Source of the DNA: Candidatus Methylomirabilota bacterium
Lineage (GTDB): Bacteria; Methylomirabilota; Methylomirabilia; Rokubacteriales; DASRDR01
Direction of reading: 5' to 3'
DNA: 60,547 bases
Assembly: GCA_036257195.1 (NCBI GenBank)
Contig: DATAFX010000031.1
Coordinates: 1 to 60,547, forward strand
The translations under genes were made by a program, and so were the position numbers. The stretch's first letter is position 1, and every line of letters starts with the position of its first letter. The notes beneath the pieces were generated by a model. It was given only the letters and a program-made list of their open reading frames with translations. It had not been told where the DNA came from and ran no database searches. This document shows positions 1 through 60,547 of this stretch, in pieces.

Positions 1-492
1 CCTCTCGATCAGCAGCCAGAGCGCGAGCGCCACCAGGAGCCCGAAGACGATGACGAAGAGACGGTACGTCGGGAACGTGAGCCCCCCGAATTGCATCCGG
101 CCGGACAAGAGCTCGGGCGGGGGGATGGACCGGATGCGGCCGCCCCAGCCCCACTTGACCAGGTCCTCGAAGAGATAGATGAGGCCGAAGGTCAGCAGCA
201 CCTGATCGAGCGGGGAGCGGCGATAGAGGGGCCGGAGGAGCCCGCGCTCGACGAGGGCGCCGATCAAGCCCACCGCGACCGGCGCCGCCAGCGCCGCCAG
301 CCAGAAGTTGCCCGTCACCGACAGGGTGGCGAGCCCGGCGTAGGCCCCGAGCATGTAGAAGGAGCCATGGGCGAGGTTGACGACGTCGAGCATGCCGAAG
401 ATGAGGGTCAATCCGACGGACAGGAGGAACAGCAGCGCGCCGTAGGCCAGCCCGTTCAGGGCCTGGCCGAGGAGGTCCGCGAGGAAGGGCAC
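1..492 (-). CDS. livH: branched-chain amino acid ABC transporter permease (LivH-type); 3' end cut by the window edge
   Basis: Reverse translation from GTG (490-492) reads VPFLADLLGQALNGLAYGALLFLLSVGLTLIFGMLDVVNLAHGSFYMLGAY..., a LivH-like N-terminus. It is absent from the ORF track because it runs off the window. It lies 48 nt downstream of the binding-protein gene on the same strand. Confidence 0.8.
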   Translation of the reverse strand, partial: MPFLADLLGQALNGLAYGALLFLLSVGLTLIFGMLDVVNLAHGSFYMLGAYAGLATLSVTGNFWLAALAAPVAVGLIGALVERGLLRPLYRRSPLDQVLLTFGLIYLFEDLVKWGWGGRIRSIPPPELLSGRMQFGGLTFPTYRLFVIVFGLLVALALWLLIER

Positions 493-540
493 GGGACGGG
501 CGGAGGCCGGGGCGCGCGGCCCCGGCCTCCGGGGGCCTCG

Positions 541-1767
541 TCAGGCCGGGAGCGTGCAGCCGGTGCCGGGATCGCGCACGTCGGCGACCTTGTCGATCGG
601 GACGTTGGCGAGGGTACCGGCAACCTCCCGCACCTCGCGGATGTAGATGAACGGCTGGATGACGTTGTGCGTCTTGGGATCGAAGCGGAAGCGCCCGCGC
701 GGGCTGTCGAACTCGGTCGCCGCGATTGCGGCGACGAGCTTGTCCTTGTCCTGGGTGTTGCCGTTCACCGCCTTGAGCGCTCGCACGATCACCTCGGCGG
801 TGTCGTAGCCCTGGCAGGTGAAGCCGTCAGGGGTCTTGCCCTTGAACTTCTCCCCGAACTCCTTGACGAAGCGCTGGTTCACCGGGTTGTCGAGCTGCGG
901 CGTGTAGAAGTGCCCGGTGACGGTGCCCAGCGCCGACTTGCCCTGGGCGGGAAGCACGTCGGGCTCCGTGAGGAAGCCCGCCCCCGTGAGCTTGATGCCG
1001 GCCTGCTTGAGTCCGAACTCGTCGTACTGCTTGACGAAGTTCACGGCGTCCGTGCCGGAGAAGAACGCGAACACCGCCTTGGCGCCGGACTGCTTGATCT
1101 TCGTGAGGTACGGCGCGTAGTCGGTCTCCCCGAGCTTCGGGTAGTCCTCGCCGACGACCTTGCCGCCCGCCGGATGGTAGGTCTCCCGGAACGCCTCCAT
1201 CATGTCCTTGCCGGCCTGGTAGTTGGGCGCCATCTGGAAGACTTCTTTCGAGACGTTCTTCGCGACCCAGCCGCCCATGGGCTGGCACGGCTGCCAGTTG
1301 GAGAACGAGGTCCGGAAGATCCACTTCGAGCAGCGGGCGCGGCTGATGGCGTCGGCCCCCGCGTTCGAAACGAGGAGGATCGTCTTCGAGTTGTGGACCT
1401 TGTCGCGCATGCCCATCAGAACGCCGCTGTGGACCGGCCCGGTGAGGATGTCCACCTTGTCGGAGTCGATGAGCTTTTCGGTCTTTCGCACGCCGAGCGG
1501 CACGGCACTCTCGTCGTCTTCCTTGATCATCTCGATCTTGCGGCCCGCGACCGTCCAGTTCTCCCGGGCGAAGACGAGCTCCAGCCCCTGCGTGATGCCG
1601 ATGCCGAGCTCTGTGTAGACCCCCGAGTAGGGCAGGACGACGCCGAGCTTGATCGGGCCACCCTGGGCGCGCGCGCGGAGGACCCAGGGACCCCCGGCCA
1701 GGCCGGCCGCGGCGCCGCCGCCGAGGACGGCGGACTTGAGGAACGTCCGACGCGTCTGCTGTTCCAT
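541..1767 (-). CDS. Leu/Ile/Val-type ABC transporter substrate-binding protein with Tat-like signal peptide
   Basis: 408-aa ORF with N-terminus QQTRRTFLKSAVLGGGAAAGLAG followed by GPIKLGVVLPYSGVY, typical of LivJ/LivK-family periplasmic binding proteins. A permease gene follows. Confidence 0.9.
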   Translation of the reverse strand: MEQQTRRTFLKSAVLGGGAAAGLAGGPWVLRARAQGGPIKLGVVLPYSGVYTELGIGITQGLELVFARENWTVAGRKIEMIKEDDESAVPLGVRKTEKLIDSDKVDILTGPVHSGVLMGMRDKVHNSKTILLVSNAGADAISRARCSKWIFRTSFSNWQPCQPMGGWVAKNVSKEVFQMAPNYQAGKDMMEAFRETYHPAGGKVVGEDYPKLGETDYAPYLTKIKQSGAKAVFAFFSGTDAVNFVKQYDEFGLKQAGIKLTGAGFLTEPDVLPAQGKSALGTVTGHFYTPQLDNPVNQRFVKEFGEKFKGKTPDGFTCQGYDTAEVIVRALKAVNGNTQDKDKLVAAIAATEFDSPRGRFRFDPKTHNVIQPFIYIREVREVAGTLANVPIDKVADVRDPGTGCTLPA

Positions 1768-2107
1768 GCGTTGTCCTCCTCACGTTCCCGAGAGTGCGGA
1801 TCTGGCGAGGCGAGCACGGACGGGCGACCGGCGCCCGTCACGACTCGAACGATGCCTAGAGCCTACACTGAACGCCCCACCGCGGTGAACCCCTTCGGCC
1901 CCGCCTCGGCCGAACGGCTCACGAAACCGGTTCGGCCGGCTCAGCCGGGCCGGCTCCGGGGGCGGTCCCGGAAAGGGGAAGGGCGCTGTCCAGTAAGGGC
2001 CTCCGGGACACGGAACCCGCGTCCCGCCGCTCGTCCGCCCTGGCCGGGCGAGCGACGGCGCGGGTTCGCGCCGGCGGGGCCGACGACTGGTGGCCGCGCC
2101 CGGGGAG

Positions 2108-2383
2108 CTACTTCTTCTTGCGCTTCGCCAGGACGCCCTCGAGCTTCTTCGCCTGCTCCGTCTCGGTCTTGAGCGACTCCTGCGCCTCCTTGAGCTTGGC
2201 CTCGGCCGCCTGGACCTTGGTCGCGAGCTGACCCTCCCGCTCGGCGGCCTTCCGGGCCTCGGCAAGCTGCGCCTGGGCCGCGGCCACGTCCTTCTGGGCC
2301 TGCGACGACTGTGCTCCCCACGTGGCGTAGCCGATGCCCAACCCGATGATGGCGGCGATGATCCCGATCACGACGGCTTGCAT
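2108..2383 (-). CDS. small membrane-anchored coiled-coil protein (paralog 2 of a tandem pair)
   Basis: 91 aa. One N-terminal TM (VVIGIIAAIIGLGIGYATWGA), then an Ala/Gln/Glu/Lys coiled-coil-like segment and a KRKKK tail. SD GGGAGG lies 5 nt upstream of the ATG. Confidence 0.6.
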   Translation of the reverse strand: MQAVVIGIIAAIIGLGIGYATWGAQSSQAQKDVAAAQAQLAEARKAAEREGQLATKVQAAEAKLKEAQESLKTETEQAKKLEGVLAKRKKK

Positions 2384-2417
2384 GGCACCTCCCGTTCGTG
2401 GCCCGCGGGTTCTCGGC

Positions 2418-2699
2418 TCACTTCTTGCCCTTGGACACCTGCGCCTGCATCTGCTCGCGCCTCGCCTTCTCCTTGGCCAGGTCGTCGGTCACCTGCTTGA
2501 GCTGCGCCTCCATCTGCGCGAGCTTGTCAGACAGCTCCTTCTCGCGCGTCGCCGCCTTCTGCGCCTCGGTGAGCCGCGCCTTCAGCTGGTCGAGCTCACC
2601 CCTGAGGGTCTTCATGTTGGCGCCCCACATGAGATACCCGACGAGGAGCCCGATGAGGATCGCCACGATGCCGACGATCGTCACCTTCTTGCCGTCCAT
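2418..2699 (-). CDS. small membrane-anchored coiled-coil protein (paralog 1 of a tandem pair)
   Basis: 93 aa from ATG 2699 (the ORF track starts one codon earlier, at GTG 2702). TM IVGIVAILIGLLVGYLMWGA followed by a coiled-coil-like segment and a KGKK tail. SD AAGGAGG is directly upstream. Confidence 0.6.
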   Translation of the reverse strand: MDGKKVTIVGIVAILIGLLVGYLMWGANMKTLRGELDQLKARLTEAQKAATREKELSDKLAQMEAQLKQVTDDLAKEKARREQMQAQVSKGKK

Positions 2700-2789
2700 C
2701 ACGCCTCCTTCCCGGGCCGTGGGGGCCCGCTGCTTGGGGGGCTTGTCATTGAGCCGCGGGCCCGGGCCCGAGCTCGGGGAACGGCGGGG

Positions 2790-4424
2790 TCAGGACCGTG
2801 CGGCCCGCCCTGCCTCCTCCTGCCGGAGCTCCACCCTGCGGAGCTTGCCCGTCTCCGTGTGCGGCAACGCGGGGACGAACGCGACATGGCGCGGATACTT
2901 GTAGGGAGCGAGTTCCTTCTTGACGTGGTCCTGGAGCTCCTTCACCAGCTCGTCCGTGGCCGTGTACCCCGGGCGGAGGACGACGAACGCCTTCGGCACG
3001 AAGCCGCGCGTCGCGTCCGGCGCCGCCACCACGGCCGACTCGGCGACGGCCGGGTGCTCGTCCAGCACGTGCTCGACTTCCGGTCCCGGGATCTTGTAGC
3101 CGCCGGTCACGATCATGTCGTCGGACCGGCACTGGTACGTGAAGTAGTCCTCGTCGTCGTGGACGTAGATGTCGCCCGTCACGTTCCAGCCTCCGAACCG
3201 CACGTACTCGGCTTGCCGCTCGGGCTTTCGCCAATACTTGCAGCCGGTCGGACCCTTGACGGCGATGAGCCCCGGGGTGCCGCGCGGCACCTCGCGCCCT
3301 TCCTCGTCGACGACGCGGCAGTCGTAGCCCGGCACCGGCACGCCGGTCGCTCCCGGCCGGACCCGGCCGGCCACGGACGAGACGAAGATGTGGAACATCT
3401 CGGTCGACCCGATGCCATCGAGGCACTCGCGGCCGGTTGCGGCGACCCACGCCTCGTAGGTGGCCGCGGGCAGGGGCTCGGCGGCCGAGACGCAGAGCCG
3501 GACGCTCCCGAGGTCGAACCGCCGGGGCATGTCCGGCACGCCAAGCATGAGGCGGTAGGACGTGGACGCGCAGAAGGCGACCGTCACCCGCTGGCGCTGG
3601 AACACGTCGAGCATCCGCTCCGGGTCGAACGGGCCCGACAGGACCGTCGCCGCGCCGAACCGGAAGGGGAACACGAGAAGGCCGCCGGTGCCGAAGGTGA
3701 AGGCGAGCGTCGGGTGGCCGCCGAACCGGTCCTCCTCGCTGGGACGAAGCACGTGGCGGGCGTAGGAGTCGGCGGATCCCAGGATGTCCCTGTGCTGGTG
3801 GACGCACCCCTTGGGCACGCCGGTCGAGCCCGACGTGTAGGCGATCATCGCCACGTCGTCCGCCCGGGTGTCCGCCGTCTGGAACCGCTCCGGCTGGCCG
3901 TCCAGCAAGCTGCCCCACGCCGTGTCGCCGGCCTCGGCCTCGCCGACGACCACGAGCCGCTCGAGGACGGGCGCGGCCGGGCGGGCGCGCTCGAGCTCCT
4001 CCCGCAGCCCGCTCGAGACCACGGCGACCCGCGTCCCCGCGTCCTCGGCGATGTAGGCCAGCTCGCGGGCGCGGAGGAGCGGCATCGTCGAGACCGTCAC
4101 GACGCCGAGCTTCTGGCACGCGAGCCAGGTGACGATGAACTCCGGGCAGTTCGGCATCCGGAGGAGGACCCGGTCCCCGCGGTCGATCCCGGCGGCCCGG
4201 AGTCCGTTGGCCAGCCGGTTGACCCGCTTCTGGAGCTCGCCGTACGTGAGGACCTGGTCCTGGTGGACGATGGCCGGCCGGCCGGCGCGTCCCCCGTCGG
4301 CATTGGCGTCGAGGAGAGCCGTCGCCACGTTGAGCCGGACCGGATAACGCGTCTCGGGGAGCGCGTAGATCCGCTCTGGCCAGAGCGCCTTCGGCGGGAG
4401 ACCTTCCTCGATCGCGACCGCCAC
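2790..4424 (-). CDS. aryl-CoA ligase (benzoate / 2-aminobenzoate-CoA ligase-like, AMP-forming)
   Basis: AMP-binding motifs YTSGSTGVPKGCVH, GYKIPGPEVE and TETGKLRR. N-terminal region LPPKALWPERIYALPETRYPVRLNVATALLD resembles aryl-CoA ligases. Start set at GTG 4424 because AGGAGG lies 6 nt upstream; the ORF track start at 4523 is possible. Confidence 0.85.
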   Translation of the reverse strand: MAVAIEEGLPPKALWPERIYALPETRYPVRLNVATALLDANADGGRAGRPAIVHQDQVLTYGELQKRVNRLANGLRAAGIDRGDRVLLRMPNCPEFIVTWLACQKLGVVTVSTMPLLRARELAYIAEDAGTRVAVVSSGLREELERARPAAPVLERLVVVGEAEAGDTAWGSLLDGQPERFQTADTRADDVAMIAYTSGSTGVPKGCVHQHRDILGSADSYARHVLRPSEEDRFGGHPTLAFTFGTGGLLVFPFRFGAATVLSGPFDPERMLDVFQRQRVTVAFCASTSYRLMLGVPDMPRRFDLGSVRLCVSAAEPLPAATYEAWVAATGRECLDGIGSTEMFHIFVSSVAGRVRPGATGVPVPGYDCRVVDEEGREVPRGTPGLIAVKGPTGCKYWRKPERQAEYVRFGGWNVTGDIYVHDDEDYFTYQCRSDDMIVTGGYKIPGPEVEHVLDEHPAVAESAVVAAPDATRGFVPKAFVVLRPGYTATDELVKELQDHVKKELAPYKYPRHVAFVPALPHTETGKLRRVELRQEEAGRAARS

Positions 4425-4655
4425 CCAGAGCCTCCTGTGTCCGGAGTCAGACACCCGCGCGGCGCAATGGTAGCCAACTTCTCTGTGGGGAACAACCGGC
4501 CGATGGGGCTCGCGCGCCGCCATCCTGGCCGGCCGCCGGCGGGGGATGGCTCGGAACTCGTGATCGACCGGTGGCCCTGGCCGGCCGGCTGGTTCCGGGC
4601 TAGGCTGCCACGGGCCGACCGGTCCACGGGGTCGAGCCGCGGAGGTGAGTGCGAG

Positions 4656-5444
4656 ATGGCCGCCAAGTTCGGCGCGCGCGAGGTCGCGCGGCTCGAGACC
4701 GTCTACGCGTCACCGGCGATCGCCTTCCAGCGCGCGCGGATGCGCGCCGCGCTCGGGGTGCGCCCCGGCGAGCGGGGCCTCGACGTCGGCTGCGGGCCGG
4801 CGCTCCTCGCCGTGGAGCTCGGCTGTGAGGTCGGGTCGACGGGGCGCATCGTCGGCCTCGACGAGAGCCCGGAGATGCTGGCGGCGGCCCGCGCTCGAAT
4901 CGCCCGCGAAGGCCTGGCGGATCGGGTCGAAGTCCGAGAAGGGGACGCGGCCCGGCTCGACCTCCCGGCTGCTTCGTTCGATTTCGTTACCGCGGCGCAG
5001 GTCTACCTGTATGTCCCTGAGATCGAGGGCGCACTGGCGGAGGCGGCCCGCGTGCTCCGCCCGGGCGGCCGCCTGGCCATCGTCGATACCGACTGGGACT
5101 CCTGCGTGTGGCTCACGGCCGATCGCGAGCGGCATCGCCGCGTGATGGAGGCGCGCCTCGGGCACTTCGCCCAGCGGCACCTGCCGCCCCGGTTGCCGGG
5201 GCTCCTGACCCGCGCCGGCCTCCGTCTCACGCACACCGAGGCGATTCCGGTCCTCGAGCTCGAGGGCGGGTCTGACACGTTCGGCGGCGGGCTGATCGAG
5301 TCGACCGCCGACCTCGCCGTTCGGTACGGCGTCCCGCGCGAGGAGGCCGAGGCGTGGAAGGCCGACCTCCTGGCCCGCGCGGCCGGCGGGGAGTACTTCT
5401 TCAGCCTGACGCGCTACCTCTTCCTGGCGACCCGCCCGGGCTGA
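4656..5444 (+). CDS. class I SAM-dependent methyltransferase
   Basis: GLDVGCGPALLA (motif I) and RPGGRLAIVD. ATG 4656 is preceded by GGAGG (4641-4645). The 1036-aa ORF-track entry is a spurious N-terminal extension. Confidence 0.8.
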   Translation: MAAKFGAREVARLETVYASPAIAFQRARMRAALGVRPGERGLDVGCGPALLAVELGCEVGSTGRIVGLDESPEMLAAARARIAREGLADRVEVREGDAARLDLPAASFDFVTAAQVYLYVPEIEGALAEAARVLRPGGRLAIVDTDWDSCVWLTADRERHRRVMEARLGHFAQRHLPPRLPGLLTRAGLRLTHTEAIPVLELEGGSDTFGGGLIESTADLAVRYGVPREEAEAWKADLLARAAGGEYFFSLTRYLFLATRPG

Positions 5445-6705
5445 CGGCGCCGTCGCGGTTCGAGGGCGCGAGGGCGATCGCGCCGGCTTCCGCCAGTCGG
5501 GAGACCTCGGCGCCGGAGAGCCCGAGGACCTCGGTCAGCACCTCGGCCGTGTGCTCGCCGAGCAGCGGGGCGGGCCGCCTGATCGACGCCGGCGTGGCCG
5601 ACGCGCGGAAGGGGAAGCCCAGCATCCGCGCCCGCCCCCCGTGGGCCTCGTAGGTCGGCTGCGCCACCTCCTCCACGAGCCCGAGATGCCGGACCTGGGG
5701 GTCGTCGAAGACCTCGTCCAGCTCGTAGATCGGCCCGGCGGCGATCGACGCAGCCTCGAAGCGAGCCACCCACTCGGCCGTCGTGCCGCCGGCGAGAGCC
5801 GCCTCCACCCGCGCCTTCATCTCGTCGTGGTGCTCGAGGCGATCGAGGTTCGTCCGGAATCGCGATGCGCTTCGGAGGACCTCGTCGCCGAGCACGCCGC
5901 AGAAGCGGTCCCACTGCGCCGGGTTCATCAGCACGACGTTGACCCACCCGTCCCGGGTGCGGAACGCCTCGGCGGGCGTGAGCGTCGGGTTCCGGTTCCC
6001 CACGCGCTGCGGGCGCTTCCCCGAGTCGAAGAGGTGGGCGACCGGGTCGGGGAGGAGGCCGAGCGTCGCGGCGAGCAGGTTCACGTCGAGGTGCTGGCCC
6101 GCGCCGGTCCGGGACCGGTGGACCAGCGCCGCGCCGATCGCGCCGAACGCCAGGTAGGCGGCCGCGACGTCGGCGATCGAGCCGCCGGCGCGGGTCGGCG
6201 GATCGCCCGGCATCCCGGTGATGCCCATGAGCCCGCCCATGCCCTGGGCGATCGTGTTGTAGCCGGGGCGCTGGGCGTAGGGGCCGGTCTGGCCGAACCC
6301 GCTCACGGAAACGTACACGATTCCCGGATTCACCGCGCGCGTGGCCTCGTAGCCCACACCGAGCCGAGACGCCACGCCCGGGACGAAGTTCTCGATGAGC
6401 ACGTCCGAGCGGCCGGCCAGCTCGCGCAGGAGGCGGGCGCCCTCGGCGTGCCGGAGGTCGAGCGCGATCCCGCGCTTGTTCCGGTTGACGGCGGCGAAGA
6501 CGGCGCTCATGCCCTCGCGCCCCGTGCGGCCGCGCCACTCGCGGAGGTCGTCGCCCTGGCCCGGACGCTCCACCTTGATCACGTCCGCGCCCAGGTCGGC
6601 GAGCAGCATGGCGCAGTACGGTCCGGCGAGGACGCGGGAGAGGTCCAGGACGCGGATGCCCGCGAGCATCATGGGACGGTCCGGGCTTCGGGACGGCTCA
6701 GTCAC
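5401..6705 (-). CDS. CaiB/BaiF family (class III) CoA-transferase
   Basis: LAGIRVLDLSRVLAGPYCAMLLADLGADVIKVERP signature. GTG start lies 4 nt after the crotonase stop, with GGGAG upstream. The 3' end overlaps the convergent methyltransferase gene by 44 nt. Confidence 0.85.
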   Translation of the reverse strand: MTEPSRSPDRPMMLAGIRVLDLSRVLAGPYCAMLLADLGADVIKVERPGQGDDLREWRGRTGREGMSAVFAAVNRNKRGIALDLRHAEGARLLRELAGRSDVLIENFVPGVASRLGVGYEATRAVNPGIVYVSVSGFGQTGPYAQRPGYNTIAQGMGGLMGITGMPGDPPTRAGGSIADVAAAYLAFGAIGAALVHRSRTGAGQHLDVNLLAATLGLLPDPVAHLFDSGKRPQRVGNRNPTLTPAEAFRTRDGWVNVVLMNPAQWDRFCGVLGDEVLRSASRFRTNLDRLEHHDEMKARVEAALAGGTTAEWVARFEAASIAAGPIYELDEVFDDPQVRHLGLVEEVAQPTYEAHGGRARMLGFPFRASATPASIRRPAPLLGEHTAEVLTEVLGLSGAEVSRLAEAGAIALAPSNRDGAVSPGGSPGRGSASG

Positions 6706-6709
6706 GCGT

Positions 6710-7444
6710 TCACTCCCGGGTGAGGAAGCCCTCGGTCATCGCGTTGACCTCCGGGATGCCAGTGCGGGCGATGGCGTTGATCCGCGCCTTGACCTCGGCG
6801 AGCGGCCGGAACGGCTTGGCCAGGAGCCGCTCGGCATGCTCGCGCACCGCGGCGGCCAGCCGGTCTCGTGCGACCACGCGATGGACGAGGCCCATCGCCT
6901 GCGCCTCGGCGGCCGTGTACCGCCGGCCTTCCATGATGATCTCCTTCGCACGAGCGGGACCGACCAGGCGGACAAACCGCGTCGTCGACGCCACGCCGAG
7001 GGGGACGCCCAGGTCGACCTCGGGGATCCAGAGCTCTGCCTCGGCGGCGGCCCACCGGAAGTCGCACGCGAGCGTGAGCCCGAATCCGCCGCCGACCGCG
7101 TGACCGTTGACCATCGCGATCGTCGTCTGCTCCAGGTTCTCGAGCAGCGCGGTGACCCGCTCGAAGAGGCGCCGGAACTGGTTGGGCGTCGAGAGAAAGA
7201 CCGTTCGTCGCTCCTCGGCAGACATCCCGCTCCGGCCCGGGTAGTGCGCACCCGCCGAGAACACCGGCGGCGCGCCGGTGACGATCACGACGCGCGAGCT
7301 GGCGTCGTCCCGGAGGGCCCCCAGCACCTCGATCAGCTCGCCGAGCATCTCGTCGCTGAGCGAGTTCCGCCGGTCCGGCCGGTTGAGCGTGACGGTCGCG
7401 ATGGGGCCGGCGTGGACGAGGGCGACGTTGGTGCCGGCCGCCAC
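6710..7444 (-). CDS. enoyl-CoA hydratase/isomerase (crotonase) family protein
   Basis: 244 aa with crotonase-like sequence (VVIVTGAPPVFSAGAH..., MVNGHAVGGGFGLTLACD). Confidence 0.85.
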   Translation of the reverse strand: MAAGTNVALVHAGPIATVTLNRPDRRNSLSDEMLGELIEVLGALRDDASSRVVIVTGAPPVFSAGAHYPGRSGMSAEERRTVFLSTPNQFRRLFERVTALLENLEQTTIAMVNGHAVGGGFGLTLACDFRWAAAEAELWIPEVDLGVPLGVASTTRFVRLVGPARAKEIIMEGRRYTAAEAQAMGLVHRVVARDRLAAAVREHAERLLAKPFRPLAEVKARINAIARTGIPEVNAMTEGFLTRE

Positions 7445-7445
7445 G

Positions 7446-7733
7446 CTAGACCCCCTCCACGAAGACGACGTTCGTGCGCGCGGCCGCGAGGCGCATCGCC
7501 TTCGGCTCCCGGTACTCCTCCGAGTCGTACCAGCGCCGGGCCTCCGCGAGGCTCGGGAACTCGAGCACGACGAGACGCCGCGGGCGCCAGCTTCCCTCCA
7601 CGACCTCGTGCTCGCCGCCGCGGACCAGGAAGCGGCCGCCGTACGCGGCCACGGTCGCGGGCACCCGCTGCCGGTACTCGGCGTAGCGGGCGGGATCGGT
7701 CACCTCGAGATCGGCGATGACGTACGCGGCCAT
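7446..7733 (-). CDS. DUF1330 family protein
   Basis: 95 aa from ATG 7733: MAAYVIADLEVTDPARYAEYRQ...GGRFLVRGGEHEVVEGSW...LEFPSLAEARRWYDSEEY. First gene of a tightly spaced DUF1330-crotonase-CoA-transferase operon. Confidence 0.75.
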   Translation of the reverse strand: MAAYVIADLEVTDPARYAEYRQRVPATVAAYGGRFLVRGGEHEVVEGSWRPRRLVVLEFPSLAEARRWYDSEEYREPKAMRLAAARTNVVFVEGV

Positions 7734-7965
7734 TGGCGTCCTCCGGGCTCGTGCGCCGGACCCTCGCTCCATCGGGCGTGGCGCGCCCCACCGGCCCGGC
7801 CGGCCGCCGGCATGGTAGCCCGGGTGGGACGCCCGGCGCCAGGCGCACTCTTCCGCCGAGAACCGCTCCCCCTCGGCGTGGCGCCGGGAGATGCGCGCGA
7901 CGCGGCGGGACGAGCGGGCCGGGCGTTCCGCTGCTCTGGCCCCGGCAGGCGGGCGCGGTCGGGCG

Positions 7966-8589
7966 CTAGCCCTCGCCCCTCGACCGGAGGCGCGCCGAGA
8001 CCATCCACTCCTTGCCCTGGCGGCCCTCGGGAGAGGCGAAGGGGACATAGTCCTCGACCAGCTCGAAGCGCGGGGCCAGGAGCCCGCGGACCTCCGCCTC
8101 GCCCACGGCAAACGGGGGTCCCCCCACGCGCTCTCCCATGGGAAAGAAGCAGGCGAGGAGCCATCCGCCCGGCTTCAGGATCGCCGCGAGCACCTCGACG
8201 TACTCCGGCCGACGCCCAGGATCGATCGCGCAGAACGAGGTGTACTCCCACACTCCATCGAAGAAGCGAGGATAGGCCTCGGCGAGCCCGAACACGTCCC
8301 GCTCCTCGAAGGTCACCTCCACTCCCTCCCGCTGGGCAAGCTCGCGCGCCGCGCGGACGACCTCCGGGACGAAGTCGAAGCCGAAGACTCGGAACCCGCG
8401 CCGCGCCAGGAACCGGGCGTCGTGACCGCGGCCGCAGCCGGGGACGGCCACGATGCCCCGGGGCAGGGGGTGGCGCGCCAGGTGAGCGCCGAGCGAGGGG
8501 TTCGGCCGGCCGAGCTCCCAGCGGTCGCTCCCCTGGTCGTAGAGCCCCTGCCAGAACTCGGGATCGCTGACCGTGGGACCGGTCGTCAC
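7966..8589 (-). CDS. thiopurine S-methyltransferase (TPMT)-like SAM methyltransferase
   Basis: FWQGLYDQGSDRWELGRPNP, VPGCGRGHDARFLA and FDGVWEYTSFCAIDP resemble TPMT / halide-thiol methyltransferases. Confidence 0.75.
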   Translation of the reverse strand: MTTGPTVSDPEFWQGLYDQGSDRWELGRPNPSLGAHLARHPLPRGIVAVPGCGRGHDARFLARRGFRVFGFDFVPEVVRAARELAQREGVEVTFEERDVFGLAEAYPRFFDGVWEYTSFCAIDPGRRPEYVEVLAAILKPGGWLLACFFPMGERVGGPPFAVGEAEVRGLLAPRFELVEDYVPFASPEGRQGKEWMVSARLRSRGEG

Positions 8590-8710
8590 CGGGGCCGGCT
8601 CCCGCCCACGGGCCGCCCCTCGACCGGGCGCTCAGGCTCCCGCGGGGAGGTACCCAGAAACGTTGACATTGCCCGACCCACCGATCGACCATAGCCGGGA
8701 GGACGCGTGA

Positions 8711-8971
8711 ATGGCCCTCATCCTCATGCTCGTCGTTACCGTCTGCTTCATCGCCTCCCTGCTGCCCTTCCTGCTGCCCGGGGCCGTGATCGGGCTGCTC
8801 GGCAACGTCCTGAACCGAGTCCTCGGTGACCCGCTATGGGCGCTCGTGCCGCCCGTGCGCGGTACCCTGGTGTCGAGCGGGGTCGAGGGCCCCGTGCTCA
8901 CGCTCAGGGGTGCGCTCGCCCTATACGTCCCCCTGCTCCTGGTGCTGCTCTGGCAGCAGCGAGGTCGCTGA
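8711..8971 (+). CDS. hypothetical small membrane protein
   Basis: 86 aa with hydrophobic N- and C-terminal segments. No family recognised. Confidence 0.35.
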   Translation: MALILMLVVTVCFIASLLPFLLPGAVIGLLGNVLNRVLGDPLWALVPPVRGTLVSSGVEGPVLTLRGALALYVPLLLVLLWQQRGR

Positions 8972-8976
8972 GACCA

Positions 8977-9477
8977 CTACCGGGCGGACGGCTCGCGCGG
9001 GGTGAGCCAGCTGCCGAGCAGGAGCAGGAGCGCGCCGGCGACGAAGAATCCCACGGTCAGATAGATCACCTGCGGCACGGCGCGGTCGAGGTAGAGCTCG
9101 ATCGCCGGGCGGACCTCCTGGAAGCGCGGGACCGTGCCCGCGAGGCGGTTCAGGAGCCACTCGCGCCCGAAGATCGACGCGAGGATGCCGACGAACCCCG
9201 GGAGGAATGTCAGGAATCCCAGCGCCTTCAGCGAGCCGCTCAGCGACCGGGTCACCCAGAGGCGCACGACGAGGGCGGCGGTCATGAGCCCGATCGCGAC
9301 CCACATGAGGACCGGGGACGTCCCGACCGGCACGAGCTGGAGGTCGGTGGGCTGGACGCGGAGAGCCACGAAGGGGATCAGGAGCGTCAGCCCGGTCGTG
9401 TAGGCGGTGCTGACGAATACCCGCCAGGCGATCGCGCCGGCGACCCGCCCGCCGAGGCTGGAGCCGTCCCCGCTCAT
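8977..9477 (-). CDS. hypothetical integral membrane protein
   Basis: About 4 predicted TM segments from ATG 9477 (MSGDGSS...). Last gene of the SDR-RidA-VOC operon, starting 4 nt after the VOC stop codon. Confidence 0.5.
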   Translation of the reverse strand: MSGDGSSLGGRVAGAIAWRVFVSTAYTTGLTLLIPFVALRVQPTDLQLVPVGTSPVLMWVAIGLMTAALVVRLWVTRSLSGSLKALGFLTFLPGFVGILASIFGREWLLNRLAGTVPRFQEVRPAIELYLDRAVPQVIYLTVGFFVAGALLLLLGSWLTPREPSAR

Positions 9478-9481
9478 CGAG

Positions 9482-9973
9482 CTAGCGCGTCGCGCCGGAA
9501 GCGGCGGCCACCGCGTCGGCCGGGCTGACCGACGGGCCCTCGTAGAGCTCCACGGTGAATCCGTCCGGATCGCGGAGGTAGACCGCCCAGCCGCCGCGAT
9601 GCGCGCCGGCCGTGATCTCGGTCGCATCGGAGATCAGCCGGACGCCGTGGCGGCGCAGCTCGGCGCACGCGGCCTGGATGTCGTCCACCCGGAAGCAGAG
9701 GTGGGCGTTCCCCGGCCGGTTCGTGGCCCGGTCTGTCGGCTCCGCGGGGTGCGACACGTACTGGAGCAGCTCGAGCATGCTGCCACCGTCGGCGGACTGG
9801 AGGAGGGCGATCTCGAGCCTCACGCCGTCGAACCCGGTGACCGCCGCGAGGTAGGGCGCGGTGCCGGTCCAACGCCTGACGAGCTTGAGCCCGAGGAGGT
9901 CCCGGTAGAAGGCCAGCGAGCGTTCGATGTCGCTGACGGTGAACCCGGTGTGATAGACGAAGCCGAGCTTCAT
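9482..9973 (-). CDS. VOC (glyoxalase / bleomycin resistance / dioxygenase) family protein
   Basis: HTGFTVSDIERSLAFYRDLLGLKLV ... NAHLCFRVDDI ... AVYLRDPDGFTVEL pattern. Confidence 0.8.
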   Translation of the reverse strand: MKLGFVYHTGFTVSDIERSLAFYRDLLGLKLVRRWTGTAPYLAAVTGFDGVRLEIALLQSADGGSMLELLQYVSHPAEPTDRATNRPGNAHLCFRVDDIQAACAELRRHGVRLISDATEITAGAHRGGWAVYLRDPDGFTVELYEGPSVSPADAVAAASGATR

Positions 9974-9981
9974 GGCCCCTC

Positions 9982-10380
9982 CTACCCGAGGACGGCGATC
10001 GCGTCGATCTCGATCAGCGCGTCGTCGTCCCAGAGCCCGCGGACCTCGACCAGCGTCGTGGCGGGCCAGTGCCCCTCCATCATCTCGCGGTAGACCAGAC
10101 CGATCTCGCGCGCCTGCGCCCGGTACGCGCGCTTGTCGACCACGTAGAACGTCACCTTGACGAGGTCGCGAAGCGTGCCGCCGCGCGCCCCGACGACGGC
10201 GCCCACGTTGGCCAGCGCGTGCCGGAACTGCCCGACCAGGTCGCCGACCGCCGTGATCCGACCGTCGGCGTCCAGGGCCGTCTGGCCGGCGACGAAGAGG
10301 GTGCGCCCCTGCGCCTCGATCCCGTGCGAGTAGCCCGAGGGCTTCGGCAGCCAGGCCGGATTCACGATCACCTTCGGCAC
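9982..10380 (-). CDS. RidA (YjgF/L-PSP) family enamine/imine deaminase-like protein
   Basis: 132 aa. GYSHGIEAQGRTLFVAGQTALD ... ATTLVEVRGL ... IEIDAIAV is characteristic of the RidA family. Confidence 0.85.
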   Translation of the reverse strand: MPKVIVNPAWLPKPSGYSHGIEAQGRTLFVAGQTALDADGRITAVGDLVGQFRHALANVGAVVGARGGTLRDLVKVTFYVVDKRAYRAQAREIGLVYREMMEGHWPATTLVEVRGLWDDDALIEIDAIAVLG

Positions 10381-10432
10381 CGCCCCCTCCTTCCCGGTGT
10401 TGGTCGACCGCTGGTCGGCCGCCGGCGTGGCC

Positions 10433-11209
10433 TCAGGCCTGCACCGCGCCGCCGTCGACGTTCCAGGCCTGGGCGGTCACCCCGCGGGCCTCGTCGCTGG
10501 CGAGCAGCACCGCCAGCGCCGCGACCTCCTCCGGCTCGATCAGGCGCTTCTGCGGGGAGAAGGCCGCGAGCGCCTGGACCGCCTCCTCGTACGCGCGCCC
10601 CGTGCGCTTCTGGATGTTCCGGGCCCCGGCCCACGTCAGCTCGGTCGCCACGTAGCCGGGGCAGATGGCGTTGACGGTCACGCCGGCTCCCACGACCTCC
10701 TGGGCGAGGGCGCGCGTCAGCCCGATGAGGCCGTGCTTCGAAGCGGCGTAGGCGGCGATGAGCGGGTACCCCTGGCGCCCCGCGATCGACGCGATGTTGA
10801 TGATGCGGCCCCAGCGCGCCGCCAGCATGCCGGGCAGGACTGCGCGGGTCACGTAGAAGGCCCCCGTCAGGTTCACGCGGAGGTGACGCTCCCAGAGGGC
10901 GTCGTCGGTGTCCACGAGCTTCGCGGAGGCGGCGATGCCCGCGTTGTTGACCAGGATCTCGATCGGGCCCAGAGTCTCCGCTACCCGCCGCACCGCGTCG
11001 TCGACCTGAGCCCGCTCGCCGACGTCGCAGGTGACGGCCAGCGTCCGTCGCCCGAAAGCCCGGATCTCGGCGGCGACGGCGTCGACCTCGGCACCCGTGC
11101 GCGCGGTGACGGCGACGTGGGCGCCCTCGCGGGCGAACGCGAGCGCGATCGCCCGCCCGATGCCCCGGCCGCCGCCGGTGACGAGGGCGACCCGGTCCGG
11201 GAGCTTCAC
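10433..11209 (-). CDS. SDR family oxidoreductase (3-hydroxyacyl-CoA / 3-oxoacyl reductase-like)
   Basis: TGGGRGIGRAIA cofactor motif, NNAG, and YAASKHG catalytic motif. Confidence 0.9.
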   Translation of the reverse strand: MKLPDRVALVTGGGRGIGRAIALAFAREGAHVAVTARTGAEVDAVAAEIRAFGRRTLAVTCDVGERAQVDDAVRRVAETLGPIEILVNNAGIAASAKLVDTDDALWERHLRVNLTGAFYVTRAVLPGMLAARWGRIINIASIAGRQGYPLIAAYAASKHGLIGLTRALAQEVVGAGVTVNAICPGYVATELTWAGARNIQKRTGRAYEEAVQALAAFSPQKRLIEPEEVAALAVLLASDEARGVTAQAWNVDGGAVQA

Positions 11210-11296
11210 GGCGCGCAGTATAGACGGCGCTCGGAAGGCGGGTCAACGCGGACGCGCGTCGGTGCGCCGCCAAGCGCCGGTCGTCGTGACGCGCGG

Positions 11297-11305
11297 TGAT
11301 ACACT
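11297..11305 (+). promoter_or_regulatory. candidate extended -10 element (TGATACACT) for the hydroxylase gene
   Basis: Lies in the divergent intergenic region, about 70 nt upstream of the TTG start. Belongs to the recurring TGnTAnACT pattern. Confidence 0.3.
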
Positions 11306-11378
11306 AGCCCGCGACGCGTGTTCGGCTCGCGTCCAGCCGAGGTCGCCGGGGTCGCCAGGGTCCAAGGAGGCGCGGCGG

Positions 11379-13637
11379 TTGAGGATCGTCTGCATCGGCG
11401 GGGGTCCGGCCGGGCTCTACTTCGCCGCACTCATGAAGAAAGCCGACCCCGCCCACGACGTCACCGTCGTCGAGCGGAACCGGCCCGACGACACGTTCGG
11501 CTTCGGCGTCGTCTTCTCCGATGCCACCCTCGAGCGCTTCGCCGAGGCGGATCCCGAGACCCACGAGGAGATCGTCCGGGCGTTCGCCCACTGGGACGAC
11601 ATCGACATCCACTGCCGCGGGACCGTGGTGACCTCGACCGGCCACGGCTTCGCCGGCATGTCCCGGCAGCTGCTCCTGGATATCCTCCAGCGTCGCTCTG
11701 CCGGGCTCGGCGTGAAACTCGAGTTCCAGACGGAGGCGCAGAATCTCGCCCCCTATCGGGACGCCGACCTCGTCCTCGCCGCCGACGGCGTCAACAGCGC
11801 GATCCGGGCCCGCCACGCCGAGCACTTCGGACGCCGCATCGAGTGGCGGCCGAACCGCTTCGTCTGGCTCGGCACGACCTGCCCGTTCCCGGCCTTCACG
11901 TTCATCTTCAAGGAGGACGTGCACGGCCTCTGGCGGGTCCACGCCTACCGCTACGACGCCCGGCACTCCACGTTCATCCTGGAGACGACCGACGCGACCT
12001 GGCGCCGGGCCGGCCTCGACGAGGCGTCCGAGGACGACACGGTCGCGTTTACCGAGGCGCTGTTCGCCGACGAGCTGAAGGGCCACCCGATCCTCAAGAA
12101 CCGGTCGCTGTGGCGGAACTTCCCGGTGGTCCGGAACGACCGGTGGTCCTACGGCAACGTCGTTCTGGTGGGCGACGCCGCCCACACCGCGCACTTCTCG
12201 GTGGGCTCGGGGACGAAGCTTGCCATGGAGGACGCGATCGCGCTCAGCCGGGCGCTCCGGCGCCACGCGGACGTCCCGGCGGCCCTCGCCGCCTACGAGA
12301 CCGAGCGGCGGCCCGAGGTGGAGAGCCTCCAGCGCGCGGCCCAGGTGAGCCTCGAGTGGTTCGAGACGACCGAGCGGTACCAGCGGCTCGAGCCGGCCCA
12401 GTTCGCGATGAGCCTCCTCACGCGAAGCCTCCGTGTCACACACGAGAACCTCAAGGTCCGCGATCCGCGCTTCGTCGCGACGGTGGACCGGTGGTTCGCC
12501 GACGGCGCCGCCCGGCAGAGCGGGGCTCCGGTCCCGGCCGCGCCGGCGCCGGTGCCGCCGCCCATGTTCACGCCGTTCCGGCTGAGGGACCTGGTCCTCT
12601 CGAACCGCGTCGTCGTGTCGCCGATGTGCCAGTACTCGGCGGAGGACGGCACGCCGAACGACTGGCACCTGGTCCACCTGGGGAGCCGCGCGGCGGGCGG
12701 GGCCGCCCTGATCGTCGCCGAGATGACCGACGTGAGCCGGGAGGGCCGCATCAGCCCGGGGTGCACCGGGATGTACAAGCCCGAACACGTCGACGCGTGG
12801 AGGCGCATCGTCGACTTCGTTCATCGCCACACCGGAGCGCGGATCGCCCTCCAACTCGCCCACGCCGGGCGCAAGGGCTCGACGCGGCGCATGTGGGACG
12901 GGATCGACGAGCCGCTCCCGGAGGGGAACTGGCCCCTCCTGTCCGCGTCGCCGCTCCCGTACTTCCCGCACAGCCAGGTGCCGCGCGAGATGACCCGGGC
13001 CGACATGGACCTGGTCCGCGATCAGTTCGCGGAGGCCGCCCGGATGGCCGAGGTCGCGGGCTTCGACATGCTCGAGCTCCACATGGCCCACGGCTACCTC
13101 CTCGCGAGCTTTATCTCGCCGCTCACCAACGTGCGGACCGACGGCTATGGCGGGCCGCTCGATTCCCGGATGCGCTACCCGCTGGAGGTCTTCGACGCGG
13201 TCCGGGCCGCCTGGCCGGCCGGCAAGCCCATCTCGGTGAAGATCTCCGCCACGGACTGGGCGCCGGGCGGCACGACCGCCGAGGACTCGGTCCGCATCGC
13301 GGCGAGCCTCGGAGCGCACGGGTGTGACGTCGTGACCGTCTCCACCGGCCAGACGGTGCCGCACCAACGGCCGGTCTACGGGCGGCTCTACCAGACCCCG
13401 CTGAGCGACCGGATCCGGCACGAGGCGCGCGTCCCGACGATGACGGTCGGAAACCTGTCCACGTACGCCGACGCCAACTCGATCCTCGCCGCCGGGCGGG
13501 CGGACCTGTGCGTGCTCGCCCGGGGCCACCTCTACGACCCCTACTGGACGCGCCACGCCGCCCGGGACCAGAATTTCGACCTGCCCTGGCCCGACCAGTA
13601 CCTGTCCGTCGAGAGCTACACCCCACGGTCGCGCTAG
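11379..13637 (+). CDS. bifunctional aryl-CoA hydroxylase/reductase (2-aminobenzoyl-CoA monooxygenase/reductase or salicylyl-CoA 5-hydroxylase type): N-terminal FAD monooxygenase fused to OYE-type FMN reductase
   Basis: N-terminal half: IVCIGGGPAGLY, LVLAADGVNSAIR, GDAAHTAHFSVGSGTKLAMEDA. C-terminal half: SPMCQYSAEDG, HAGRKGS, ELHMAHGYLLASFISPLTNVRTDGYGG. TTG start at 11379 has AAGGAGG 8 nt upstream; the ORF-track start at 11031 would overlap the SDR gene. Confidence 0.85.
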   Translation: MRIVCIGGGPAGLYFAALMKKADPAHDVTVVERNRPDDTFGFGVVFSDATLERFAEADPETHEEIVRAFAHWDDIDIHCRGTVVTSTGHGFAGMSRQLLLDILQRRSAGLGVKLEFQTEAQNLAPYRDADLVLAADGVNSAIRARHAEHFGRRIEWRPNRFVWLGTTCPFPAFTFIFKEDVHGLWRVHAYRYDARHSTFILETTDATWRRAGLDEASEDDTVAFTEALFADELKGHPILKNRSLWRNFPVVRNDRWSYGNVVLVGDAAHTAHFSVGSGTKLAMEDAIALSRALRRHADVPAALAAYETERRPEVESLQRAAQVSLEWFETTERYQRLEPAQFAMSLLTRSLRVTHENLKVRDPRFVATVDRWFADGAARQSGAPVPAAPAPVPPPMFTPFRLRDLVLSNRVVVSPMCQYSAEDGTPNDWHLVHLGSRAAGGAALIVAEMTDVSREGRISPGCTGMYKPEHVDAWRRIVDFVHRHTGARIALQLAHAGRKGSTRRMWDGIDEPLPEGNWPLLSASPLPYFPHSQVPREMTRADMDLVRDQFAEAARMAEVAGFDMLELHMAHGYLLASFISPLTNVRTDGYGGPLDSRMRYPLEVFDAVRAAWPAGKPISVKISATDWAPGGTTAEDSVRIAASLGAHGCDVVTVSTGQTVPHQRPVYGRLYQTPLSDRIRHEARVPTMTVGNLSTYADANSILAAGRADLCVLARGHLYDPYWTRHAARDQNFDLPWPDQYLSVESYTPRSR

Positions 13638-16345
13638 ACGGCCGGCCGAGCCTCGCGCCGCCGCGCAGCTCGCGCTGGCTTATCGTCGCCGCCCTCCTCG
13701 CGCTGGCCGCGCTCCTCCGCGTCTCGGCAATGTTCTACCAGAACATTTCCGGCGACGACGCGACGGTGGCCCTGATGGGCAAGCACATCCTTGCCGGCGA
13801 GAACCTGCCGGTGTTCTTCTACCGTCAGTCGTTCATGGGGTCGCTGAACGGCTTCCACATGGTGCCGGCCCTCCACGCGTTCGGGCCCTCGGTGCTGCTG
13901 GTGCGACTGAACGCCGTGGCGTGGTCCCTTTTGTTTCCGCTCGGGCTCTACGTCCTGGCGCGCCGGATCTACGACGAGTCGGCAGCCCGGGTGACGCTGC
14001 TCCTCGCCGCGGTCCCGCCCTTCCTCCTGACCTACTACAGCACCGTGGCGGAGCCCCACTTCGAGGCCAACACGTTCGGAGTGGTCCTCCTGCTGCTCGC
14101 GCTGGTGGCGCTGACGGCGCGCGCCGAGCCCCATCGGGCGCGTACCCTCGCATGCCTGGGATTCGTCGCCGGGCTCGCGTGCTGGACGAACATGAAGGTG
14201 CTGGTGGTCCTCGGCCCGATCCTCCTCCTGCTGCTTCTCCACGACCCGCGCCTGCCGTTCCGCCGGGGTGGGCTGCTGCTCGCCGTGGGCTTCCTGGCGG
14301 GGAACCTGCCCGCCTGGCTCTTCTACGTCACCCAACCGGATCCCGGGCAGGGGAACCTCGGCTCCGCCCGCCGGTTCCTGGAGTCGAACGTCGACCTCTC
14401 GTGGCCGCGGGTGTCGGAGTTCCTTGCCCATGCCGTGCCGCTCGTCGTCGGCACCTACTACTGGGAGCCCGGGACGCCCCTCCGGCTCCTGGCGCTCGCG
14501 CTCTGCGGCGCCCTGTACCTGGCGGCGGTCGTCCTCGCGGTCGTCGAGGCGGTCCGCGCGCTCCGTCGGGGGGCGCCGTCCCGCCGGGCCTGGGGTCTCT
14601 GGCTCCTCCTGCTGACGCTCGGCGCCACCTACCTGGCCCTCTACGGCTCCACGTTCAACCTCCTGTGGCAGATGTCACGCGGCCGCTACCTCCTGCCGGC
14701 GTACATCCCGCTCCTGCTCTTCCTCGGCGCGGCGATCGCGCGCCTGGCGCGCCGATCGCGACCGGCCGCCGGCGTCGCGCTCGCGTTCGTCCTCGCGTTC
14801 AACGTGTGGACGAACTTCGGCTACCTGTGGCCGCTCCAGCCGGTGGAGCGGGCGCGCCGGCGCGCCCAGATCGCCGTGCGTCAGGCGCTCGCGGAGCGCC
14901 TCGAGGCGCAGGCCGCCGGGGCGCTGCTCATGGACGACCCCATGGAGAGCATCCGCTGGCAGTTCCTCCTGAGCCGCCCGCGCATCTCGGCGCTCACGTC
15001 GGAGGTCTACTACCCGTCGTCGATCCCGGCGGATGCCGCCGAGCGCGTGAGCATCCTCGCGGCGCGTGGCCAGTCGCGGATTCCCGCGCAACTCGACGCG
15101 TTGGGCGCGACCGTGACGGCGACGCAGTTCGGCGACGAGTGGCTCTACGAGGACGTCCGCATCTCGCGCCGGGCCTACCGGCTCCTGTCGCGAGCCGGAT
15201 GGCGAGCCGTCGGCGAGCCGGACACGCCGCCGGCCTCGGCCGACGGCGACCTCGGCACCACATGGCCCACGCGCCGCCTCGACCGGTCGGAATCCGGCCA
15301 GCTCGTGCTGGATCTGGGGGCGCCGCGGCCGGTGGCGCGCGTCCTGCTCTGGCCGACGGCGCTGACCGACGTGGTCGTGCCACTCGAGGTCGCGGGATCG
15401 CCGGACGGTGTCACCTGGCGACGGCTGGGCGTCGCGCCTGCCCAGGTCGCGCAGCCAGCGTTCGTCGTCGGCCAGCGGCCCGTGTTCCATCCCCGGAACG
15501 GCTGGCTCGAGCTGGTCACCGCGTCCGAGCTCGTCCGGTACCTCAGGATCCGCCCGGCAGAGCCGAGCTCGGTCGGGGTCGGGATGGTGGGGGAGGCGTA
15601 CCTGTACGAGGCCCTCGATCGCCCGGCGGACCCGGCACTCGACCTGGACGCCTTGCTGCGCGTCCTACGCGCGCGCGGTGTCACGCGGCTCCTGGCCGAT
15701 CCGGTCGTCTCCGCGCAGGTCGCCCTGGCGACGAAGGGGGCGATCGCCACACTGCCGGCCAACGGCGTCCTCAACAGCCACGGGTTCTCGCCGCCGACGC
15801 ACCTCTACGCCCGCCTCCGCCTCCGGGAGACCGACGCGGCGCTGGTGCCCGCCGAGGACGCCGAGGACCTCCAGGCGCGGCTCCGGTCGGCGGGCCTGCC
15901 CGTCACCTCGGAGCTGGTCGGGCCGTACGTGCTCTTCCAGCCGGTCGGGCCGCTCGCCACGTCGGCTCGCTGCCGGGCGACGGCGTGGCGCGTCACGGCC
16001 GAGGCCCCGGAGGCCGATGGTCGCGGCGCGCGCTACGTCGTCGAGGGCCGCCTGGCCGAGCCCACGCGCCTGGCCACGGTCCGCCTCGAGCATCCCCGGG
16101 TCTCGACCCGGCACGCCACGATCGTCGGGACGGCGATCTCGGACGACGGCCGCTCGTGGCACGCCGTGGACGGGCGGCCGGTGGCGGAGTGGGCGTGGGC
16201 GGGCCGCACGCTCTTCACCTTCTCGGGCGGGGCGTCCGAGCTGGCGGTGGGCGGCCGCGCCGGGCGCGCCGTGCGCGTGGAGGTGCGGCTGCCGTACCGG
16301 GGTGAGGGGGCGATCACCGCGCTGTGCGTGCGGGGACAGGCGTAG
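13508..16345 (+). CDS. GT-C (family 39 / ArnT-PMT-like) membrane glycosyltransferase fused to C-terminal discoidin (F5/8 type C)-like domains; start codon unresolved
   Basis: TM1 (WLIVAALLALAALL) followed by loop ISGDDATVALMGKHIL and about 10 more TM segments. The C-terminal half contains ADGDLGTTWPTRR...LDLGAPRPVARVLLWP...LEVAGSPDGVTWRRLG. No in-frame ATG, GTG or TTG lies between 13511 and 13729. Either GTG 13508 (130-nt overlap with the upstream gene) or a CTG is used. Confidence 0.7.
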   Translation: MRARPGPPLRPLLDAPRRPGPEFRPALARPVPVRRELHPTVALDGRPSLAPPRSSRWLIVAALLALAALLRVSAMFYQNISGDDATVALMGKHILAGENLPVFFYRQSFMGSLNGFHMVPALHAFGPSVLLVRLNAVAWSLLFPLGLYVLARRIYDESAARVTLLLAAVPPFLLTYYSTVAEPHFEANTFGVVLLLLALVALTARAEPHRARTLACLGFVAGLACWTNMKVLVVLGPILLLLLLHDPRLPFRRGGLLLAVGFLAGNLPAWLFYVTQPDPGQGNLGSARRFLESNVDLSWPRVSEFLAHAVPLVVGTYYWEPGTPLRLLALALCGALYLAAVVLAVVEAVRALRRGAPSRRAWGLWLLLLTLGATYLALYGSTFNLLWQMSRGRYLLPAYIPLLLFLGAAIARLARRSRPAAGVALAFVLAFNVWTNFGYLWPLQPVERARRRAQIAVRQALAERLEAQAAGALLMDDPMESIRWQFLLSRPRISALTSEVYYPSSIPADAAERVSILAARGQSRIPAQLDALGATVTATQFGDEWLYEDVRISRRAYRLLSRAGWRAVGEPDTPPASADGDLGTTWPTRRLDRSESGQLVLDLGAPRPVARVLLWPTALTDVVVPLEVAGSPDGVTWRRLGVAPAQVAQPAFVVGQRPVFHPRNGWLELVTASELVRYLRIRPAEPSSVGVGMVGEAYLYEALDRPADPALDLDALLRVLRARGVTRLLADPVVSAQVALATKGAIATLPANGVLNSHGFSPPTHLYARLRLRETDAALVPAEDAEDLQARLRSAGLPVTSELVGPYVLFQPVGPLATSARCRATAWRVTAEAPEADGRGARYVVEGRLAEPTRLATVRLEHPRVSTRHATIVGTAISDDGRSWHAVDGRPVAEWAWAGRTLFTFSGGASELAVGGRAGRAVRVEVRLPYRGEGAITALCVRGQA

Positions 16346-16397
16346 CCGGGAAGACGCTCCCGGGCCGATCCCCGAGGATGCGGTCGACGACCGACGG

Positions 16398-17690
16398 TCA
16401 GGCCGCCGACGCCGGACCGCGGTGATGGACCCAGTAGTGGTCGGGGCGGCGGGCGACGCGCTCGGCCAGGAGGCGAGTGGCGCGTTCCGCGTCGCCGGCC
16501 CGGAAGCACGCCTCCAGCAGCGTGTCGTGGAAGACGTCCCGCTGGGCGCGGCTGCCGCCCAGCTCCACGATCCGCGGGCGGAGCGGCTCGATCCGCTCGA
16601 TCGTCGTCCGGTAATCCCGCCGGGCGAACGCCTGGAGCCCCTCGACGAGCGGGATCAGCACCGTGTCCACGAGACCCGTCGGGTCCTTGGCGACGCGCCC
16701 GCGCAGCATCTCGAGCTGGGTCTCATGGGTGGCCCAGTCGCCGGCGCCTGCGAGAGCCATCGCGAGGTGCGCGGCGTGGAAGAGCAGCCCCTGCCGGTCG
16801 AGACGGCTCCGAGCGATCGCGGCGAACGGCTCCCACCGCGCCCCGACCGGCAGCCCGAAGAGGTCCTGCCGCCAGAGGAGCGCGATCGAGTCGTGGAGGT
16901 CGCCGGCGATGGCCGACGGCGCCCGCTCGAACGTCGCCCGCGACATCCGGACCGCGCGCGCGTAGTCGCCGCGCGAGAGGTGCATCAGCGCCAGGTGCCA
17001 CACGAGATGGTTGCGGAACCAGTTGAGGTGCTGGCAGGGATGGATGGCGGGCGGTAGGCGGTCCACGCCCTCGTCGAACGCGGCCAGCTCGTAGAGCGCG
17101 TGAGCGAGCGCGTGGACGGCCCAGGCGTCCCGGGGATTCCGCGCCATCGCGGTCTCCGCCGCGCGGACGGCCTCCCGGCAGCGATCCGCCTGCTCGAGGC
17201 CGAAGGCGTGGAGTCCGAGGACGAACGAATCGTCGCCGTAGGCCGACAGGACGCGGCTCGTGAGCTCGAGCATCTCCGGGAAGCGGCCCTGCCAGAACCA
17301 GACGAAGTAGAGCCGCTGGAGGACGACGGCGTCTCGCGGCCAAGCGTCCAGATGCTCCACCATCTGACGCTCGGCCTGAGTCGTTCGGCCCCCGACCAGG
17401 AGGGCCACGGCCTCGACGTGGCTTCGCTCCCGCGCGGTCTGGCGCGCGGCGGCGACGCGCGCGGCCTCTGCCGCCTCCCGGGCCGGGGCGAAGCGCTCCT
17501 CGAGGAACAGGCAGACGGCCTGACCCGCCTGGGCCACCGCCAGACCGGGGTCGAGCGCCGCCGCCTCGCGGAAGGCGTCGAGCGCGCTCCGGCCCCACCC
17601 GAGGAGGTCGCGCACGGCGTCGTCGTACCGGGAGAGCGCGGGGACCGCGGCCGTCGTGACCGGGAGGCCGTAGGCGTCCACCCGAGTCAC
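16398..17690 (-). CDS. TPR-like helical repeat protein (TTC38-like family)
   Basis: N-terminus VTRVDAYGLPVTTAAVPALSRYDDAV and all-helical repeat sequence. Start set at GTG 17690, 32 nt after the acyl-CoA dehydrogenase stop. The ORF-track N-terminal 250 aa overlaps that gene and looks spurious. Confidence 0.6.
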   Translation of the reverse strand: MTRVDAYGLPVTTAAVPALSRYDDAVRDLLGWGRSALDAFREAAALDPGLAVAQAGQAVCLFLEERFAPAREAAEAARVAAARQTARERSHVEAVALLVGGRTTQAERQMVEHLDAWPRDAVVLQRLYFVWFWQGRFPEMLELTSRVLSAYGDDSFVLGLHAFGLEQADRCREAVRAAETAMARNPRDAWAVHALAHALYELAAFDEGVDRLPPAIHPCQHLNWFRNHLVWHLALMHLSRGDYARAVRMSRATFERAPSAIAGDLHDSIALLWRQDLFGLPVGARWEPFAAIARSRLDRQGLLFHAAHLAMALAGAGDWATHETQLEMLRGRVAKDPTGLVDTVLIPLVEGLQAFARRDYRTTIERIEPLRPRIVELGGSRAQRDVFHDTLLEACFRAGDAERATRLLAERVARRPDHYWVHHRGPASAA

Positions 17691-17722
17691 GGCTGGGCGC
17701 GGAGGTATCGGCTCGCGGCTGG

Positions 17723-18877
17723 TCAAAGGCCCGGGTCCTCCGGGCGGCCGAGCCAGGCGCCGGCCACCAGGTTGCGCATCATCTGGACCGTTCCCCCGCC
17801 GATCGTGAACATGCGGGCGTCGCGCACCATCCGCTCGAGCGGGAGGTCGCGAGAGTAGCCGCTGGCCCCGAAAATCTGGAGGGCGTCGTTGGTGACGCGC
17901 ACGGCCGTCTCGCTCGCCAGCGTCTTGGCCATGGCGGCCTCGATCATGTCGGGGAGGCCGTGGCCGGCGTTGGCGGCCGCGCGGTAGACGAGCTGGCGCG
18001 CTGCCTCCACCTGGAGCGCCATGTCGGCGACCATCCAGCGGAGCCCCTGGAAGTGCCCGATCGGCCGGCCGAACTGCTCGCGCTCTCCCGCGTGCCGGAC
18101 GGCCATCTCGAGTGCCCCCTGGGCGAGCCCGAGCGCGACCGCCGCGGCGCCGACGCGCTGGCCATTGTAAGCCGCCATGAGGCGCTTGAAACCGCCCGCG
18201 GGCAGGATCAGGTTCTCGCCAGGGAGGCGGCAGCGGTCGAAGACGACCTCGCCTTCCGGGATGCCGCGCATCCCCATCGCCCGCTCGCGCCGCGTGACCG
18301 CCAGGCCTGGCGTGTCGGCCTCGACGATCAGCGCGCCGATCCCCGCCGCTCCCGGGATGTCGTCGAACCGGCAGAAGACCACGTAGGTCCGGGAGACCCC
18401 CGCGCCTGTGATCCAGCGCTTCGTCCCGGTCAGCACCCACGAGTCACCGTCGCGCTCGGCGCGCGTCTCGAGATCGGAGGCGGCCGAGCCGGCCTTGGCC
18501 TCCGTGATGGCGATGGCCGGCTTGTCCCCCCGGACGACGCGGGGAAGGTAGCGTCGCTTCTGCGCCTCGGTGCCGTGGTGGACGATCACGCCGACCGGCC
18601 CCAGGTTCGAGTCGACGAGGAGCCGCCCCGTCACGCCGCAGACGCGCGCCACCTGCTCCACGGCGAGGACCACGTCGAGGAGCGTCCTTCCCTGGCCGCC
18701 GTACGCGGCGGGCACCGTCATGCCCATCAGCGCTGCCTCGACGAGTTGCTTGACGTTGTCCCAAGGATACTCCTCGCGCTCGTCCCAGCGCGCCGCCCGC
18801 TCGCGGAACTCCTGGTCAGCAAGCGCGCGGGCGCGCGCTCGGACGTCCTCCTGCTCCGCGGTCAGCGGAAACCGCAT
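17723..18877 (-). CDS. acyl-CoA dehydrogenase
   Basis: 384 aa from ATG 18877 with GGGAGGA upstream. MRFPLTAEQEDVR..., ITEAKAGSAASDL, QIFGASGYSRDLPLERMVRDARMFTIGGGT. Confidence 0.9.
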   Translation of the reverse strand: MRFPLTAEQEDVRARARALADQEFRERAARWDEREEYPWDNVKQLVEAALMGMTVPAAYGGQGRTLLDVVLAVEQVARVCGVTGRLLVDSNLGPVGVIVHHGTEAQKRRYLPRVVRGDKPAIAITEAKAGSAASDLETRAERDGDSWVLTGTKRWITGAGVSRTYVVFCRFDDIPGAAGIGALIVEADTPGLAVTRRERAMGMRGIPEGEVVFDRCRLPGENLILPAGGFKRLMAAYNGQRVGAAAVALGLAQGALEMAVRHAGEREQFGRPIGHFQGLRWMVADMALQVEAARQLVYRAAANAGHGLPDMIEAAMAKTLASETAVRVTNDALQIFGASGYSRDLPLERMVRDARMFTIGGGTVQMMRNLVAGAWLGRPEDPGL

Positions 18878-19094
18878 CCCATCCTCCCGCGCGCCCCGGC
18901 GCGCCCGATGACAGGCGCGAATGTAGGCCTGGCCGGCGACGACGGTCAAGGCGGACGCCGGCCGCCTGGATCCTTGACCACGCGGTGGGTGGGGGAGAGC
19001 ATGGGCCCGGTGGGGAACGCGCCGGCTCGGCCGGGCGTTCCCCAAGAGGGGACCGCGCGCCCCGACGCGCGTGTCTGTCCGCCTGGAGGACACA

Positions 19095-19661
19095 ATGAAC
19101 GGACGATGGCCGACCACGAAGGCGATCGCGGCGTGGGCCCTGACCGTGGGGCTCGCCCTGGCAATGCTCATGACCTGCCCCTCGATGGTGAGCGCCGAAG
19201 GCGGCGGGGGGAGCGGCGGTGGCGGTGGCGGCGGTGGTGGCGGCGAAGCCGGAGAGGCGGCCGGAAAGCCCGCGGACCCGGACTACGCCGCCGGCGTGAA
19301 GGCGATCGAAGCGAAGCAGTATGCCGCCGCGATCCCGCTGCTCCAGAAGGCCATCTCACGGGACGGCACGAACCCGGACTCCCACAACTGGCTCGCCTAC
19401 GCGGTGCGCCGGAACGGCGATCCGGCCGGGTCGATCCCGATCTACGAGAAGGCGCTGGCCCTCGATCCCAAGCACCGCGGCGCCCACGAGTACATCGGGG
19501 AGGCGTATCTCGCCCTCGACAACCTGCCGAAGGCCAAGGAGCACCTCGCGCGCCTGGACAAGCTGTGCGTCTTCTCGTGCTCGGAGTACCGGGACCTGAA
19601 GAAGGCCGTCCAGGCCTACGAGTCGAGCGGAGGCAAGGTCAAGCCGGCGGCCAGCCGCTGA
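19095..19661 (+). CDS. secreted TPR-repeat protein with poly-glycine linker
   Basis: Signal-like N-terminus (WPTTKAIAAWALTVGLALAMLMTCPSMVSA), a 15-residue Gly/Ser run, then TPR-like repeats (HNWLAYAVRRNGDPAGSIPIYEKALALDPKHRGAHEYIGEAYLALDN). GGAGGA lies upstream of ATG 19095. Confidence 0.7.
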   Translation: MNGRWPTTKAIAAWALTVGLALAMLMTCPSMVSAEGGGGSGGGGGGGGGGEAGEAAGKPADPDYAAGVKAIEAKQYAAAIPLLQKAISRDGTNPDSHNWLAYAVRRNGDPAGSIPIYEKALALDPKHRGAHEYIGEAYLALDNLPKAKEHLARLDKLCVFSCSEYRDLKKAVQAYESSGGKVKPAASR

Positions 19662-19717
19662 GACCCTCGAGCATCCCCGCTCGGCAGTCGGCGGCGGCCG
19701 GGCGGGGTCTCGGGCGG

Positions 19718-19894
19718 TGGTAGACTGCCGTCGGCCGCCTCAGGATGGGTTCCGAGCCGGCCCCGTCGAGAGGCCACTGATGAGCGAGCCGGCCTGCCGC
19801 CCGATGGTCCTCGAAGACCTCCTCCGCATTCGCTTCGTCGGCGATCCCCAGCTCCACCCCGATGGGTGCCGCGGCGCCCTCGTCGTCACCACGC
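19718..19894 (+). repeat. left copy of a ~177-bp direct repeat (duplicate of the S9 peptidase promoter, leader and first ~38 codons)
   Basis: Hand alignment with 22169-22345 gives about 16 differences, including one 1-nt indel. Both copies start TGGTAGACTGCCGTCGGCCGCCTC. Confidence 0.85.
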
Positions 19895-19956
19895 GGTGTG
19901 TCCAAAGGGGGTCATCGTCCGTAGACGTGGGGCACGCCTCTCCGGGCTCGTTCTGA
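19780..19956 (+). pseudogene. 5' fragment of an S9 peptidase gene (duplicate of 22230-22345), then unrelated sequence to a stop
   Basis: MSEPACRPMVLEDLLRIRFVGDPQLHPDG... here versus MSEPARRPMVPEDLLCIRFVGDPQLHPDG... in the intact gene. Similarity ends near 19894. Confidence 0.75.
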
Positions 19957-20021
19957 CCCGGGCGGCTCGAGCGTCTCGGGATCGGATCTCCGCTGCCGGC
20001 GGACGGTGAGAGAAGAACCTC

Positions 20022-21257
20022 GTGAAGCGTGTGGCCGTGCTCGGCGCGGGGCTCACGGGCGTAGGCGCAGCGCTGGAGCTGGCTCGCAACGACGTCGACG
20101 TCACGCTCATCGATCAAGACGACGCGCCGATGAACCGCGCCGGTCTTCGCAACGAGGGCAAGATCCACCTCGGCCTCAACTACGCGAAGGACGCGTCGCT
20201 CGCAACCGCGAGGACGCTTCTGGACGGCGCTCTCCGCTTCCGTGCCCTCCTCGAACGGTGGGTGGGGCCGGCCGCTGACGGGCTGGCCACGTCCACGGCG
20301 TTCGTGTACCTCGTCGCGCGAGACTTGCTGCTCCGGTCGGAGGATCTCGAGGCGTACTATGCGTCAGTCGACAGCCTGTACCGGGAGCGTCTGGCCGGTG
20401 ACCCAAGGCTCGACTATCTCGGCCTTCGGCCCGAGAGGCTGTACGACGGATGCGGCCGGGGCCTCCTCGACGCGGTCTTCCGGAGGTCCCACGTCGCCGA
20501 TGCGTTCCAGACGGTCGAGCGGGCCATCGATACCGACGAGCTGGCTCGGCTGCTACGCCGAGCCGTCGCGGAGTCCGCGCGTATCCGCTTCCGGCCAGGT
20601 CGTCGTGTCGAGGGTGTCGAATCCAGCGGCGGAGCGTTCCGAGTCGAGGGCTCGGGCCCCGCAGGCTCCTGGCGGCTCGTCGCAGACCAGGTCGTGAACG
20701 CGCTGTGGGAGGGTCGCCGCCGCATCGACAGCTCCTTCGGCCTGGTCCCGGACCCAGGTTGGCTCCACCGGCTGAAGTTCCGCACGATCGTGAAGCTCCC
20801 AGCCATGCTTCGGCGCGCTCCCTCCGCGAGCATGGTCCTTGGGCGCTACGGTGACGTCGTGATCTTGCCGCGTGGTACCGCGTGCCTCTCCTGGTATCCC
20901 GTGGGTCTCCAGGGCTGGACTCACGAGCTCGGACCACCAGAGTCCTGGGACGGCCCATGCCGGGGCGAGGTGGATTCGGCCCAGGCGTGCTGGATGGCGG
21001 CGGAGACCATCGCGGCGATCGAACCGTGGTATCCGGGCATTGGACAGTCAAGACCCCTGCGCGTCGATGCCGGTGTCATCGTGGCGCACGGGTGCACGGA
21101 TGTCGACGACGCGGATAGCGAGCTTCACAGTCGGTCGCGCATCGGGGTGGTCTCGGTGGACGGGTATCACAGCGTCGAGCCTGCCAAGCTGACGACGGCG
21201 CCACTGGTGGCGAAGATCGCGGCCGAACGGGTCATCGCCCCGCCCGGCGGGTCGTGA
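20022..21257 (+). CDS. FAD/NAD(P)-binding oxidoreductase
   Basis: N-terminal Rossmann motif KRVAVLGAGLTGVGAALELA...VTLIDQ. No finer family recognised. Lies inside the repeat-bounded insertion. Confidence 0.7.
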   Translation: MKRVAVLGAGLTGVGAALELARNDVDVTLIDQDDAPMNRAGLRNEGKIHLGLNYAKDASLATARTLLDGALRFRALLERWVGPAADGLATSTAFVYLVARDLLLRSEDLEAYYASVDSLYRERLAGDPRLDYLGLRPERLYDGCGRGLLDAVFRRSHVADAFQTVERAIDTDELARLLRRAVAESARIRFRPGRRVEGVESSGGAFRVEGSGPAGSWRLVADQVVNALWEGRRRIDSSFGLVPDPGWLHRLKFRTIVKLPAMLRRAPSASMVLGRYGDVVILPRGTACLSWYPVGLQGWTHELGPPESWDGPCRGEVDSAQACWMAAETIAAIEPWYPGIGQSRPLRVDAGVIVAHGCTDVDDADSELHSRSRIGVVSVDGYHSVEPAKLTTAPLVAKIAAERVIAPPGGS

Positions 21258-21263
21258 ATTCGG

Positions 21264-22127
21264 ATGGCGAACGCGCTCCCGCGGGCGGTCGCGCTGGTCC
21301 CCACGCGTAACGCCGAATCGTTCGTCGACGCGACGTTGAGGTCGCTTGCCGCGCAGACCTACCCCCGCTTCGAGGTCCTGGTGTCCGACGACGCGTCCAC
21401 GGACGCGACGGCGACGATCTGTGAGCGCTTCGCGGCCGGCGACTCCAGGTTCCGTGTTTTGCGGCAGGAGCACCGCCTGGGGTGGGTCGGCAACACGAAT
21501 GCGTTGCTCCGGGCGGCCGACGGCGAGTATCAGCTCTTCGCATGCCACGACGACCTCCTGGCGCCGACCTACGTCGCTTGCCTGGTCGACGAGCTGGAAC
21601 GCGATTCGGGCGCCGTGCTGGCGTTCTCCGACGGCGAGATCGTGCAGCTCGATGGGCGGGTCGAAGGGTGGAGCTTCACGGAGCTCGACGGCATCCACCA
21701 TCGGCTCGAGCGGGCGGTCACGATTGTCCGGCAGCCGCCGGGCTGGGCGGTCCCCTACCATGGTCTGTTTCGGGCTTCGGCGGCCGCGCGCATCGGCGGA
21801 TTGCGACGGCATCGGGCCGGGGAGTTTGGCGCAGACTGGCCATGGCTCCTGCGCATGTCGCTCCGGGGAGGGTTCGTGCGTGTGGCGGAACGCCTCTTTC
21901 GGAAGGTGTGTTACCCGCAGGGGTTGGCCCGGAGCTGGGGGAGCAGCGCCTGGGGCAGACTCGGCGTGACGCTGGCGTGTGTCGGTGAGGTACACCGTGC
22001 CGGTCTGCTCCCCAAGGAGGGGATCCGCCTACAGGCGGAGCTTTCCCGCTCCTGCGCGAGGTTCTTGCTGTCCGTCATTCGTCGTCGGTGCTCCCGAGGC
22101 GCTAGGCGGTTCTTGACCGGCGGCTGA
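21264..22127 (+). CDS. family 2 glycosyltransferase
   Basis: VALVPTRNAESFVDATLRSLAAQTYPRFEVLVSDDASTD and ACHDDL (DxD-like) motifs. Starts 6 nt after the oxidoreductase gene. Confidence 0.8.
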   Translation: MANALPRAVALVPTRNAESFVDATLRSLAAQTYPRFEVLVSDDASTDATATICERFAAGDSRFRVLRQEHRLGWVGNTNALLRAADGEYQLFACHDDLLAPTYVACLVDELERDSGAVLAFSDGEIVQLDGRVEGWSFTELDGIHHRLERAVTIVRQPPGWAVPYHGLFRASAAARIGGLRRHRAGEFGADWPWLLRMSLRGGFVRVAERLFRKVCYPQGLARSWGSSAWGRLGVTLACVGEVHRAGLLPKEGIRLQAELSRSCARFLLSVIRRRCSRGARRFLTGG

Positions 22128-22168
22128 CCATGCTCCAAACCGCGGGCCCGCCGACTGCCGGGCGCCGA

Positions 22169-22345
22169 TGGTAGACTGCCGTCGGCCGCCTCGCGATGGG
22201 TTTCGAGCCGGCCCATCGAGAGGCCACTGATGAGCGAGCCGGCCCGCCGCCCGATGGTCCCTGAAGACCTCCTCTGCATTCGCTTCGTCGGCGATCCCCA
22301 GCTCCACCCCGACGGACGCCTCGTCGCCTTCGTCGTCACCACGCT
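22169..22345 (+). repeat. right copy of the ~177-bp direct repeat (native promoter and 5' end of the S9 peptidase gene)
   Basis: See 19718-19894. Contains TGGTAGACT (22169-22177) and the ATG at 22230. Confidence 0.85.
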
Positions 22346-24215
22346 GTCCGAGGCGCGGGACGAGTACCTGTCGACCATCTGGGTCGTGGACGTCGAGGGT
22401 GGAGCCCCGCGCCCGTTCACCCGCGGGCCGCGGCGTGACACGGCGCCTCGCTGGTCGCCGGACGGGCGATGGCTTGCCTTCGTGTCCGAGCGGGAGAAGA
22501 AGCAGAAGGGTCAGCTCCACGTGATGCCGGCTGACGGGGGCGAGGCCCTTCGCCTCACCGACCTGCGGCCCGGGGTATCGAGCCCCGCCTGGTCTCCGGA
22601 CGGGCGGTGGCTCGCCTTCGTATCCCGGGTCGGCGGGTGGGAGGAGCCCGAGGACGAGGAGGAGCGCGAGCGCTCCAAGCCGCCGCGGGTCATTGACGTT
22701 CTCAAGTACAAGTCGAACGGCGTGGGCTTCGTCTACGATCGGCCGGAGCAGATCTTCGTGGTCCCGGCCGCCGGCGGCGAGGTGCGGCAGCTCACCACCG
22801 GTTCGTTCGACAGCCACCATCCGGCGTGGTCCCCGGACAGCCAGCTCGTGGCCTTCGCCTCCGCCCGTCACGCCGAGCGCGACGAGGACCTGGCGGCCGA
22901 CGTCTTCACGGTGCCCGTCGGGGGCGGGGACCTCCGCCAGCTGACGCGGAGCGAGGGGCCGGTGTCCTGGCCGGCGTTCTCGCCGGACGGTCGGGTGGTC
23001 GCCTATGTCGGGCATTCCGATCGGCGCGGGGTCTCGCGCCACCACCGCGTGTACACGGTTCCCGCCGGCGGTGGCTCGCCGGTCTGCGTGACCGCGACCC
23101 TCGACCGGAGCTGCGAGGCCCTGGTGGGCGCGGTGGCGCCGCTCTGGCTCGGAGCGACCGGCACGCTCGCCTTCCTGGTGGAGGACGAGGGCGACGCGCC
23201 CCTCTACCGGGTCAGGCCGGCGCCGTGCGGCGCACCGGAGCGTCTCGTCGGCGGGACGCGCCAGGTGACCGGATTCTCCGCATCGAGAGACGGCGCGCTC
23301 GTCGCCTTCACGGCTACGGACGACACGTCGCCCCCCGAGCTCTTCGCGTGCCGGGCCGACGGGATCGGCGAGCGCCAGCTGACGGATCTCAACCGGGAGT
23401 GGAAGGCCGAGGTCTGGCGGGCGCGGCCGGAGCGATTCCGGTTCGAGCGCGCCGGCTTCACGGTCGACGGCTGGGTGATGCCGCCCTTCGGCCAGGAACC
23501 CGGCCGGCGCTACCCAGCGCTCCTCAACGTCCACGGTGGGCCGACGAGCCAGTACGGTCACCGCTTCTTCGACGAGTTCCAGGTCTACACGGGGGCCGGC
23601 TATGCCGTCGTGTACCTGAACCCCCGGGGGAGCCGCGGCTACAGCGAAGCGTTCGCGCGGGCCGTGGTGGGGGACTGGGGGGGCGGCGACTACACCGATC
23701 TCATGACCGGGCTCGACGAGGCGCTTCGTCGATTCGACTTCCTCGATCCGGGACGCCTCGGGGTGATGGGCGGGAGCTACGGCGGCTTCATGACGAGCTG
23801 GATCGTCGGCCATACCGACCGCTTCCGGGCCGCGTGCTCCGAGCGCGCCGTCAACGCCATGTGGAGCATGTACGGGACCAGCGACATCGGCCACTGGTTC
23901 CAGGAGGCTCACGCGCTCGGCCGGCCGCCCTGGGAAGACCTGAAGTGGTACCTCGAGCGCTCGCCCCTGTCTTACGTCCGCGACATCCGCACCCCGCTCC
24001 TGATCCTCCACTCGGAGAGCGACCTCCGCTGTCCCATGGAGCAGGCGGAGCAGCTCTACGTGGCGTTGAAGAAGCTCCAGCGGCCGGTGCGCCTCGTCCG
24101 GTTCCCGGACGAGGACCACGAGCTCTCCCGCTCCGGCCGGCCGCGCCACCGGCTTGCGCGGTTCCGCATCCTCCTGGAGTGGTTCCGAGAGCACCTTCCA
24201 CCGGGGCCGTCCTGA
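22230..24215 (+). CDS. S9 family serine peptidase (acylaminoacyl-peptidase / prolyl oligopeptidase-like)
   Basis: 661 aa. The N-terminal beta-propeller region has repeated WSPDG motifs. The C-terminal hydrolase domain has the nucleophile motif VMGGSYGGFM. Confidence 0.9.
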   Translation: MSEPARRPMVPEDLLCIRFVGDPQLHPDGRLVAFVVTTLSEARDEYLSTIWVVDVEGGAPRPFTRGPRRDTAPRWSPDGRWLAFVSEREKKQKGQLHVMPADGGEALRLTDLRPGVSSPAWSPDGRWLAFVSRVGGWEEPEDEEERERSKPPRVIDVLKYKSNGVGFVYDRPEQIFVVPAAGGEVRQLTTGSFDSHHPAWSPDSQLVAFASARHAERDEDLAADVFTVPVGGGDLRQLTRSEGPVSWPAFSPDGRVVAYVGHSDRRGVSRHHRVYTVPAGGGSPVCVTATLDRSCEALVGAVAPLWLGATGTLAFLVEDEGDAPLYRVRPAPCGAPERLVGGTRQVTGFSASRDGALVAFTATDDTSPPELFACRADGIGERQLTDLNREWKAEVWRARPERFRFERAGFTVDGWVMPPFGQEPGRRYPALLNVHGGPTSQYGHRFFDEFQVYTGAGYAVVYLNPRGSRGYSEAFARAVVGDWGGGDYTDLMTGLDEALRRFDFLDPGRLGVMGGSYGGFMTSWIVGHTDRFRAACSERAVNAMWSMYGTSDIGHWFQEAHALGRPPWEDLKWYLERSPLSYVRDIRTPLLILHSESDLRCPMEQAEQLYVALKKLQRPVRLVRFPDEDHELSRSGRPRHRLARFRILLEWFREHLPPGPS

Positions 24216-24261
24216 GGAGCGGAATCCCGGGCCGGGCGCGCCGCCCCGTGCGCATCCGGAC

Positions 24262-25380
24262 GTGACGCGGCTCGTCCTGGTCGGCGGCGGTCATGCCCAC
24301 CTCCGCGTTCTGGCCGATCTCGCCGCTCGGCCGCTCTCCGGCGTCCAGGTCACGCTCGTCTCACCCTCCGCCTGGCACCACTATTCCGGGATGGTGCCTG
24401 GCTTCCTCCAGGGGGTGTACGCCGAGTCGGAGCTGACGATCGATCTCGCCGGACTCGCTGTTCGGGCGGGGGCGCGACTCGTCGAGGCCCACGCCGAGCG
24501 GCTCGACGTCACGGGGCGCAGCGTGGAGGCGGGCGAGACGCGGCTGCCCTTCGACGTCCTGTCGCTCGACGTGGGCGCCGATCCCGCCGGGCTTGATGTT
24601 CCCGGCGCGCGCGAGCACGCGATGCCCATCCGTCCGATGCGCCGGGCGGTCCAGCTCCTGGCGCGGATCGACGCCCTGGCGACGCCGGGGCGACGCGGCC
24701 CGGTCCGTGTCACGGTGGTGGGCGCGGGCGCCGGAGGCGTCGAGGTGGCGCTCGCCGTCCACCGCCGGATCCGGGCGCGGGGCTCCCGGCCGGAGGTGAC
24801 CCTGGTCGAGGCCGCGTCGGACGTCCTTCCCGACTACGCGGCCCCGGTGCGCCGCCGCGCGGCGGGCATCCTCGCCCGGCGCGGCGTCGGGATTAGGCTC
24901 GGCCGCGCAGTGAGCCGGGTGGAGGCGGGTGCCATCTACCTCACCGACGGGCCCGGCGCCCCGGCGGACCTGGTCGTGTGGATCGCCGGCGCGGCAGGCC
25001 CCGCCTTGCTCGCGCGCGCCGAGCTCCCGCTCGATCTCCGTGGTTTTCTCCTGGTCGGTCCCACGCTCCGGGCGGTGGACGGCGCGCCGGTCTGGGCTGC
25101 GGGCGACTGCGCGACGCTGGCCGAGCACCCGGAGACGCCGAAGGCGGGCGTGTACGCGGTCCGTCAGGGACCGGTGCTGGCGCGGAACCTCCGCGCGGCG
25201 CTGGGCGCGGGGACACCCGCGCCGTACGTCCCGCAGCGGACGTTCCTGTCGCTCCTCAATACTGCGGACGGCAGGGCCCTGCTCCGCTGGCACGGGGTCG
25301 TCAGCCACTCGCGCTTCGCGTGGTGGCTCAAGGACCGTATCGACCGCCGCTTCGTCCGCCGCTACCGCGCGCGGGCGTGA
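24262..25380 (+). CDS. pyridine nucleotide-disulfide oxidoreductase family flavoprotein (the type found fused N-terminally to SelD in some organisms)
   Basis: From GTG 24262: VTRLVLVGGGHAHLRVL, second dinucleotide motif VTVVGAGAGGVEVA, AAGDCA. The family resemblance is from memory of this N-terminal pattern and needs an HMM check. Confidence 0.75.
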   Translation: MTRLVLVGGGHAHLRVLADLAARPLSGVQVTLVSPSAWHHYSGMVPGFLQGVYAESELTIDLAGLAVRAGARLVEAHAERLDVTGRSVEAGETRLPFDVLSLDVGADPAGLDVPGAREHAMPIRPMRRAVQLLARIDALATPGRRGPVRVTVVGAGAGGVEVALAVHRRIRARGSRPEVTLVEAASDVLPDYAAPVRRRAAGILARRGVGIRLGRAVSRVEAGAIYLTDGPGAPADLVVWIAGAAGPALLARAELPLDLRGFLLVGPTLRAVDGAPVWAAGDCATLAEHPETPKAGVYAVRQGPVLARNLRAALGAGTPAPYVPQRTFLSLLNTADGRALLRWHGVVSHSRFAWWLKDRIDRRFVRRYRARA

Positions 25381-25463
25381 CTCCCTCTTGCGTGACCGGC
25401 GGAGGGCGTCCTACCGTGGACTCGCCCTTTCCGAGCGCCCTGATGGAGGGAGGACGGCGGGCC

Positions 25464-25697
25464 ATGGGTCGTCGAGCGCTGTTCTGGGCCGGCGCGGTGC
25501 TGGTCGGGCTCATCCTCCAGCAGTTCGCCGTCTGGTGGTTCGGGCCTGAGGCGAATCGCTGGCTCGGCGCGGCCCTCCTGATCGTCGTCCTGCTCTCGGT
25601 CCCGGCGGTCCTTCTGACGAGCCGCGTCGGGGGGCTGAGCCGCTGGCGGCGGTGGCGCGAGGCGCGTCGGCGCGCCCTACGGCACCACCGGAGCTGA
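25464..25697 (+). CDS. hypothetical small membrane protein (2 TM)
   Basis: MGRRALFWAGAVLVGLILQQFAVWWF...LGAALLIVVLLSVPAVLL. GGAGGGAGGA lies upstream of ATG 25464. Weak call. Confidence 0.35.
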   Translation: MGRRALFWAGAVLVGLILQQFAVWWFGPEANRWLGAALLIVVLLSVPAVLLTSRVGGLSRWRRWREARRRALRHHRS

Positions 25698-26408
25698 TCC
25701 CGGCTCGCCGCTCTCCGCGGCGCCGGTTGCATCGCCGTAGTACCAGCGGTGCAGCCGTTCCGGTCCGACCCCGCAGAGGTAGAGGAAGCGGAGCGTCCAC
25801 ATGAGGACGATCGTCCGCGCCGCCCCGTCGCGTTCCCAGCGCCGCGCCGAGGTCGTGACGGCCAGTCCCAGCGGAGCCAGCCGACCGGCGCGCTTCAGCC
25901 GGCGCGTCAGCTCGATGTCTTCCATGAGGGCGATCTCCGGGTAGCCGCCGAGGCGAGTGAACGCCGTGCGCCGGACGAAGATGGCCTGGTCGCCCGTGCA
26001 GATGCCCGTCACCCGCGAGCGGAGGTTCATGAGCGCCGCGATCAGCCGGAACACCGGTCGCGCGCTGTCGAAGCGGACGTCGAAGCGGCCGTAGGCGACC
26101 GACGGGTCGGCGAGGGCGTCGAGAACTGCCCGGGCGCCCCCCGGCGGCAGCCGCGTGTCGGCGTGGAGGAAGAGGAGCGCGTCGCCCGTCGCCGCGCGGG
26201 CACCTGCGTTCATCTGGCGCGCCCGGCCGCGATCGCTCGACACGAGACGGATCCCCGGCGCCCGGGCGGCGAGCTCCGCGCTCCCGTCCCGGCTCCCCCC
26301 GTCGGCGACGACCACCTCGACGTCCGGGCAGTCGCGCGCCAGGCTGGCCAGCACCGCCGGGAGGTGGACGGCCTCGTCGAGGACGGGGACGACGACCGAC
26401 AGCTTCAC
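25677..26408 (-). CDS. GT2-type glycosyltransferase of the kind associated with ArsS-like radical SAM genes
   Basis: VKLSVVVPVLDEAVHLPAVLASL...VVVADGGSRDGS...LFLHADT. GTG 26408 overlaps the upstream stop (GTGA). Confidence 0.8.
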   Translation of the reverse strand: MKLSVVVPVLDEAVHLPAVLASLARDCPDVEVVVADGGSRDGSAELAARAPGIRLVSSDRGRARQMNAGARAATGDALLFLHADTRLPPGGARAVLDALADPSVAYGRFDVRFDSARPVFRLIAALMNLRSRVTGICTGDQAIFVRRTAFTRLGGYPEIALMEDIELTRRLKRAGRLAPLGLAVTTSARRWERDGAARTIVLMWTLRFLYLCGVGPERLHRWYYGDATGAAESGEPGSAPVVP

Positions 26409-27136
26409 GAGGGTGTCCGGTGGTCGGGGGCGAGGAGCTCCCTGGCCGCGGCGCTCCGGCGTGTGAGCCAGCGGGGGGCGAGCGACACCAGAACGATGAG
26501 CATCGCGGCGGCGGCGAGGGTCCACAGGACGCGCGTCGGGCCGCCGCCGCCGGAGAAGGCGCCGCCGGCCAGCGTGAAGGCGACGGTTCCCGGCAGGATG
26601 CAGATCGACGACACTCCGACGTATGTCCAGAACGGGATCCGGGTCAGGCCGTAGGCGAAGTTCTGCAGATTGAACGGGAAGAGCGGCACCAGACGGGTGA
26701 CCGTCAGGATGCGCCAGCCGTGGCGCTCCACGGCGGCGTCGATGCGGCCGAGCCGGGGACTATCGGCCATCCAGCGCTCGACGGTGTCGCGCGCCAGATG
26801 CCGCGCGACGAGGAACGCGGCGGCAGCCGCGAGCATCGCCGCGATCCACGTGTAGACCGTGCCCCACAAGGGGCCGAACACCAGGCCGCCGAGGAGCGTC
26901 AGCGGCAGCGCGGGGACGAACAGAAGTTCCGCCACGACGTAGCCCGCCACGTAGACGACCGGCCCCCACGCGCCGTACGCCTCGATCGCCGCCCGGAGGT
27001 GGGCGAGCCGCTCCGGACGGACCAGGTCGTGGAGTCCGAGGCTCCAGGCGAGGACGCCCGCGGCGAGCAGGCCGAGCGCGAGTAGTGCCAGTCGACCGGG
27101 GGCTCGGGCCGGCGCCGGTCGGTGGCCGCCGCTCAC
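26405..27136 (-). CDS. TVP38/TMEM64 (DedA-related) family membrane protein
   Basis: ELLFVPALPLTLLGGLVFGPLWGTVYTWIAAMLAAAAAFLVARHL and RLVPLFPFNLQNFAYGLT. The start is GTG 27136 or GTG 27163 (uncertain). Confidence 0.75.
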   Translation of the reverse strand: MSGGHRPAPARAPGRLALLALGLLAAGVLAWSLGLHDLVRPERLAHLRAAIEAYGAWGPVVYVAGYVVAELLFVPALPLTLLGGLVFGPLWGTVYTWIAAMLAAAAAFLVARHLARDTVERWMADSPRLGRIDAAVERHGWRILTVTRLVPLFPFNLQNFAYGLTRIPFWTYVGVSSICILPGTVAFTLAGGAFSGGGGPTRVLWTLAAAAMLIVLVSLAPRWLTRRSAAARELLAPDHRTPS

Positions 27137-27150
27137 CGCGGGGTGGGGAC

Positions 27151-28673
27151 TCAGCGAATCCACCGGAGCCAGGCTCCGAGCGCCGCGCGCGCGAAGGGCG
27201 TGAGACGCGTCCGCTGGTACTGATCGGCGAGGTGGCGCACCGCCTCGGCTTGTGTCGGGTAGGGGTGGATCACGCCCGCCAGCCGGCCGAGCCCGATCCC
27301 CGCCGTCATGGCGAGCGTCAGCTCGCCGACCATCTCCCCCGCGTGGGGGGCGACGATGGTGGCGCCGACGATCCGCCCGGTCCCGCGCCGCAGGTGCACC
27401 TTGACGAATCCCTCCGTCTCGCCGTCGGTGCGCGCGCGGTCCACGTCGCCGAGGTGGCGTACCAGCGTGTTGAACGCGACCCCACGATCGCGCGTCTCGC
27501 GCTCGGTCCAGCCGACGTGGGCTACCTCCGGGTCCGTGTAGGTGCACCGCGGCATCACCAGCCGGCTCGCCCGGCGCCGGCCGGCCGCCCCGAAGAGCGC
27601 GTTCTGGACGACGATCCGCGCAGCCGCGCTGGCGGCGTGGGTGAACTTCCAGCGGAGGCACACGTCCCCGGCAGCGTAGATGCGCGAATTCGTCGTGCGC
27701 AGGTGGTCGTCCACGACGACGCCCTCGCGGGTCGAGCGCACGCCCGCCGCCTCGAGCCCCATGCCCTCGACGTTCGGCACGCGCCCGGTGGCGACGAGGA
27801 TCTCGTCGGCCGCAACGACGTCGTCCGGTCCGCTCGCGCGGTACCGCAGGACCTTTCGGCCGCCCTCGCGCGCGACGCTCGCGATCGTGGCGCCGAGGAC
27901 CAGCCGCACCCCGTCCCGGAGGAGCGCCTGCCGGACGACCTCGGCCGCGTCCGGATCCTCGCGCGGCAGGAGCTGCGGGACGTCACTCAGGAGCGTCACC
28001 TCGGCGCCGAGACGGCAGAAAGCCTGGGCCAGCTCGCAGCCGATCGGACCGCCGCCCACGACCGCCAGGTGGCTGGGCCGCTCGGTCAGGTCGAAGACCG
28101 ACTCGCTGGTGAGGAAGCCCGCCTCGGCGAGACCCGGGATCGGCGGGTGCCCGGGTCGCGCTCCGGTGGCGATGACGGCTCTCGCGAAGCGGAGCGTCCG
28201 CCCGTCGACTGCGAGGGCGTCTGGTCCGGTGAACGCGGCCTCGCCCAGGAAGACGTCGACGCCGAGCTCCCGACTGAAGCGCCACGCCGAGTCGTGGGGG
28301 CTGATCTCGGCGCGGACCCGGCGCATCCGCTCCATGACGGCGCCGAAATCGACCGCCGTCCCGCCGGGGACCTTCACGCCGAACGCCGCCGCGTCTCGGA
28401 GCTCGCCGATGACGCGCGAGGAGCGGATCACCGCCTTCGACGGGACGCAGCCCGTGACGAGGCAGTCGCCGCCCATGAAGTGGCGCTCGACCAGGGCCAC
28501 CCGGGCGCCGAGGCCTGCCGCGCCGGCGGCGGTGACGAGGCCGGCCGTCCCGGCGCCCACCACCACGAGGTGGTACCGGCGCGCTGGCTGGGGGTTCCGC
28601 CAGCCGGGCGGGTGGACGTTCTGGACGAGCGTGCGGTTGTGGACGTCGTCGGGAACGAGGCGGGGCGGGGGAC

Positions 28674-28677
<4 letters not shown>
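27151..28677 (-). CDS. flavoprotein disulfide reductase (MerA/Lpd-like) lacking an HMA domain and a C-terminal Cys pair
   Basis: HLVVVGAGTAGL, redox-active GGDCLVTGCVPSK, C-terminal HPYPTQAE. GTG 28677 overlaps the radical SAM stop (GTGA). Confidence 0.85.
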
Positions 28678-29782
<1,105 letters not shown>

Positions 29783-29786
<4 letters not shown>

Positions 29787-30121
29787 TGCGCCATCCCCGC
29801 GTGCCGCGCGTGCTCGAGCATCTGGACGCCGTGGACCAGAGACGCCCCGCCCCGGATGGCCGAGGCCACGTGGACGGCTTCCGTCATCTGCTCGACGTCG
29901 GCGCCCTTCTCGAGGCACGCTCTCGTGTACGCGTCGATGCAGTAAGGGCACTGGACGGCGTGCGCCACCCCCAGCGCGATGAGCGCCTTCTCGCGCTCAC
30001 CGAGCGCGCCCTCGGCGAACACCGCGTTGTACCAGGCGAAGAATTTCTCGGCGAGCTCCGGGTTCCCCTGGGCGATGGTCCCGAACTTCCCGAGGTGCTC
30101 GGGCGCGTAGTAGCTCTCCAT
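29783..30121 (-). CDS. AhpD/carboxymuconolactone decarboxylase-fold CxxC protein (peroxidase-like partner of ArsS-type genes)
   Basis: 112 aa with ALIALGVAHAVQCPYCIDAY (CxxC). Confidence 0.8.
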
Positions 30122-30233
30122 CGATTGTCCCTCACGGCCTGCTCGCCACTCCGCGGTCGAGCGGGTGGGCGCCGGCCTCGGTCATTGAGATGCTGGCGGT
30201 GCGTGCGCCGACTCCGCGTCGACGGCCGGCGCG

Positions 30234-31754
30234 TCAGGATTCTCGCTCCGACTCGGCCGGTGGCCGCCAGGACGGGGGCGCCAGGCGGCGCCGTCCGTCG
30301 CTGGCCAGCCTGACTCCCGGGTCGCTCGGGTCGAGCTCCCGGTCCCACAGCTTACAGGTGACCTGCTTGTGCCGTTGGTCGAGACCCTCGCAGTAGTTCG
30401 TGAACTCGCAGCGACGGACGAGATGGCCGTAGCCGAGGCGGACCTTTCGGAACCAGTCCGGGTCGGCGAGGGTCTGGCGCGCGGCGGCCACGATGTCCGC
30501 CTCCTCACGGACGAGGATCCCCTCCGCCTGGTCGAAGGTCGAGACCCCGCCGCTCGTGACGACTGGGACCCGGTACCCCGATGCCCTGAGACGCGCCCGG
30601 ATGGCGGCCGCCAGTGGCACGTTTCGGCCGAACGGACCGCGCGCGTCCGAGATGACGGTGGGCATGCATTCGTATCCCGATTCCCCGGTGTAGGGGTAGA
30701 CCGCCTCCCCGATCTTGGGCTGCCGCGCATCCTCGAAGCGACCGCCCTTCGACACCGAGAGGTAGTCGGCGCCGCCTTCCGCGAAGCGAAGCCCGAACCA
30801 GACCGCGTCGTGGACGTCGTTGCCGCCCGCCACGACGTCGTGGCCCAGGTAGCGGATCCCCACCACGTAGTCGGCGCCGACGCGGCTCCGGACCGTGTGG
30901 AGCACCTCGAGGGGCAGCCGGGCCCGCTCCGGACGCGCCCCGCCGTAGCCGTCCGTCCGGCGATTCATTCGCGAGAGGAACGAGGCCATCGTGTACGCGT
31001 GGGCGTAGTGGAGCTCGACGCCGTCGAAGCCCGCCTCTCGCGCTCGCTCGGCGGCGTCGGCGAACAGGCCGGGCAGAACCCGTGGCAGGTCGCGCACGTG
31101 CGGCAGGTGCAGGTCGCCGATCCGCTCGCGGTATCCGTAGTCGAGCGATTCCAGCTCGCGCGCGGTGAGAACGGCCTCGACGAGGGCGCGATCGGCCTCG
31201 GCCAGTCGGGCGCGCACCAGGGCGTCCGGCGCCGCGCTCACGTCGTGCCAGTGCGCCTCGCCGAGCGCCTCGGCCAGGCGCCCCCGGAGATCGCTCCCGA
31301 TCTCGAGGTAGCGCGTGAAATACGTCCTCGGCTCCGGCCGGCGCCGGACCGCGATGAAGTCGAGGATCTGGATGAAGAGGCGCGTGTGCCCCTCGCTTCG
31401 CTCCCGCACGGCCTCGACCAGGCGGCGGAGCCCCGGAACGAAGCGGTCGCTCCCGATGCGGAGGAGCGGTCCGCTCGGTACGTCGCGGATGCCCGTTGCC
31501 TCCACCACCAGCACGCCGGGCTGTCCCTCGGCGAAGCGGGCGTACCACTCGAGCACCTCGGGCGTGACGTGTCCGTCCTCGGTCGCCCGCCAGGGGACCA
31601 TGGCCGGCACCCAGGTGCGGTCGGCCGCCTCGCAGCGGGGGCCCAGGCGGATCGGCGAGAACCAACGCGCCTGCCGAGCCTCCTCGCGGGTCGGCCACCG
31701 CGCCGGGAGGAGCGGGTGTCGGACACGGAGCCGGGACGGCGGCGCGACGGCCAC
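30234..31754 (-). CDS. Old Yellow Enzyme-like NADH:flavin oxidoreductase with internal insertion and C-terminal Cys motif
   Basis: GFDGVELHYAHAYTMASFLSRMNRRTDGYGG and ADIVAAARQTLADPDW. C-terminal CEFTNYCEGLDQRHKQVTC. Confidence 0.8.
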   Translation of the reverse strand: MAVAPPSRLRVRHPLLPARWPTREEARQARWFSPIRLGPRCEAADRTWVPAMVPWRATEDGHVTPEVLEWYARFAEGQPGVLVVEATGIRDVPSGPLLRIGSDRFVPGLRRLVEAVRERSEGHTRLFIQILDFIAVRRRPEPRTYFTRYLEIGSDLRGRLAEALGEAHWHDVSAAPDALVRARLAEADRALVEAVLTARELESLDYGYRERIGDLHLPHVRDLPRVLPGLFADAAERAREAGFDGVELHYAHAYTMASFLSRMNRRTDGYGGARPERARLPLEVLHTVRSRVGADYVVGIRYLGHDVVAGGNDVHDAVWFGLRFAEGGADYLSVSKGGRFEDARQPKIGEAVYPYTGESGYECMPTVISDARGPFGRNVPLAAAIRARLRASGYRVPVVTSGGVSTFDQAEGILVREEADIVAAARQTLADPDWFRKVRLGYGHLVRRCEFTNYCEGLDQRHKQVTCKLWDRELDPSDPGVRLASDGRRRLAPPSWRPPAESERES

Positions 31755-31836
31755 GGGGTCAGCTTACCCCGGGGCCGGACCGGGCAGCCACTCGCGCGCA
31801 TCGGTTGGTTGACCACGAAACGGCGCGGGTGCTACG

Positions 31837-33177
31837 GTGCGGCCTGTGCGCGTGAAATCGGCCCGCAGGGGACCACGGCCCGCGCGCTCCGACCGAGGCC
31901 GCCGCGGGCCGCGACGCTGGCCGGCCCTGATGGCCGGGGTCGCCGCGATTCTGACGGCCACCCTGGCCGGGGGCTGCGGACTCGGCATGAGCGCGAAGCC
32001 GGGGGACGAGACGAAGGCGCCGCCCGATTCCCCCGTCGCCGTTCGCCAGGAAATGGATCTCCTCCGAGCCGATCTCGCCGAGATCCGCACGCGCGTGGAG
32101 GGGGTGCAGCGTGCCAACACCGAGCACGCGGACCGCGTCGCGAAGGAGACCCGTGCGGAGTTCGATGCCGTCCAGAAGGCGATGGAGGCATCGTCTCGAC
32201 ACGACCTCCAGCGCCAGGTCGAGGTGCTCGACGCCCAATCCCGGCGCATCGACCTCTTGGAGCGCCGCACCGCCGAGCTGGGTCAGGCGCTGCGCCGAGT
32301 CGAGCTGAGCTTGACCGGACTCGAGAACCAGCTGACCCGGGTTCTCGACTCCGCGGCCACGCCGTCGCCGGCGGCCCGGGGTGGCGCGCCCGCGCGACCT
32401 CCGGCCGCGTCAGCAGGGCCGCGTGCCGTCGAAGAGCCCTCGCCGGCGGCGCCCCCGCCGGAAAGTTCCATGTCCGGCGCCGCGGCAGGGGCCGGTCTCA
32501 CGCCGCCCGCGATGCTCGGGCCTTCGCGGAACGCCAAGAGTCCGGCGGCGCCGGCGTTGCCGAAGGCGGAACCCTCGGGCCAGCCACGCGCGGACGCCGC
32601 GCCGACGGCGACGCCGCGGACCGACGCGCCTCGCGAGGCGAAAGCCGCGCCGCCGGGCCGACCGGCGCCGGACGACGTCGCGCGGGTGGCGAAGGCGGCT
32701 CCGCCCGCCGAGGCCAAGCCGACCGCCCCGGAGCCCTCGGCGGGAGCGACGCCGCCGCGCTCCGTCAAGCCCAGCGCGTCCGCGGCGGGGCCCGCGACGG
32801 GCTCACCGTCCGCTCGCGGCCTCTTCGACCGCGCGATGGAGAGCTGGAACAAGGGAGAGCACGGGCAGGCCGTGCTCGACTTCGAGGAGCTCGTCCAGAA
32901 GTTCCCGTCGGACCCGCTCGCGGCGTCGGCCCAGTTCCGGATCGGTGAGGCGTACTATGCCGCGCGCGACTTTGAGCGCGCAGCGCTAGAGTATCGGAAG
33001 GCCGTCGAGCTCGCCCCGAAGAGCAAGGACACGCCCCAGGCTCTCCTCCGCCTCGGCCTCGCGTATCGCGCCCAGAAGCGGGAGTCCGACGCGCGGCAGG
33101 TCTGGAACCAGCTCGTCCGCGATTTCCCGGAGAGCGACGCCACCGAGGAGGCGCGCCGCGCCTTGCGTGGGCGCTGA
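31837..33177 (+). CDS. YbgF/CpoB-like protein: signal/lipobox, coiled coil, ~200-aa Pro/Ala-rich linker, C-terminal TPR domain
   Basis: LTATLAGGC lipobox-like. Coiled-coil segment (LERRTAELGQALRRVELSLTGLENQL). C-terminal FDRAMESWNKGEHGQAVLDFEELVQKFPSDPLAASAQFRIGEAYY... The start is uncertain (GTG 31837, 31846 or 31852, or ATG 31930). Confidence 0.65.
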   Translation: MRPVRVKSARRGPRPARSDRGRRGPRRWPALMAGVAAILTATLAGGCGLGMSAKPGDETKAPPDSPVAVRQEMDLLRADLAEIRTRVEGVQRANTEHADRVAKETRAEFDAVQKAMEASSRHDLQRQVEVLDAQSRRIDLLERRTAELGQALRRVELSLTGLENQLTRVLDSAATPSPAARGGAPARPPAASAGPRAVEEPSPAAPPPESSMSGAAAGAGLTPPAMLGPSRNAKSPAAPALPKAEPSGQPRADAAPTATPRTDAPREAKAAPPGRPAPDDVARVAKAAPPAEAKPTAPEPSAGATPPRSVKPSASAAGPATGSPSARGLFDRAMESWNKGEHGQAVLDFEELVQKFPSDPLAASAQFRIGEAYYAARDFERAALEYRKAVELAPKSKDTPQALLRLGLAYRAQKRESDARQVWNQLVRDFPESDATEEARRALRGR

Positions 33178-33219
33178 CCGTCTGGCCGAGACGCGTCAAC
33201 CAGGTCCTCGACCAGTTCA

Positions 33220-34134
33220 ATGGAGTCGGCTGACGACGTTCGAGCGAGTCTCGCCGTGGCCTCCCTCGGTGACCTTCGCCCGCACGAGGCCACGGCCCCG
33301 GAGGGGGAGTCCCAGGTGGCGGACCTCCTCGGGGCGGCGCGCGTCCTGTCGTGGCCGCTCGTCGTCGATGCCGCGTCCGGGCTGATTCTCGACGGCAGCC
33401 ACCGCGCCGTCGTCCTCGCGCGCGACTTCGGCGCGCGCTTCGCCGTGGTCCAGCGGGTGGTCCTCGACGCTCCCGACGTGCGGATCGAGACCTGGTGCCG
33501 GGTGATCGAGGACGTGCCAGGGCCGGCGTTCGACGAGGCGCGCCGGGCGCTCGGACTCGAGGCGGGCGCGCACGGGGGGCTCCGCTGTCACTACGGCGGC
33601 CGCGTCTACGCCCGGGCCGGGTCGGCTTCACCGGAGGCGTACCACCTGCTGGGCGAGCTGGAGCGGCTGCTCGCGTCGAACGGCCGCCCGCGCCGGGCGC
33701 GGGTCGTCGAGGATGAGGCGGCCGCGCCATGGCTGGACGCGGCGGGCGCGGTCGTGCTGCGCCCGCCCGTGCTGGACAAGGCCGCCTTGCGGGAGCGGGC
33801 CCTCGGCGCGCTCCTGCCGCCCAAGTCGACGCGCTTTCTCCTGCCATACCGCGTGCTCGGGCTTCACGTCCCCCTGGCGACCCTCGGCGGTCCGCCGGCC
33901 GCGCTCGTCGCCCAGCTGGAGCGTGAGCGGGCGCAGCCGCTCGTGTGTCTCGGCGACGGGCTCGCCGTCGATCGGCGCTATCCCGAGCGGCTCTGGCAGT
34001 TCGCCGACCACCGCATCCCTGATCGGCTCTTCGCCGACGAGGCGGGACGCCGCGCGTACAAGGACGCGCTCGCGCGGGCGGCCGTCGCGACCGCCTCCGA
34101 GCCCCGCCAACCTCGCCCACGCTCCCCACGCTGA
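33220..34134 (+). CDS. ParB/Srx-fold protein, SerK/SbnI-like (putative free L-serine kinase)
   Basis: LRPHE ... [21 protein letters not shown] ... [16 protein letters not shown] ... [20 protein letters not shown] matches my recollection of the SerK/SbnI pattern. Not database-verified. Confidence 0.55.
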
Positions 34135-34145
34135 AGGAGGCTCCC

Positions 34146-35510
34146 GTGGCCCAGACCAAGTTCCTGCTCGACGAGAAGGACCTGCCGAGTCGCTGGTACA
34201 ACATCCAGGCGGACCTGCCCGCGCCGCTCCCGCCGGTGATCCACCCGGGCACGCTCCAGCCGATCGGGCCCCAGGACCTGGCGCCCCTGTTCCCGATGGA
34301 GATCATCAAGCAGGAGGTCAGCCAGGAGCGCTGGATCGACATCCCCGAGCCCGTGCGCGACGTCTACCGGCTCTGGCGGCCGACGCCGCTCTACCGCGCC
34401 CATAGGCTCGAGAAGGCGCTCGGCACGCCCGCGCGGATCTACTACAAGTGGGAGGGCGTCTCCCCGGCGGGCAGCCACAAGCCGAACACCGCGGTCGCCC
34501 AGGCCTACTACAACCACCAGGAGGGCGTCCGGCGGATCACGACGGAGACGGGCGCGGGGCAGTGGGGCTCGGCCCTCTCCTTCGCGTGCCAGCTGTTCGG
34601 CATCGAGTGCAAGGTCTACATGGTCCGCGTCTCTTACGATCAGAAGCCGTACCGCCGGATCATGATGGAGGCCTGGGGCGGCAAGGTGGTGGCGAGCCCG
34701 TCGCCGGACACGGCTGCCGGCCGCGCGGTGCTCGCAAAGGACCCCCAGTCGCCGGGGAGCCTCGGCATCGCGATCTCGGAGGCGGTGGAGGACGCCGCCC
34801 AGCGCGACGACACGAAATACTCGCTCGGCTCGGTGCTGAACCACGTGCTGACTCACCAGACGGTCATCGGGCTCGAGGCGCAGCGCCAGCTCGAGATGGC
34901 CGGCGACCGCCCGGACATCCTCGTCGGTTGCATCGGAGGCGGCTCGAACTTCGGCGGCTTCACGTTCCCGTTCCTCCAGGACAAGCTCAGTGGAAAGCGG
35001 AAGAATCTCCGCGTCATCGCCGTCGAGCCCCAGGCGGCGCCCAGCCTCACCCGGGGGGAGTACGTCTACGACTTCGGTGACACCGGGCAGATGACGCCGC
35101 TGGTCAAGATGTACACGCTCGGTCACTCCTTCATCCCGGCGCCGATCCACGCCGGCGGGCTCCGGTATCACGGGATGGCGCCCCTCGTCTGCGCCCTCTA
35201 CGACGGGAAGGTGATCGAGGCGGTGGCGGTCCACCAGAACCCGACCTTCGAGGCGGCGCTCACGTTCGCCCGGACCGAGGGCGTGCTGCCGGCGCCCGAG
35301 GCCGCCCACGCCATCCGCGTCGTCATCGACGAGGCGCTGCGCTGCAAGGCCTCCGGGGAGCGGAAGGTGATCGCGTTCAACCTGTGCGGTCACGGCCACT
35401 TCGACCTGTCGGCGTACGAGCGCCACATGGCGGGCAAGCTCGAGGACTTCGAGTACCCGGCGGAGAAGGTGAAGGCGGCGCTGGCCGGGCTGCCGAAGGT
35501 CAAGGTGTGA
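34146..35510 (+). CDS. trpB2: TrpB-like PLP-dependent enzyme, TrpB2 class
   Basis: [79 protein letters not shown] lies upstream of GTG 34146, 11 nt after the preceding gene. Confidence 0.9.
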
Positions 35511-35550
35511 GATCCGCGTAGTCCGGGGTCGGCTCCTGGTGTAGGTTCGA

Positions 35551-35569
35551 GTCCCCGCCTCACGGGGAC
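35551..35569 (+). terminator. GC-rich hairpin downstream of trpB2 (7-bp stem, 5-nt loop, no U-tract)
   Basis: GTCCCCG-CCTCA-CGGGGAC. Confidence 0.3.
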
Positions 35570-35593
35570 CTGGCCGCTCGGACTGGAGGCAGC

Positions 35594-36588
35594 ATGCTGA
35601 CCGATATGCTGTGGCGGCCATCACCCTCGCGGTCTTCAGCGCCCCGCTGGCTGTCGAGCCTCAGTCGCCCCCGAAGCCAGGCCGGCTTGGCCTCCTCTAC
35701 GACAGCACCCCGGCATTCGCCCCGGACACCGACTTCATCGATGGCGCCATCGCGGAAGGGCTGCGCAATCAGGGCTACGTCGTGGGCCAGAACCTCGTGG
35801 TCGAGTTCCGGAGCGCACTGACCAGGCAGGATCGCTATCCTACTCTGGCGGCCGAGCTGGTCAGGGCGGGCGTCGATGTCATCGTCACGGGAACCGAGCC
35901 TGGGGTGAGGGCGGCCCGGGACGCGAGCCGCACGATCCCGATCGTGATGGCCGGTGCCTCCATCGACCCCGTGGCTGCGGGCCTCATCGCCAGCCTGGCG
36001 CCCGGGTGGCAACATCACCGGCGTTACTTTGGGGGACCTCGCCGCCAAGCGCCTGGAACTGCTCGAGAGACGCTTCCGGGGCTCCGGTCGGTCGCCGCCG
36101 TCCACGGGGATCCCAATGTCCCGTTCGTCGCCCAGTGGCTCCACGCCACCGAGGCGGCGGCCCGCCGGCTCGGGTTGACCCTCCATCCTGTTCTGTTCCT
36201 TGGCCAGGATGCTGGGCACTGGGACCAGGTGTTCGCTAGCGTGGCGCGACGTCCGGTCGGCGCGGTCACGATCCACGAGGCCCCCCGCTTCGAGATGCAC
36301 CATCAGGTCTTGGCGGACCTGGCGTTGAAGCATCGACTCCCGATGGTCTTCACCTTCCGGAACCAGGCCGAGGCGGGAGGCTTGATGGCCTACTCGGCCG
36401 ATGAACCGGAGATCTGGCGCCGCGCAGGCAACCTCGTGGCTAGGATCCTCAAGGGCGCTCGACCGGCGGATCTCCCTGTCGAGGAGCCGACCCTATACCA
36501 GTTCGCGGTCAACCTCCGGACCGCGAAGGCCCTCGGGCTCACGATCCCGCCGTCGGTGCTCGCCCGAGCGACCGAGCTCATCCAGTGA
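35594..36588 (+). pseudogene. ABC-transporter substrate-binding protein (ABC_sub_bind type) with internal compensating frameshifts and a damaged 5' end
   Basis: The body (frame of 35611) is paralogous to 51111-52094. The conserved RPGGNITGVTLGDLAAKRLELL block is encoded in the +1 frame between about 36000 and 36066. The SD plus ATG at 35594 is in a third frame relationship to the body. Confidence 0.5.
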
Positions 36589-36619
36589 CGGGGCGAACCG
36601 ATCTGGCTGTTCTAGCCTC

Positions 36620-36913
36620 ATGAAAACCGTCACAATCACCGAGGCGAAGAACCAGATCAGCGCCCTGATCGATCTGGTGCGGCACGGCGAGACCGTGGTG
36701 ATCACGGACCGTGGGCGTCTCGTGGCGCGCCTCGAGTCGGTCGGGACGGACCCTTCGGCGGACCCGGCTGGCCGGCTTGCCCGCCTGGAGCGTCGCGGGC
36801 TGCTCAAGCGCGCGGCGGCGTCGCCCTCCAAGGCACTGCGGCCATTGTCCCGGACGCGCAGGGCCACGGGTGCTCTCGACCTCCTGCTCGAGGAGCGACG
36901 ATCGGGGCGGTGA
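36620..36913 (+). CDS. Phd/YefM-type antitoxin (apparently orphaned)
   Basis: MKTVTITEAKNQISALIDLVRHGETVVITDRGRLVARL. Confidence 0.75.
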   Translation: MKTVTITEAKNQISALIDLVRHGETVVITDRGRLVARLESVGTDPSADPAGRLARLERRGLLKRAAASPSKALRPLSRTRRATGALDLLLEERRSGR

Positions 36914-37041
36914 GGTTCTGGGGCAACTCCGCGGTCGTGCCGCTCCTGGCCACAGACCGGTCGGCGCCGTGGTCGACCGGGACCGGGGTGGCGCGGACGA
37001 GATCGGAGCGTCACAGCCCACCCTGCCTCGGTGGCCCTTGA
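36910..37041 (+). pseudogene. truncated VapC-like (PIN) toxin remnant
   Basis: GTG overlaps the antitoxin stop (GTGA). VRFWGNSAVVPLLATD resembles the start of VapC toxins paired with Phd-type antitoxins. The ORF stops after 43 codons, inside the -35 of the next cassette. Confidence 0.4.
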
Positions 37042-37073
37042 CGACCGCTCCTTGATGCCATATACATATGGCA
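37038..37073 (+). promoter_or_regulatory. sigma70-like promoter (TTGACG-17 nt-TATACA) overlapped by an AT-rich palindrome TGCCATAT-AC-ATATGGCA; likely operator for the RHH antitoxin
   Basis: -35 at 37038-37043, -10 at 37061-37066, palindrome at 37056-37073 ending in the ATG. No SD is present, which implies a leaderless transcript. Confidence 0.45.
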
Positions 37074-37312
37074 TGACCAAGGTGACCCGGACGACGGTGT
37101 ACCTCGACCGCGCCGACTACGAGCGGCTCAAGGTCATGGCCCGGGCGCGCCGCCGGCCGCCGGCCGCGCTGATCCGCGAGGCGGTGGCGGAGTACGCGCG
37201 CCGGCACGGCGGGCGCCGCCTTCCGAAGAGCGTGGGGGTCGGGCGGAGCGGGCGAGGGGACCTGAGCGAGCGGGCGGAGGAGCTGTTGGCGGGGATGGGC
37301 CGCTCCTCGTGA
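37073..37312 (+). CDS. vapB: ribbon-helix-helix (CopG/VapB-type) antitoxin
   Basis: MTKVTRTTVYLDRADYERLKVMARARRRPPAALIREAVAEYA. Confidence 0.75.
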   Translation: MTKVTRTTVYLDRADYERLKVMARARRRPPAALIREAVAEYARRHGGRRLPKSVGVGRSGRGDLSERAEELLAGMGRSS

Positions 37313-37722
37313 TCGTCGCCGACACGGGTGCGGTGCTCGCCCTGATCGATGCCGACGACGGTCATCACGAGACCCTCACCGCCGCGTTCCGCGAGGACCC
37401 CTCGTCCTGGGTCGTGCCCTGGGCCGTCTTGCCCGAGGTGGACTACCTCTTGGGGGCGCACCTGGGCTCGCGTGCCCAGGACGCGTTCCTCTCCGACCTG
37501 GGTCGCGGGGAATGGGTGGTGGACTGGGGCGGAGAGGCGGACCTCCGGCGGGCGAACGAGATCGCGACACGCTACCGGACGCTGCGTCTCGGGCTGGTCG
37601 ACGCCGCGGTCATCGCAGCGGCCGAGCGGCTGCGGGCTTCGGCGATCGCCACGCTGGATCTCCGGCACTTCGGCGCCGTCGCGATCCGGGGGCGCCCGCG
37701 TCTGATCCCACGCGATCTCTGA
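37309..37722 (+). CDS. vapC: PIN-domain toxin VapC
   Basis: VIVADTGAVLALIDADD ... LPEVDYLL ... GLVDAAVIAAAERL ... TLDLRHF. GTGA overlap with the antitoxin gene. Confidence 0.85.
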   Translation: MIVADTGAVLALIDADDGHHETLTAAFREDPSSWVVPWAVLPEVDYLLGAHLGSRAQDAFLSDLGRGEWVVDWGGEADLRRANEIATRYRTLRLGLVDAAVIAAAERLRASAIATLDLRHFGAVAIRGRPRLIPRDL

Positions 37723-37729
37723 GCAGGGC

Positions 37730-38884
37730 ATGGACTTCCGGCTGAGCGCCGAGCAGGAGGAGTTCCGGCGGGCGGTCGCCCGCTTCGTGGACGCCGAGGT
37801 CGCGCCGGCTGCCCGCGCGATCGACGAAGCGGGCGAGTTCCCGCGGGCGCTGTTCCGGCGCCTCGCCGAGCAAGGGTACCTGGCGCTCCGCTACCCGGAA
37901 GCCTACGGCGGGTCGGACGCGGACTTCGTGACCTACTGCCTGTTCGCCGAGGAGCTGGCCCGGGGCTCCATGTCCCTCGCGGCGCTCGCCGCGATGCAGA
38001 GCCTGATGGGCACCCACTTCGTCTGGAAGTACGGGAGCGAGGACCTTCGCCAGCGCTACCTCGTCCCGGCGCTCCGCGGCGAGAAGGTCGCCACGTTCGC
38101 CCTCACCGAGCCGAACGCGGGCTCGGACATCGGCAACGTGGCCACGTCGGCCGAGCGCGTCGAGGGGGGCTGGCGCCTCAAGGGCACCAAGACGTGGGTC
38201 ACCAACGCGCCCGTCGCCGACATGCTGACCGTCTGCGCCAAGACGTCCCGCGAGCGGGGGATGAAGCACATCGCCCTGTTCCTGGTCGACCGGCAGTTCC
38301 CCGGCGTGACCCTGGGGAAGCGGATCGACAAGCTCGGGGTCCGGGCGTCGGCGACGGGGGAGATCATCCTGGACGACGTGCTGGTCCCCGACGAGCACCT
38401 CCTGGGCGGCGAGACCGGCGGCGTCGAGAAGGTCGGCGGGATCCTCTCCGAGATCCGGGTGATGACCGGGGCCCTGTCGGTGGGGCTCGGCCGGGCCGCG
38501 TACGAGGCGGCGCTTCGGTACTCGAAGGAGCGCGTGACGTTCGGCAAGCCCATCGGAGAGCACCAGGCGGTGACCTTCAAGCTCGCCGACATGCTGACGC
38601 AGCTTCACGCGGCGAGCCTCCTCGTCTATCACGCCGCGTGGTGCGTCGATCAGGGCAGGCCGGTCACCCGGGAGGCGGCGATGACCAAGCTCTTCGCCTC
38701 CGAGGCCGCGAACCGGATCTGCGACGAGGCCTCGCGGATCTTCGCGTCCTACTCCTTCGCGACCGAGTACCCCGTCGAGCGCTACTTCCGGGACGCCCGC
38801 TTCCTCCTCTGGGGCGGGGGGACGAGCGAGATCCTGCGCGTCATCATCGGGCGCGACCTGGACCGCCCGCCGTCACTCGGATAG
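37730..38884 (+). CDS. acyl-CoA dehydrogenase
   Basis: MDFRLSAEQEEFR..., LTEPNAGSDIGNV, RIFASYSFATEYPVERYFRDARFLLWGGGTSEI. Confidence 0.9.
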   Translation: MDFRLSAEQEEFRRAVARFVDAEVAPAARAIDEAGEFPRALFRRLAEQGYLALRYPEAYGGSDADFVTYCLFAEELARGSMSLAALAAMQSLMGTHFVWKYGSEDLRQRYLVPALRGEKVATFALTEPNAGSDIGNVATSAERVEGGWRLKGTKTWVTNAPVADMLTVCAKTSRERGMKHIALFLVDRQFPGVTLGKRIDKLGVRASATGEIILDDVLVPDEHLLGGETGGVEKVGGILSEIRVMTGALSVGLGRAAYEAALRYSKERVTFGKPIGEHQAVTFKLADMLTQLHAASLLVYHAAWCVDQGRPVTREAAMTKLFASEAANRICDEASRIFASYSFATEYPVERYFRDARFLLWGGGTSEILRVIIGRDLDRPPSLG

Positions 38885-38888
38885 CCCG

Positions 38889-39632
38889 ATGCGACTCGAG
38901 GGGCGGGTGGCGCTGATCACGGGGGCGGGAGGCGGGATCGGGGAGGCGACCGCCCGTCGGTTCGCGCGCGAGGGCGCGACCGTCGTGGTCAACGACGTGG
39001 ACGTGGAGCTGGCACGAGGCGTGGTCGCCGACCTCCAGAAAAGCGGGGCGCGGGCGCTGTCCATCGCCGCCGACGTGACGAAGCGAGCCGACGTCGAGGC
39101 CATGGTGCACCGCATCGTCGGGGAGTTCGGCCGGCTCGACGTGCTGGTGAACAACGCGGGGATCAACCTCGACGCGATGAGCCACAAGATGACCGAGGAG
39201 CAGTGGGATCAGGTCCTCACGGTCAACCTCAAGGGCACCTTCCTCTGTGCCCAGGCCGCCCTGGTGCGGATGCGCGAGCGCGGCTGGGGCCGCGTCATCA
39301 ACACGTCGTCGATCGGGGCGTTCGGGAACATCGGCCAGGCCAACTACGCGGCCTCGAAGGCCGGGGTCATCGGGCTCACACGCACGCTCGCGCTGGAGTA
39401 CGCGAAGTTCGGAGTGACCGTGAACTGCGTCGCGCCCGGGCCGGTCATGACGCGGATGCTGGCGAGCGTCCCGGAGGCGATCCGCGAGAAGATCGTCGCG
39501 AGGGTGCCGACGGGGCGCATCGCCCGGCCGGAGGAGATCGCCGGCGTGCACGTGTTCCTCGCCTCGGAGGACGCGGCCTACATCACGGGTCAGGTGCTCG
39601 TCGTCGACGGCGGCATGACCGTCGGCGCCTAA
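38889..39632 (+). CDS. SDR family 3-oxoacyl reductase (FabG-like)
   Basis: ITGAGGGIGEATA, NNAG, YAASKAG, GQVLVVDGG. Confidence 0.9.
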   Translation: MRLEGRVALITGAGGGIGEATARRFAREGATVVVNDVDVELARGVVADLQKSGARALSIAADVTKRADVEAMVHRIVGEFGRLDVLVNNAGINLDAMSHKMTEEQWDQVLTVNLKGTFLCAQAALVRMRERGWGRVINTSSIGAFGNIGQANYAASKAGVIGLTRTLALEYAKFGVTVNCVAPGPVMTRMLASVPEAIREKIVARVPTGRIARPEEIAGVHVFLASEDAAYITGQVLVVDGGMTVGA

Positions 39633-39640
39633 CCGGCCCG

Positions 39641-40840
39641 ATGTCCGGCGACTCGACGGCGGCCCTCTTCGAGGCGATCCGGGCCGGCGATCTCGCCGCG
39701 GTGACGGCGCTCCTGGACCGCGACCCCACGCTCGCCCGGGCGCGAGGCGGGGGCGGCGAGGCCCCCACCCTCCTGGCCTGCTATCGCCGCCTGCCGGCCG
39801 TCCTCGGCATCCTGCGGGCCCGCGGCGCCGTGCTCGACGCGTTCGAGGCCGCCGCTGCCGGCGACGTGACCAGGCTCGCCAGTCTGCTGGCCGAGACGCC
39901 GGCCCTCGTGTCGGCCCACGCCGCGGACGGCTGGACGCCGCTCCACCTCGCGGCGCACTTCGGTGAGGATCGTGCCGTCTCCCTGCTGCTCGAGCTCGGC
40001 GCGGACCCGCGCGCCCGCTCCCGGAACTCGCTCGACAACACGCCGCTCCACGCGGGGCTCGCCGGCACCGCCGGGCTCGACGTGGTGGAGCGCCTGCTCG
40101 CCGCGGGGGCGGAGGTCGATGCCCCGGCCGGCGGCGGATTCACCCCGCTCCACCTCGCGGCCGGCCGGGGCGAGCTTCCCCTGGTGACCCGGCTCCTCCT
40201 CCGGGGCGCGGAGGCGTCGAGACGGACGGCCGACGGCCAGACCCCGGCCGACGTCGCCCGGGCGCGCGGTCACGAGCCGGTGGCACGCTTCCTCGAGACC
40301 TGGTGGGGCGAGCGCGCCCGGATCGTGGCCCGGCGGGAGCGTCGGCTCTCGCCGTGGACCACGCTGGTCGAGAAGGACGTCGAGTTCACGCCGGGCCGGG
40401 GGCCGGACACCTATCACGCCTTCGGACCGTTCGACTGGGTGGTCGCGGCGGCCCGGATGCCCGACGGGCGCGTCGCGATCGTCCGGCAGTTCCGGCCCGC
40501 CGTTGAGCAGTACACGTGGGAGCTGCCTTCCGGCCTGATGGAGCTGGGCGAGGATCCGGAGACCGCGTGCCGGCGAGAGCTGCTCGAGGAAGCCGGCCTC
40601 CGGGCGGAGCGCCTCACCTACCTGGGCGGTCTCCGGCCGGACACGGGTCGCCTCGAGCTGGTTCAGCACATGTTCCGCGTCGAGGCTTCCCGGCCGCTGC
40701 CCGAGTTCGTGCCGGAGCCGGGTGTGGCCGTCGAGTACGTGACGCCCGCCGCGGTCCTTGCCCTGATCCGCACCGGTGCCTTTTGTCAGCTGCACCACAT
40801 CGCGGCCTTCTATCTGGCTGGGCTTGCTCCGGCACCCTGA
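39641..40840 (+). CDS. ankyrin-repeat / NUDIX hydrolase fusion protein
   Basis: N-terminal ~230 aa has ankyrin repeats (GWTPLHLAAHFGEDRAVSLLLELGADP, GFTPLHLAAGRGELPLVTRLLLRGAE). The C-terminal part has the Nudix box GLMELGEDPETACRRELLEEAGL. Starts 8 nt after the FabG-like gene. Confidence 0.8.
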   Translation: MSGDSTAALFEAIRAGDLAAVTALLDRDPTLARARGGGGEAPTLLACYRRLPAVLGILRARGAVLDAFEAAAAGDVTRLASLLAETPALVSAHAADGWTPLHLAAHFGEDRAVSLLLELGADPRARSRNSLDNTPLHAGLAGTAGLDVVERLLAAGAEVDAPAGGGFTPLHLAAGRGELPLVTRLLLRGAEASRRTADGQTPADVARARGHEPVARFLETWWGERARIVARRERRLSPWTTLVEKDVEFTPGRGPDTYHAFGPFDWVVAAARMPDGRVAIVRQFRPAVEQYTWELPSGLMELGEDPETACRRELLEEAGLRAERLTYLGGLRPDTGRLELVQHMFRVEASRPLPEFVPEPGVAVEYVTPAAVLALIRTGAFCQLHHIAAFYLAGLAPAP

Positions 40841-41001
40841 CCCTGAGGCCGACCCGAGCCTGCGGTCCCGATAGGGTGCATCGCCTGGACCCGAGGAGGT
40901 ACGCAGCCTTCATCGCGGGTGAGGTGCGCGTGGTCGACGGCCCGCATGGTCCCGTCGGGATCTGACCCGCCGGCGATGCGCCGCCCGCGCCGGAGCCGGT
41001 C

Positions 41002-42201
41002 TCAGCCGAGGAACCGCCCCTTGACGAAGGCGAAAACGAAGAGCAGAAGGAGGCCCAGCGACACGAGCCGCAGCGCCTCGCCCAGTGTTCCGCGGGGCCC
41101 GATCAACCCCGCTACGGCGAAGACCGGTGTCACCGCCAGGAACTCCCGCCCAATGCTCACCGGAGCAAAGAGCACCCCGACGGCCAGCGCTAAGCTCGCG
41201 TAGACTCCGGGGACCGCACCGAGGCGACGGAACACTTGTACCGTGAGGGCGACGAACACCACCGGCAGCAGGATTCGCATTGAATCGAGCAGGTGCGTAT
41301 AGGTGTGGACGCGCACCAGCCGCGTCATGAGCCAGTACGTTTCGCGCCAGTACTTCGCCACCGTCCAATGAAACTCGACCCGCCAGCCGACGACATGGGC
41401 CGTCCAGAACACGAGGGGATCGCCGAATGCGACCCAGAGGTAGGCCATGTAGGCGCCCAGGCCGGCCGCAGGCAAGAAGACGGCGATGACGTCGCGCGGA
41501 CCGAGGTGCCGGCCCCTCCGGCGGTCTTGCCAGAGGCCCCAGGCCAGTGCGGGCGCGAGGAGGACTCCCATCGGACGGGTGGTCGCCGCCAGGCCGCCCC
41601 AGAGTCCCGCGGCCAATCGCTGCCCGCGCGAGCTCGCGTCGAGCGCCAGCGTTGAGAGCAGGAAGAATAGCGGCTCGGCATAGATCGAGTGGAGGAAGAA
41701 CGAGAACGGATAGACGAGCAGCCACAGCACCGCCCGCTCCGCCGGGGCTGAGCCGGCCTCCGCTCGAACCCAACGCCAGAGCGCCAGGAAGGCACCGAGC
41801 GCCGCCAGGTTGGCGACGAGGAGCCCGGCCACAACGAGGTTGCCGGTGACCATTCCCACGCCCTTGATCAGCAGGGGCAGCAGAGGGAAGAAGGCCACGT
41901 TCGACTGGCCGTGCGGGTCGAACCAATAGCCTCGCTCCGCGACCGACAGGTACCACGCCGCGTCCCACCGGACCCAGGCGGCCAGCGACAGGTTCTTTCC
42001 GAGGAAGGCTTCGACCCGCGGCACGCCGTCGGGCGGCATTCGGATGGCGATCGCGCCCACCACGTAGAGCAAGAGCCGCGTCAGCAGGACGGCGGCGAGG
42101 ATCCCGGCCAGCGACCGCTGGTCCTGGTCCGACAGAACCCACAGCCGGGAGCGGGAGACGGCTTCCGGACCTCCGGCCGCGACGTGCAAGCTCGGCTTCA
42201 T
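41002..42201 (-). CDS. integral membrane mannosyltransferase-like protein (PIG-V / GT-C type)
   Basis: About 9 TM segments. WVRWDAAWYLSVAERGYW motif typical of PIG-V-like bacterial proteins. Confidence 0.65.
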   Translation of the reverse strand: MKPSLHVAAGGPEAVSRSRLWVLSDQDQRSLAGILAAVLLTRLLLYVVGAIAIRMPPDGVPRVEAFLGKNLSLAAWVRWDAAWYLSVAERGYWFDPHGQSNVAFFPLLPLLIKGVGMVTGNLVVAGLLVANLAALGAFLALWRWVRAEAGSAPAERAVLWLLVYPFSFFLHSIYAEPLFFLLSTLALDASSRGQRLAAGLWGGLAATTRPMGVLLAPALAWGLWQDRRRGRHLGPRDVIAVFLPAAGLGAYMAYLWVAFGDPLVFWTAHVVGWRVEFHWTVAKYWRETYWLMTRLVRVHTYTHLLDSMRILLPVVFVALTVQVFRRLGAVPGVYASLALAVGVLFAPVSIGREFLAVTPVFAVAGLIGPRGTLGEALRLVSLGLLLLFVFAFVKGRFLG

Positions 42202-42364
42202 GGGGGGCGGATACTAGCACGGGCCGTCGTCCCGCTCCAAGCGGAAGCGCCCCGATGGCCCGACCCGGAGGGCAAGCCCGGAGTGGCGCGGACGTCGCGG
42301 GGATGCGGGCCCTGGGGTAAGGTGGAAGCTGGGCGCCGGGAGTGGCGCCGGAGGAGCGCGCGAC

Positions 42365-43534
42365 ATGCGAAGAGTGGCTCTGGTCGGAGCTGGCATGGCG
42401 CGCTTCGGCGTGCGCAAGGCGACGTACCGAGACCTCATCTGGGAGGCCGGGAAGGCCTGCTTTGACTCGGTGCCCGGCGTGCGACCGGCCGACCTCGAGG
42501 GCATCGTGGTGGGCTCGGTCATGCCGGAGCGCACAGTCTTCCAGAGTCACATCTCCTCGCTCGCCGCCGAGGCGCTCGGCATCAGGCCCAGCCGGCTGTC
42601 GGCCCGGACCGAGCACATGTGCGCCTCGGGGACGGTGGGGCTCCGGTACGCCTACGCGTTCATCGCGGCCGGTCTCGCGGATCTGGTCATGGTCCTGGGC
42701 GTCGAGAAGCTCAACGTGCCGACCGCTGACGAGGCTATCCTCAACATGGGCACGGGCGTCGACCGCGAGTGGGAGGCGGCTCACGGGCTCACGGCGCCTC
42801 CGTGCTTCGCCCTCGCGGCCCAGGCCCACATGGCGCGCCACGGCACGACCGAGGAGCAGATGGCGCTCGTCAGCGTGAAGAACCACAATCACGCGGCCCG
42901 GAATCCCTACGCGCACTTCCAGAAGGGCGCGACCCTGGACCAGGTCTTGTGCTCTCGCATGATCGCGACCCCGTTCCGCCTGTTCATGTGCTCGCCCATC
43001 ACGGACGGCGCCGCGGCCGTCATCGTTGCGAGCGAGGAGCGCGCCCGCGAGCTGACCGATCGGCCGGTATGGATCCGGGGCACGGGCCAGGCGCTCGACG
43101 GTTTCACCCTGTCCTCCCTCCCGGAGGACTACGCCAGCTGGCCGGCCCTCCGGCGGGCGGGCGAGCAGGCATACCGTATGGCCGGTGTCGCGCCCGGCGA
43201 CGTGGACCTCGCGGAGGTGCACGACTGCTTCGCGATCGCGGAGATCATCGCGTACGAGGAGCTCGGCTTCTGCGCCAAGGGGGAGGGCGGCCGCTTCGTC
43301 GAGCAGGGCCTGTCCGACTACGGCGGGAAGGTGGTGGTCAACCCCCGCGGCGGGCTCATCGGCTGCGGCCACCCGCTCGGCGCCACCGGGATCGCCCAGG
43401 CCTCAGAGGCGTTCTGGCAGCTCCGCGGGGAGGCCGGCCCGCGCCAGGTACCCGACGCGCGCTTGGCCCTCACCCACAACAACTCGGGGATGGGCGAGCA
43501 CGTTGTCATGGTGTACGGGCGCGACTCCGGCTGA
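42365..43534 (+). CDS. thiolase domain protein (SCP-x-like; the type that partners with DUF35 proteins)
   Basis: RVALVGAGMARFG, active-site region EHMCASGTV, C-terminal GCGHPLGATG and NNSGMGEH. GGAGGAG lies upstream. Confidence 0.9.
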   Translation: MRRVALVGAGMARFGVRKATYRDLIWEAGKACFDSVPGVRPADLEGIVVGSVMPERTVFQSHISSLAAEALGIRPSRLSARTEHMCASGTVGLRYAYAFIAAGLADLVMVLGVEKLNVPTADEAILNMGTGVDREWEAAHGLTAPPCFALAAQAHMARHGTTEEQMALVSVKNHNHAARNPYAHFQKGATLDQVLCSRMIATPFRLFMCSPITDGAAAVIVASEERARELTDRPVWIRGTGQALDGFTLSSLPEDYASWPALRRAGEQAYRMAGVAPGDVDLAEVHDCFAIAEIIAYEELGFCAKGEGGRFVEQGLSDYGGKVVVNPRGGLIGCGHPLGATGIAQASEAFWQLRGEAGPRQVPDARLALTHNNSGMGEHVVMVYGRDSG

Positions 43535-43547
43535 AGCCGGAGCGAAG

Positions 43548-44945
43548 TCAGGCGGGGAGAGGGCCCGGAGTCGACGGGCGCGGACCGCCCCGCCGTCGTC
43601 GGCGCCGCCGCCGGCGGCCGTGCCCCGGGGCCGCCGCCACCACCGGCAACGCGCGGTTGCCGTCCACCTCGGGTATGTCGAGGTCGACCTCCGGACGGCC
43701 GAGGAAGTCTGGCTGGCGATCGTCGTCGATCTCGTCCACCGCGTCGGCTCCGCCCCCCGTCCCGCTCTCGGTTCGGGGGGGCGGCGGGTCGCTCCGCGCG
43801 TCGTCCGGGGGCGGCCCGCCGTCCTCGGCCAGCGTGATCGTGCCGGACGGGCTCACGAGAAGCTCGCGGATCCGCCGGAGCCGCGTGACGAGCCGGGGCG
43901 ATCCCGGCGGTCGCTGGAACCCCCGGGACTTCAACGCGTTCGCGACGGCATCGATGCTGACGCTCCGCTTGGGCGAGGCCTCGACCAGGCCACGGACGAC
44001 GGACACGAGCTCGTCGTGGGGCGCGGTGGTGTGCGGCGCCTCGGCTGGAGTCCGGTGGGCGTGCGAGCTCACCGGCCTCCGCCGGCCGCCCGAGCGAGGC
44101 CCGTGTGGGCCGCTGGGGCCTGGATGACGGGAGGGCTCCCGCGAATCCGCCGGTCGGCGATCGCCCGCGGAGGTGTGCGGCGGGCCGCTGGGGCCGCGTC
44201 CTCGACGCCGGCGCCGGCGCCGCGACCCCGACGCGCTGATGGCCGGCGGTCGGCTCACCGCCTCGACCGCGGCCTCCCCGCCCTGCTCCTTCAGCCGGCG
44301 ATACGACAGGCGGCGGAACTCGATGCCCAGGCTCGCGGCGACGTCACCCACGGCGTCGAACGCGCGGTCGTCGGATACGATCTCGATCAGGTCTCCGGGG
44401 CGGGCGGCCGCCAGCCAGATCCCGGCCGCCACGGCGATGCGGAGGTCGCTCCAGTCCCGGACGCCCGTCGAGGGGGCGCTGTGCACGAGGTGAGCTCCGC
44501 GCGCGGCGAGCAGCCGCGCCGCCTCGTGACCGACCACCCGCCAGTTGGCCACGGCCACCAGCTCGGTGCGGCGATCCCAGGGATCGACCCCGAGATGATC
44601 GATGACATCCGAGAGATGCTGGGCGCGGCTCGTGTTCTCGACGTCCAGGAAGATCGCGCGCCGTCCGGGGGGGCGTGGACGCTCGGGCTCGGGCGGCGGG
44701 ACCCGCGCGGCGAAGGTGCTCTCGACGACGGAGACCGGGAGGGGGAACGGCTCGGGCTCGTCGGTGACGACCGGGACGACGGGCTCGGGGGCCGGCTTTT
44801 CGACGACGGGGCGCTTGGGCCGGTCAGAGGCCTTCCGTCCGCCTCGACCGGTCGGCGCCGGACGGGAGGCGCTTCCTCGCGTCTTCCGTCGGCTGCCGTC
44901 GCGGTTCGAGCTGGTCGTCACGGTCGCCTCAGTGTAACGCATCAT
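43548..44945 (-). CDS. NYN (LabA-like) nuclease domain plus OST-HTH/LOTUS-like domain protein with poly-Arg low-complexity linkers
   Basis: AIFLDVENTS ... DLRIAVAAGIW ... IEIVSDDRAFD (NYN-like). VSVVRGLVEASPKRSVSIDAVANALKSRGFQRPPGSPRLVTRLRRI (OST-HTH-like). Runs SRRRRRRRGRG and GRRRRRRRRRGG. Confidence 0.65.
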   Translation of the reverse strand: MMRYTEATVTTSSNRDGSRRKTRGSASRPAPTGRGGRKASDRPKRPVVEKPAPEPVVPVVTDEPEPFPLPVSVVESTFAARVPPPEPERPRPPGRRAIFLDVENTSRAQHLSDVIDHLGVDPWDRRTELVAVANWRVVGHEAARLLAARGAHLVHSAPSTGVRDWSDLRIAVAAGIWLAAARPGDLIEIVSDDRAFDAVGDVAASLGIEFRRLSYRRLKEQGGEAAVEAVSRPPAISASGSRRRRRRRGRGPSGPPHTSAGDRRPADSREPSRHPGPSGPHGPRSGGRRRPVSSHAHRTPAEAPHTTAPHDELVSVVRGLVEASPKRSVSIDAVANALKSRGFQRPPGSPRLVTRLRRIRELLVSPSGTITLAEDGGPPPDDARSDPPPPRTESGTGGGADAVDEIDDDRQPDFLGRPEVDLDIPEVDGNRALPVVAAAPGHGRRRRRRRRRGGPRPSTPGPLPA

Positions 44946-45035
44946 GACCGGTTCCCGCGCGCGGTGAGGAGGGGCCAGAGCCCGTCCGGCCGGCAGGTCC
45001 CCGGAGCCCGGCGACCGCCAGGTCTGAGACCCGGC

Positions 45036-45044
45036 TGATATACT
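45036..45044 (+). promoter_or_regulatory. extended -10 element TGATATACT, 7 nt upstream of the phosphatase GTG (leaderless geometry)
   Basis: -10 TATACT at 45039-45044 and GTG at 45052. No SD lies in between. Confidence 0.4.
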
Positions 45045-45051
45045 CCCGCAG

Positions 45052-45582
45052 GTGAACAGCGGGGAGACGCCTCCGGTGGGACATCCGCTCCAGCTCGTGC
45101 ATCCGGTGCTACCGCCCGGAGCGCGCCTCTGGGGCGCCGGGCGGCCGAGCTATCCCGACGAGCCGCCCCAGGCCCGCGCGGTGGACGAGGGGGTCCGCGC
45201 CTGGCGAGAGTCGGGGGTCGACCTCGTCCTGAGCCTGATCGAGGACTGGGAGGTGCCGCGGCGCGCTCCGGGCCTCTTCGAGGCGCTGGCGCAACACGGG
45301 ATCGACGTGCGGCGCTATCCCATCGCGGACTTCGGAGTCCCGCGCGAGGCGCCGGGGTTCGACCGCCTCCTGCGCGAGGCTGGCGAGCGACTCGCGGCGG
45401 GCGACGGTATCCTGGTCCACTGCAACGCCGGCCTCGGCCGGACCGCCGTGGTGCTCGCCTCCATCCTGAAGACCCACGGGTTGGTCGCCGACCCGGTGAC
45501 GGAGCTCCGACGAATCTACCGGCCGACCGCGATGACGGAGCCCGTGCAGGAGGCGTTTGTCCGGCGCCTCGCCACGCCCTGA
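45052..45582 (+). CDS. dual-specificity / protein-tyrosine phosphatase-like protein
   Basis: Catalytic loop VHCNAGLGRTAVV (HCx5R). Confidence 0.75.
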   Translation: MNSGETPPVGHPLQLVHPVLPPGARLWGAGRPSYPDEPPQARAVDEGVRAWRESGVDLVLSLIEDWEVPRRAPGLFEALAQHGIDVRRYPIADFGVPREAPGFDRLLREAGERLAAGDGILVHCNAGLGRTAVVLASILKTHGLVADPVTELRRIYRPTAMTEPVQEAFVRRLATP

Positions 45583-46256
45583 TGCCCCGGGCGAGGCCCA
45601 GCCTCGTCCTCCTGCCAATCCTCCTCGCCGTGGCGGTCCTCGGTCTCAGCGCCTGCGCTGCCGGCCGGGGGAATCGGCCCACGGAGTCGGAAGGCGGAGA
45701 GGCCATCTATGTGGTCAGCAACGGCTGGCACACCGGCGTTGTGGTCGAAGGCGGGCGAATCCCGTCCGCGCGATGGCCCCAGCGGGACGCCCTCGGTGGC
45801 CGCCGATATGTCGAGGTCGGGTGGGGCGACCGTGACGCCTACCTGGCCGACAGACTCACCACTCGCCTGGCACTGCGAGCGGCCTTCGCCTCACGGGGCA
45901 GCGTGCTCCTTGTCGCGGGCTTCGACGAGCCGGTCCCCGAGCGGTTCCGCGGGATCGACGTCGTCGAGCTCGGGATCTCGGCCGACGCCCTCGACGGGCT
46001 CAGCGCGTTCATCGAGGCAAGCCATGCCCCGGATGACGCCGGAGAGCCGGTCCCGCTGGCGCCCGGGTGGGGTCCCTCGTGGACCTTCTACGTCGCGCGC
46101 GGCCGCTTCCACATCCTGAACACCTGCAACTCGTGGACGGCTCGCGCGCTCCGGGCGGCCGGGCTCCCGCTGAGGCCCGCGCTGACGCTCACGGCGTACC
46201 ATCTCATGCAGCAGGTGCGTCCCCTGGGGCGACGCGTGCTCACGGGGCCGGCCTGA
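45582..46256 (+). CDS. DUF2459-family lipoprotein
   Basis: Lipobox LGLSAC. IYVVSNGWHTGVVV and HILNTCNSWTARALRAAGLP. ATGA overlap with the phosphatase gene. Confidence 0.7.
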   Translation: MPRARPSLVLLPILLAVAVLGLSACAAGRGNRPTESEGGEAIYVVSNGWHTGVVVEGGRIPSARWPQRDALGGRRYVEVGWGDRDAYLADRLTTRLALRAAFASRGSVLLVAGFDEPVPERFRGIDVVELGISADALDGLSAFIEASHAPDDAGEPVPLAPGWGPSWTFYVARGRFHILNTCNSWTARALRAAGLPLRPALTLTAYHLMQQVRPLGRRVLTGPA

Positions 46257-46279
46257 CGCGCGGAGAGGGCCGCGGCCGG

Positions 46280-46288
46280 TGATAGACT
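46280..46288 (+). promoter_or_regulatory. extended -10 element TGATAGACT upstream of the DUF35 gene
   Basis: Same TGnTAGACT motif as at 19718, 22169 and 53340. It lies 23 nt before ATG 46312. Confidence 0.35.
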
Positions 46289-46311
46289 GCCCGCCAGGGG
46301 CACTCCTGCTG

Positions 46312-46797
46312 ATGAGTCAGCCGTCCGCCGCGTCGCCCGGCCGCGAGGCCCGGCTCCCGTACGCCCGTGTGGTGGATCCCTTCCCTCTCGAGTCGGCCGA
46401 GCACAACAAGCTCCACGGCTTCTATGAGCGCCTCGCGGAGGGGCATCTGGCCACGACCCGCTGCCGGGGCTGCGGCCGGGTCGATTGGCCGCCGCGAGGG
46501 TTCTGCCCCGCCTGCACTTCCGACGAGTTCGACTGGGTGGACCTTCCGCCCGAGGGACGGCTCCACGGGTTCAGCGTGCAGGAGACCGGCGTACCGGCGG
46601 GTTTCGCAAAGCCGCTCGTGTTCGCGATCGTGGAGGTCGGGGGGCTCCGGGTGTTCGCGCCGATCACCGGCGTCGCGGATGTGGCCGGTCTCGCGGTCGG
46701 CGCCCGCGTCCGGCTCGCGCCGGTCCGGGTTGCGGACGACCCGCAGGGGCAGCCGCGCTACCTGCCGGCCTTCACGCCGGCGCCGGGCGCGCGATGA
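46312..46797 (+). CDS. Zn-ribbon / OB-fold DUF35 protein (thiolase partner)
   Basis: [20 protein letters not shown] zinc ribbon followed by an OB-fold-like segment. The start is ATG 46312 or GTG 46279. Confidence 0.8.
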
Positions 46798-47198
46798 CGG
46801 ACCGGCCGCTCAAGGTGCTGATCGCGAAACCCGGCCTTGACGGGCACGACCGCGGCGCCAAGGTCGTGGCACACGCTCTCCGCGACGCTGGGATCGAGGT
46901 GGTGTACTCGGGGCTCAAGCGGACTCCCGACGAGCTGGTCGCCGAGGCCGTCCAGGAGGACGTCGACGTCATCGGCCTGTCGGTGCTCTCGGGGGCCCAC
47001 CTCACGCTGTCGGGGCGGCTCCTCGAGCGACTCAGGGCGGCGGGGGCCGGTGACGTCGCGGTCGTGGTCGGGGGGACGATCCCCGCGCGCGATGCCGTGG
47101 CGCTCCGGGCGATGGGCGTGCACGCCGTTTTCCCGATGGGCACGGCGCTGCCCGAGATCGTATCCTTCTTCCGGACGTTCCGGCGGACGGACGCCTAG
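46794..47198 (+). CDS. acyl-CoA mutase small subunit (cobalamin-binding domain)
   Basis: [13 protein letters not shown] (DxHxxG). ATGA overlap with the DUF35 gene. Confidence 0.9.
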
Positions 47199-47218
47199 GA
47201 CGGGCAGGGGCACATCGG

Positions 47219-48844
47219 ATGGCCGAGCCGCGGGGAGAGAAGAAGCTCCGGGACGTGACGTACCTCGACGGGATCGACGTGAAGCCCGTCTACGGACCCG
47301 CCGACGTGGCCGGCCTCGACTACGGGCGCGACCTCGGCGACCCCGGTGAGTACCCGTTCACGCGCGGGATCCACCCGCATATGTACCGCTCCCGCGTGTG
47401 GACGATGCGCCAGTACGTCGGCTTCGGGACGCCGGCGGAGACGAACGCGCGATTCAAGTACCTGATGGCCCACGGCCAGGACGCGCTCAACGTCGCCTTC
47501 GACCTGCCGACGCAGCTCGGGCTCGACTCCGACGACCCGCGCGCCGAAGGCGAGGTGGGCCGGGTGGGCATGGCGATCGACTCCCTCCTCGACATGGAGG
47601 AGGCGTTCGACGGCATCGCCGCCGACCGCGTGTCCATCTCGTTCACGATCAACTCCATGGCCGCCTTCATCCAGGCGATGTTCCTGGTGGTCGCCGAGAA
47701 GCAAGGCGTCGCCTGGGACCGGGTGGTCACCACGCCCCAGAACGACATCCTCAAGGAGTTCGTCGCGCGCGGGACATGGGTGTATCCGGTGGACCCGTCG
47801 CTCCGCCTCGTCTGCGACATCGCCGAGTTCTGCGCGCGCCGCGCGCCGAAGGTCAATCCCATCTCCGTCTGCGGCTACCACATCCGGGAGGCGGGGTGCA
47901 CGCCCGCCCAGGAGATGGCCTACGGGCTCCTGATCGTCGCCGCCTACACGGATCTTCTGGTGAAGCGCGGCCTGTCCGTCGACGAGTTCGCGCCGCGTCT
48001 CTCGTTCAACTTCACGTGCTGGGGCCGGCTCTTCGAGGAGGTCGCGAAGTTCCGGGCGGGGCGGCGGCTGTACGCCCGCATGATGAAGGAGCGCTTCGGG
48101 GCGCAGAATCCCCGGTCGATGATGTTCCGGGCCCTGATCGGCGGCGGGGGCTCCGGCTTCACCGTTCAGGAACCTGAGAACAACATCGTCCGCGGCGCGT
48201 ACTACAGCCTCGCGGCGGCGCTGTCCGGGTGCCAGACGAGCGCGCTCCCGACCTACGACGAGGCCTACACGATTCCGTCGCCCAAGGCCCAGCTCATCGC
48301 GCTCCGCACGATGCAGATCTGTGCGGAGGAGACGGGGGTCGCCGACACCGTCGATCCCCTGGCCGGCTCCTACTTCGTCGAGGCGCTCACCGCCGAGATG
48401 GAGGCGCGGATCCGGGCCGAGATTGAGCGGGTCGAGCGGATGGGCGGGATCGTAGAGGCGATCAAGTCGGGCGCCATCCAGGCGGAGGTCGCGCGCCAGG
48501 CGTACCGGTTCGAGCAGATGATGCTCTCGGGCGAGTACCCGAAGGTGGGCGTGAACCGTCACGTGGCGCCGGACGCCGACCGCGACGCCTCCGACGCGAT
48601 CGAGCTCTACGCGTTCGATCCCCGGGTGGCCGAGGCGCAGGTTGCCCGCCTCCGCCGCCTTCGCCGCGAGCGGGCGCAGGGCGCCGCGGAACAGGCGCTC
48701 GCCCGGCTCCGCGACACGGCCCGCGGCCGCGAGAACCTCATGCCGCCGATCCTGGAGGCGGTTCGGGCTTACGCCACGCTGGGAGAGATGGCCGGCGCCC
48801 TCCGCGACGTGTGGGGCGAGCACAAGGAACCGACCGCCTTCTGA
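47219..48844 (+). CDS. methylmalonyl-CoA mutase family large (catalytic) subunit
   Basis: FTRGIHPHMYRSRVWTMRQYVGFGTPAETNARFKYL...DALNVAFDLPTQLG. Confidence 0.9.
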   Translation: MAEPRGEKKLRDVTYLDGIDVKPVYGPADVAGLDYGRDLGDPGEYPFTRGIHPHMYRSRVWTMRQYVGFGTPAETNARFKYLMAHGQDALNVAFDLPTQLGLDSDDPRAEGEVGRVGMAIDSLLDMEEAFDGIAADRVSISFTINSMAAFIQAMFLVVAEKQGVAWDRVVTTPQNDILKEFVARGTWVYPVDPSLRLVCDIAEFCARRAPKVNPISVCGYHIREAGCTPAQEMAYGLLIVAAYTDLLVKRGLSVDEFAPRLSFNFTCWGRLFEEVAKFRAGRRLYARMMKERFGAQNPRSMMFRALIGGGGSGFTVQEPENNIVRGAYYSLAAALSGCQTSALPTYDEAYTIPSPKAQLIALRTMQICAEETGVADTVDPLAGSYFVEALTAEMEARIRAEIERVERMGGIVEAIKSGAIQAEVARQAYRFEQMMLSGEYPKVGVNRHVAPDADRDASDAIELYAFDPRVAEAQVARLRRLRRERAQGAAEQALARLRDTARGRENLMPPILEAVRAYATLGEMAGALRDVWGEHKEPTAF

Positions 48845-48852
48845 CCAGAGCC

Positions 48853-49581
48853 GTGGGGACCGCAGAGGCCGCCTGGCTCGGCTACAAGGCGCGGAGCTTC
48901 GAGCTCCTGGCGCTCACCGACGGGGACCACGTCCTCGACGTCGGCTGCGGGACCGGGGAGGACGTCCGGACCCTCGCCGGGCGATTCCCGGGCGTGTCGG
49001 TGATCGGGATCGACGCGAGCGAGGACAAGATCCGCGAGGCGCGGGCCCGCACACTCGGCTTGCCGTGGCCCCTGGACTTCCAGGCCGGCGACGCGTACGC
49101 GCTGCCCTTCGAGGGCGAGGCGTTCGACGCCTGCCGGGCCGATCGCGTGTTCCACCACCTCGTGGCCCCCGACAAGGCGCTCACCGAGATGGTGCGCGTC
49201 GCGCGGCCGGGCGGGCGGGTGGTGGTGAGCGACACCGACTACGACAGCCTGGTCGTGGAGGCTCCGGACCTCGAGCTGACCCGCCGGATCCTCGCCCACC
49301 ACGCCGACCGGATGGAGAGCGGCCGGATCGGTCGCCGGCTTCCCGGGCTGTTCCTCGCCGCGGGCCTGGCGGCGGTCGCGGTGACGCCGTACGCCGCCGT
49401 GTCCACCGAGTACGACGAGGGGGTGCTGAAGCTCCGCGACAAGGCCGAGCGGGCGGCCGCGGCCGGCGCGATCGGGGCGGCCGACGTCGGCCGGTGGGTG
49501 GAGAGCCTGATCGAGGCGGACCGCGCCGGCCGGTTCGTGTGCGCCCAGATCGTCCTCACCGTGTACGGCCAGAAGGCGTGA
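48853..49581 (+). CDS. class I SAM-dependent methyltransferase
   Basis: VLDVGCGTGED, ARPGGRVVVSD. Start set at GTG 48853, just after the mutase stop; the ORF track start is 48811. Confidence 0.7.
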   Translation: MGTAEAAWLGYKARSFELLALTDGDHVLDVGCGTGEDVRTLAGRFPGVSVIGIDASEDKIREARARTLGLPWPLDFQAGDAYALPFEGEAFDACRADRVFHHLVAPDKALTEMVRVARPGGRVVVSDTDYDSLVVEAPDLELTRRILAHHADRMESGRIGRRLPGLFLAAGLAAVAVTPYAAVSTEYDEGVLKLRDKAERAAAAGAIGAADVGRWVESLIEADRAGRFVCAQIVLTVYGQKA

Positions 49582-50351
49582 CCCGAACGCCCTCGCTGGC
49601 CGCGTCGCCGCCCCCGGAGCGGCCCTACGCGACCCTGGCCCCCTACTTCGCCCAGCTGTTCGAACCGCGGGGGATCCGGCGATGGTTCGTCGGCGCCTCG
49701 GGACTCGTGGCGGCGGCCGGGCTCCGGACCGGGCGTCACCTCGACGTGGGGGCCGGCACCTGCCGGTACAGCCGGTACTGGGCGCGGGCGGGTTTCCGGT
49801 CGGTGTGCCTCGACGTGCTGCACCAGATGCTGGTGCGGGCCAGGCTCGCCGGAACCGGGGGCCGCCTCGCCCGGGTCTGCGGGACTCTCGACTGCCTGCG
49901 CCCGGCGCCGGCCTTCGATCTGGTCACGGCGATCGACGACGTCGTCGCGTACGTGAGCGCGCAGGACGAGGGTCTCGACGGGTTCCTCGGGCAGCTGCGA
50001 CCCCGAGTGCGGCCGGGCGGCCTCTTCCTCTTCGACTTCATCACGCCGGCCGGCCGCCGGCGCTACACCTTCCGCAACTCTCGCGTCGTGGCGGACGGGC
50101 GCATCGCGGCCGACAGCCGCGGGCGTTTCGACGAGGCGGCCCGCATCCTCTCGGTCGACCTCACGTTCGAGACGCCGCACCACGTCGCCCGCGAGCGCCA
50201 CGTGATGCGGCTCCACACCGTGGAGGAGGTCGAGGCGGCGCTCCGGCGGCACGGCTTCGACGTGGTCGTGGTGACGGACCTCTACGACGGCGCCGGCGTC
50301 TCGTTCCGGGCCGGCCAGCCCTCCTACGACGTCCTGGCCCGGCGCCGGTGA
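49578..50351 (+). CDS. class I SAM-dependent methyltransferase
   Basis: HLDVGAGTCRYS, RPGGLFLFDF. GTGA overlap with the preceding methyltransferase gene. Confidence 0.7.
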   Translation: MTRTPSLAASPPPERPYATLAPYFAQLFEPRGIRRWFVGASGLVAAAGLRTGRHLDVGAGTCRYSRYWARAGFRSVCLDVLHQMLVRARLAGTGGRLARVCGTLDCLRPAPAFDLVTAIDDVVAYVSAQDEGLDGFLGQLRPRVRPGGLFLFDFITPAGRRRYTFRNSRVVADGRIAADSRGRFDEAARILSVDLTFETPHHVARERHVMRLHTVEEVEAALRRHGFDVVVVTDLYDGAGVSFRAGQPSYDVLARRR

Positions 50352-50374
50352 GGACTCGCCCGGATCCTGTCCCC

Positions 50375-50413
50375 TTGACCGAGCCGCTACATGGTCATTA
50401 CTATATGACCATG
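50375..50413 (+). promoter_or_regulatory. sigma70-like promoter TTGACC-18 nt-TACTAT with perfect 9-bp inverted repeat CATGGTCAT/ATGACCATG flanking the -10 (TA operator)
   Basis: -35 at 50375-50380, -10 at 50399-50404, IR arms at 50390-50398 and 50405-50413. An AT-rich patch in GC-rich DNA, followed by GGAGGAG and ATG 50431. Confidence 0.5.
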
Positions 50414-50430
50414 CTCGTGTGGAGGAGACT

Positions 50431-50664
50431 ATGAAGACTGTACCGGCAGGGGAGTTCAAGGCGCGGTGTCTCCGGATCATGGAGGAAGTGCGCACCAAGC
50501 GGGTCACCGTGCTCATCACGAAGAAGGGGCGTCCGGTCGCCAAGCTGGTCCCGGCGGACGAGGACGCCGACGAGGTGTTCGGCCGGCTCCAGGGTGTCCT
50601 GGAAATCACCGGAGACATCGAGGCGCCGGTGGTGGCGCCGGAGGACTGGAAGGTGCTGCGGTGA
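50431..50664 (+). CDS. Phd/YefM-type antitoxin
   Basis: MKTVPAGEFKARCLRIMEEVRTKRVTVLITKKGRPVAKLVP. Confidence 0.8.
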   Translation: MKTVPAGEFKARCLRIMEEVRTKRVTVLITKKGRPVAKLVPADEDADEVFGRLQGVLEITGDIEAPVVAPEDWKVLR

Positions 50665-51056
50665 TCCTGCTCGACACTCACGCCCTGGTCTGGCTGGTGG
50701 CCGAGCCAGCCCGACTGTCGCGAGCGGCGACGGACGCTATCCGGAGAGCCCGATCGACGGGTGGCCTCGCGATCGCGTCGATCACGCTATGGGAGTTGGC
50801 GATCCTCTTCTTCCGTGGGCACGTCCGGGGCCACGGCACCGTCGACGCGTCGATTCGGCAGGTAGTGGACGCCGCCCAGGTCTCGATGCGGGAAATCACG
50901 CCGGTGATCGCTGCCCTGTCCGTTCAGTTCCCGGACGACTTCCCGCGCGACCCGGCGGATCGCCTCATCGCCGCGACGGCGCGGGCCGAGGGGTTGACCC
51001 TCGTGACCCGGGACGAGCGGATCCGCGCGAGCACCCTGGTCAGGACCGTGTGGTGA
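50661..51056 (+). CDS. vapC: PIN-domain toxin VapC
   Basis: VILLDTHALVWLV ... SITLWELA ... DPADRLIAATARAEGLTLVTRDERI. GTGA overlap with the antitoxin gene. Confidence 0.85.
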   Translation: MILLDTHALVWLVAEPARLSRAATDAIRRARSTGGLAIASITLWELAILFFRGHVRGHGTVDASIRQVVDAAQVSMREITPVIAALSVQFPDDFPRDPADRLIAATARAEGLTLVTRDERIRASTLVRTVW

Positions 51057-51110
51057 CTGTGGGGCGGTACGTCGGTGGTTGGATCACGTCCAGCCCGCCA
51101 AGGTGAGCGG

Positions 51111-52094
51111 GTGACGCCGATCGAGGGTATCTCGCGACGTGTCCTCCTGATGGGGGCCGTCCTCTTCGGGATGCTGCTTCCTGCCGGAGCGCAGCCGCCG
51201 AGCACGATTCCCCGGGTAGGCGTGCTTCGCTTGGACGCCCGCCCGGAGCCAATCGAGGAGCTGCGCGAGGGGCTGCGGCAGCTCGGCTGGGTGGAGGGCC
51301 GGACCGTGGTGCTCGAGATACGAACGGCGAGCGGACGGCCTGAGCGGCTTCCCGACCTGGCTGCCGACCTCGTCCGGCGTCAGGTCGATGTCATCGTGAC
51401 CCACGGGCCCCAGGGTGTTCACGCCGCGCGTGACGCGACACGGACCATCCCGATCGTCATGGGACGCATGGACGACGCCGACGGTCATGGGTTCGTAGCC
51501 AACTTCGCTCGGCCCGAGGGCAACGTCACGGGGCTCTCGTTCCAGGCGGGCGAGCTTGCCGGCAAGTGGCTCCAGCTCCTGAGGGAGATGTTGCCGCGGC
51601 TGGATCGTGTCGCGCTCCTCTGGGATACGACGGGCACATCCAACCAGCTCCGGACCGCGCAAGAGGCCGCGCGGGCGCTCGGGGTCGCGGTGCGGGTCGT
51701 CGAGGTGCGCGGCGCGCAAGATCTCAAGGGCGCCATCGAGATCGCCCGTCGCGAGCGGGTCGACGCGCTGGTCATTCTCGGATCGGCGCTGCTGTCGAGC
51801 GAGGCCGAGCGGCTCGCGGAGCTCACGACTGGTGCCCGCATCCCCGCCATCTACTACCACCCGCGATTCACGGCAGCGGGCGGGTTGCTGAGTTACGGCC
51901 CACGCGGGACGGAGTTCAGCTGGCGGCGGGCCGCCGTCTTCGTCGATCGCCTCCTGAAAGGGGCCCGTCCCGCGGATCTTCCGGTGGAGCAGCCTACGCA
52001 GTTCGATTTGGTCGTGAACGCGAAGACCGCGCGGCGCCTCGGCGTGACGGTTCCCCAGTCCCTTCTTCTCCAAGCCAACGAGATCATCCAATGA
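51111..52094 (+). CDS. ABC-transporter substrate-binding protein (ABC_sub_bind type), intact paralog of 35594-36588
   Basis: IPRVGVL, RPEGNVTGLS, LKGARPADLPVEQPTQFDLVVNAKTARRLGVTVPQSLLLQANEIIQ. The start is uncertain (GTG 51111 or 51075). Confidence 0.8.
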   Translation: MTPIEGISRRVLLMGAVLFGMLLPAGAQPPSTIPRVGVLRLDARPEPIEELREGLRQLGWVEGRTVVLEIRTASGRPERLPDLAADLVRRQVDVIVTHGPQGVHAARDATRTIPIVMGRMDDADGHGFVANFARPEGNVTGLSFQAGELAGKWLQLLREMLPRLDRVALLWDTTGTSNQLRTAQEAARALGVAVRVVEVRGAQDLKGAIEIARRERVDALVILGSALLSSEAERLAELTTGARIPAIYYHPRFTAAGGLLSYGPRGTEFSWRRAAVFVDRLLKGARPADLPVEQPTQFDLVVNAKTARRLGVTVPQSLLLQANEIIQ

Positions 52095-52113
52095 CAACGG
52101 AAGGGCCCGGCTG

Positions 52114-53307
52114 ATGCTCCTTGAAGGCGTCCGGGTGCTCGACCTCTCGCGCATGCTGGCGGGGCCTTACGGCTCGATGCTTCTGGCCGACCTTGGGGCG
52201 GAGGTCGTCAAGATCGAGGAGCCGGGCGGCGGAGACCCGATGCGCGTCATGGGGCCGCCGTTCCTCGGGCCCGACCGCGAGAGCGCGTACTTCCTCTCGA
52301 TCAACCGGAACAAGAAGAGCGTCGCCCTCGACCTCGAGAAGCCCGAGGGTCAGGAGGTCTTCCACGATCTCTGCCGGGTGTCCGACGTGGTGTGGGAAAA
52401 TTTCCGCCCCGGCGTGATGGCCCGGCTCGGCTGCGCGCCCGAGACGCTCCGCCGGCTCAACCCACGGCTCGTCGTCTGCTCGATCTCCGCCTTCGGCCAG
52501 GAAGGGCCGTACCGCGAGTGGCCCGCGTTCGACCTCGCGCTCCAGGCCATGGGCGGGGCGATGAGCCTCACGGGCGAGGCCGGCCGGCCGCCGGCGCGCA
52601 TGGGGTTGCCGATGGGGGATCTCGCGGGCGGGATGTTTGGCGCGCTCGCGGTAGCGAGCGCGCTCTTCCGCCGGGCGCAGACCGGGGAGGGCGCACACTT
52701 CGATCTCTCGCTTCTCGACTGCCAGGTCTCGCTGCTGACGTACGTCGCCCAGTACTTCTGGGCGGACGGGCGTGTGCCGGCGCGCGTTGGCTCGGGGCAC
52801 GCCTCGGTCGTCCCGTACCAGGCGTTCCCGACGCGGGACGGTCACGTCGTCGTTGCGGTCTTCGCCGAGAAGTTCTGGACGGGCTTCTGCCGGGCGATCG
52901 AGCGCCCGGACCTCGCCGCTGACCCGCGATTCGACTCGAACGTGAAGCGGGTGGAGGGCCGCCAGGAGCTCGTACCGGTGCTGGAGTCGCTCTTTCCCGC
53001 GCGGACGACGGCGGAGTGGCTCGCCCGGTTGCACCGGGAGGGCGTGCCGGCGGCGCCGATCAACACGGTGGACCAGGTGGTGAGCGACCCCCAGGTGCTC
53101 CAGCGCCAGATGGTGGTGGACCTCGAGCACCCGACGCTCGGGGCGCTCAGCACGCTCGGCACGCCGATCAAGGCGGCGGGCGCCCCGGCCTTCCACGCGC
53201 TCCCGCCTCCCGCGCTCGGCGCGCACACCGAGTCGATTCTTCGCGGCGTGCTGGACTACCCGCCGGAGCGGATCGACACTTTGCGGCGGCGGCGCATCAT
53301 CGCCTGA
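52114..53307 (+). CDS. CaiB/BaiF family (class III) CoA-transferase
   Basis: LEGVRVLDLSRMLAGPYGSMLLADLGAEVVKIEEP. Confidence 0.9.
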   Translation: MLLEGVRVLDLSRMLAGPYGSMLLADLGAEVVKIEEPGGGDPMRVMGPPFLGPDRESAYFLSINRNKKSVALDLEKPEGQEVFHDLCRVSDVVWENFRPGVMARLGCAPETLRRLNPRLVVCSISAFGQEGPYREWPAFDLALQAMGGAMSLTGEAGRPPARMGLPMGDLAGGMFGALAVASALFRRAQTGEGAHFDLSLLDCQVSLLTYVAQYFWADGRVPARVGSGHASVVPYQAFPTRDGHVVVAVFAEKFWTGFCRAIERPDLAADPRFDSNVKRVEGRQELVPVLESLFPARTTAEWLARLHREGVPAAPINTVDQVVSDPQVLQRQMVVDLEHPTLGALSTLGTPIKAAGAPAFHALPPPALGAHTESILRGVLDYPPERIDTLRRRRIIA

Positions 53308-53339
53308 CGCGATCCTGGCGACACCCGGCCGACCGGCAG

Positions 53340-53348
53340 TGCTAGACT
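53340..53348 (+). promoter_or_regulatory. extended -10 element TGCTAGACT upstream of the molybdenum hydroxylase operon
   Basis: Followed by GAGGAGGA (53366-53373) and the inferred CTG start at 53377. Confidence 0.35.
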
Positions 53349-53376
53349 GACGCCCACGAGCCGCCGAGGAGGACGC

Positions 53377-54252
53377 CTGAGGCCTTCGTTCGCGTACCTT
53401 CGTCCCGAAACACTGGAGGAGGCGTGCGGGCTCCTCACCTCGGAGCCGCGCGCGGCGATCCTGGCCGGTGGCACCGATCTCATGGTCCATCTCCGCCAGT
53501 CCCAGCGCGGCAAGCGCCCGCCGGCGGTGATCAACGTCAAGCGCATCCCGGGGCTGGGCCGGATCGACGTGGGCGGAGACGCCATCCGCCTGGGCGCCCT
53601 CGCGACGCTGACCGCGCTCATCGAGCACCCGGTGATCGCGGCCGAATACCCGGTCCTGCCGTTCACGGCGCGCTACATGGGGTCTCCCGCCATCCGGCAC
53701 CTCGCCACGGTCGGGGGCAACCTCTGCAACGCCTCCCCGGCGGCGGACCTCCCGCCGGTGCTGCTCGTCCTCGACGCCGAGGTGGGCATCGTCGGCCCGA
53801 CCGGGGCGCGGCGCCTGCCGCTGGACCGGTTCTTCCGAGGTCCGGGCCAGACCGTCTTGGCGGCCGGCGAGCTCCTCGCATGGGTGGAGGTGCCGCGGAA
53901 GCACGCGGGGTGGACCGTGCGCTACGAGCGCCTGGACGTGCGTCGGGCGATGGACATCGCCATCGTCGGGGTCGCCCTGGCCCTCCGCCATGACGGCGCG
54001 CGCGTCACCGAGGCGCGGCTCGCCCTCGGCGCGGTGGCGCCGACGCCGCTCCGCGTGCCGGACGCGGAGGCGGCCCTGATGGCGGGTGGGATCACGCCGG
54101 CGGCCATCGAGCGGGCGGCCGAGCTCGCGATGGCGGCCGCACGGCCGATCAGCGACGTGCGGGCGACGGCGGAGTATCGCCGCGACATGGTGGGAGTCCT
54201 GGTACGGCGCGCGCTGGCCTCGCTCGTGGCCGGTTCGGTGAGCCGCGCGTGA
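53377..54252 (+). CDS. FAD-binding medium subunit of a xanthine dehydrogenase-family molybdenum hydroxylase (CoxM-like); inferred CTG start
   Basis: The conserved N-terminus LRPSFAYLRPETLEEACGLL...AILAGGTDLM lies upstream of the first ATG (53482). No in-frame ATG, GTG or TTG follows the stop at 53305. Confidence 0.75.
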   Translation: MRPSFAYLRPETLEEACGLLTSEPRAAILAGGTDLMVHLRQSQRGKRPPAVINVKRIPGLGRIDVGGDAIRLGALATLTALIEHPVIAAEYPVLPFTARYMGSPAIRHLATVGGNLCNASPAADLPPVLLVLDAEVGIVGPTGARRLPLDRFFRGPGQTVLAAGELLAWVEVPRKHAGWTVRYERLDVRRAMDIAIVGVALALRHDGARVTEARLALGAVAPTPLRVPDAEAALMAGGITPAAIERAAELAMAAARPISDVRATAEYRRDMVGVLVRRALASLVAGSVSRA

Positions 54253-54770
54253 GCGACCGCTACCCGCTGGAGCTGACCGTCAACGGGCGGCCGGTGCGCC
54301 GCGAAGTCCCGGGCTCGCGCACGCTGCTCGAGCTCCTCCGCGGGGATCTCCGTCTCACCGGGACCAATCTCTCGTGCGACACCGGCGACTGCGGCGCCTG
54401 CACGGTCCTGGTGGACGGCCGGCCGGTGACGGCGTGCCTGGTCCTGGCCCTCGACGTCGAGGGGAGCGAGGTCACGACCATCGAGGGCCTGGCGGCGCGG
54501 TGGCACGCCCGGTCGGGGGACCGCTCGCCCACGCTCCATCCGGTCCAGCAGGGCTTCCTCGAGGAGGGCGGCGCCCAGTGCGGGTTCTGCACCGCCGGGA
54601 TGATCATGGCCGCCGCCGGCTTCCTCGAGGCGAGCCCCGACCCCACCGAGGCGGAGATTCGCGCCGCCCTCGAGGGGAATCTCTGCCGCTGCACGGGCTA
54701 CATCAAGATCATCAGCGCGGTCCAGGTCGCCGCCGAGCGCATGCGCGCGATGCGGGAGGCGCGAGCGTGA
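54249..54770 (+). CDS. [2Fe-2S]-binding small subunit (CoxS-like)
   Basis: CDTGDCGACTV and GAQCGFCTAGMIM...CRCTGY. GTGA overlap with the preceding gene. Confidence 0.9.
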   Translation: MSDRYPLELTVNGRPVRREVPGSRTLLELLRGDLRLTGTNLSCDTGDCGACTVLVDGRPVTACLVLALDVEGSEVTTIEGLAARWHARSGDRSPTLHPVQQGFLEEGGAQCGFCTAGMIMAAAGFLEASPDPTEAEIRAALEGNLCRCTGYIKIISAVQVAAERMRAMREARA

Positions 54771-57109
54771 GCGAGTCACCGCGTCGGCCGCGGACGGCGG
54801 TTGGCGCGGTCGTGGAGACGCCGGGCGGCGACCGCGGCAGCCGGCCGTTCCGTGTGATCGGCACGCGGGTCGCCAAGCTCGACGCCGTCGAGAAGGTGAC
54901 GGGCACAGTCCAGTACCTGCCGGACCTCGAGGTCCCGGGCATGGTGTGGGGGAAGATCCTCCGCACGCCGGTGCCACACGCCCGCATCGTGCGGATCGAC
55001 ACGAGCCGCGCGGAGGCGCTGCCGGGCGTCCTGGGCGTGGTCACGGGCCGCAACGTCCAGCAGCGCCCGTTCGGCTACGCGAAGGATCACCTGGCCCTGA
55101 AGGGCGACGTCGTCCGCTGCATCCGCGACGAGGTGGCGGCGGTGGCGGCGGAGACCGAGGAGATCGCGGCGGAGGCCTGCCGGCTCATCGACGTCACGTA
55201 CGAGGAGCTGCCCGCGGTCTTCGATCCCGAGGCCGCGCTGCGCCCCGACGCGCCGAGGATCCACGAGCAGTTCCCCGGGAACCTCGTCAACTTCGCCTAC
55301 AAGTTCACCGCCGGCGACGTCGACCGGGCCTTCCGGGAGGCCGACGTGGTCGTCGAGGGCACGTATCGGCTGAACTACGTCACCACGGCGTGCATCGGGA
55401 CGATGGCGGCGCTCGCCCAGTGGGATCCCCGCGGCAACCTCACGATGTGGTCCACGACCCAGATCCCGTTCCTCTACCAGAAGGATCTCGCGGAGGCGCT
55501 CGGGATCTCCGGGGACCGCATTCGCGTGATCCAGCCGCCGGTCGGCGGGAACTTCGGCCGGGGCCTCGACCTCTACCCGATCGACATCATCGCGGCGCTC
55601 CTCGCCCGGCACGTCAGCCGGCCGGTGAAGATCGTGTTCGACCGGGAGGAGGAGTTCATCGCCAGCCCGACCCGCGAGCCGTGCGTCTTCACGCTCCGCA
55701 CGGCGGCGCGGGCCGACGGGACGCTGCTCGCGCGGGATGCCCGGGTCCTCATCGACAACGGCGCGTACGTCTCGTGGGGATCGACGACGCCGTACGTCAT
55801 GATGACGACCCTCGCCGGCTTCTACCGGTGCCCGAACATCCGGTTCGACACGGCCATCGTCTACACCAACAACGTCTACTCGGGCTCCATGCGCGGGTAC
55901 GGCAACCTCGAGTCCACCTTCGCGGTCGAGGCGCAGATGGACGAGATCGCGGAGCGGCTCGGGCTGGACCGCGTCGAGATCCGGCGTCGCAACGCGAACC
56001 GACCGGGCGACGTCACGCCCCAGGGGCTCCGGATCACGAGCTGCGCGCTCGCGGAGTGCTTCGACGCGGTGGCGCGCGACATCCGCCAGCCCCTCGACCG
56101 GCCGCCCCGCCCCGGCTGGACGCGGGGGGTCGGCTATGCCGGGATGTTCCACGTGGGCGGCGGGGCGCGCGTCTACCGATCAGACGGCTGCGGGGCGATC
56201 GTCAAGCTCGACGACTTCGGGAAGGTCACCCTGATCACCGGCGCCAGCGAGATCGGACAGGGGTCGGAGACGGTCCTGGCGATGATCGTGGCCGAGGAGC
56301 TCGGGATCCCGCTCGGGCGGGTCGAGGTCGTGAACGACGACACGGCGGTCAAGCCCTGGGACGTCGGCGTCCACGCCAGCCGGACGACGTTCATCGCGGG
56401 GAACGCCGCGCTCCTCGCCGCGCGGGACGTGAAGCGACAGCTCCTCGCCCTGGGCGCCCAGCAGCTCGACGAGCCCCCCGAGGCCCTCGACATCGAGGAC
56501 GGGTACGTGCACGTGGCGGCCGCGCCCCAGCGCCGGATCGGATACGAGCGCGTCGTCCGGGCGGGACACTTCCGCGAGGGCGGGCGGATCCTGATCGGCC
56601 AGGCGTTCTACGACCCGCCGACCCAGATGCTGGACAAGGACTTCCGGGGCAACGTGTCGGTCACCTACGGCTTCGCCGCCCAGGCTGCGCTGGTCGAGGT
56701 CGAGGAGGCCACCGGCAAGATCGAGGTGCTGCGGGTGGCCTCCGCGCACGACGTGGGGCGGGCCCTGAACCCGGTCGGCTGCGAGGGCCAGATCGAGGGT
56801 GGCATCCACATGGGGCTCGGCTACTGCCTCACCGAGGAGCTCCGGCTCCGGGACGGGCGCGTCCTCAACCCGGGCTTCCTCGACTACAAGCTCCTCACCG
56901 CCCCGGACATGCCCGAGATCCTGATCACGCTGATCGAGACGGTGGACGAGGCCGGGCCCTTCGGCGCCAAGGGGCTCGGCGAGGCGGGCACGATTCCCAT
57001 CTCCGCCGCGGTCGCGAACGCGGTGAAGGACGCGACCGGGGTGCGGATCACCGAGCTGCCCATGACACCCGAGCGGGTGTACCGGGCGCTGCGGCAAAGG
57101 GCCGGGTGA
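54767..57109 (+). CDS. molybdopterin-binding large subunit of a xanthine dehydrogenase / aldehyde oxidase-family enzyme
   Basis: 780 aa from GTG 54767 (GTGA overlap). GKILRTPVPHARIVRID, GGNFGRG, SMRGYGN, GLGEAGTIPISAAVANAV. Confidence 0.9.
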   Translation: MSESPRRPRTAVGAVVETPGGDRGSRPFRVIGTRVAKLDAVEKVTGTVQYLPDLEVPGMVWGKILRTPVPHARIVRIDTSRAEALPGVLGVVTGRNVQQRPFGYAKDHLALKGDVVRCIRDEVAAVAAETEEIAAEACRLIDVTYEELPAVFDPEAALRPDAPRIHEQFPGNLVNFAYKFTAGDVDRAFREADVVVEGTYRLNYVTTACIGTMAALAQWDPRGNLTMWSTTQIPFLYQKDLAEALGISGDRIRVIQPPVGGNFGRGLDLYPIDIIAALLARHVSRPVKIVFDREEEFIASPTREPCVFTLRTAARADGTLLARDARVLIDNGAYVSWGSTTPYVMMTTLAGFYRCPNIRFDTAIVYTNNVYSGSMRGYGNLESTFAVEAQMDEIAERLGLDRVEIRRRNANRPGDVTPQGLRITSCALAECFDAVARDIRQPLDRPPRPGWTRGVGYAGMFHVGGGARVYRSDGCGAIVKLDDFGKVTLITGASEIGQGSETVLAMIVAEELGIPLGRVEVVNDDTAVKPWDVGVHASRTTFIAGNAALLAARDVKRQLLALGAQQLDEPPEALDIEDGYVHVAAAPQRRIGYERVVRAGHFREGGRILIGQAFYDPPTQMLDKDFRGNVSVTYGFAAQAALVEVEEATGKIEVLRVASAHDVGRALNPVGCEGQIEGGIHMGLGYCLTEELRLRDGRVLNPGFLDYKLLTAPDMPEILITLIETVDEAGPFGAKGLGEAGTIPISAAVANAVKDATGVRITELPMTPERVYRALRQRAG

Positions 57110-57370
57110 GCCCCGGCGCTTTCCAGAGGCTCCCGGGCGCTCGGACTGACGATCCCTGATTCCGTCCGGCTCCGAATCGACCAAGTGATCGACTAACGCT
57201 CGACCGGGTGCCCGCGGCGAGCGCAGGTGGATCACGACGCGCCTGGCGTGGAGCGGCGAGCCTCGGAGAGGACGGCGTTCGCCGCGGCTCGGGACCTCCC
57301 GTTGAGCGCTTCCCGACGGCAGCGGTCCCCGCTCCCGCCGTCGCCGACCTCCGGCGCCGCCCCAATCTTT

Positions 57371-57435
57371 TCCGCTCCGAGAATCCGCTCGGAAATCCGC
57401 TCCGGAGCGGATTTGGAGCGGATTAGGAGCGGATT
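57371..57435. repeat. iteron/operator array: AATCCGCTC x2 (plus one partial) followed by inverted GAGCGGATT x3
   Basis: Forward copies at 57382-57390 and 57394-57402, with a partial at 57371-57377. Inverted copies at 57405-57413, 57416-57424 and 57427-57435, exactly 11 nt apart. Perfect 20-bp palindrome at 57394-57413. Confidence 0.7.
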
Positions 57436-57673
57436 CCGAGCGATAGCCACGGCCGAAGAGGAACCTCGCTTGCGACCGTAAGTGGCCAGTTTCACTCACC
57501 ATGTGATCCATCGCCGCGCTTCCGGCCCGCCTGGCACGGCCGTTGCCCCCATCGCCGCCCATGATCGAGCGCGGGCTCCGGCTGGAGGTCCTCGGCAGCG
57601 AGCCACTCCCCCCGGGTGGGACCCGGGCCGTGGGCCGGCGGGTCTCGCGTGCGACGGCCTCGGGATCCACCCG

Positions 57674-59584
57674 GTGAGCCCCGACGGCCTCCGCGAGGCG
57701 CTTCTCGAGGCTGCGCTGCACTACGCGCGGCGGGGCTGGCCCGTGCTGCCGCTCCACAGCGTCCGCGCCGGCCGCTGCTCGTGCCCCCGGGACTGCGGCC
57801 GCCCCGCCGGCAAGCATCCCCGCACCCCGAACGGGGTCATGGACGCGAGCGCCGACGAAGCGGTGATCCGGGCCTGGTGGGAGCGGTGGCCGGACGCGAA
57901 TCTCGGCGTGGCCACCGGACTGGCCAGCGGCCTCTTCGTTCTGGACGTCGACCCGGCCCACGGCGGGGATGAATCGCTCGAGATCCTGGTCGCCCGTCAC
58001 GGGGCCCCGCCCGGAGGGCCGATCTCCCACACCGGCGGCGGGGGGCGGCATCTGCTGTTCGCGCATCCCGGATTCCGCGTGCCTTCGCGGTCCGGCGCGC
58101 TTGGCTCCGGGCTCGATGTGCGGAGCGACGGCGGCTACATCGTCGCGCCGCCGAGCCAGCATCGCTCGGGTCGCCTCTACGAGTGGGAGGCTTCGAGCCA
58201 TCCCGACGAGGTCCCGCTCCCCCAGGCGCCGGCGTGGCTCTTGGCGGGCGGGACCACCTCAGGCGACACGCCGAGGCGCCCTCCGGCCTCGCCGCTCGAC
58301 GACACGATCCCCGAGGGGCGCCGCAACGAGGCGCTCACCTCTCTCGCCGGCACGATGCGGTGGCGCGGGATGACGCAGGAGGAGATCCAGGCGGCGCTGG
58401 CCGCGGTCAACGCGCGACGATGCGCCCCGCCGCTCGCCGAGACGGAGGTAGGCGCGATCGCGGCGAGCGTCGGGCGGTACCCGGCGGCGCCCACCCCCGC
58501 CGCCGATCCGCCGCAGACCGACGGGCCGAGCCCGATCGGCTGGCCCCTCTACGATGCCGCGGACGTCTGGGAGTTTCCCCCGCCCGAGCCACTCGTCGAC
58601 GGGCTGCTGCCTCTCCGTGGCGTCGTCTGGTGGGGCGGGCCGCCGAAGCGGGCCAAGAGCCTGCTGCTCCTCTACCTGTGCCTGGCCATCGCCTGTGGCC
58701 GCCCGACGGTGGCAGGGCGCTTTCAAGTGCGCAGCCGGCCGCGGATTCTCTATGTCGCCCGCGAGGACGGCGGCGGTCGGCTCGAGGAACGAAAAGCGGA
58801 CATCATGGCCCCGTGGGGCGTCAGGCCGCCGGCCAAAGCCTTCCAGTGCCTCATTCGGCCCCGACTCGACCTCGGCAACGCCGCGCAGGTTGGCCAGCTT
58901 CGCGAGACGTGCCTGACCCAAGGGGTGACACTGCTCGTGCTGGACACCTGGACCGCGCTGTCCCTGGGGGCGGACCCGCTCTCGGCGCGGGACCAGGCCC
59001 AGCTGGCCGCGACCGTGGTCGAGCTCAGCGACGCGCTCGGCGGCCTGGTCATCGTCGTTGACCACACCCGGAAGAACCGGCTGGAGGGGCAATCCCTGTC
59101 GTCGGCCGACATCCACGGACCCTACGTCAAATGGGCCGCCGCCGAGCACATCGTGATGCAAGACATCGCGGCTGGCCACCCCCGCCGCTTCGAGGTCTTC
59201 GTCGAGGGGAAGGACCTGGAAGCCAACCGCTTCTTCCTCGATGTGAGTCCCCGCGGCAGCGGAGAGGAGAAGTTTGTCTGTTCCGGGACCGCGGCCGAGC
59301 TGGCCGCGGCCCGGCAGGAGCTCGGCGACGAGAACCGCCGGGCGGTGCTCGAGGTCCTGCAGGCTTCCGCGGATCCCCTCGGCCCCGAGGAGGTGCTTGC
59401 GGGCTTGCGTCGCGGCGGGCGCCCGCTTGGGGGGGCGACCATCCGGCGGCACCTGGCCGCCCTTCTCCGGGCCGGGGCCGTCGAGCGAGCCGGGCACGGC
59501 AACCGGACGGTGTACCTGGCGCGCCGGGGGAGCGATCGCTCTGCCCAGGGGTCATCCGAGCGGCACGACGAACGGAGTCGGTGA
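57674..59584 (+). CDS. bifunctional DNA primase/polymerase (Prim-Pol) - PriCT - RepA/RecA-like ATPase - winged-helix fusion protein
   Basis: YARRGWPVLPL...GKHPRTPNG...LFVLDVDPAHGG...GGGRHLLF...DVRSDGGYIVAPPSQHRSGRLYEW (Prim-Pol). IPEGRRNEALTSLAGTMRWRGM (PriCT). GGPPKRAKSLLLL and LLVLDTW (Walker A-like and B). C-terminal RRAVLEVL...IRRHLAALLRAGAV (wHTH). Start set at GTG 57674; the ORF track starts at 57482. Confidence 0.8.
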   Translation: MSPDGLREALLEAALHYARRGWPVLPLHSVRAGRCSCPRDCGRPAGKHPRTPNGVMDASADEAVIRAWWERWPDANLGVATGLASGLFVLDVDPAHGGDESLEILVARHGAPPGGPISHTGGGGRHLLFAHPGFRVPSRSGALGSGLDVRSDGGYIVAPPSQHRSGRLYEWEASSHPDEVPLPQAPAWLLAGGTTSGDTPRRPPASPLDDTIPEGRRNEALTSLAGTMRWRGMTQEEIQAALAAVNARRCAPPLAETEVGAIAASVGRYPAAPTPAADPPQTDGPSPIGWPLYDAADVWEFPPPEPLVDGLLPLRGVVWWGGPPKRAKSLLLLYLCLAIACGRPTVAGRFQVRSRPRILYVAREDGGGRLEERKADIMAPWGVRPPAKAFQCLIRPRLDLGNAAQVGQLRETCLTQGVTLLVLDTWTALSLGADPLSARDQAQLAATVVELSDALGGLVIVVDHTRKNRLEGQSLSSADIHGPYVKWAAAEHIVMQDIAAGHPRRFEVFVEGKDLEANRFFLDVSPRGSGEEKFVCSGTAAELAAARQELGDENRRAVLEVLQASADPLGPEEVLAGLRRGGRPLGGATIRRHLAALLRAGAVERAGHGNRTVYLARRGSDRSAQGSSERHDERSR

Positions 59585-59611
59585 ATCGCCACGCCAGAGC
59601 AGGCGAAAGTT

Positions 59612-59747
59612 CCGCTCACCCCTCCGTTCGAGCGGAGAGCGGCGCCGGGGAGGGAGGGACCCCGGCGACGAGGGGTCCCCTCCCCGGGAGGGGCCGTGCC
59701 GCTCACCGCTCGTCTCTCTATAAGAGCGAGCGGCGGGGTGAGCGGCA
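59612..59747 (+). other. cluster of long GC-rich hairpins and CCGCTCACC repeats downstream of the replicase gene
   Basis: 12-bp stem with one bulge at 59652-59685. A competing 7-bp hairpin at 59677-59693. A 20-bp two-part stem at 59697-59747 with AT-rich loop CTATA. CCGCTCACC at 59612 and 59699, and its complement at 59737. Confidence 0.4.
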
Positions 59748-59897
59748 GGGCGGCGACTCCTGGGGGGGAAAGGGCCCTTTGGTCGCAGAGACGCGCACCG
59801 GCCGTCTCGTCGAGCGGGGAAAGGTGCGGGGAGGGTGCAATTCGGCTGCGCAGTCTGATCCAACGAGGTGGCTATCGTCGTCCGTGCCGTCGTCGGC

Positions 59898-59903
59898 TAG
59901 ACT
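59898..59903 (+). promoter_or_regulatory. candidate -10 element TAGACT for the downstream binding-protein gene
   Basis: Same hexamer as the other TAGACT sites, but without the TG extension. About 86 nt upstream of ATG 59990. Confidence 0.25.
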
Positions 59904-59989
59904 GATCCGGCGGAGCGCGGATTCGGCAAGACCCTGAGCGATCGACACCTGTCACCGAGGGGGCGGACGACCCCGGGAGGAGACCGACC

Positions 59990-60547
59990 ATGCGAGTGAG
60001 CCGCCGAGTGTTCCTCAGGACCACGGGGGTTGGCGCCGCGACCCTCGCGACGGCCGGTGTTCATCGATCAGCCCACGCTCAGAAGAAGCAGGTGGTGACC
60101 ATCGCCTTCCCGGAGACGGTCACCTCGATGGACCCACATCCAGCCCCGCGCAACAGCCCGCGGGAGTCGATGTACGAGGCGGTGTTCGATCGCTTCCTCC
60201 AGCAGGACCGGCAGGGCAAGTACGGGCCGAACGTCATCGAGAGCTGGCAGTGGACCGACGGCAAGATGGGGATGGCCGTCAAGATCCACCAGGGGATCAA
60301 GTTCCACGACGGGTCGGACCTCACCGCCGAGGACGTCGCCTTCAGCATGAACCGGCTGAAGGAGGTCTCGATCTACAAGGCGACCTACGCGCGGGTCAAG
60401 GAGTACCAGGTCCGCGACAAGGCCACCATGCAGCTCGTCTTCGAGCGGTTCGACCCCTCGTTCCCGCGGTGGCTCGGCTTCCTGGCCGGCTTCGTGGTGC
60501 CCAAAGCCTACTTTCAGTCGCTCGGCCCGGACGACAAGGCGCGCGGC
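59990..60547 (+). CDS. ABC transporter substrate-binding protein, family 5 (peptide/nickel type); 3' end cut by the window edge
   Basis: MRVSRRVFLRTTGVGAATLATAG (Tat-like signal), then VTIAFPETVTSMDPH...IKFHDGSDLTAEDVAFS. GGGAGGAG lies upstream. Absent from the ORF track because it is open-ended. Confidence 0.85.
   Translation, partial: MRVSRRVFLRTTGVGAATLATAGVHRSAHAQKKQVVTIAFPETVTSMDPHPAPRNSPRESMYEAVFDRFLQQDRQGKYGPNVIESWQWTDGKMGMAVKIHQGIKFHDGSDLTAEDVAFSMNRLKEVSIYKATYARVKEYQVRDKATMQLVFERFDPSFPRWLGFLAGFVVPKAYFQSLGPDDKARG

Follow-up and report, generated by a model that had tools for sequence, protein, structure and literature searches.

A putative free-serine kinase encoded next to TrpB2 in Rokubacteria as a possible source of O-phosphoserine for tryptophan synthesis

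TrpB2 enzymes are widespread, and we know of no accepted answer to why they prefer O-phospho-L-serine (OPS) in vitro or where OPS arises in vivo. This question is raised by a locus in a soil-dwelling member of the Rokubacteria, which we analysed within a window of 60,547 nucleotides, the whole stretch of DNA under study. An earlier note on this DNA had proposed that a SerK/SbnI-like protein and a TrpB2 enzyme, encoded side by side, form a self-contained supply and use of OPS. A kinase-trpB2 pair that is translationally coupled, as predicted here, provides a concrete, testable hypothesis for the in vivo source of OPS.

Both open reading frames of the pair lie on the forward strand, at the coordinates first claimed. 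The gene for the SerK/SbnI-superfamily protein (33220..34134) begins with ATG and encodes 304 aa, and the gene for the TrpB2-class PLP enzyme (34146..35510) begins with GTG and encodes 454 aa. The TGA stop codon of the kinase-like gene (34132-34134) is followed directly by the Shine-Dalgarno sequence AGGAGG of the TrpB2 gene (34135..34140, forward strand), which is separated from the GTG codon by 5 nt and occupies part of a spacer of 11 nt. The earlier note had described this gap and a Shine-Dalgarno sequence belonging to TrpB2, and both are seen in the sequence; of its AAGGAGG, the AGGAGG portion stands, but the first A belongs to the stop codon, as its final base. GC3 is of the coding type in both frames (0.90 for the 304-aa frame and 0.96 for the 454-aa frame, in a window of 72% GC), and both genes are under purifying selection and have many homologues; they are therefore real genes rather than chance open reading frames. 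With a dN/dS of 0.33, the kinase-like gene is under looser constraint than the TrpB2 gene, for which dN/dS is 0.08.

Upstream of the kinase-like gene, on the same strand and 42 nt away, is a TPR gene that may be co-transcribed with it. No sites matching the sigma-70 promoter or intrinsic-terminator consensus were found between 31600 and 35800, and neither Rfam elements nor tRNAs were found in the window. Among its approximately 37 open reading frames annotated with Pfam, there are no other trp genes, as the earlier note had stated, and no cysteine or serine pathway genes were found near the pair. Genes of acyl-CoA metabolism are neighbours of the pair. The shared strand, the short spacer and the conserved Shine-Dalgarno sequence predict a co-translated two-gene operon.

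The family to which the 304-aa protein belongs at present has no annotation beyond 'hypothetical protein'. A Pfam search with the protein returned no matches, including none to ParBc or to a helix-turn-helix (HTH), and a phmmer search of the PDB with the single sequence returned chance matches only (ribosomal protein L31e and a K+ channel). By searching the PDB with a family profile, we obtained significant matches to SerK (1VK1, 5X0B) and SbnI (5UJE, 5UJD, 6NR6) only, with E-values of 4e-7 to 1.6e-4 and nearly full-length alignments that pair positions 15-221 with chain residues 22-240. SerK and SbnI were reached with the profile only and not with the single sequence. The AlphaFold (AF2) model of the protein has a pLDDT of 91.6 and a pTM of 0.88, and its best 9 Foldseek matches are all SbnI or SerK, with E-values of 5e-14 to 2e-9, 233-252 aligned columns and target-normalised TM-scores of 0.66-0.77; both domains are covered. 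The protein comprises a ParB/Srx-like N-terminal domain and a SerK/SbnI-type C-terminal domain and lacks an HTH. It is 15-18% identical to SerK and SbnI. In the NCBIfam equivalog families, the protein scores 15.2 bits (E 0.009) with NF053625 for SerK, where the cut-off is 380, and 11 bits (E 0.19) with NF033589 for SbnI, where the cut-off is 350. As these scores fall far under the cut-offs, the protein belongs to a separate subfamily and is not an orthologue of SerK or SbnI. The SerK/SbnI assignment of the earlier note is borne out at the superfamily level by both profile and structure comparison, and fails at the level of orthology. We conclude that the 304-aa protein represents a new divergent Rokubacteria subfamily of the SerK/SbnI superfamily and that it is a putative free L-serine kinase. 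Grouping with DNA-binding ParB proteins had been named as an outcome that would speak against a kinase. That reading was rejected because Pfam detects no HTH and the Foldseek matches to ParB proteins are confined to the N-terminal core.

The residues on which kinase activity would depend are retained. The ParB/sulfiredoxin-type core motifs quoted in the earlier note, LRPHE and ILDGSHR, correspond to residues 19-23 and 56-62, and the two downstream blocks that it had quoted are found at residues 77-92 and 200-219. Residue E23, which follows H22 in the 'PHE' motif (H22-E23 codons, 33283..33288, forward strand), aligns with the catalytic residues E30 of SerK and E20 of SbnI; the SerK mutant chains 5X0E and 5X0J (E30A, E30Q) read PHA and PHQ at this column. 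E23 is invariant both in an alignment of 32 family members (A1) and in a broad-family alignment of 27 sequences (A2). The nucleotide-phosphate motif of the ParB/Srx fold, DGxHR, is formed by D58-G59-S60-H61-R62 (33391..33405, forward strand), with D58, G59, H61 and R62 invariant in both alignments and D58 superimposed in sequence on Asp58 of SbnI and Asp69 of SerK. The SerK/SbnI catalytic residues, by which the kinase proposal was to be judged, are accordingly both kept, as E23 and D58. In SbnI, the kinase activity depends on Glu20 (Verstraete 2018, as cited in PMC9641203), and Asp58 is needed for activity in the account given by PMC9641203. Within the C-terminal domain, profile alignments place P200-P-K202-S-T204-R205-F-L-L-P-Y-R211 (33817..33852, forward strand) against 'SPKTTRHVLPF' of SerK and 'PAGVTRFNISGR' of SbnI. 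P200, K202, T204, R205 and R211 show little or no variation in A1 and A2, and we infer that this motif may bind serine or phosphate. Further downstream is a C-terminal extension with the motif D251-R252-R-Y254-P-E256 (33970..33987, forward strand), recognised by conservation across the broad family; in A2, R252 never varies and Y254 and E256 hardly do. The 242-aa SerK is without this extension, its chains stopping at about profile position 221.

The extension with its invariant Arg, and the very low identity to characterised kinases, would suit a protein that is not a serine kinase, either phosphorylating another substrate such as threonine or homoserine or acting as a ParB-fold nucleotide-binding regulator or scaffold, the latter akin to the regulatory function that SbnI has as its second role. 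The superfamily's partner genes vary widely, with ThiS/Urm1 among them, and the ParB fold is functionally versatile (PMC12704722). We nevertheless consider both versions rather improbable: SerK and SbnI are matched structurally by both domains of the AF2 model, no variation is seen in the catalytic Glu and Asp or in the K-x-T-R motif, neither an HTH nor any other DNA-binding domain was found in the protein, and the partners, which include seryl-tRNA synthetase (SerRS), an aminotransferase and TrpB2, repeatedly indicate serine.

The assignment of the downstream gene to TrpB2 was confirmed. Over its full length, the 454-aa protein scores 748 bits with NF009057 (cut-off 366) and 669 bits with TIGR01415 (cut-off 519), and its best PDB matches are to S. 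solfataricus TrpB2 (6HUL_B, E 3e-137; 4QYS, E 4e-114). The PLP Schiff-base lysine is K112 (34479..34481, forward strand), found in SHKPN and aligned with GSHK / G(A)HK of the TrpB2 and TrpB1 structures. Residue R340 (35163..35165, forward strand) lies in GGLRYHG, at a position occupied by Asp in TrpB1 (GLDYPG). The former motif is read in OPS-bound 4QYS, 6HTE and 6HUL and is kept in 79/80 TrpB2 loci, whereas LBCA-TrpB and PfTrpB read GLDYPG. By its family scores and its TrpB2-type Arg, the protein is clearly a bona fide TrpB2. One single specificity-determining residue was reportedly named for TrpB2 by Busch and colleagues, which we take to be this Arg, at the position of R340.

TrpB2 enzymes are OPS-dependent tryptophan synthases that prefer OPS (Busch 2014, as cited in PMC11917138), and by analogy with them the 454-aa enzyme would be expected to prefer OPS over L-serine. 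This preference, and the conservation of the TrpB2-specific Arg at R340, run counter to a scheme in which the kinase-like protein works in reverse (OPS + AMP/ADP -> Ser + ADP/ATP), or as a SerB substitute, and serves the serine consumers TrpB2 and SerRS. GapMind 2026 does propose that SbnI-like DUF1015 kinases replace SerB, and the partner in an intermediate clade, seryl-tRNA synthetase, consumes serine and not OPS; the same source finds the reverse reaction with ATP to be thermodynamically unfavourable, and SerK and SbnI physiologically run in the kinase direction (PMC9641203 among the sources). We regard the reverse scheme as very unlikely.

A further question is what TrpB2 would join to the activated serine. 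The enzyme is 61-77% identical to orthologues in many lineages, and some of these (64-68% identity) sit inside trpD-trpC-trpF-trpB1-trpA operons, which supports indole chemistry. Elsewhere the neighbours of TrpB2 genes are diverse, with some trp operons among them, and no recurrent OPS-producing neighbour was found. The position of the pair, far from any trp gene and among genes of acyl-CoA metabolism, would also suit a different nucleophile, such that OPS is made but the product is a non-proteinogenic amino acid, as with SbnA (OPS + glutamate); the SbnI-SbnA system is the closest precedent for this. The similarity to orthologues within trp operons argues against it, as does the extreme conservation of TrpB2 (dN/dS 0.08), which would befit a housekeeping enzyme, and characterised TrpB2s bind indole tightly (PMC11917138). 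A nucleophile other than indole is, to our minds, a slim prospect.

To what extent are the two genes coupled? The kinase-like gene adjoins TrpB2 in 18/18 of the loci that contain it, all in Rokubacteria; these comprise 16 loci in which the spacer and Shine-Dalgarno sequence were compared, together with L030 and L031. A spacer of 10-26 nt and an (A/G)GGAGG element are kept across the 16. The whole neighbourhood of about 10 kb (radical SAM, CMD, OYE, TPR, kinase-like gene, TrpB2, ACAD, SDR) is, however, syntenic in related genomes, and the only pair locus with a different upstream flank is L022, where the pair is intact. Because the pairing is confined to one Rokubacteria clade that has this synteny, its persistence may reflect nothing more than inheritance; the adjacency is weak, non-independent evidence of coupling, and we rejected it as sufficient proof. 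Viewed from the TrpB2 side, the kinase-like gene is found upstream in 2/6 close orthologues and in none of about 60 distant ones. The conserved adjacency on which the earlier note had staked its proposal holds, within this one clade, from the side of the kinase-like gene and not from that of TrpB2. At one locus (L029), an in-frame deletion scar marks the place of the kinase-like gene, beside a TrpB2 that is 95% identical. Loci of both kinds indicate that TrpB2 works without an adjacent kinase, and an obligate module was rejected on these grounds. The distribution is asymmetric, with the kinase-like gene always beside TrpB2 and TrpB2 often without the kinase-like gene, and this fits an accessory enzyme dependent on TrpB2. 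A self-contained OPS supply module is plausible, not obligatory, being weakened by the clade-limited synteny, the TrpB2-side counts and the L029 deletion.

Distant relatives of the kinase-like protein have other partners. None of 11 such relatives is paired with TrpB2; their partners are seryl-tRNA synthetase, which is found in an intermediate/sister clade, ThiS/Urm1 and a class-V aminotransferase, the last adjoining the archaeal relative L016. The same aminotransferase neighbour has been described for serK in Desulfurococcales. By gene context, these partners point to serine or phosphoserine as the common substrate of the family. At E<=1e-3, the SerK-like superfamily comprises 1,140 representative clusters.

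The same comparisons bear on whether a serine kinase at this locus would have a general role in serine or OPS metabolism, for example in serine assimilation to 3-phosphoglycerate or in OPS-dependent cysteine synthesis, as archaeal SerK does, its adjacency to TrpB2 being inherited gene order with no dedicated coupling. Synteny of the whole neighbourhood in all related genomes is what inherited gene order would leave; most TrpB2 loci are without a kinase-like gene, the gene can be deleted, and the aminotransferase beside L016 recalls the context of serK in Desulfurococcales. It is harder to reconcile with such a role that the gene precedes TrpB2 by 10-26 nt in all 18 loci, the Shine-Dalgarno sequence being conserved, that the pair survives the changed upstream flank of L022, that TrpB2 is among the few known OPS-consuming enzymes, and that cysteine and serine pathway genes were not found nearby. 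We judge a general role without dedicated coupling to be unlikely, while giving it real weight.

The explanation that we favour, at not quite even confidence, is that the kinase-like protein is a serine kinase feeding OPS to TrpB2 for L-tryptophan from a co-translated operon. The N-terminal ParB/sulfiredoxin-fold domain would bind nucleotide through DGSHR, with E23 as the catalytic base and the K-x-T-R motif supplied by the C-terminal domain, and would allow L-serine and ATP or ADP to yield OPS. OPS would then serve TrpB2 as the donor for the PLP-aminoacrylate, its phosphate leaving group held by R340, and the aminoacrylate would combine with indole on TrpB2 to give L-tryptophan. There are precedents for such supply, in that SbnI feeds SbnA and SerK feeds CysK. 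The kinase would act as an accessory 'serine activator', supplying TrpB2 from the free serine pool, and would be dispensable because the SerA/SerC pathway also passes through OPS; this dispensability would explain its loss in some lineages. One archaeal SerK-like protein binds CTP and not ATP (a recent survey, PMC12704722), so nucleotide use in the ParB-type fold is unpredictable. We speculate, more tentatively, that making OPS for TrpB2 is the only job of this free-serine kinase and that its subfamily is the tip of a superfamily wired to serine/OPS consumers.

If this more tentative reading is true, the puzzling dependence of TrpB2 on OPS would gain its first physiological explanation and a supply of OPS to go with it, and Rokubacteria would encode a previously unrecognised bacterial free-serine kinase. 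Free serine kinases would extend beyond SerK of Thermococcales/Desulfurococcales and staphylococcal SbnI to a large family, with members wired by lineage to TrpB2, seryl-tRNA synthetase, ThiS/Urm1 sulfur carriers and aminotransferases, and free-serine phosphorylation would emerge as a widespread, overlooked way to activate serine. The natural presence/absence polymorphism and the clean deletion scar constitute a built-in comparative experiment on the need for the kinase. A two-enzyme cascade from Ser + ATP + indole to Trp, in which the leaving group is irreversible, could be of interest to TrpB engineers working on non-canonical amino acids.

Among known systems, the ParB/Noc/Srx proteins of the ParB-CTPase fold have in common with the 304-aa protein an N-terminal nucleotide-binding core of about 75-87 residues (Foldseek ranks 10-26), in matches that are marginal (E > 0.03, and 0.14-0.43 for ParB and Noc). 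The HTH, the GERRxR CTP motif and the C-terminal dimerisation domain of canonical DNA-binding ParB are all absent from it; in their place, it has DGSHR and a C-terminal domain of the SerK/SbnI type. With S. solfataricus TrpB2 (TrpB2a, 4QYS; TrpB2i, 6HUL), the 454-aa protein has in common the PLP lysine and the Arg of GGLRYHG. Characterised TrpB2 genes are stand-alone or lie in trp operons, with no dedicated serine kinase partner reported in the literature searched, where we also found no prior description of the present pairing, in keeping with the earlier note.

The ADP-dependent SerK (TK0378 of Thermococcus kodakarensis; PF0380) has the same two-domain fold as the 304-aa protein (target-normalised TM-scores of 0.66-0.72), with Glu30 equivalent to E23, DGHHR to DGSHR, W102 to W92 and SPKTTRH to PPKSTRF. 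It differs in its 17-18% identity and in lacking the C-terminal extension of about 60 aa, and the 304-aa gene is linked to TrpB2 and not to serA or aminotransferase genes. OPS from SerK feeds CysK in Thermococcus and would here feed TrpB2, both being fold-type-II PLP enzymes. Makino 2016 found no clear-cut bacterial homologues of SerK; the host here is bacterial.

In the SbnI-SbnA system of Staphylococcus aureus, which serves staphyloferrin B biosynthesis, a ParB-fold free serine kinase supplies OPS to a fold-type-II PLP beta-replacement enzyme, and one cluster encodes both. The closest structure to the 304-aa protein is that of SbnI (5UJE, E 5e-14), in which Glu20 and Asp58 correspond to E23 and D58. 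The 304-aa protein is longer than the 254-aa SbnI, carries a distinct conserved DRxYxE motif at its C terminus and has no sign of the heme-responsive DNA-binding role of SbnI; the PLP partner here is TrpB2 rather than SbnA, and the siderophore context is absent. By analogy, the unit of kinase-like gene and TrpB2 suggests a new variation on the SbnI-SbnA logic.

The SerK-like ORF spans positions 33220-34134 (+) of the window, which has a GC content of 72%; it runs from an ATG start to a TGA ending at 34134 and encodes 304 aa, and the TrpB2 ORF follows at 34146-35510 (+), with a GTG start and 454 aa. A Shine-Dalgarno sequence, AGGAGG (34135-34140, +), lies 5 nt before the GTG in the 11-nt ORF-to-ORF spacer. 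ORF calling and the junction sequence bear out the coordinates and spacing claimed in an earlier note made from the sequence alone, and the four peptide motifs that it quoted are all found in the 304-aa protein. GC3 values of 0.90 (SerK-like) and 0.96 (TrpB2) are both typical for real genes of this genome. Besides the pair, no trp, ser or cys genes were found among the ~37 annotated window ORFs, which cover acyl-CoA metabolism, oxidoreductases, glycosyltransferases, ABC binding proteins, a VapBC pair and a primase-polymerase, in agreement with the earlier statement on trp genes.

Several other features of the window were recorded. Upstream of the pair, at 27151-30121 (-), a pyridine-nucleotide-disulphide oxidoreductase, a radical-SAM/DUF3641 protein and a small CMD-family protein form a cluster that is kept in all related genomes. 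The 100-nt spacer 3' of TrpB2 (35511-35610) has a GC-rich hairpin, TCCCCGCCTCACGGGGA, without a T-run, and gave no Rfam or terminator-consensus match. A VapB-like/PIN toxin-antitoxin pair (37031-37722), between an ABC binding-protein gene and an acyl-CoA dehydrogenase gene, is present in L010 and missing from most syntenic loci. Near the window end, a Prim-Pol/AAA_25/PriCT primase-helicase gene (57482-59584) suggests a mobile element.

Searched alone, the 304-aa protein had no Pfam match and just faint NCBIfam matches, to the free serine kinases SerK (E 0.009) and SbnI (E 0.19), neither of which came near its cut-off. Its 89 cluster-level homologues are all unnamed or "hypothetical protein", none with a Pfam domain. 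From 32 of them we built a profile (A1), which matched significantly, in the PDB, only SerK (1VK1, 5X0B and mutants) and SbnI (5UJE, 5UJD, 6NR6), at E 4e-7 to 1.6e-4, with profile positions ~15-221 on chain residues ~22-240. An AlphaFold2 model from A1 (pLDDT 91.6, pTM 0.88) gave nine top Foldseek matches in the PDB (E 5e-14 to 2e-9), every one SbnI or SerK, over 233-252 aligned columns with TM 0.66-0.77 normalised to the target. The next matches, Atu1540, Noc, ParB and sulfiredoxin, covered just ~75-87 columns at E above 0.03, and a DNA-binding ParB identity was ruled out on this basis. By profile and model the protein thus groups with the two-domain serine kinases, a kinship the earlier note had proposed from motifs. 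It shares just 15-18% identity with SerK and SbnI, however, and is about 50-60 residues longer; in its extension lies a conserved D-R-x-Y-x-E motif, with R252 invariant, for which SerK has no counterpart. It thus forms a new subfamily of the SerK/SbnI superfamily and is an orthologue of neither.

Putative catalytic residues were assigned by alignment. In the mutant chains E30A and E30Q of the free serine kinase, the wild-type PHE is replaced by PHA and PHQ, which places SerK E30 in the column of E23. Counting along the aligned SbnI chain, Glu20 corresponds to E23 and Asp58 to D58; SbnI needs both of these residues for its kinase activity (Verstraete 2018, as cited in PMC9641203). The catalytic residues expected of a SerK/SbnI relative are therefore conserved. 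No variation was seen at H22, E23, D58, G59, H61, R62, W92 and R211, either among the close relatives (A1) or in a broad alignment down to 25% identity, and the C-terminal-domain motif PPKSTRF aligns with SPKTTRH of SerK and PAGVTRF of SbnI. Weighing this conservation together with the low overall identity, we consider it rather improbable that the 304-aa protein acts on a different substrate or has a non-catalytic role.

At E<=1e-3 an exhaustive profile search returned 1,140 representative clusters, a number that falls to 341 at E<=1e-10 and to 15 at E<=1e-30, and the partner gene of these SerK-like relatives differs between lineages. In an intermediate clade (29-33% identity) a full-length seryl-tRNA synthetase gene lies directly 3', as a translationally coupled partner, in 3/3 loci with enough sequence (L017/JYleGHeS 469-2774, where the two genes overlap by 4 nt; L018 5001-7257; L109 1200-3440; see also L110 2647-3914); a PF02441 flavoprotein gene lies upstream in this clade, divergently oriented. 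In three archaeal relatives (L020/L021 5001-6087, L027 5001-6156, L026 5001-6138) a ThiS/Urm1-type small sulfur-carrier gene follows, overlapping in two, an arrangement that could reflect cysteine synthesis from O-phospho-L-serine (OPS) and a thiocarboxylate, of the CysO/CysM type, or other chemistry. Ribosomal S17e, thermosome and histone genes are among the neighbours there. In a Calditenuaceae locus (L016 5998-8074) the gene lies upstream of a class-V aminotransferase gene, an order that recalls the serK-aminotransferase-serA clusters described by Makino et al. Two Thermofilaceae loci (L013 4989-9704, L014 4984-9767) have it between an Asparaginase_2 gene and a gene for a 490-502-aa protein; next comes a cofactor-independent phosphoglycerate mutase-like gene, from a family in which GapMind 2026 suspects phosphoserine-using phosphotransferases. 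What the partner genes have in common is serine or phosphoserine, which supports serine as the probable substrate of the family, and the link to TrpB2 is shown to be one lineage-specific wiring among several. A reaction run in reverse, supplying serine, would also fit partners of this kind; we think it very unlikely.

The downstream protein scored 748 bits against NF009057 (cut-off 366) and 669 against TIGR01415 (cut-off 519), versus just 145 for the TrpB1 model TIGR00263 (cut-off 392), and its closest solved structures are Sulfolobus TrpB2 (6HUL_B, E 3e-137; 4QYS and 6HTE, E about 4e-114). By sequence it is an unambiguous TrpB2, the PLP enzyme class named in the earlier note. The PLP lysine is K112, and residues 337-343 read GGLRYHG, the same as in all three TrpB2 structures, where TrpB1 enzymes have GLDYPG. 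The Asp/Arg position of these motifs is probably the TrpB2 specificity residue. TrpB2 enzymes make tryptophan in an OPS-dependent way (Busch 2014, as cited in PMC11917138), and that paper names one residue as determining specificity. In other lineages, orthologues at 64-68% identity sit inside trpD-trpC-(TrpB2)-trpF-trpB1-trpA operons, which supports indole and tryptophan as the likely chemistry of this clade; examples are L058, L060 and L076 (TrpB2 4001-5350), where TrpB2 and TrpB1 are co-encoded. Against this operon context, a nucleophile other than indole seems very unlikely; it would be compatible with the kinase part of our main explanation.

We scanned for the SerK-like gene in one genome per species and found 12 loci at 51-78% identity, every one in a Rokubacteria/Methylomirabilota MAG, and four distant relatives (26-31%) in Thermofilaceae, Calditenuaceae and one planctomycete. 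TrpB2 lies directly 3' in 12/12 Rokubacteria loci, in three metagenomic contigs reached via other family members (L022, L023, L025) and in two loci found by starting from TrpB2 (L030, L031), or 18/18 with the window counted; within 6 kb of the gene in the four distant relatives there was none. Across 16 measured loci the spacer is 10-26 nt, with the AGGAGG-type Shine-Dalgarno sequence and start codon conserved, the hallmark of two genes coupled in translation. The whole neighbourhood is syntenic, however (radical SAM/DUF3641, CMD, OYE-type oxidoreductase, YbgF-like TPR, the pair, acyl-CoA dehydrogenase, SDR), so that conservation of the pair inside the clade shows little beyond common descent. 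Only in L022, the most divergent member (50% identity), is the pair kept with a different upstream flank (Bac_luciferase). One MAG, MFD02242.bin.2.73, has two copies of the whole neighbourhood (L001, CAWGVS010000011.1; L012, CAWGVS010000005.1), whose SerK-like proteins are 77% and 75% identical to that of the window; either the neighbourhood is truly duplicated or the bin is mixed. In L009 (6918-8280) the TrpB2 match is split between frames (6918-7694 and 7696-8280), an apparent frameshift from assembly error or a pseudogene.

More telling on coupling is the reverse test, a metagenome scan from TrpB2 (80 loci at 61-95% identity) with narrow- and broad-family HMMs. The SerK-like gene was seen solely in L030 (TrpB2 94%) and L031 (91%); these HMMs found none at L029 (95%), L032 (90%), L033 (89%) or L034 (88%), nor in any of roughly 60 loci at 61-77% identity with 250 nt or more available upstream. 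Seen from the kinase side, adjacency is the rule in Rokubacteria; from the TrpB2 side it holds in 2/6 close loci and in none of the distant ones. Such a distribution would also suit a general-purpose serine kinase whose place beside TrpB2 is inherited gene order, an explanation we consider unlikely, though the strongest of the competitors.

At L029 the same TPR gene ends at 773 and TrpB2 starts at 859, after an 85-nt spacer. This holds a mini-ORF (815-847), ATG GAA TCC GCG GAC CGA TCG TTC CAA CTC TGA, translated MESADRSFQL, in which the first five codons of the SerK-like gene (MESAD) run in frame into its final codons (the L012 copy ends in SRSFER), then GGGAGG and the TrpB2 GTG; the TrpB2 is 95% identical and keeps GGLRYHG. 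The SerK-like gene was thus ancestral there and has been cleanly lost, which makes L029 a natural knockout lineage. Over the same genome pairs, median dN/dS is 0.33 for the SerK-like gene versus 0.083 for TrpB2; selection on the former is purifying but relaxed, in line with an accessory role.

From the directly observed fold, residues, gene architecture and distribution, we infer enzyme activities, donor, metabolic flow and nucleophile as follows. The ParB-fold kinase would convert L-Ser and a nucleotide donor to OPS; E23 would serve as the base, and the DGSHR and K-x-T-R motifs would lie in the cleft. TrpB2, with its PLP on the Schiff-base lysine K112 and the phosphate held by R340, would eliminate that phosphate from OPS and then add indole to give tryptophan. 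OPS is an intermediate of the SerA/SerC route too, so the kinase may be an optional shunt out of the free serine pool, which agrees with the repeated absence of its gene. We favour this serine kinase-OPS-TrpB2-tryptophan route with an optional kinase, tentatively, at somewhat under an even chance.

Among the papers searched, none links TrpB2 to a serine kinase or to a ParB-like protein, in line with the earlier note; the sole match naming both TrpB2 and ParB was a methanogen transcriptome study. Makino 2016 reported clear-cut SerK homologues to be absent from bacteria, and a 2025 survey of the ParB-CTPase fold (PMC12704722) mentions SerK and SbnI, not TrpB or PLP enzymes. Through this pair, the physiological meaning of the OPS dependence of TrpB2 becomes directly testable. 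Kinases that supply a fold-type-II PLP enzyme have known precedents in SbnI-SbnA and SerK-CysK.

Follow-up and report, generated by a model that had tools for sequence, protein, structure and literature searches.

A solitary Prim-Pol/helicase replicase gene flanked by origin-like repeats: a probable minimal replicon inserted into the chromosomes of soil Rokubacteria

Between a MoCo hydroxylase large-subunit (coxL-type) gene and an SBP_bac_5 solute-binding-protein gene, the stretch of DNA analyzed here (60,547 nt, below called the window) carries a single replicase gene with repeats on both sides. Our preferred interpretation, to which we assign a probability of about 0.55, is that this cassette is a genus-endemic minimal replicon of plasmid type in soil Rokubacteria (Methylomirabilota), composed of a Rep gene with its origin, which has no recombinase of its own and became inserted into the chromosome by illegitimate joining of a microhomology type. 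Comparisons between genomes show that the cassette entered several chromosomal places in independent events, that its right terminus is defined and that it leaves 5′-truncated copies in which only the 3′ end of the gene and a hairpin cluster are found. Prim-Pol/helicase replicases are familiar from plasmids, phages and integrase-bearing islands, and the cassette is made of nothing else. The features are listed in Table 1.

Table 1. Features of the cassette and its flanks, in window positions.
Feature	Position	Strand	Basis
coxL-type MoCo hydroxylase large-subunit gene	end 57109		Pfam
Host remnant: 3′ end (20 codons plus stop) of an ABC_sub_bind substrate-binding gene	57137..57196	+	tblastn and sequence reading
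Left stretch, element or host; contains the left boundary of the element	57197..57368	.	similarity searches
Iteron palindrome	57369..57442	.	repeat analysis and DNA fold
Leader/promoter region in common with the G001 copy	57446..57673	+	G001 alignment
Replicase gene, 636 aa	57674..59584	+	Pfam, PHROGs, alignment, structure model
Prim-Pol with Zn motif	about 57713-58237	+	Pfam
PriCT-1	58301-58480	+	Pfam
RepA-like RecA-fold helicase	58559-59077	+	Pfam
Winged helix	59321-59509	+	weak Pfam signal
Hairpin cluster, conserved	59599..59757	.	fold, motif density, copy comparison
Lineage-specific tail; right terminus of the element at 59872	59758..59872	.	comparison with the C63 copy
Promoter and leader of the host binding-protein gene, outside the element	59893..59989	+	conservation in relatives
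SBP_bac_5 solute-binding-protein gene	start 59990		Pfam

The replicase lies in an open frame of 700 aa (57482-59584), of which the segment upstream of GTG 57674 is non-coding by conservation, the homologues beginning at this position. The protein therefore has 636 aa and not 637 aa as given in the preliminary description, whose order of Prim-Pol, PriCT, RepA-like and winged-helix domains otherwise held, with the winged helix weak. Using Pfam, Prim-Pol (PF09250) was matched over its full profile (1-158) with 156 bits (cut-off 22.8; E 1.4e-45), PriCT_1 was placed directly after the primase domain with 50.9 bits (cut-off 21.1; E 1.2e-13; residues 274-333 of the 700-aa frame), and AAA_25 was matched with E 1.4e-20, while the winged-helix signals from HTH_20 (22.5 bits) and HTH_12 (20.9 bits) each stayed under the respective cut-off. 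Matches in PHROGs were to DNA polymerase/primase families.

Of the catalytic Asp residues and the Walker motifs, which had been proposed for checking, D92, D94, D149, K329 and D425 were invariant in our alignment of 24 replicase homologues (A1). Also invariant in this alignment were G122 and G125 of the Prim-Pol GGGGRH, with the His present in the window protein, and P161, S162 and H164 of the GGY..PPS.H that follows D149; the LDVD containing D92 and D94, the GGGGRH and D149 are what we take to be the DxD catalytic acidic motif, motif II with its His and the Asp of motif III, respectively. In the helicase domain E365 and H465 were likewise invariant and S330 nearly so, and the Walker A Lys, catalytic Glu, Walker B and His motif aligned with the corresponding motifs of RSF1010 RepA (1g8y). 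The Walker A sequence GPPKRAKS, described earlier as unusual, is indeed present, but its alanine does not make it odd: the residue before the invariant Lys was Gly in just 3 of 24 homologues and otherwise Ala (6), Phe (6), Tyr (6), Leu (2) or Met (1), and alanine here appears, from this alignment, to be typical of the clade. RSF1010 RepA was also the best relative of solved structure, found with an alignment profile (E 8.9e-15) after a PDB search with the single replicase sequence had given nothing. An AlphaFold2 model of the replicase (mean pLDDT 83.8) was matched to 1g8y_A by Foldseek with E 3.4e-8 and a TM-score of 0.71 normalized to RepA, with similar scores for Twinkle, DnaB and T7 gp4.

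The open reading frame and its motifs were intact in the window copy, in the copy of genome G004 and in the four closest database proteins (P0003-P0006; 75-86% identical). All relatives found in scans of genome and metagenome contigs had at most 52% identity. Among 72,556 plasmid records there was no full-length relative (at least 80% coverage), so the term ‘plasmid-type’ is based on the RepA homology together with the architecture; phage records matched the Prim-Pol domain only, with coverage of at most 53%. Pairwise dN/dS values of the replicase were 0.34, 0.34 and 0.36 for three pairs, two to three times those of neighboring host genes (0.34 versus 0.10-0.18), and dS was 0.40-0.54, with 0.25-0.58 in host genes of these pairs of genomes; out-of-register slices of the methylmalonyl-CoA mutase gene (one) and of coxL (two) were left out of these calculations. 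With all motifs intact and dN/dS at 0.34-0.36, the earlier suggestion of a decayed element was not borne out.

Upstream of the gene, the array of iterons noted earlier was recovered as a palindrome of three inverted AATCCGCTC units followed by three GGAGCGGATT units (the latter at 57404-57442), with 11-nt spacing in each set of three. Its fold as DNA reached -30.4 kcal/mol (z -4.8), which none of 200 shuffles equaled. Iteron-type direct repeats at helical spacing thus adjoin the rep gene, and the doubled unit was found at this single place in the whole genome. One soil-run contig was short of exactly one 11-nt unit, the G001 copy had no iteron array and the G004 copy had different, 22-nt repeats along with a T-rich stretch. 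We regard the palindrome as a putative binding array for the winged helix, which could serve as origin and/or operator.

The very stable hairpins reported downstream were also confirmed, the region 59595-59760 folding at -58.7 kcal/mol (z -4.8), with none of 200 shuffles as good. This cluster of about 160 nt has two inverted CCGCTCAC / GTGAGCGG site pairs around a palindrome rich in G+C and a hairpin, the loop of which is A+T-rich; the 12 nt of this loop are the sole A+T-rich stretch of the window element. With 7 GAGCGG/CCGCTC motifs in 59601-59800 against 0.56 expected, it falls in the densest 200-nt bin of the window. Of all non-coding parts it alone is common to all seven copies of the cassette, full or truncated, and among 15 genomes of the genus it is confined to the three that carry the gene (2, 1 and 4 copies). 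A compensatory change was seen in 1 of 49 predicted pairs; the stems hardly vary, which makes covariation uninformative, and conservation of the hairpin structure as opposed to the sequence is hence only putative. We regard the cluster as a putative core origin or priming site. Two sub-threshold matches to microRNA families, both on palindromes, were all that Rfam gave, and neither a sigma-70 promoter nor an intrinsic terminator was matched in the region scanned.

The right terminus of the element could be defined by comparison of copies. The tail beyond the hairpin cluster was common to the window copy and a truncated copy elsewhere in the same genome (C63) exactly up to its end, after which the two sequences diverged, and the match of a contig from soil run X2 to the window ended at the same nucleotide. 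The full copy of G004 and its truncated C15 copy likewise diverged after the same GTCAGC, so that in two genomes a full and a truncated copy end at an identical right terminus. The tail of the window copy was absent from the G001 and G004 copies. We considered 3′ transduction as the source of these 115 nt and rejected it, since the tail was not host DNA in 14 relatives, the sole match being 28 nt.

In all, four additional copies were found, one in the window genome (C63) and three in G004 (C15, C18 and C9), each 5′-truncated. The C63 copy was 92% identical to 59477-59872, and the C15, C18 and C9 copies, starting 262, 222 and 93 nt before the stop codon, were 93%, 85% and 78% identical to the full copy of G004. 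Fragments of the left end were found in neither genome; under random one-sided deletion, retention of the right end by all four remnants would have a chance of about 6%. Compared to the empty site of G003, the C63 copy was a clean insertion of about 345 nt with 10-12 nt of microhomology, the GGAGCGATCG of the target occurring also at the breakpoint of the element, and no target-site duplication was evident at this junction; the microhomology is based on this one well-resolved junction. For the C9 and C15 copies, as well as for the full copy of G004, there were empty sites in relatives with spacers too diverged for breakpoints at the nucleotide level, and for C18 BLAST matched just the flanking GFO/IDH/MocA gene, in seven relatives, and gave no defined empty site.

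Homologues of the replicase were present in 10 of 41 related genomes, with close copies (at least 70% identity) only in the window genome (G000), G001 and G004, thus 3 of the 15 genomes of the genus; several of the 12 genomes without the cassette are 97-99% complete. The three close copies were found at three different insertion points, with empty sites in relatives, and each was solitary. The preliminary description had proposed a minimal replicon-type module of mobile origin, with a lone gene in the gap between the hydroxylase and binding-protein genes, and both proposals agree with these results: the gap measures 2880 nt in the window and holds one gene only, and the corresponding junction, which had been suggested as a place to look for empty sites, is just about 60-75 nt in G004, G013 and G014. 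The window copy lies to the right of the 3′ remnant of an ABC_sub_bind gene (G003 protein as tblastn query on the gap: residues 320-340, 67% identity, E 1e-4), a gene which is whole (340 aa) at this junction in G003; as read from these sequences, the remnant is the mark of a deletion beside the insertion. The G001 copy follows the first 33 nt of the ABC_sub_bind gene. The G004 copy is an insertion of at most 3.2 kb between convergent SDR and SBP_bac_8 genes, which are 18-142 nt apart in five relatives including the window genome.

The cassette is about 2.5-2.7 kb in the window and up to 3.2 kb in G004; its left boundary in the window is located within 57197-57368, a stretch with no similarity to the junction of any relative or to other copies. 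Alignment with the G001 copy was continuous from about 57446 (82% identity by blastn over 57471-59757). When the left flanks of the three full copies were locally aligned in both direct and inverted orientation, no similarity emerged, and a 26-nt match of window 57229 to the junction in G001 was rejected as a left boundary, being no better than 71 of 200 shuffles.

Signatures of a recombinase were searched for at all three loci. In agreement with the earlier statement on integrase, tRNA target and att repeats, no integrase, transposase or relaxase families were found in the 49 ORFs scanned in the window (a 60.5-kb contig), no tRNA was found in the window, and no direct or inverted flank-to-flank repeats, whether att-like or terminal inverted, rose above background for the three copies. 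An integrase was also absent from the 20-kb stretches surrounding the copies in G001 and G004, and neither the replicase nor its neighbors had an HUH nuclease/transposase domain (IS91, Helitron, IS200/IS605). Packaging or other satellite genes were absent from all three loci, as was an integrase, which speaks against the satellite remnant also proposed at first. A joint between the right terminus and the left region, as expected of an excised circle, was not seen over 56500-60400 in the contigs of four soil runs, which drop rare forms, and the one joint with support, from 57094 to 60071 in runs X2 and X3, belongs to relatives with the empty site.

We propose the following scheme for the minimal replicon. 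The winged helix would bind GAGCGGA-type repeats, both in the upstream iteron palindrome and at the four sites of the hairpin cluster, whereupon the RepA-like hexameric helicase is predicted, by homology and intact motifs, to open and unwind the DNA, and the Zn-containing Prim-Pol with PriCT-1 is predicted on the same grounds to prime and start DNA synthesis. Insertion might then occur by illegitimate end joining guided by microhomology, with rearrangement-prone places as probable insertion sites. The DNA that is joined would have its end at the right terminus and could, for instance, be a product of replication that began in the hairpin cluster. Joining could be performed by host Ku/LigD (Ku was present in all five genomes searched) or by the Prim-Pol itself; for a PrimPol derived from mobile elements, microhomology-mediated end joining of a polymerase-theta-like kind is described in the available text of PMC11724360. 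A bolder version, which we consider quite doubtful, is that the cassette would be a new kind of autonomous, DNA transposon-like element whose sole protein, the primase-polymerase/helicase/winged-helix fusion, begins to synthesize DNA at the hairpin cluster or at the right terminus and itself joins the nascent DNA, often incomplete and thus 5′-truncated, into chromosomal breaks by its own end-joining activity. If the Prim-Pol itself joins DNA, this would be a new class of mobile DNA.

Among other explanations, the cassette could descend from a larger integrative element with an integrase (AICE-, IME- or prophage-like) that has lost all genes except the replicase. A 41%-identical Prim-Pol/PriCT/AAA_25 homologue in G014 adjoins an HTH_17 (excisionase-like) gene and a truncated ABC_sub_bind gene and has a Phage_integrase gene 8.4 kb away, deletions beside insertions did happen in the window genome, and primases of this kind lie, as far as surveyed in the available text of PMC5862659, nearly always inside integrase-bearing elements with att sites. 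We nonetheless hold such an origin to be unlikely, because the close copies are all solitary at three different sites, the short distance between the flanking genes in relatives of G004 leaves no space for lost cargo, the reading frame is intact in the window, in G004 and in P0003-P0006, and dN/dS is 0.34. Truncated copies moreover continued to arise within lineages, given their graded identities to the resident full copy, and the C63 copy was already truncated when inserted.

That the gene is instead a domesticated host primase-helicase for repair, damage tolerance or defense, with repeats acting as operator and terminator only, had been one of the original options. The GC content of the cassette (0.70-0.77) is like that of the flanks, as had been noted, and GC3 also matches the host; together with purifying selection, a dS similar to that of host genes, suggestive of long co-divergence, and the ability of Prim-Pols of mobile origin to act in repair (available text of PMC11724360), this is what domestication would predict. 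The patchy distribution, with no single conserved locus, and repeated new insertions including fragment copies make it very unlikely, as do a dN/dS well above that of neighboring genes, the lack of a fitting PADLOC defense-system model (just weak Csa3-type wHTH matches, E 7e-4) and the lack of an NCBIfam family. Highly improbable, finally, is a non-autonomous element mobilized in trans, with its recombinase or transposase encoded at another locus, for example a single-strand hairpin-recognizing transposase with the hairpin cluster as the recognized end. The defined right terminus, subterminal hairpins and lack of an evident target-site duplication would fit, but the restriction of the cluster to replicase-carrying genomes is not that of a multi-copy REP-like family, left ends differ between copies, so that there is no second recognizable end, and a cut-and-paste enzyme would not be expected to leave copies truncated to varying extents at the 5′ end.

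The closest known parallel to a minimal replicon of this type, in terms of the solved relative of its helicase domain, is the IncQ plasmid RSF1010. In RSF1010, replication is divided among RepC (iteron-binding initiator), RepA (helicase) and RepB′ (primase), and oriV has iterons and hairpin ssi sites. The cassette follows the same logic of iterons, palindromic hairpin sites and a dedicated primase, a likeness by description on the RSF1010 side since RepA alone was compared, but combines the functions in one fused polypeptide instead of three proteins, has a PF09250 Prim-Pol with PriCT-1 in place of RepB′, is chromosomally inserted without mobilization genes and has 11-nt iteron units arranged in a palindrome. 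The small replicon pRN1 has as its only essential gene ORF904, a fusion of Prim-Pol, helicase and DNA-binding domain. Plasmids of that type resemble the cassette, by description of pRN1, in having a single large replicase; the pRN1 helicase belongs to superfamily 3, whereas that of the cassette is of the RecA-fold RepA type, and pRN1 is a free plasmid of an archaeon while the cassette has a bacterial host and no free form in the contigs of the four soil runs. One fixed end with the other variably truncated is also the pattern of LINEs (non-LTR retrotransposons) and of Agrobacterium T-DNA, which uses end joining of the polymerase-theta type. In the cassette, too, the right terminus is fixed and all four extra copies are truncated to varying extents at the 5′ end, the one resolved junction has microhomology, and a target duplication is not evident; having neither reverse transcriptase nor relaxase, the cassette is alike in pattern only. 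The transposon-like version above would make the cassette a DNA-level counterpart of LINE ‘dead-on-arrival’ copies or T-DNA integration, without integrase, transposase or reverse transcriptase.

The combination of AEP, PriCT-1, RepA/DnaB-type helicase and winged helix is known for primases of mobile elements, and multidomain AEP primase-helicases in the available text of Kazlauskas et al. 2018 (PMC5862659) have the same domain order as the window replicase, with the same origin-recognition role proposed for the winged helix. The elements of 25 out of 31 genomes were delimited there by att repeats from tyrosine or serine integrases, which differs from the cassette with no integrase, att repeats or other element gene at three loci. 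The solitary cassette at several chromosomal sites in an uncultured phylum, with its fixed-terminus right-end fragments, points to an integrase-free route of insertion that is undescribed for such replicons. No paper on Rokubacteria plasmids was found in a literature search, and vectors might be built on the Rep and origin cassette of 2.5-3.2 kb as a candidate minimal replicon native to this group.

The host promoter and leader segment (59893-59989) was also conserved in G002, G005 and G008, where it precedes the corresponding gene. A TAGACTG box that lies beside the right end in the window as well as in G001 was considered as a target motif and rejected; its TAGACT, starting at 59898, is a generic host -10-like box with five occurrences on the plus strand of the window.

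The source is a metagenome-assembled genome of 168 contigs that is 68% complete, and the window is the whole of one of these contigs (C134, 60,547 nt). Taking the start of the replicase from the homologue start position in an alignment of 24 replicase homologues, which were 33–86% identical to the window protein, gave a product of 636 aa that matched Prim-Pol (E = 1.4e-45), PriCT_1 (E = 1.2e-13) and AAA_25 (E = 1.4e-20) in Pfam, with weak, sub-threshold matches to a winged helix, and that was grouped in PHROGs with phage DNA polymerases/primases. These matches and the open frame agreed with the preliminary description of the gene and its protein, except for the length, given there as 637 aa.

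Positions of the replicase cassette and its neighbouring features in the window
Feature	Position	Basis
coxL-type molybdenum hydroxylase large-subunit gene, end	57109	Pfam
3' remnant of an ABC_sub_bind gene, 20 codons	57137-57196	
Upstream iteron palindrome, 74 nt	57369-57442	
Long open frame, the sole one between the coxL-type and SBP_bac_5 genes	57482-59584	
Replicase start codon, GTG	57674	Homologue start position in alignment
Hairpin cluster	59599-59757	
Tail	59758-59872	
Right terminus	59872	
SBP_bac_5 binding-protein gene, start	59990	Pfam

Both Asp residues of LDVD, G122 and G125 of the GGGGRH motif, the third catalytic Asp with the subsequent GGY..PPS.H block, the Walker A Lys, the Glu of AREDGG, the Walker B Asp of LVLDTW and the His of VDH.RK were all invariant in the alignment, while the His of GGGGRH and a zinc motif (CxC...C...H) were found in the window protein and most of the homologues. 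The Ala in the Walker A motif GPPKRAKS, pointed out earlier as unusual, is indeed present, and constitutes neither a defect nor a peculiarity, since Gly was found at this position in only 3 of the 24 sequences, the others having A, F, Y, L or M. A search of the PDB with the replicase as a single sequence gave no match; with a profile of the alignment, the best solved relative was the RSF1010 RepA helicase (1g8y, E = 8.9e-15), with the motifs aligned. An AlphaFold2 model (mean pLDDT 83.8) gave a TM-score of 0.71 against RepA, normalised to RepA, and Twinkle, DnaB and T7 gp4 matched similarly. By homology, primase, RepA-type helicase and DNA-binding domain are united in this one protein, an architecture known from primases of mobile elements (PMC5862659). 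The C-terminal half (helicase and winged helix; 52–59% coverage, 55–59% identity) was also found by protein search in other database proteins, fused there to the N-terminal domains DnaB_N (PF00772), PF22763, PF12965 and PF16793, evidence of shuffling among initiator-helicase and primase modules.

A replicase homologue was present in 10 of 41 related genomes, with copies at least 70% identical found only in two genomes (G001 and G004) beyond the own genome, that is, in 3 of the 15 genomes of the genus. Among database proteins, P0003–P0006 came closest, at 75–86% identity to the window protein; P0003 (86%) lies on a contig of 3.26 kb and P0004–P0006 lie on contigs of 81–461 kb. Neither the 72,556 plasmid records nor the 50,697 phage records contained a full-length relative; the best coverage was 69% and 53%, respectively, and identity exceeded 30% in the Prim-Pol domain only. 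The proposed comparison of the coxL|SBP junction (57094–60071 in the window; L031–L039 in the relatives) revealed empty sites of about 60–75 nt in G004, G013 and G014, a spacing of about 190 nt in G002, and other genes in G003 (an ABC_sub_bind gene), G008 (a 399-aa ORF at both loci) and G005 (other content), so that, with the replicase in two genomes, the junction emerges as a hot spot of variation across the genus. The G001 copy was found at the same junction at another point, after the first 33 nt of the ABC_sub_bind gene found intact in G003, and the window copy to the right of the ABC_sub_bind remnant. In G004, the replicase copy instead lies between SDR and SBP_bac_8 genes, and because these are only 18–142 nt apart in five relatives, the own genome included, the insertion there is at most 3.2 kb. 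Neither integrase, excisionase nor other element genes were found at any of these three loci, the 49 ORFs scanned in the window were those of ordinary metabolism and transport, and the window had no tRNA and no flank-to-flank repeats, just as the preliminary description had stated for integrase, excisionase and tRNA. A 41% identical homologue in G014 is accompanied by an HTH_17 gene and an integrase; this locus (L015, contig C13, 1–16535), with its Prim-Pol/PriCT/AAA_25 gene, many family-less ORFs, an integrase of the tyrosine type and an adjoining truncated ABC_sub_bind gene, probably represents an integrative element of conventional type belonging to this genus.

Similarity between the full copies covered 57471–59757 for G001 (82% identity) and 57675–59745 for G004 (78%), stopping sharply past the last GTGAGCGG arm of the hairpin cluster. 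In this cluster, two inverted CCGCTCAC/GTGAGCGG pairs enclose a palindrome rich in G+C and a hairpin whose loop is TCTCTATAAGAG (fold −58.7 kcal/mol, z −4.8). The upstream parts differ. In the window, the palindrome has three AATCCGCTC units followed by three GGAGCGGATT units, with 11-nt spacing within each set (−30.4 kcal/mol when folded as DNA, z −4.8); G001 has no iteron array, and in G004 its place is taken by a T-rich stretch and roughly eight repeats of 22 nt. As judged by alignment, the conserved unit is the Rep gene together with the hairpin cluster. GAGCGG/CCGCTC occurs seven times in 59601–59800 and five times in 57201–57400, the two densest bins of the whole window (expected 0.56 per 200-nt bin), and, given their common core GAGCGGA, the upstream and downstream sites may both be read by one DNA-binding domain. 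Exactly one 11-nt iteron unit (57404–57414) was missing from one contig of the soil metagenome run X1; the copy number of the array varies in the population.

In several large-contig genomes of the genus, genes that are otherwise conserved (coxL orthologues at L020–L025 and the G001 replicase at L014) were interrupted by in-frame stops or frame shifts. Assembly errors are the probable cause, and the G001 copy, which has two frame shifts, need not therefore be a pseudogene; the database protein P0004, 91–98% identical to that copy, is intact. Replicase dN/dS was 0.34 for the window against either G004 (635 codons) or G001 (545 codons) and 0.36 for G004 against G001, with 0.10–0.18 for neighbouring host genes, and dS among the replicase copies was 0.40–0.54, with 0.25–0.58 for host genes in the same genome pairs. 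These values and the invariant motifs mark a living gene, whose constraint is relaxed but real and whose divergence has roughly kept pace with that of its hosts.

Searching with the hairpin cluster revealed a second cluster in the own genome, on contig C63 (96% identity over 166 nt), belonging to a truncated copy with the last 63–108 nt of the gene, the cluster and the 115-nt tail, ending exactly at the right terminus (92% over 397 nt). Within the genus, the cluster was found only in the three gene-bearing genomes, in two, one and four copies, and an nhmmer profile of these seven found only the same seven among 201 loci (1.19 Mb), distant-homologue loci included. The three extra G004 copies begin at 262, 222 and 93 nt upstream of the stop codon, and their 93%, 85% and 78% identities to the G004 full copy suggest insertions of different ages; the youngest (on contig C15) and the full copy end at an identical GTCAGC. 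Searches with left parts of the element gave no left-end fragments in the own genome or G004. Independently, among contigs of the soil runs, which possibly include the genome's own source sample, one began matching at 59522 (X3) and one stopped at 59872 (X2). In the tail of the G004 element (L013 11905–12111; L124 8290–8560), a 62-nt unit whose core is GCGGATTG occurs singly in the full copy and as about four tandem repeats in the C15 copy.

Flanking the C63 copy are a peroxiredoxin gene on one side and an MBL-rhodanese gene on the other. Both host flanks abut in G003 (86% and 89% identity, BLAST alignments overlapping by 7 nt), showing that this copy is a simple insertion of ~345 nt that was truncated before inserting. 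Its target, the signal-peptide codons of a gene otherwise largely deleted in the own genome, bears GGAGCGATCG a few bases off the junction, with the same decamer at the element breakpoint in the C63 copy; the microhomology is 10–12 nt and a target duplication is not evident. This is the one junction resolved to the nucleotide, and no empty site was defined for the G004 copy on contig C18. The target gene (L118, C63 7577–8194) carries a twin-arginine signal and is intact in G003, where it adjoins the peroxiredoxin gene and reads as flavocytochrome/sulfide-dehydrogenase-like; in the own genome it is down to ~35 codons, split by the truncated copy. This reduced gene and the ABC_sub_bind remnant suggest deletions beside both insertions in the own genome.

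We take the cassette to be a minimal replicon of plasmid type, long resident in the genus, that enters the chromosome although it encodes no recombinase. The earlier suggestion had been a minimal integrated replicon or a satellite remnant; its observation stood, and of its interpretation the minimal replicon was supported. The insertion sites themselves are variable and deletion-prone. Because the right terminus is fixed, the left truncation varies and the resolved junction shows microhomology, we infer, from seven copies and that one junction, that a DNA form ending at the right terminus would have been taken into the chromosome by end joining and not by site-specific recombination. Ku was found in all five genomes searched, and polymerase-theta-like MMEJ activity is described for a PrimPol derived from a mobile genetic element (PMC11724360). 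In our estimate there is a small chance that the cassette moves DNA in a new way, driven by its Prim-Pol. The protein adds a member to an architecture that is already known, and what is new is the variant: a cassette of one gene, lacking an integrase, that has inserted repeatedly and is accompanied by right-end fragments.

Several findings weaken this interpretation. Random one-sided deletion would give right-end remnants in four of four cases with a chance of ~6%, covariation in the hairpin cluster, whose stems hardly vary, was seen for 1 of 49 pairs, the upstream repeats are not conserved, only the right end is delimited, and plasmid and phage records gave no full-length relative. The proposed check for excised circles, run on the soil-run contigs only, revealed no episomal form, these being assemblies that are prone to drop rare forms.

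Finally, a TAGACTG box, often with TG or GG before it, recurs on the + strand upstream of several genes (19721, 22172, 46283, 53343 and 59898) and is probably a host −10 promoter element.
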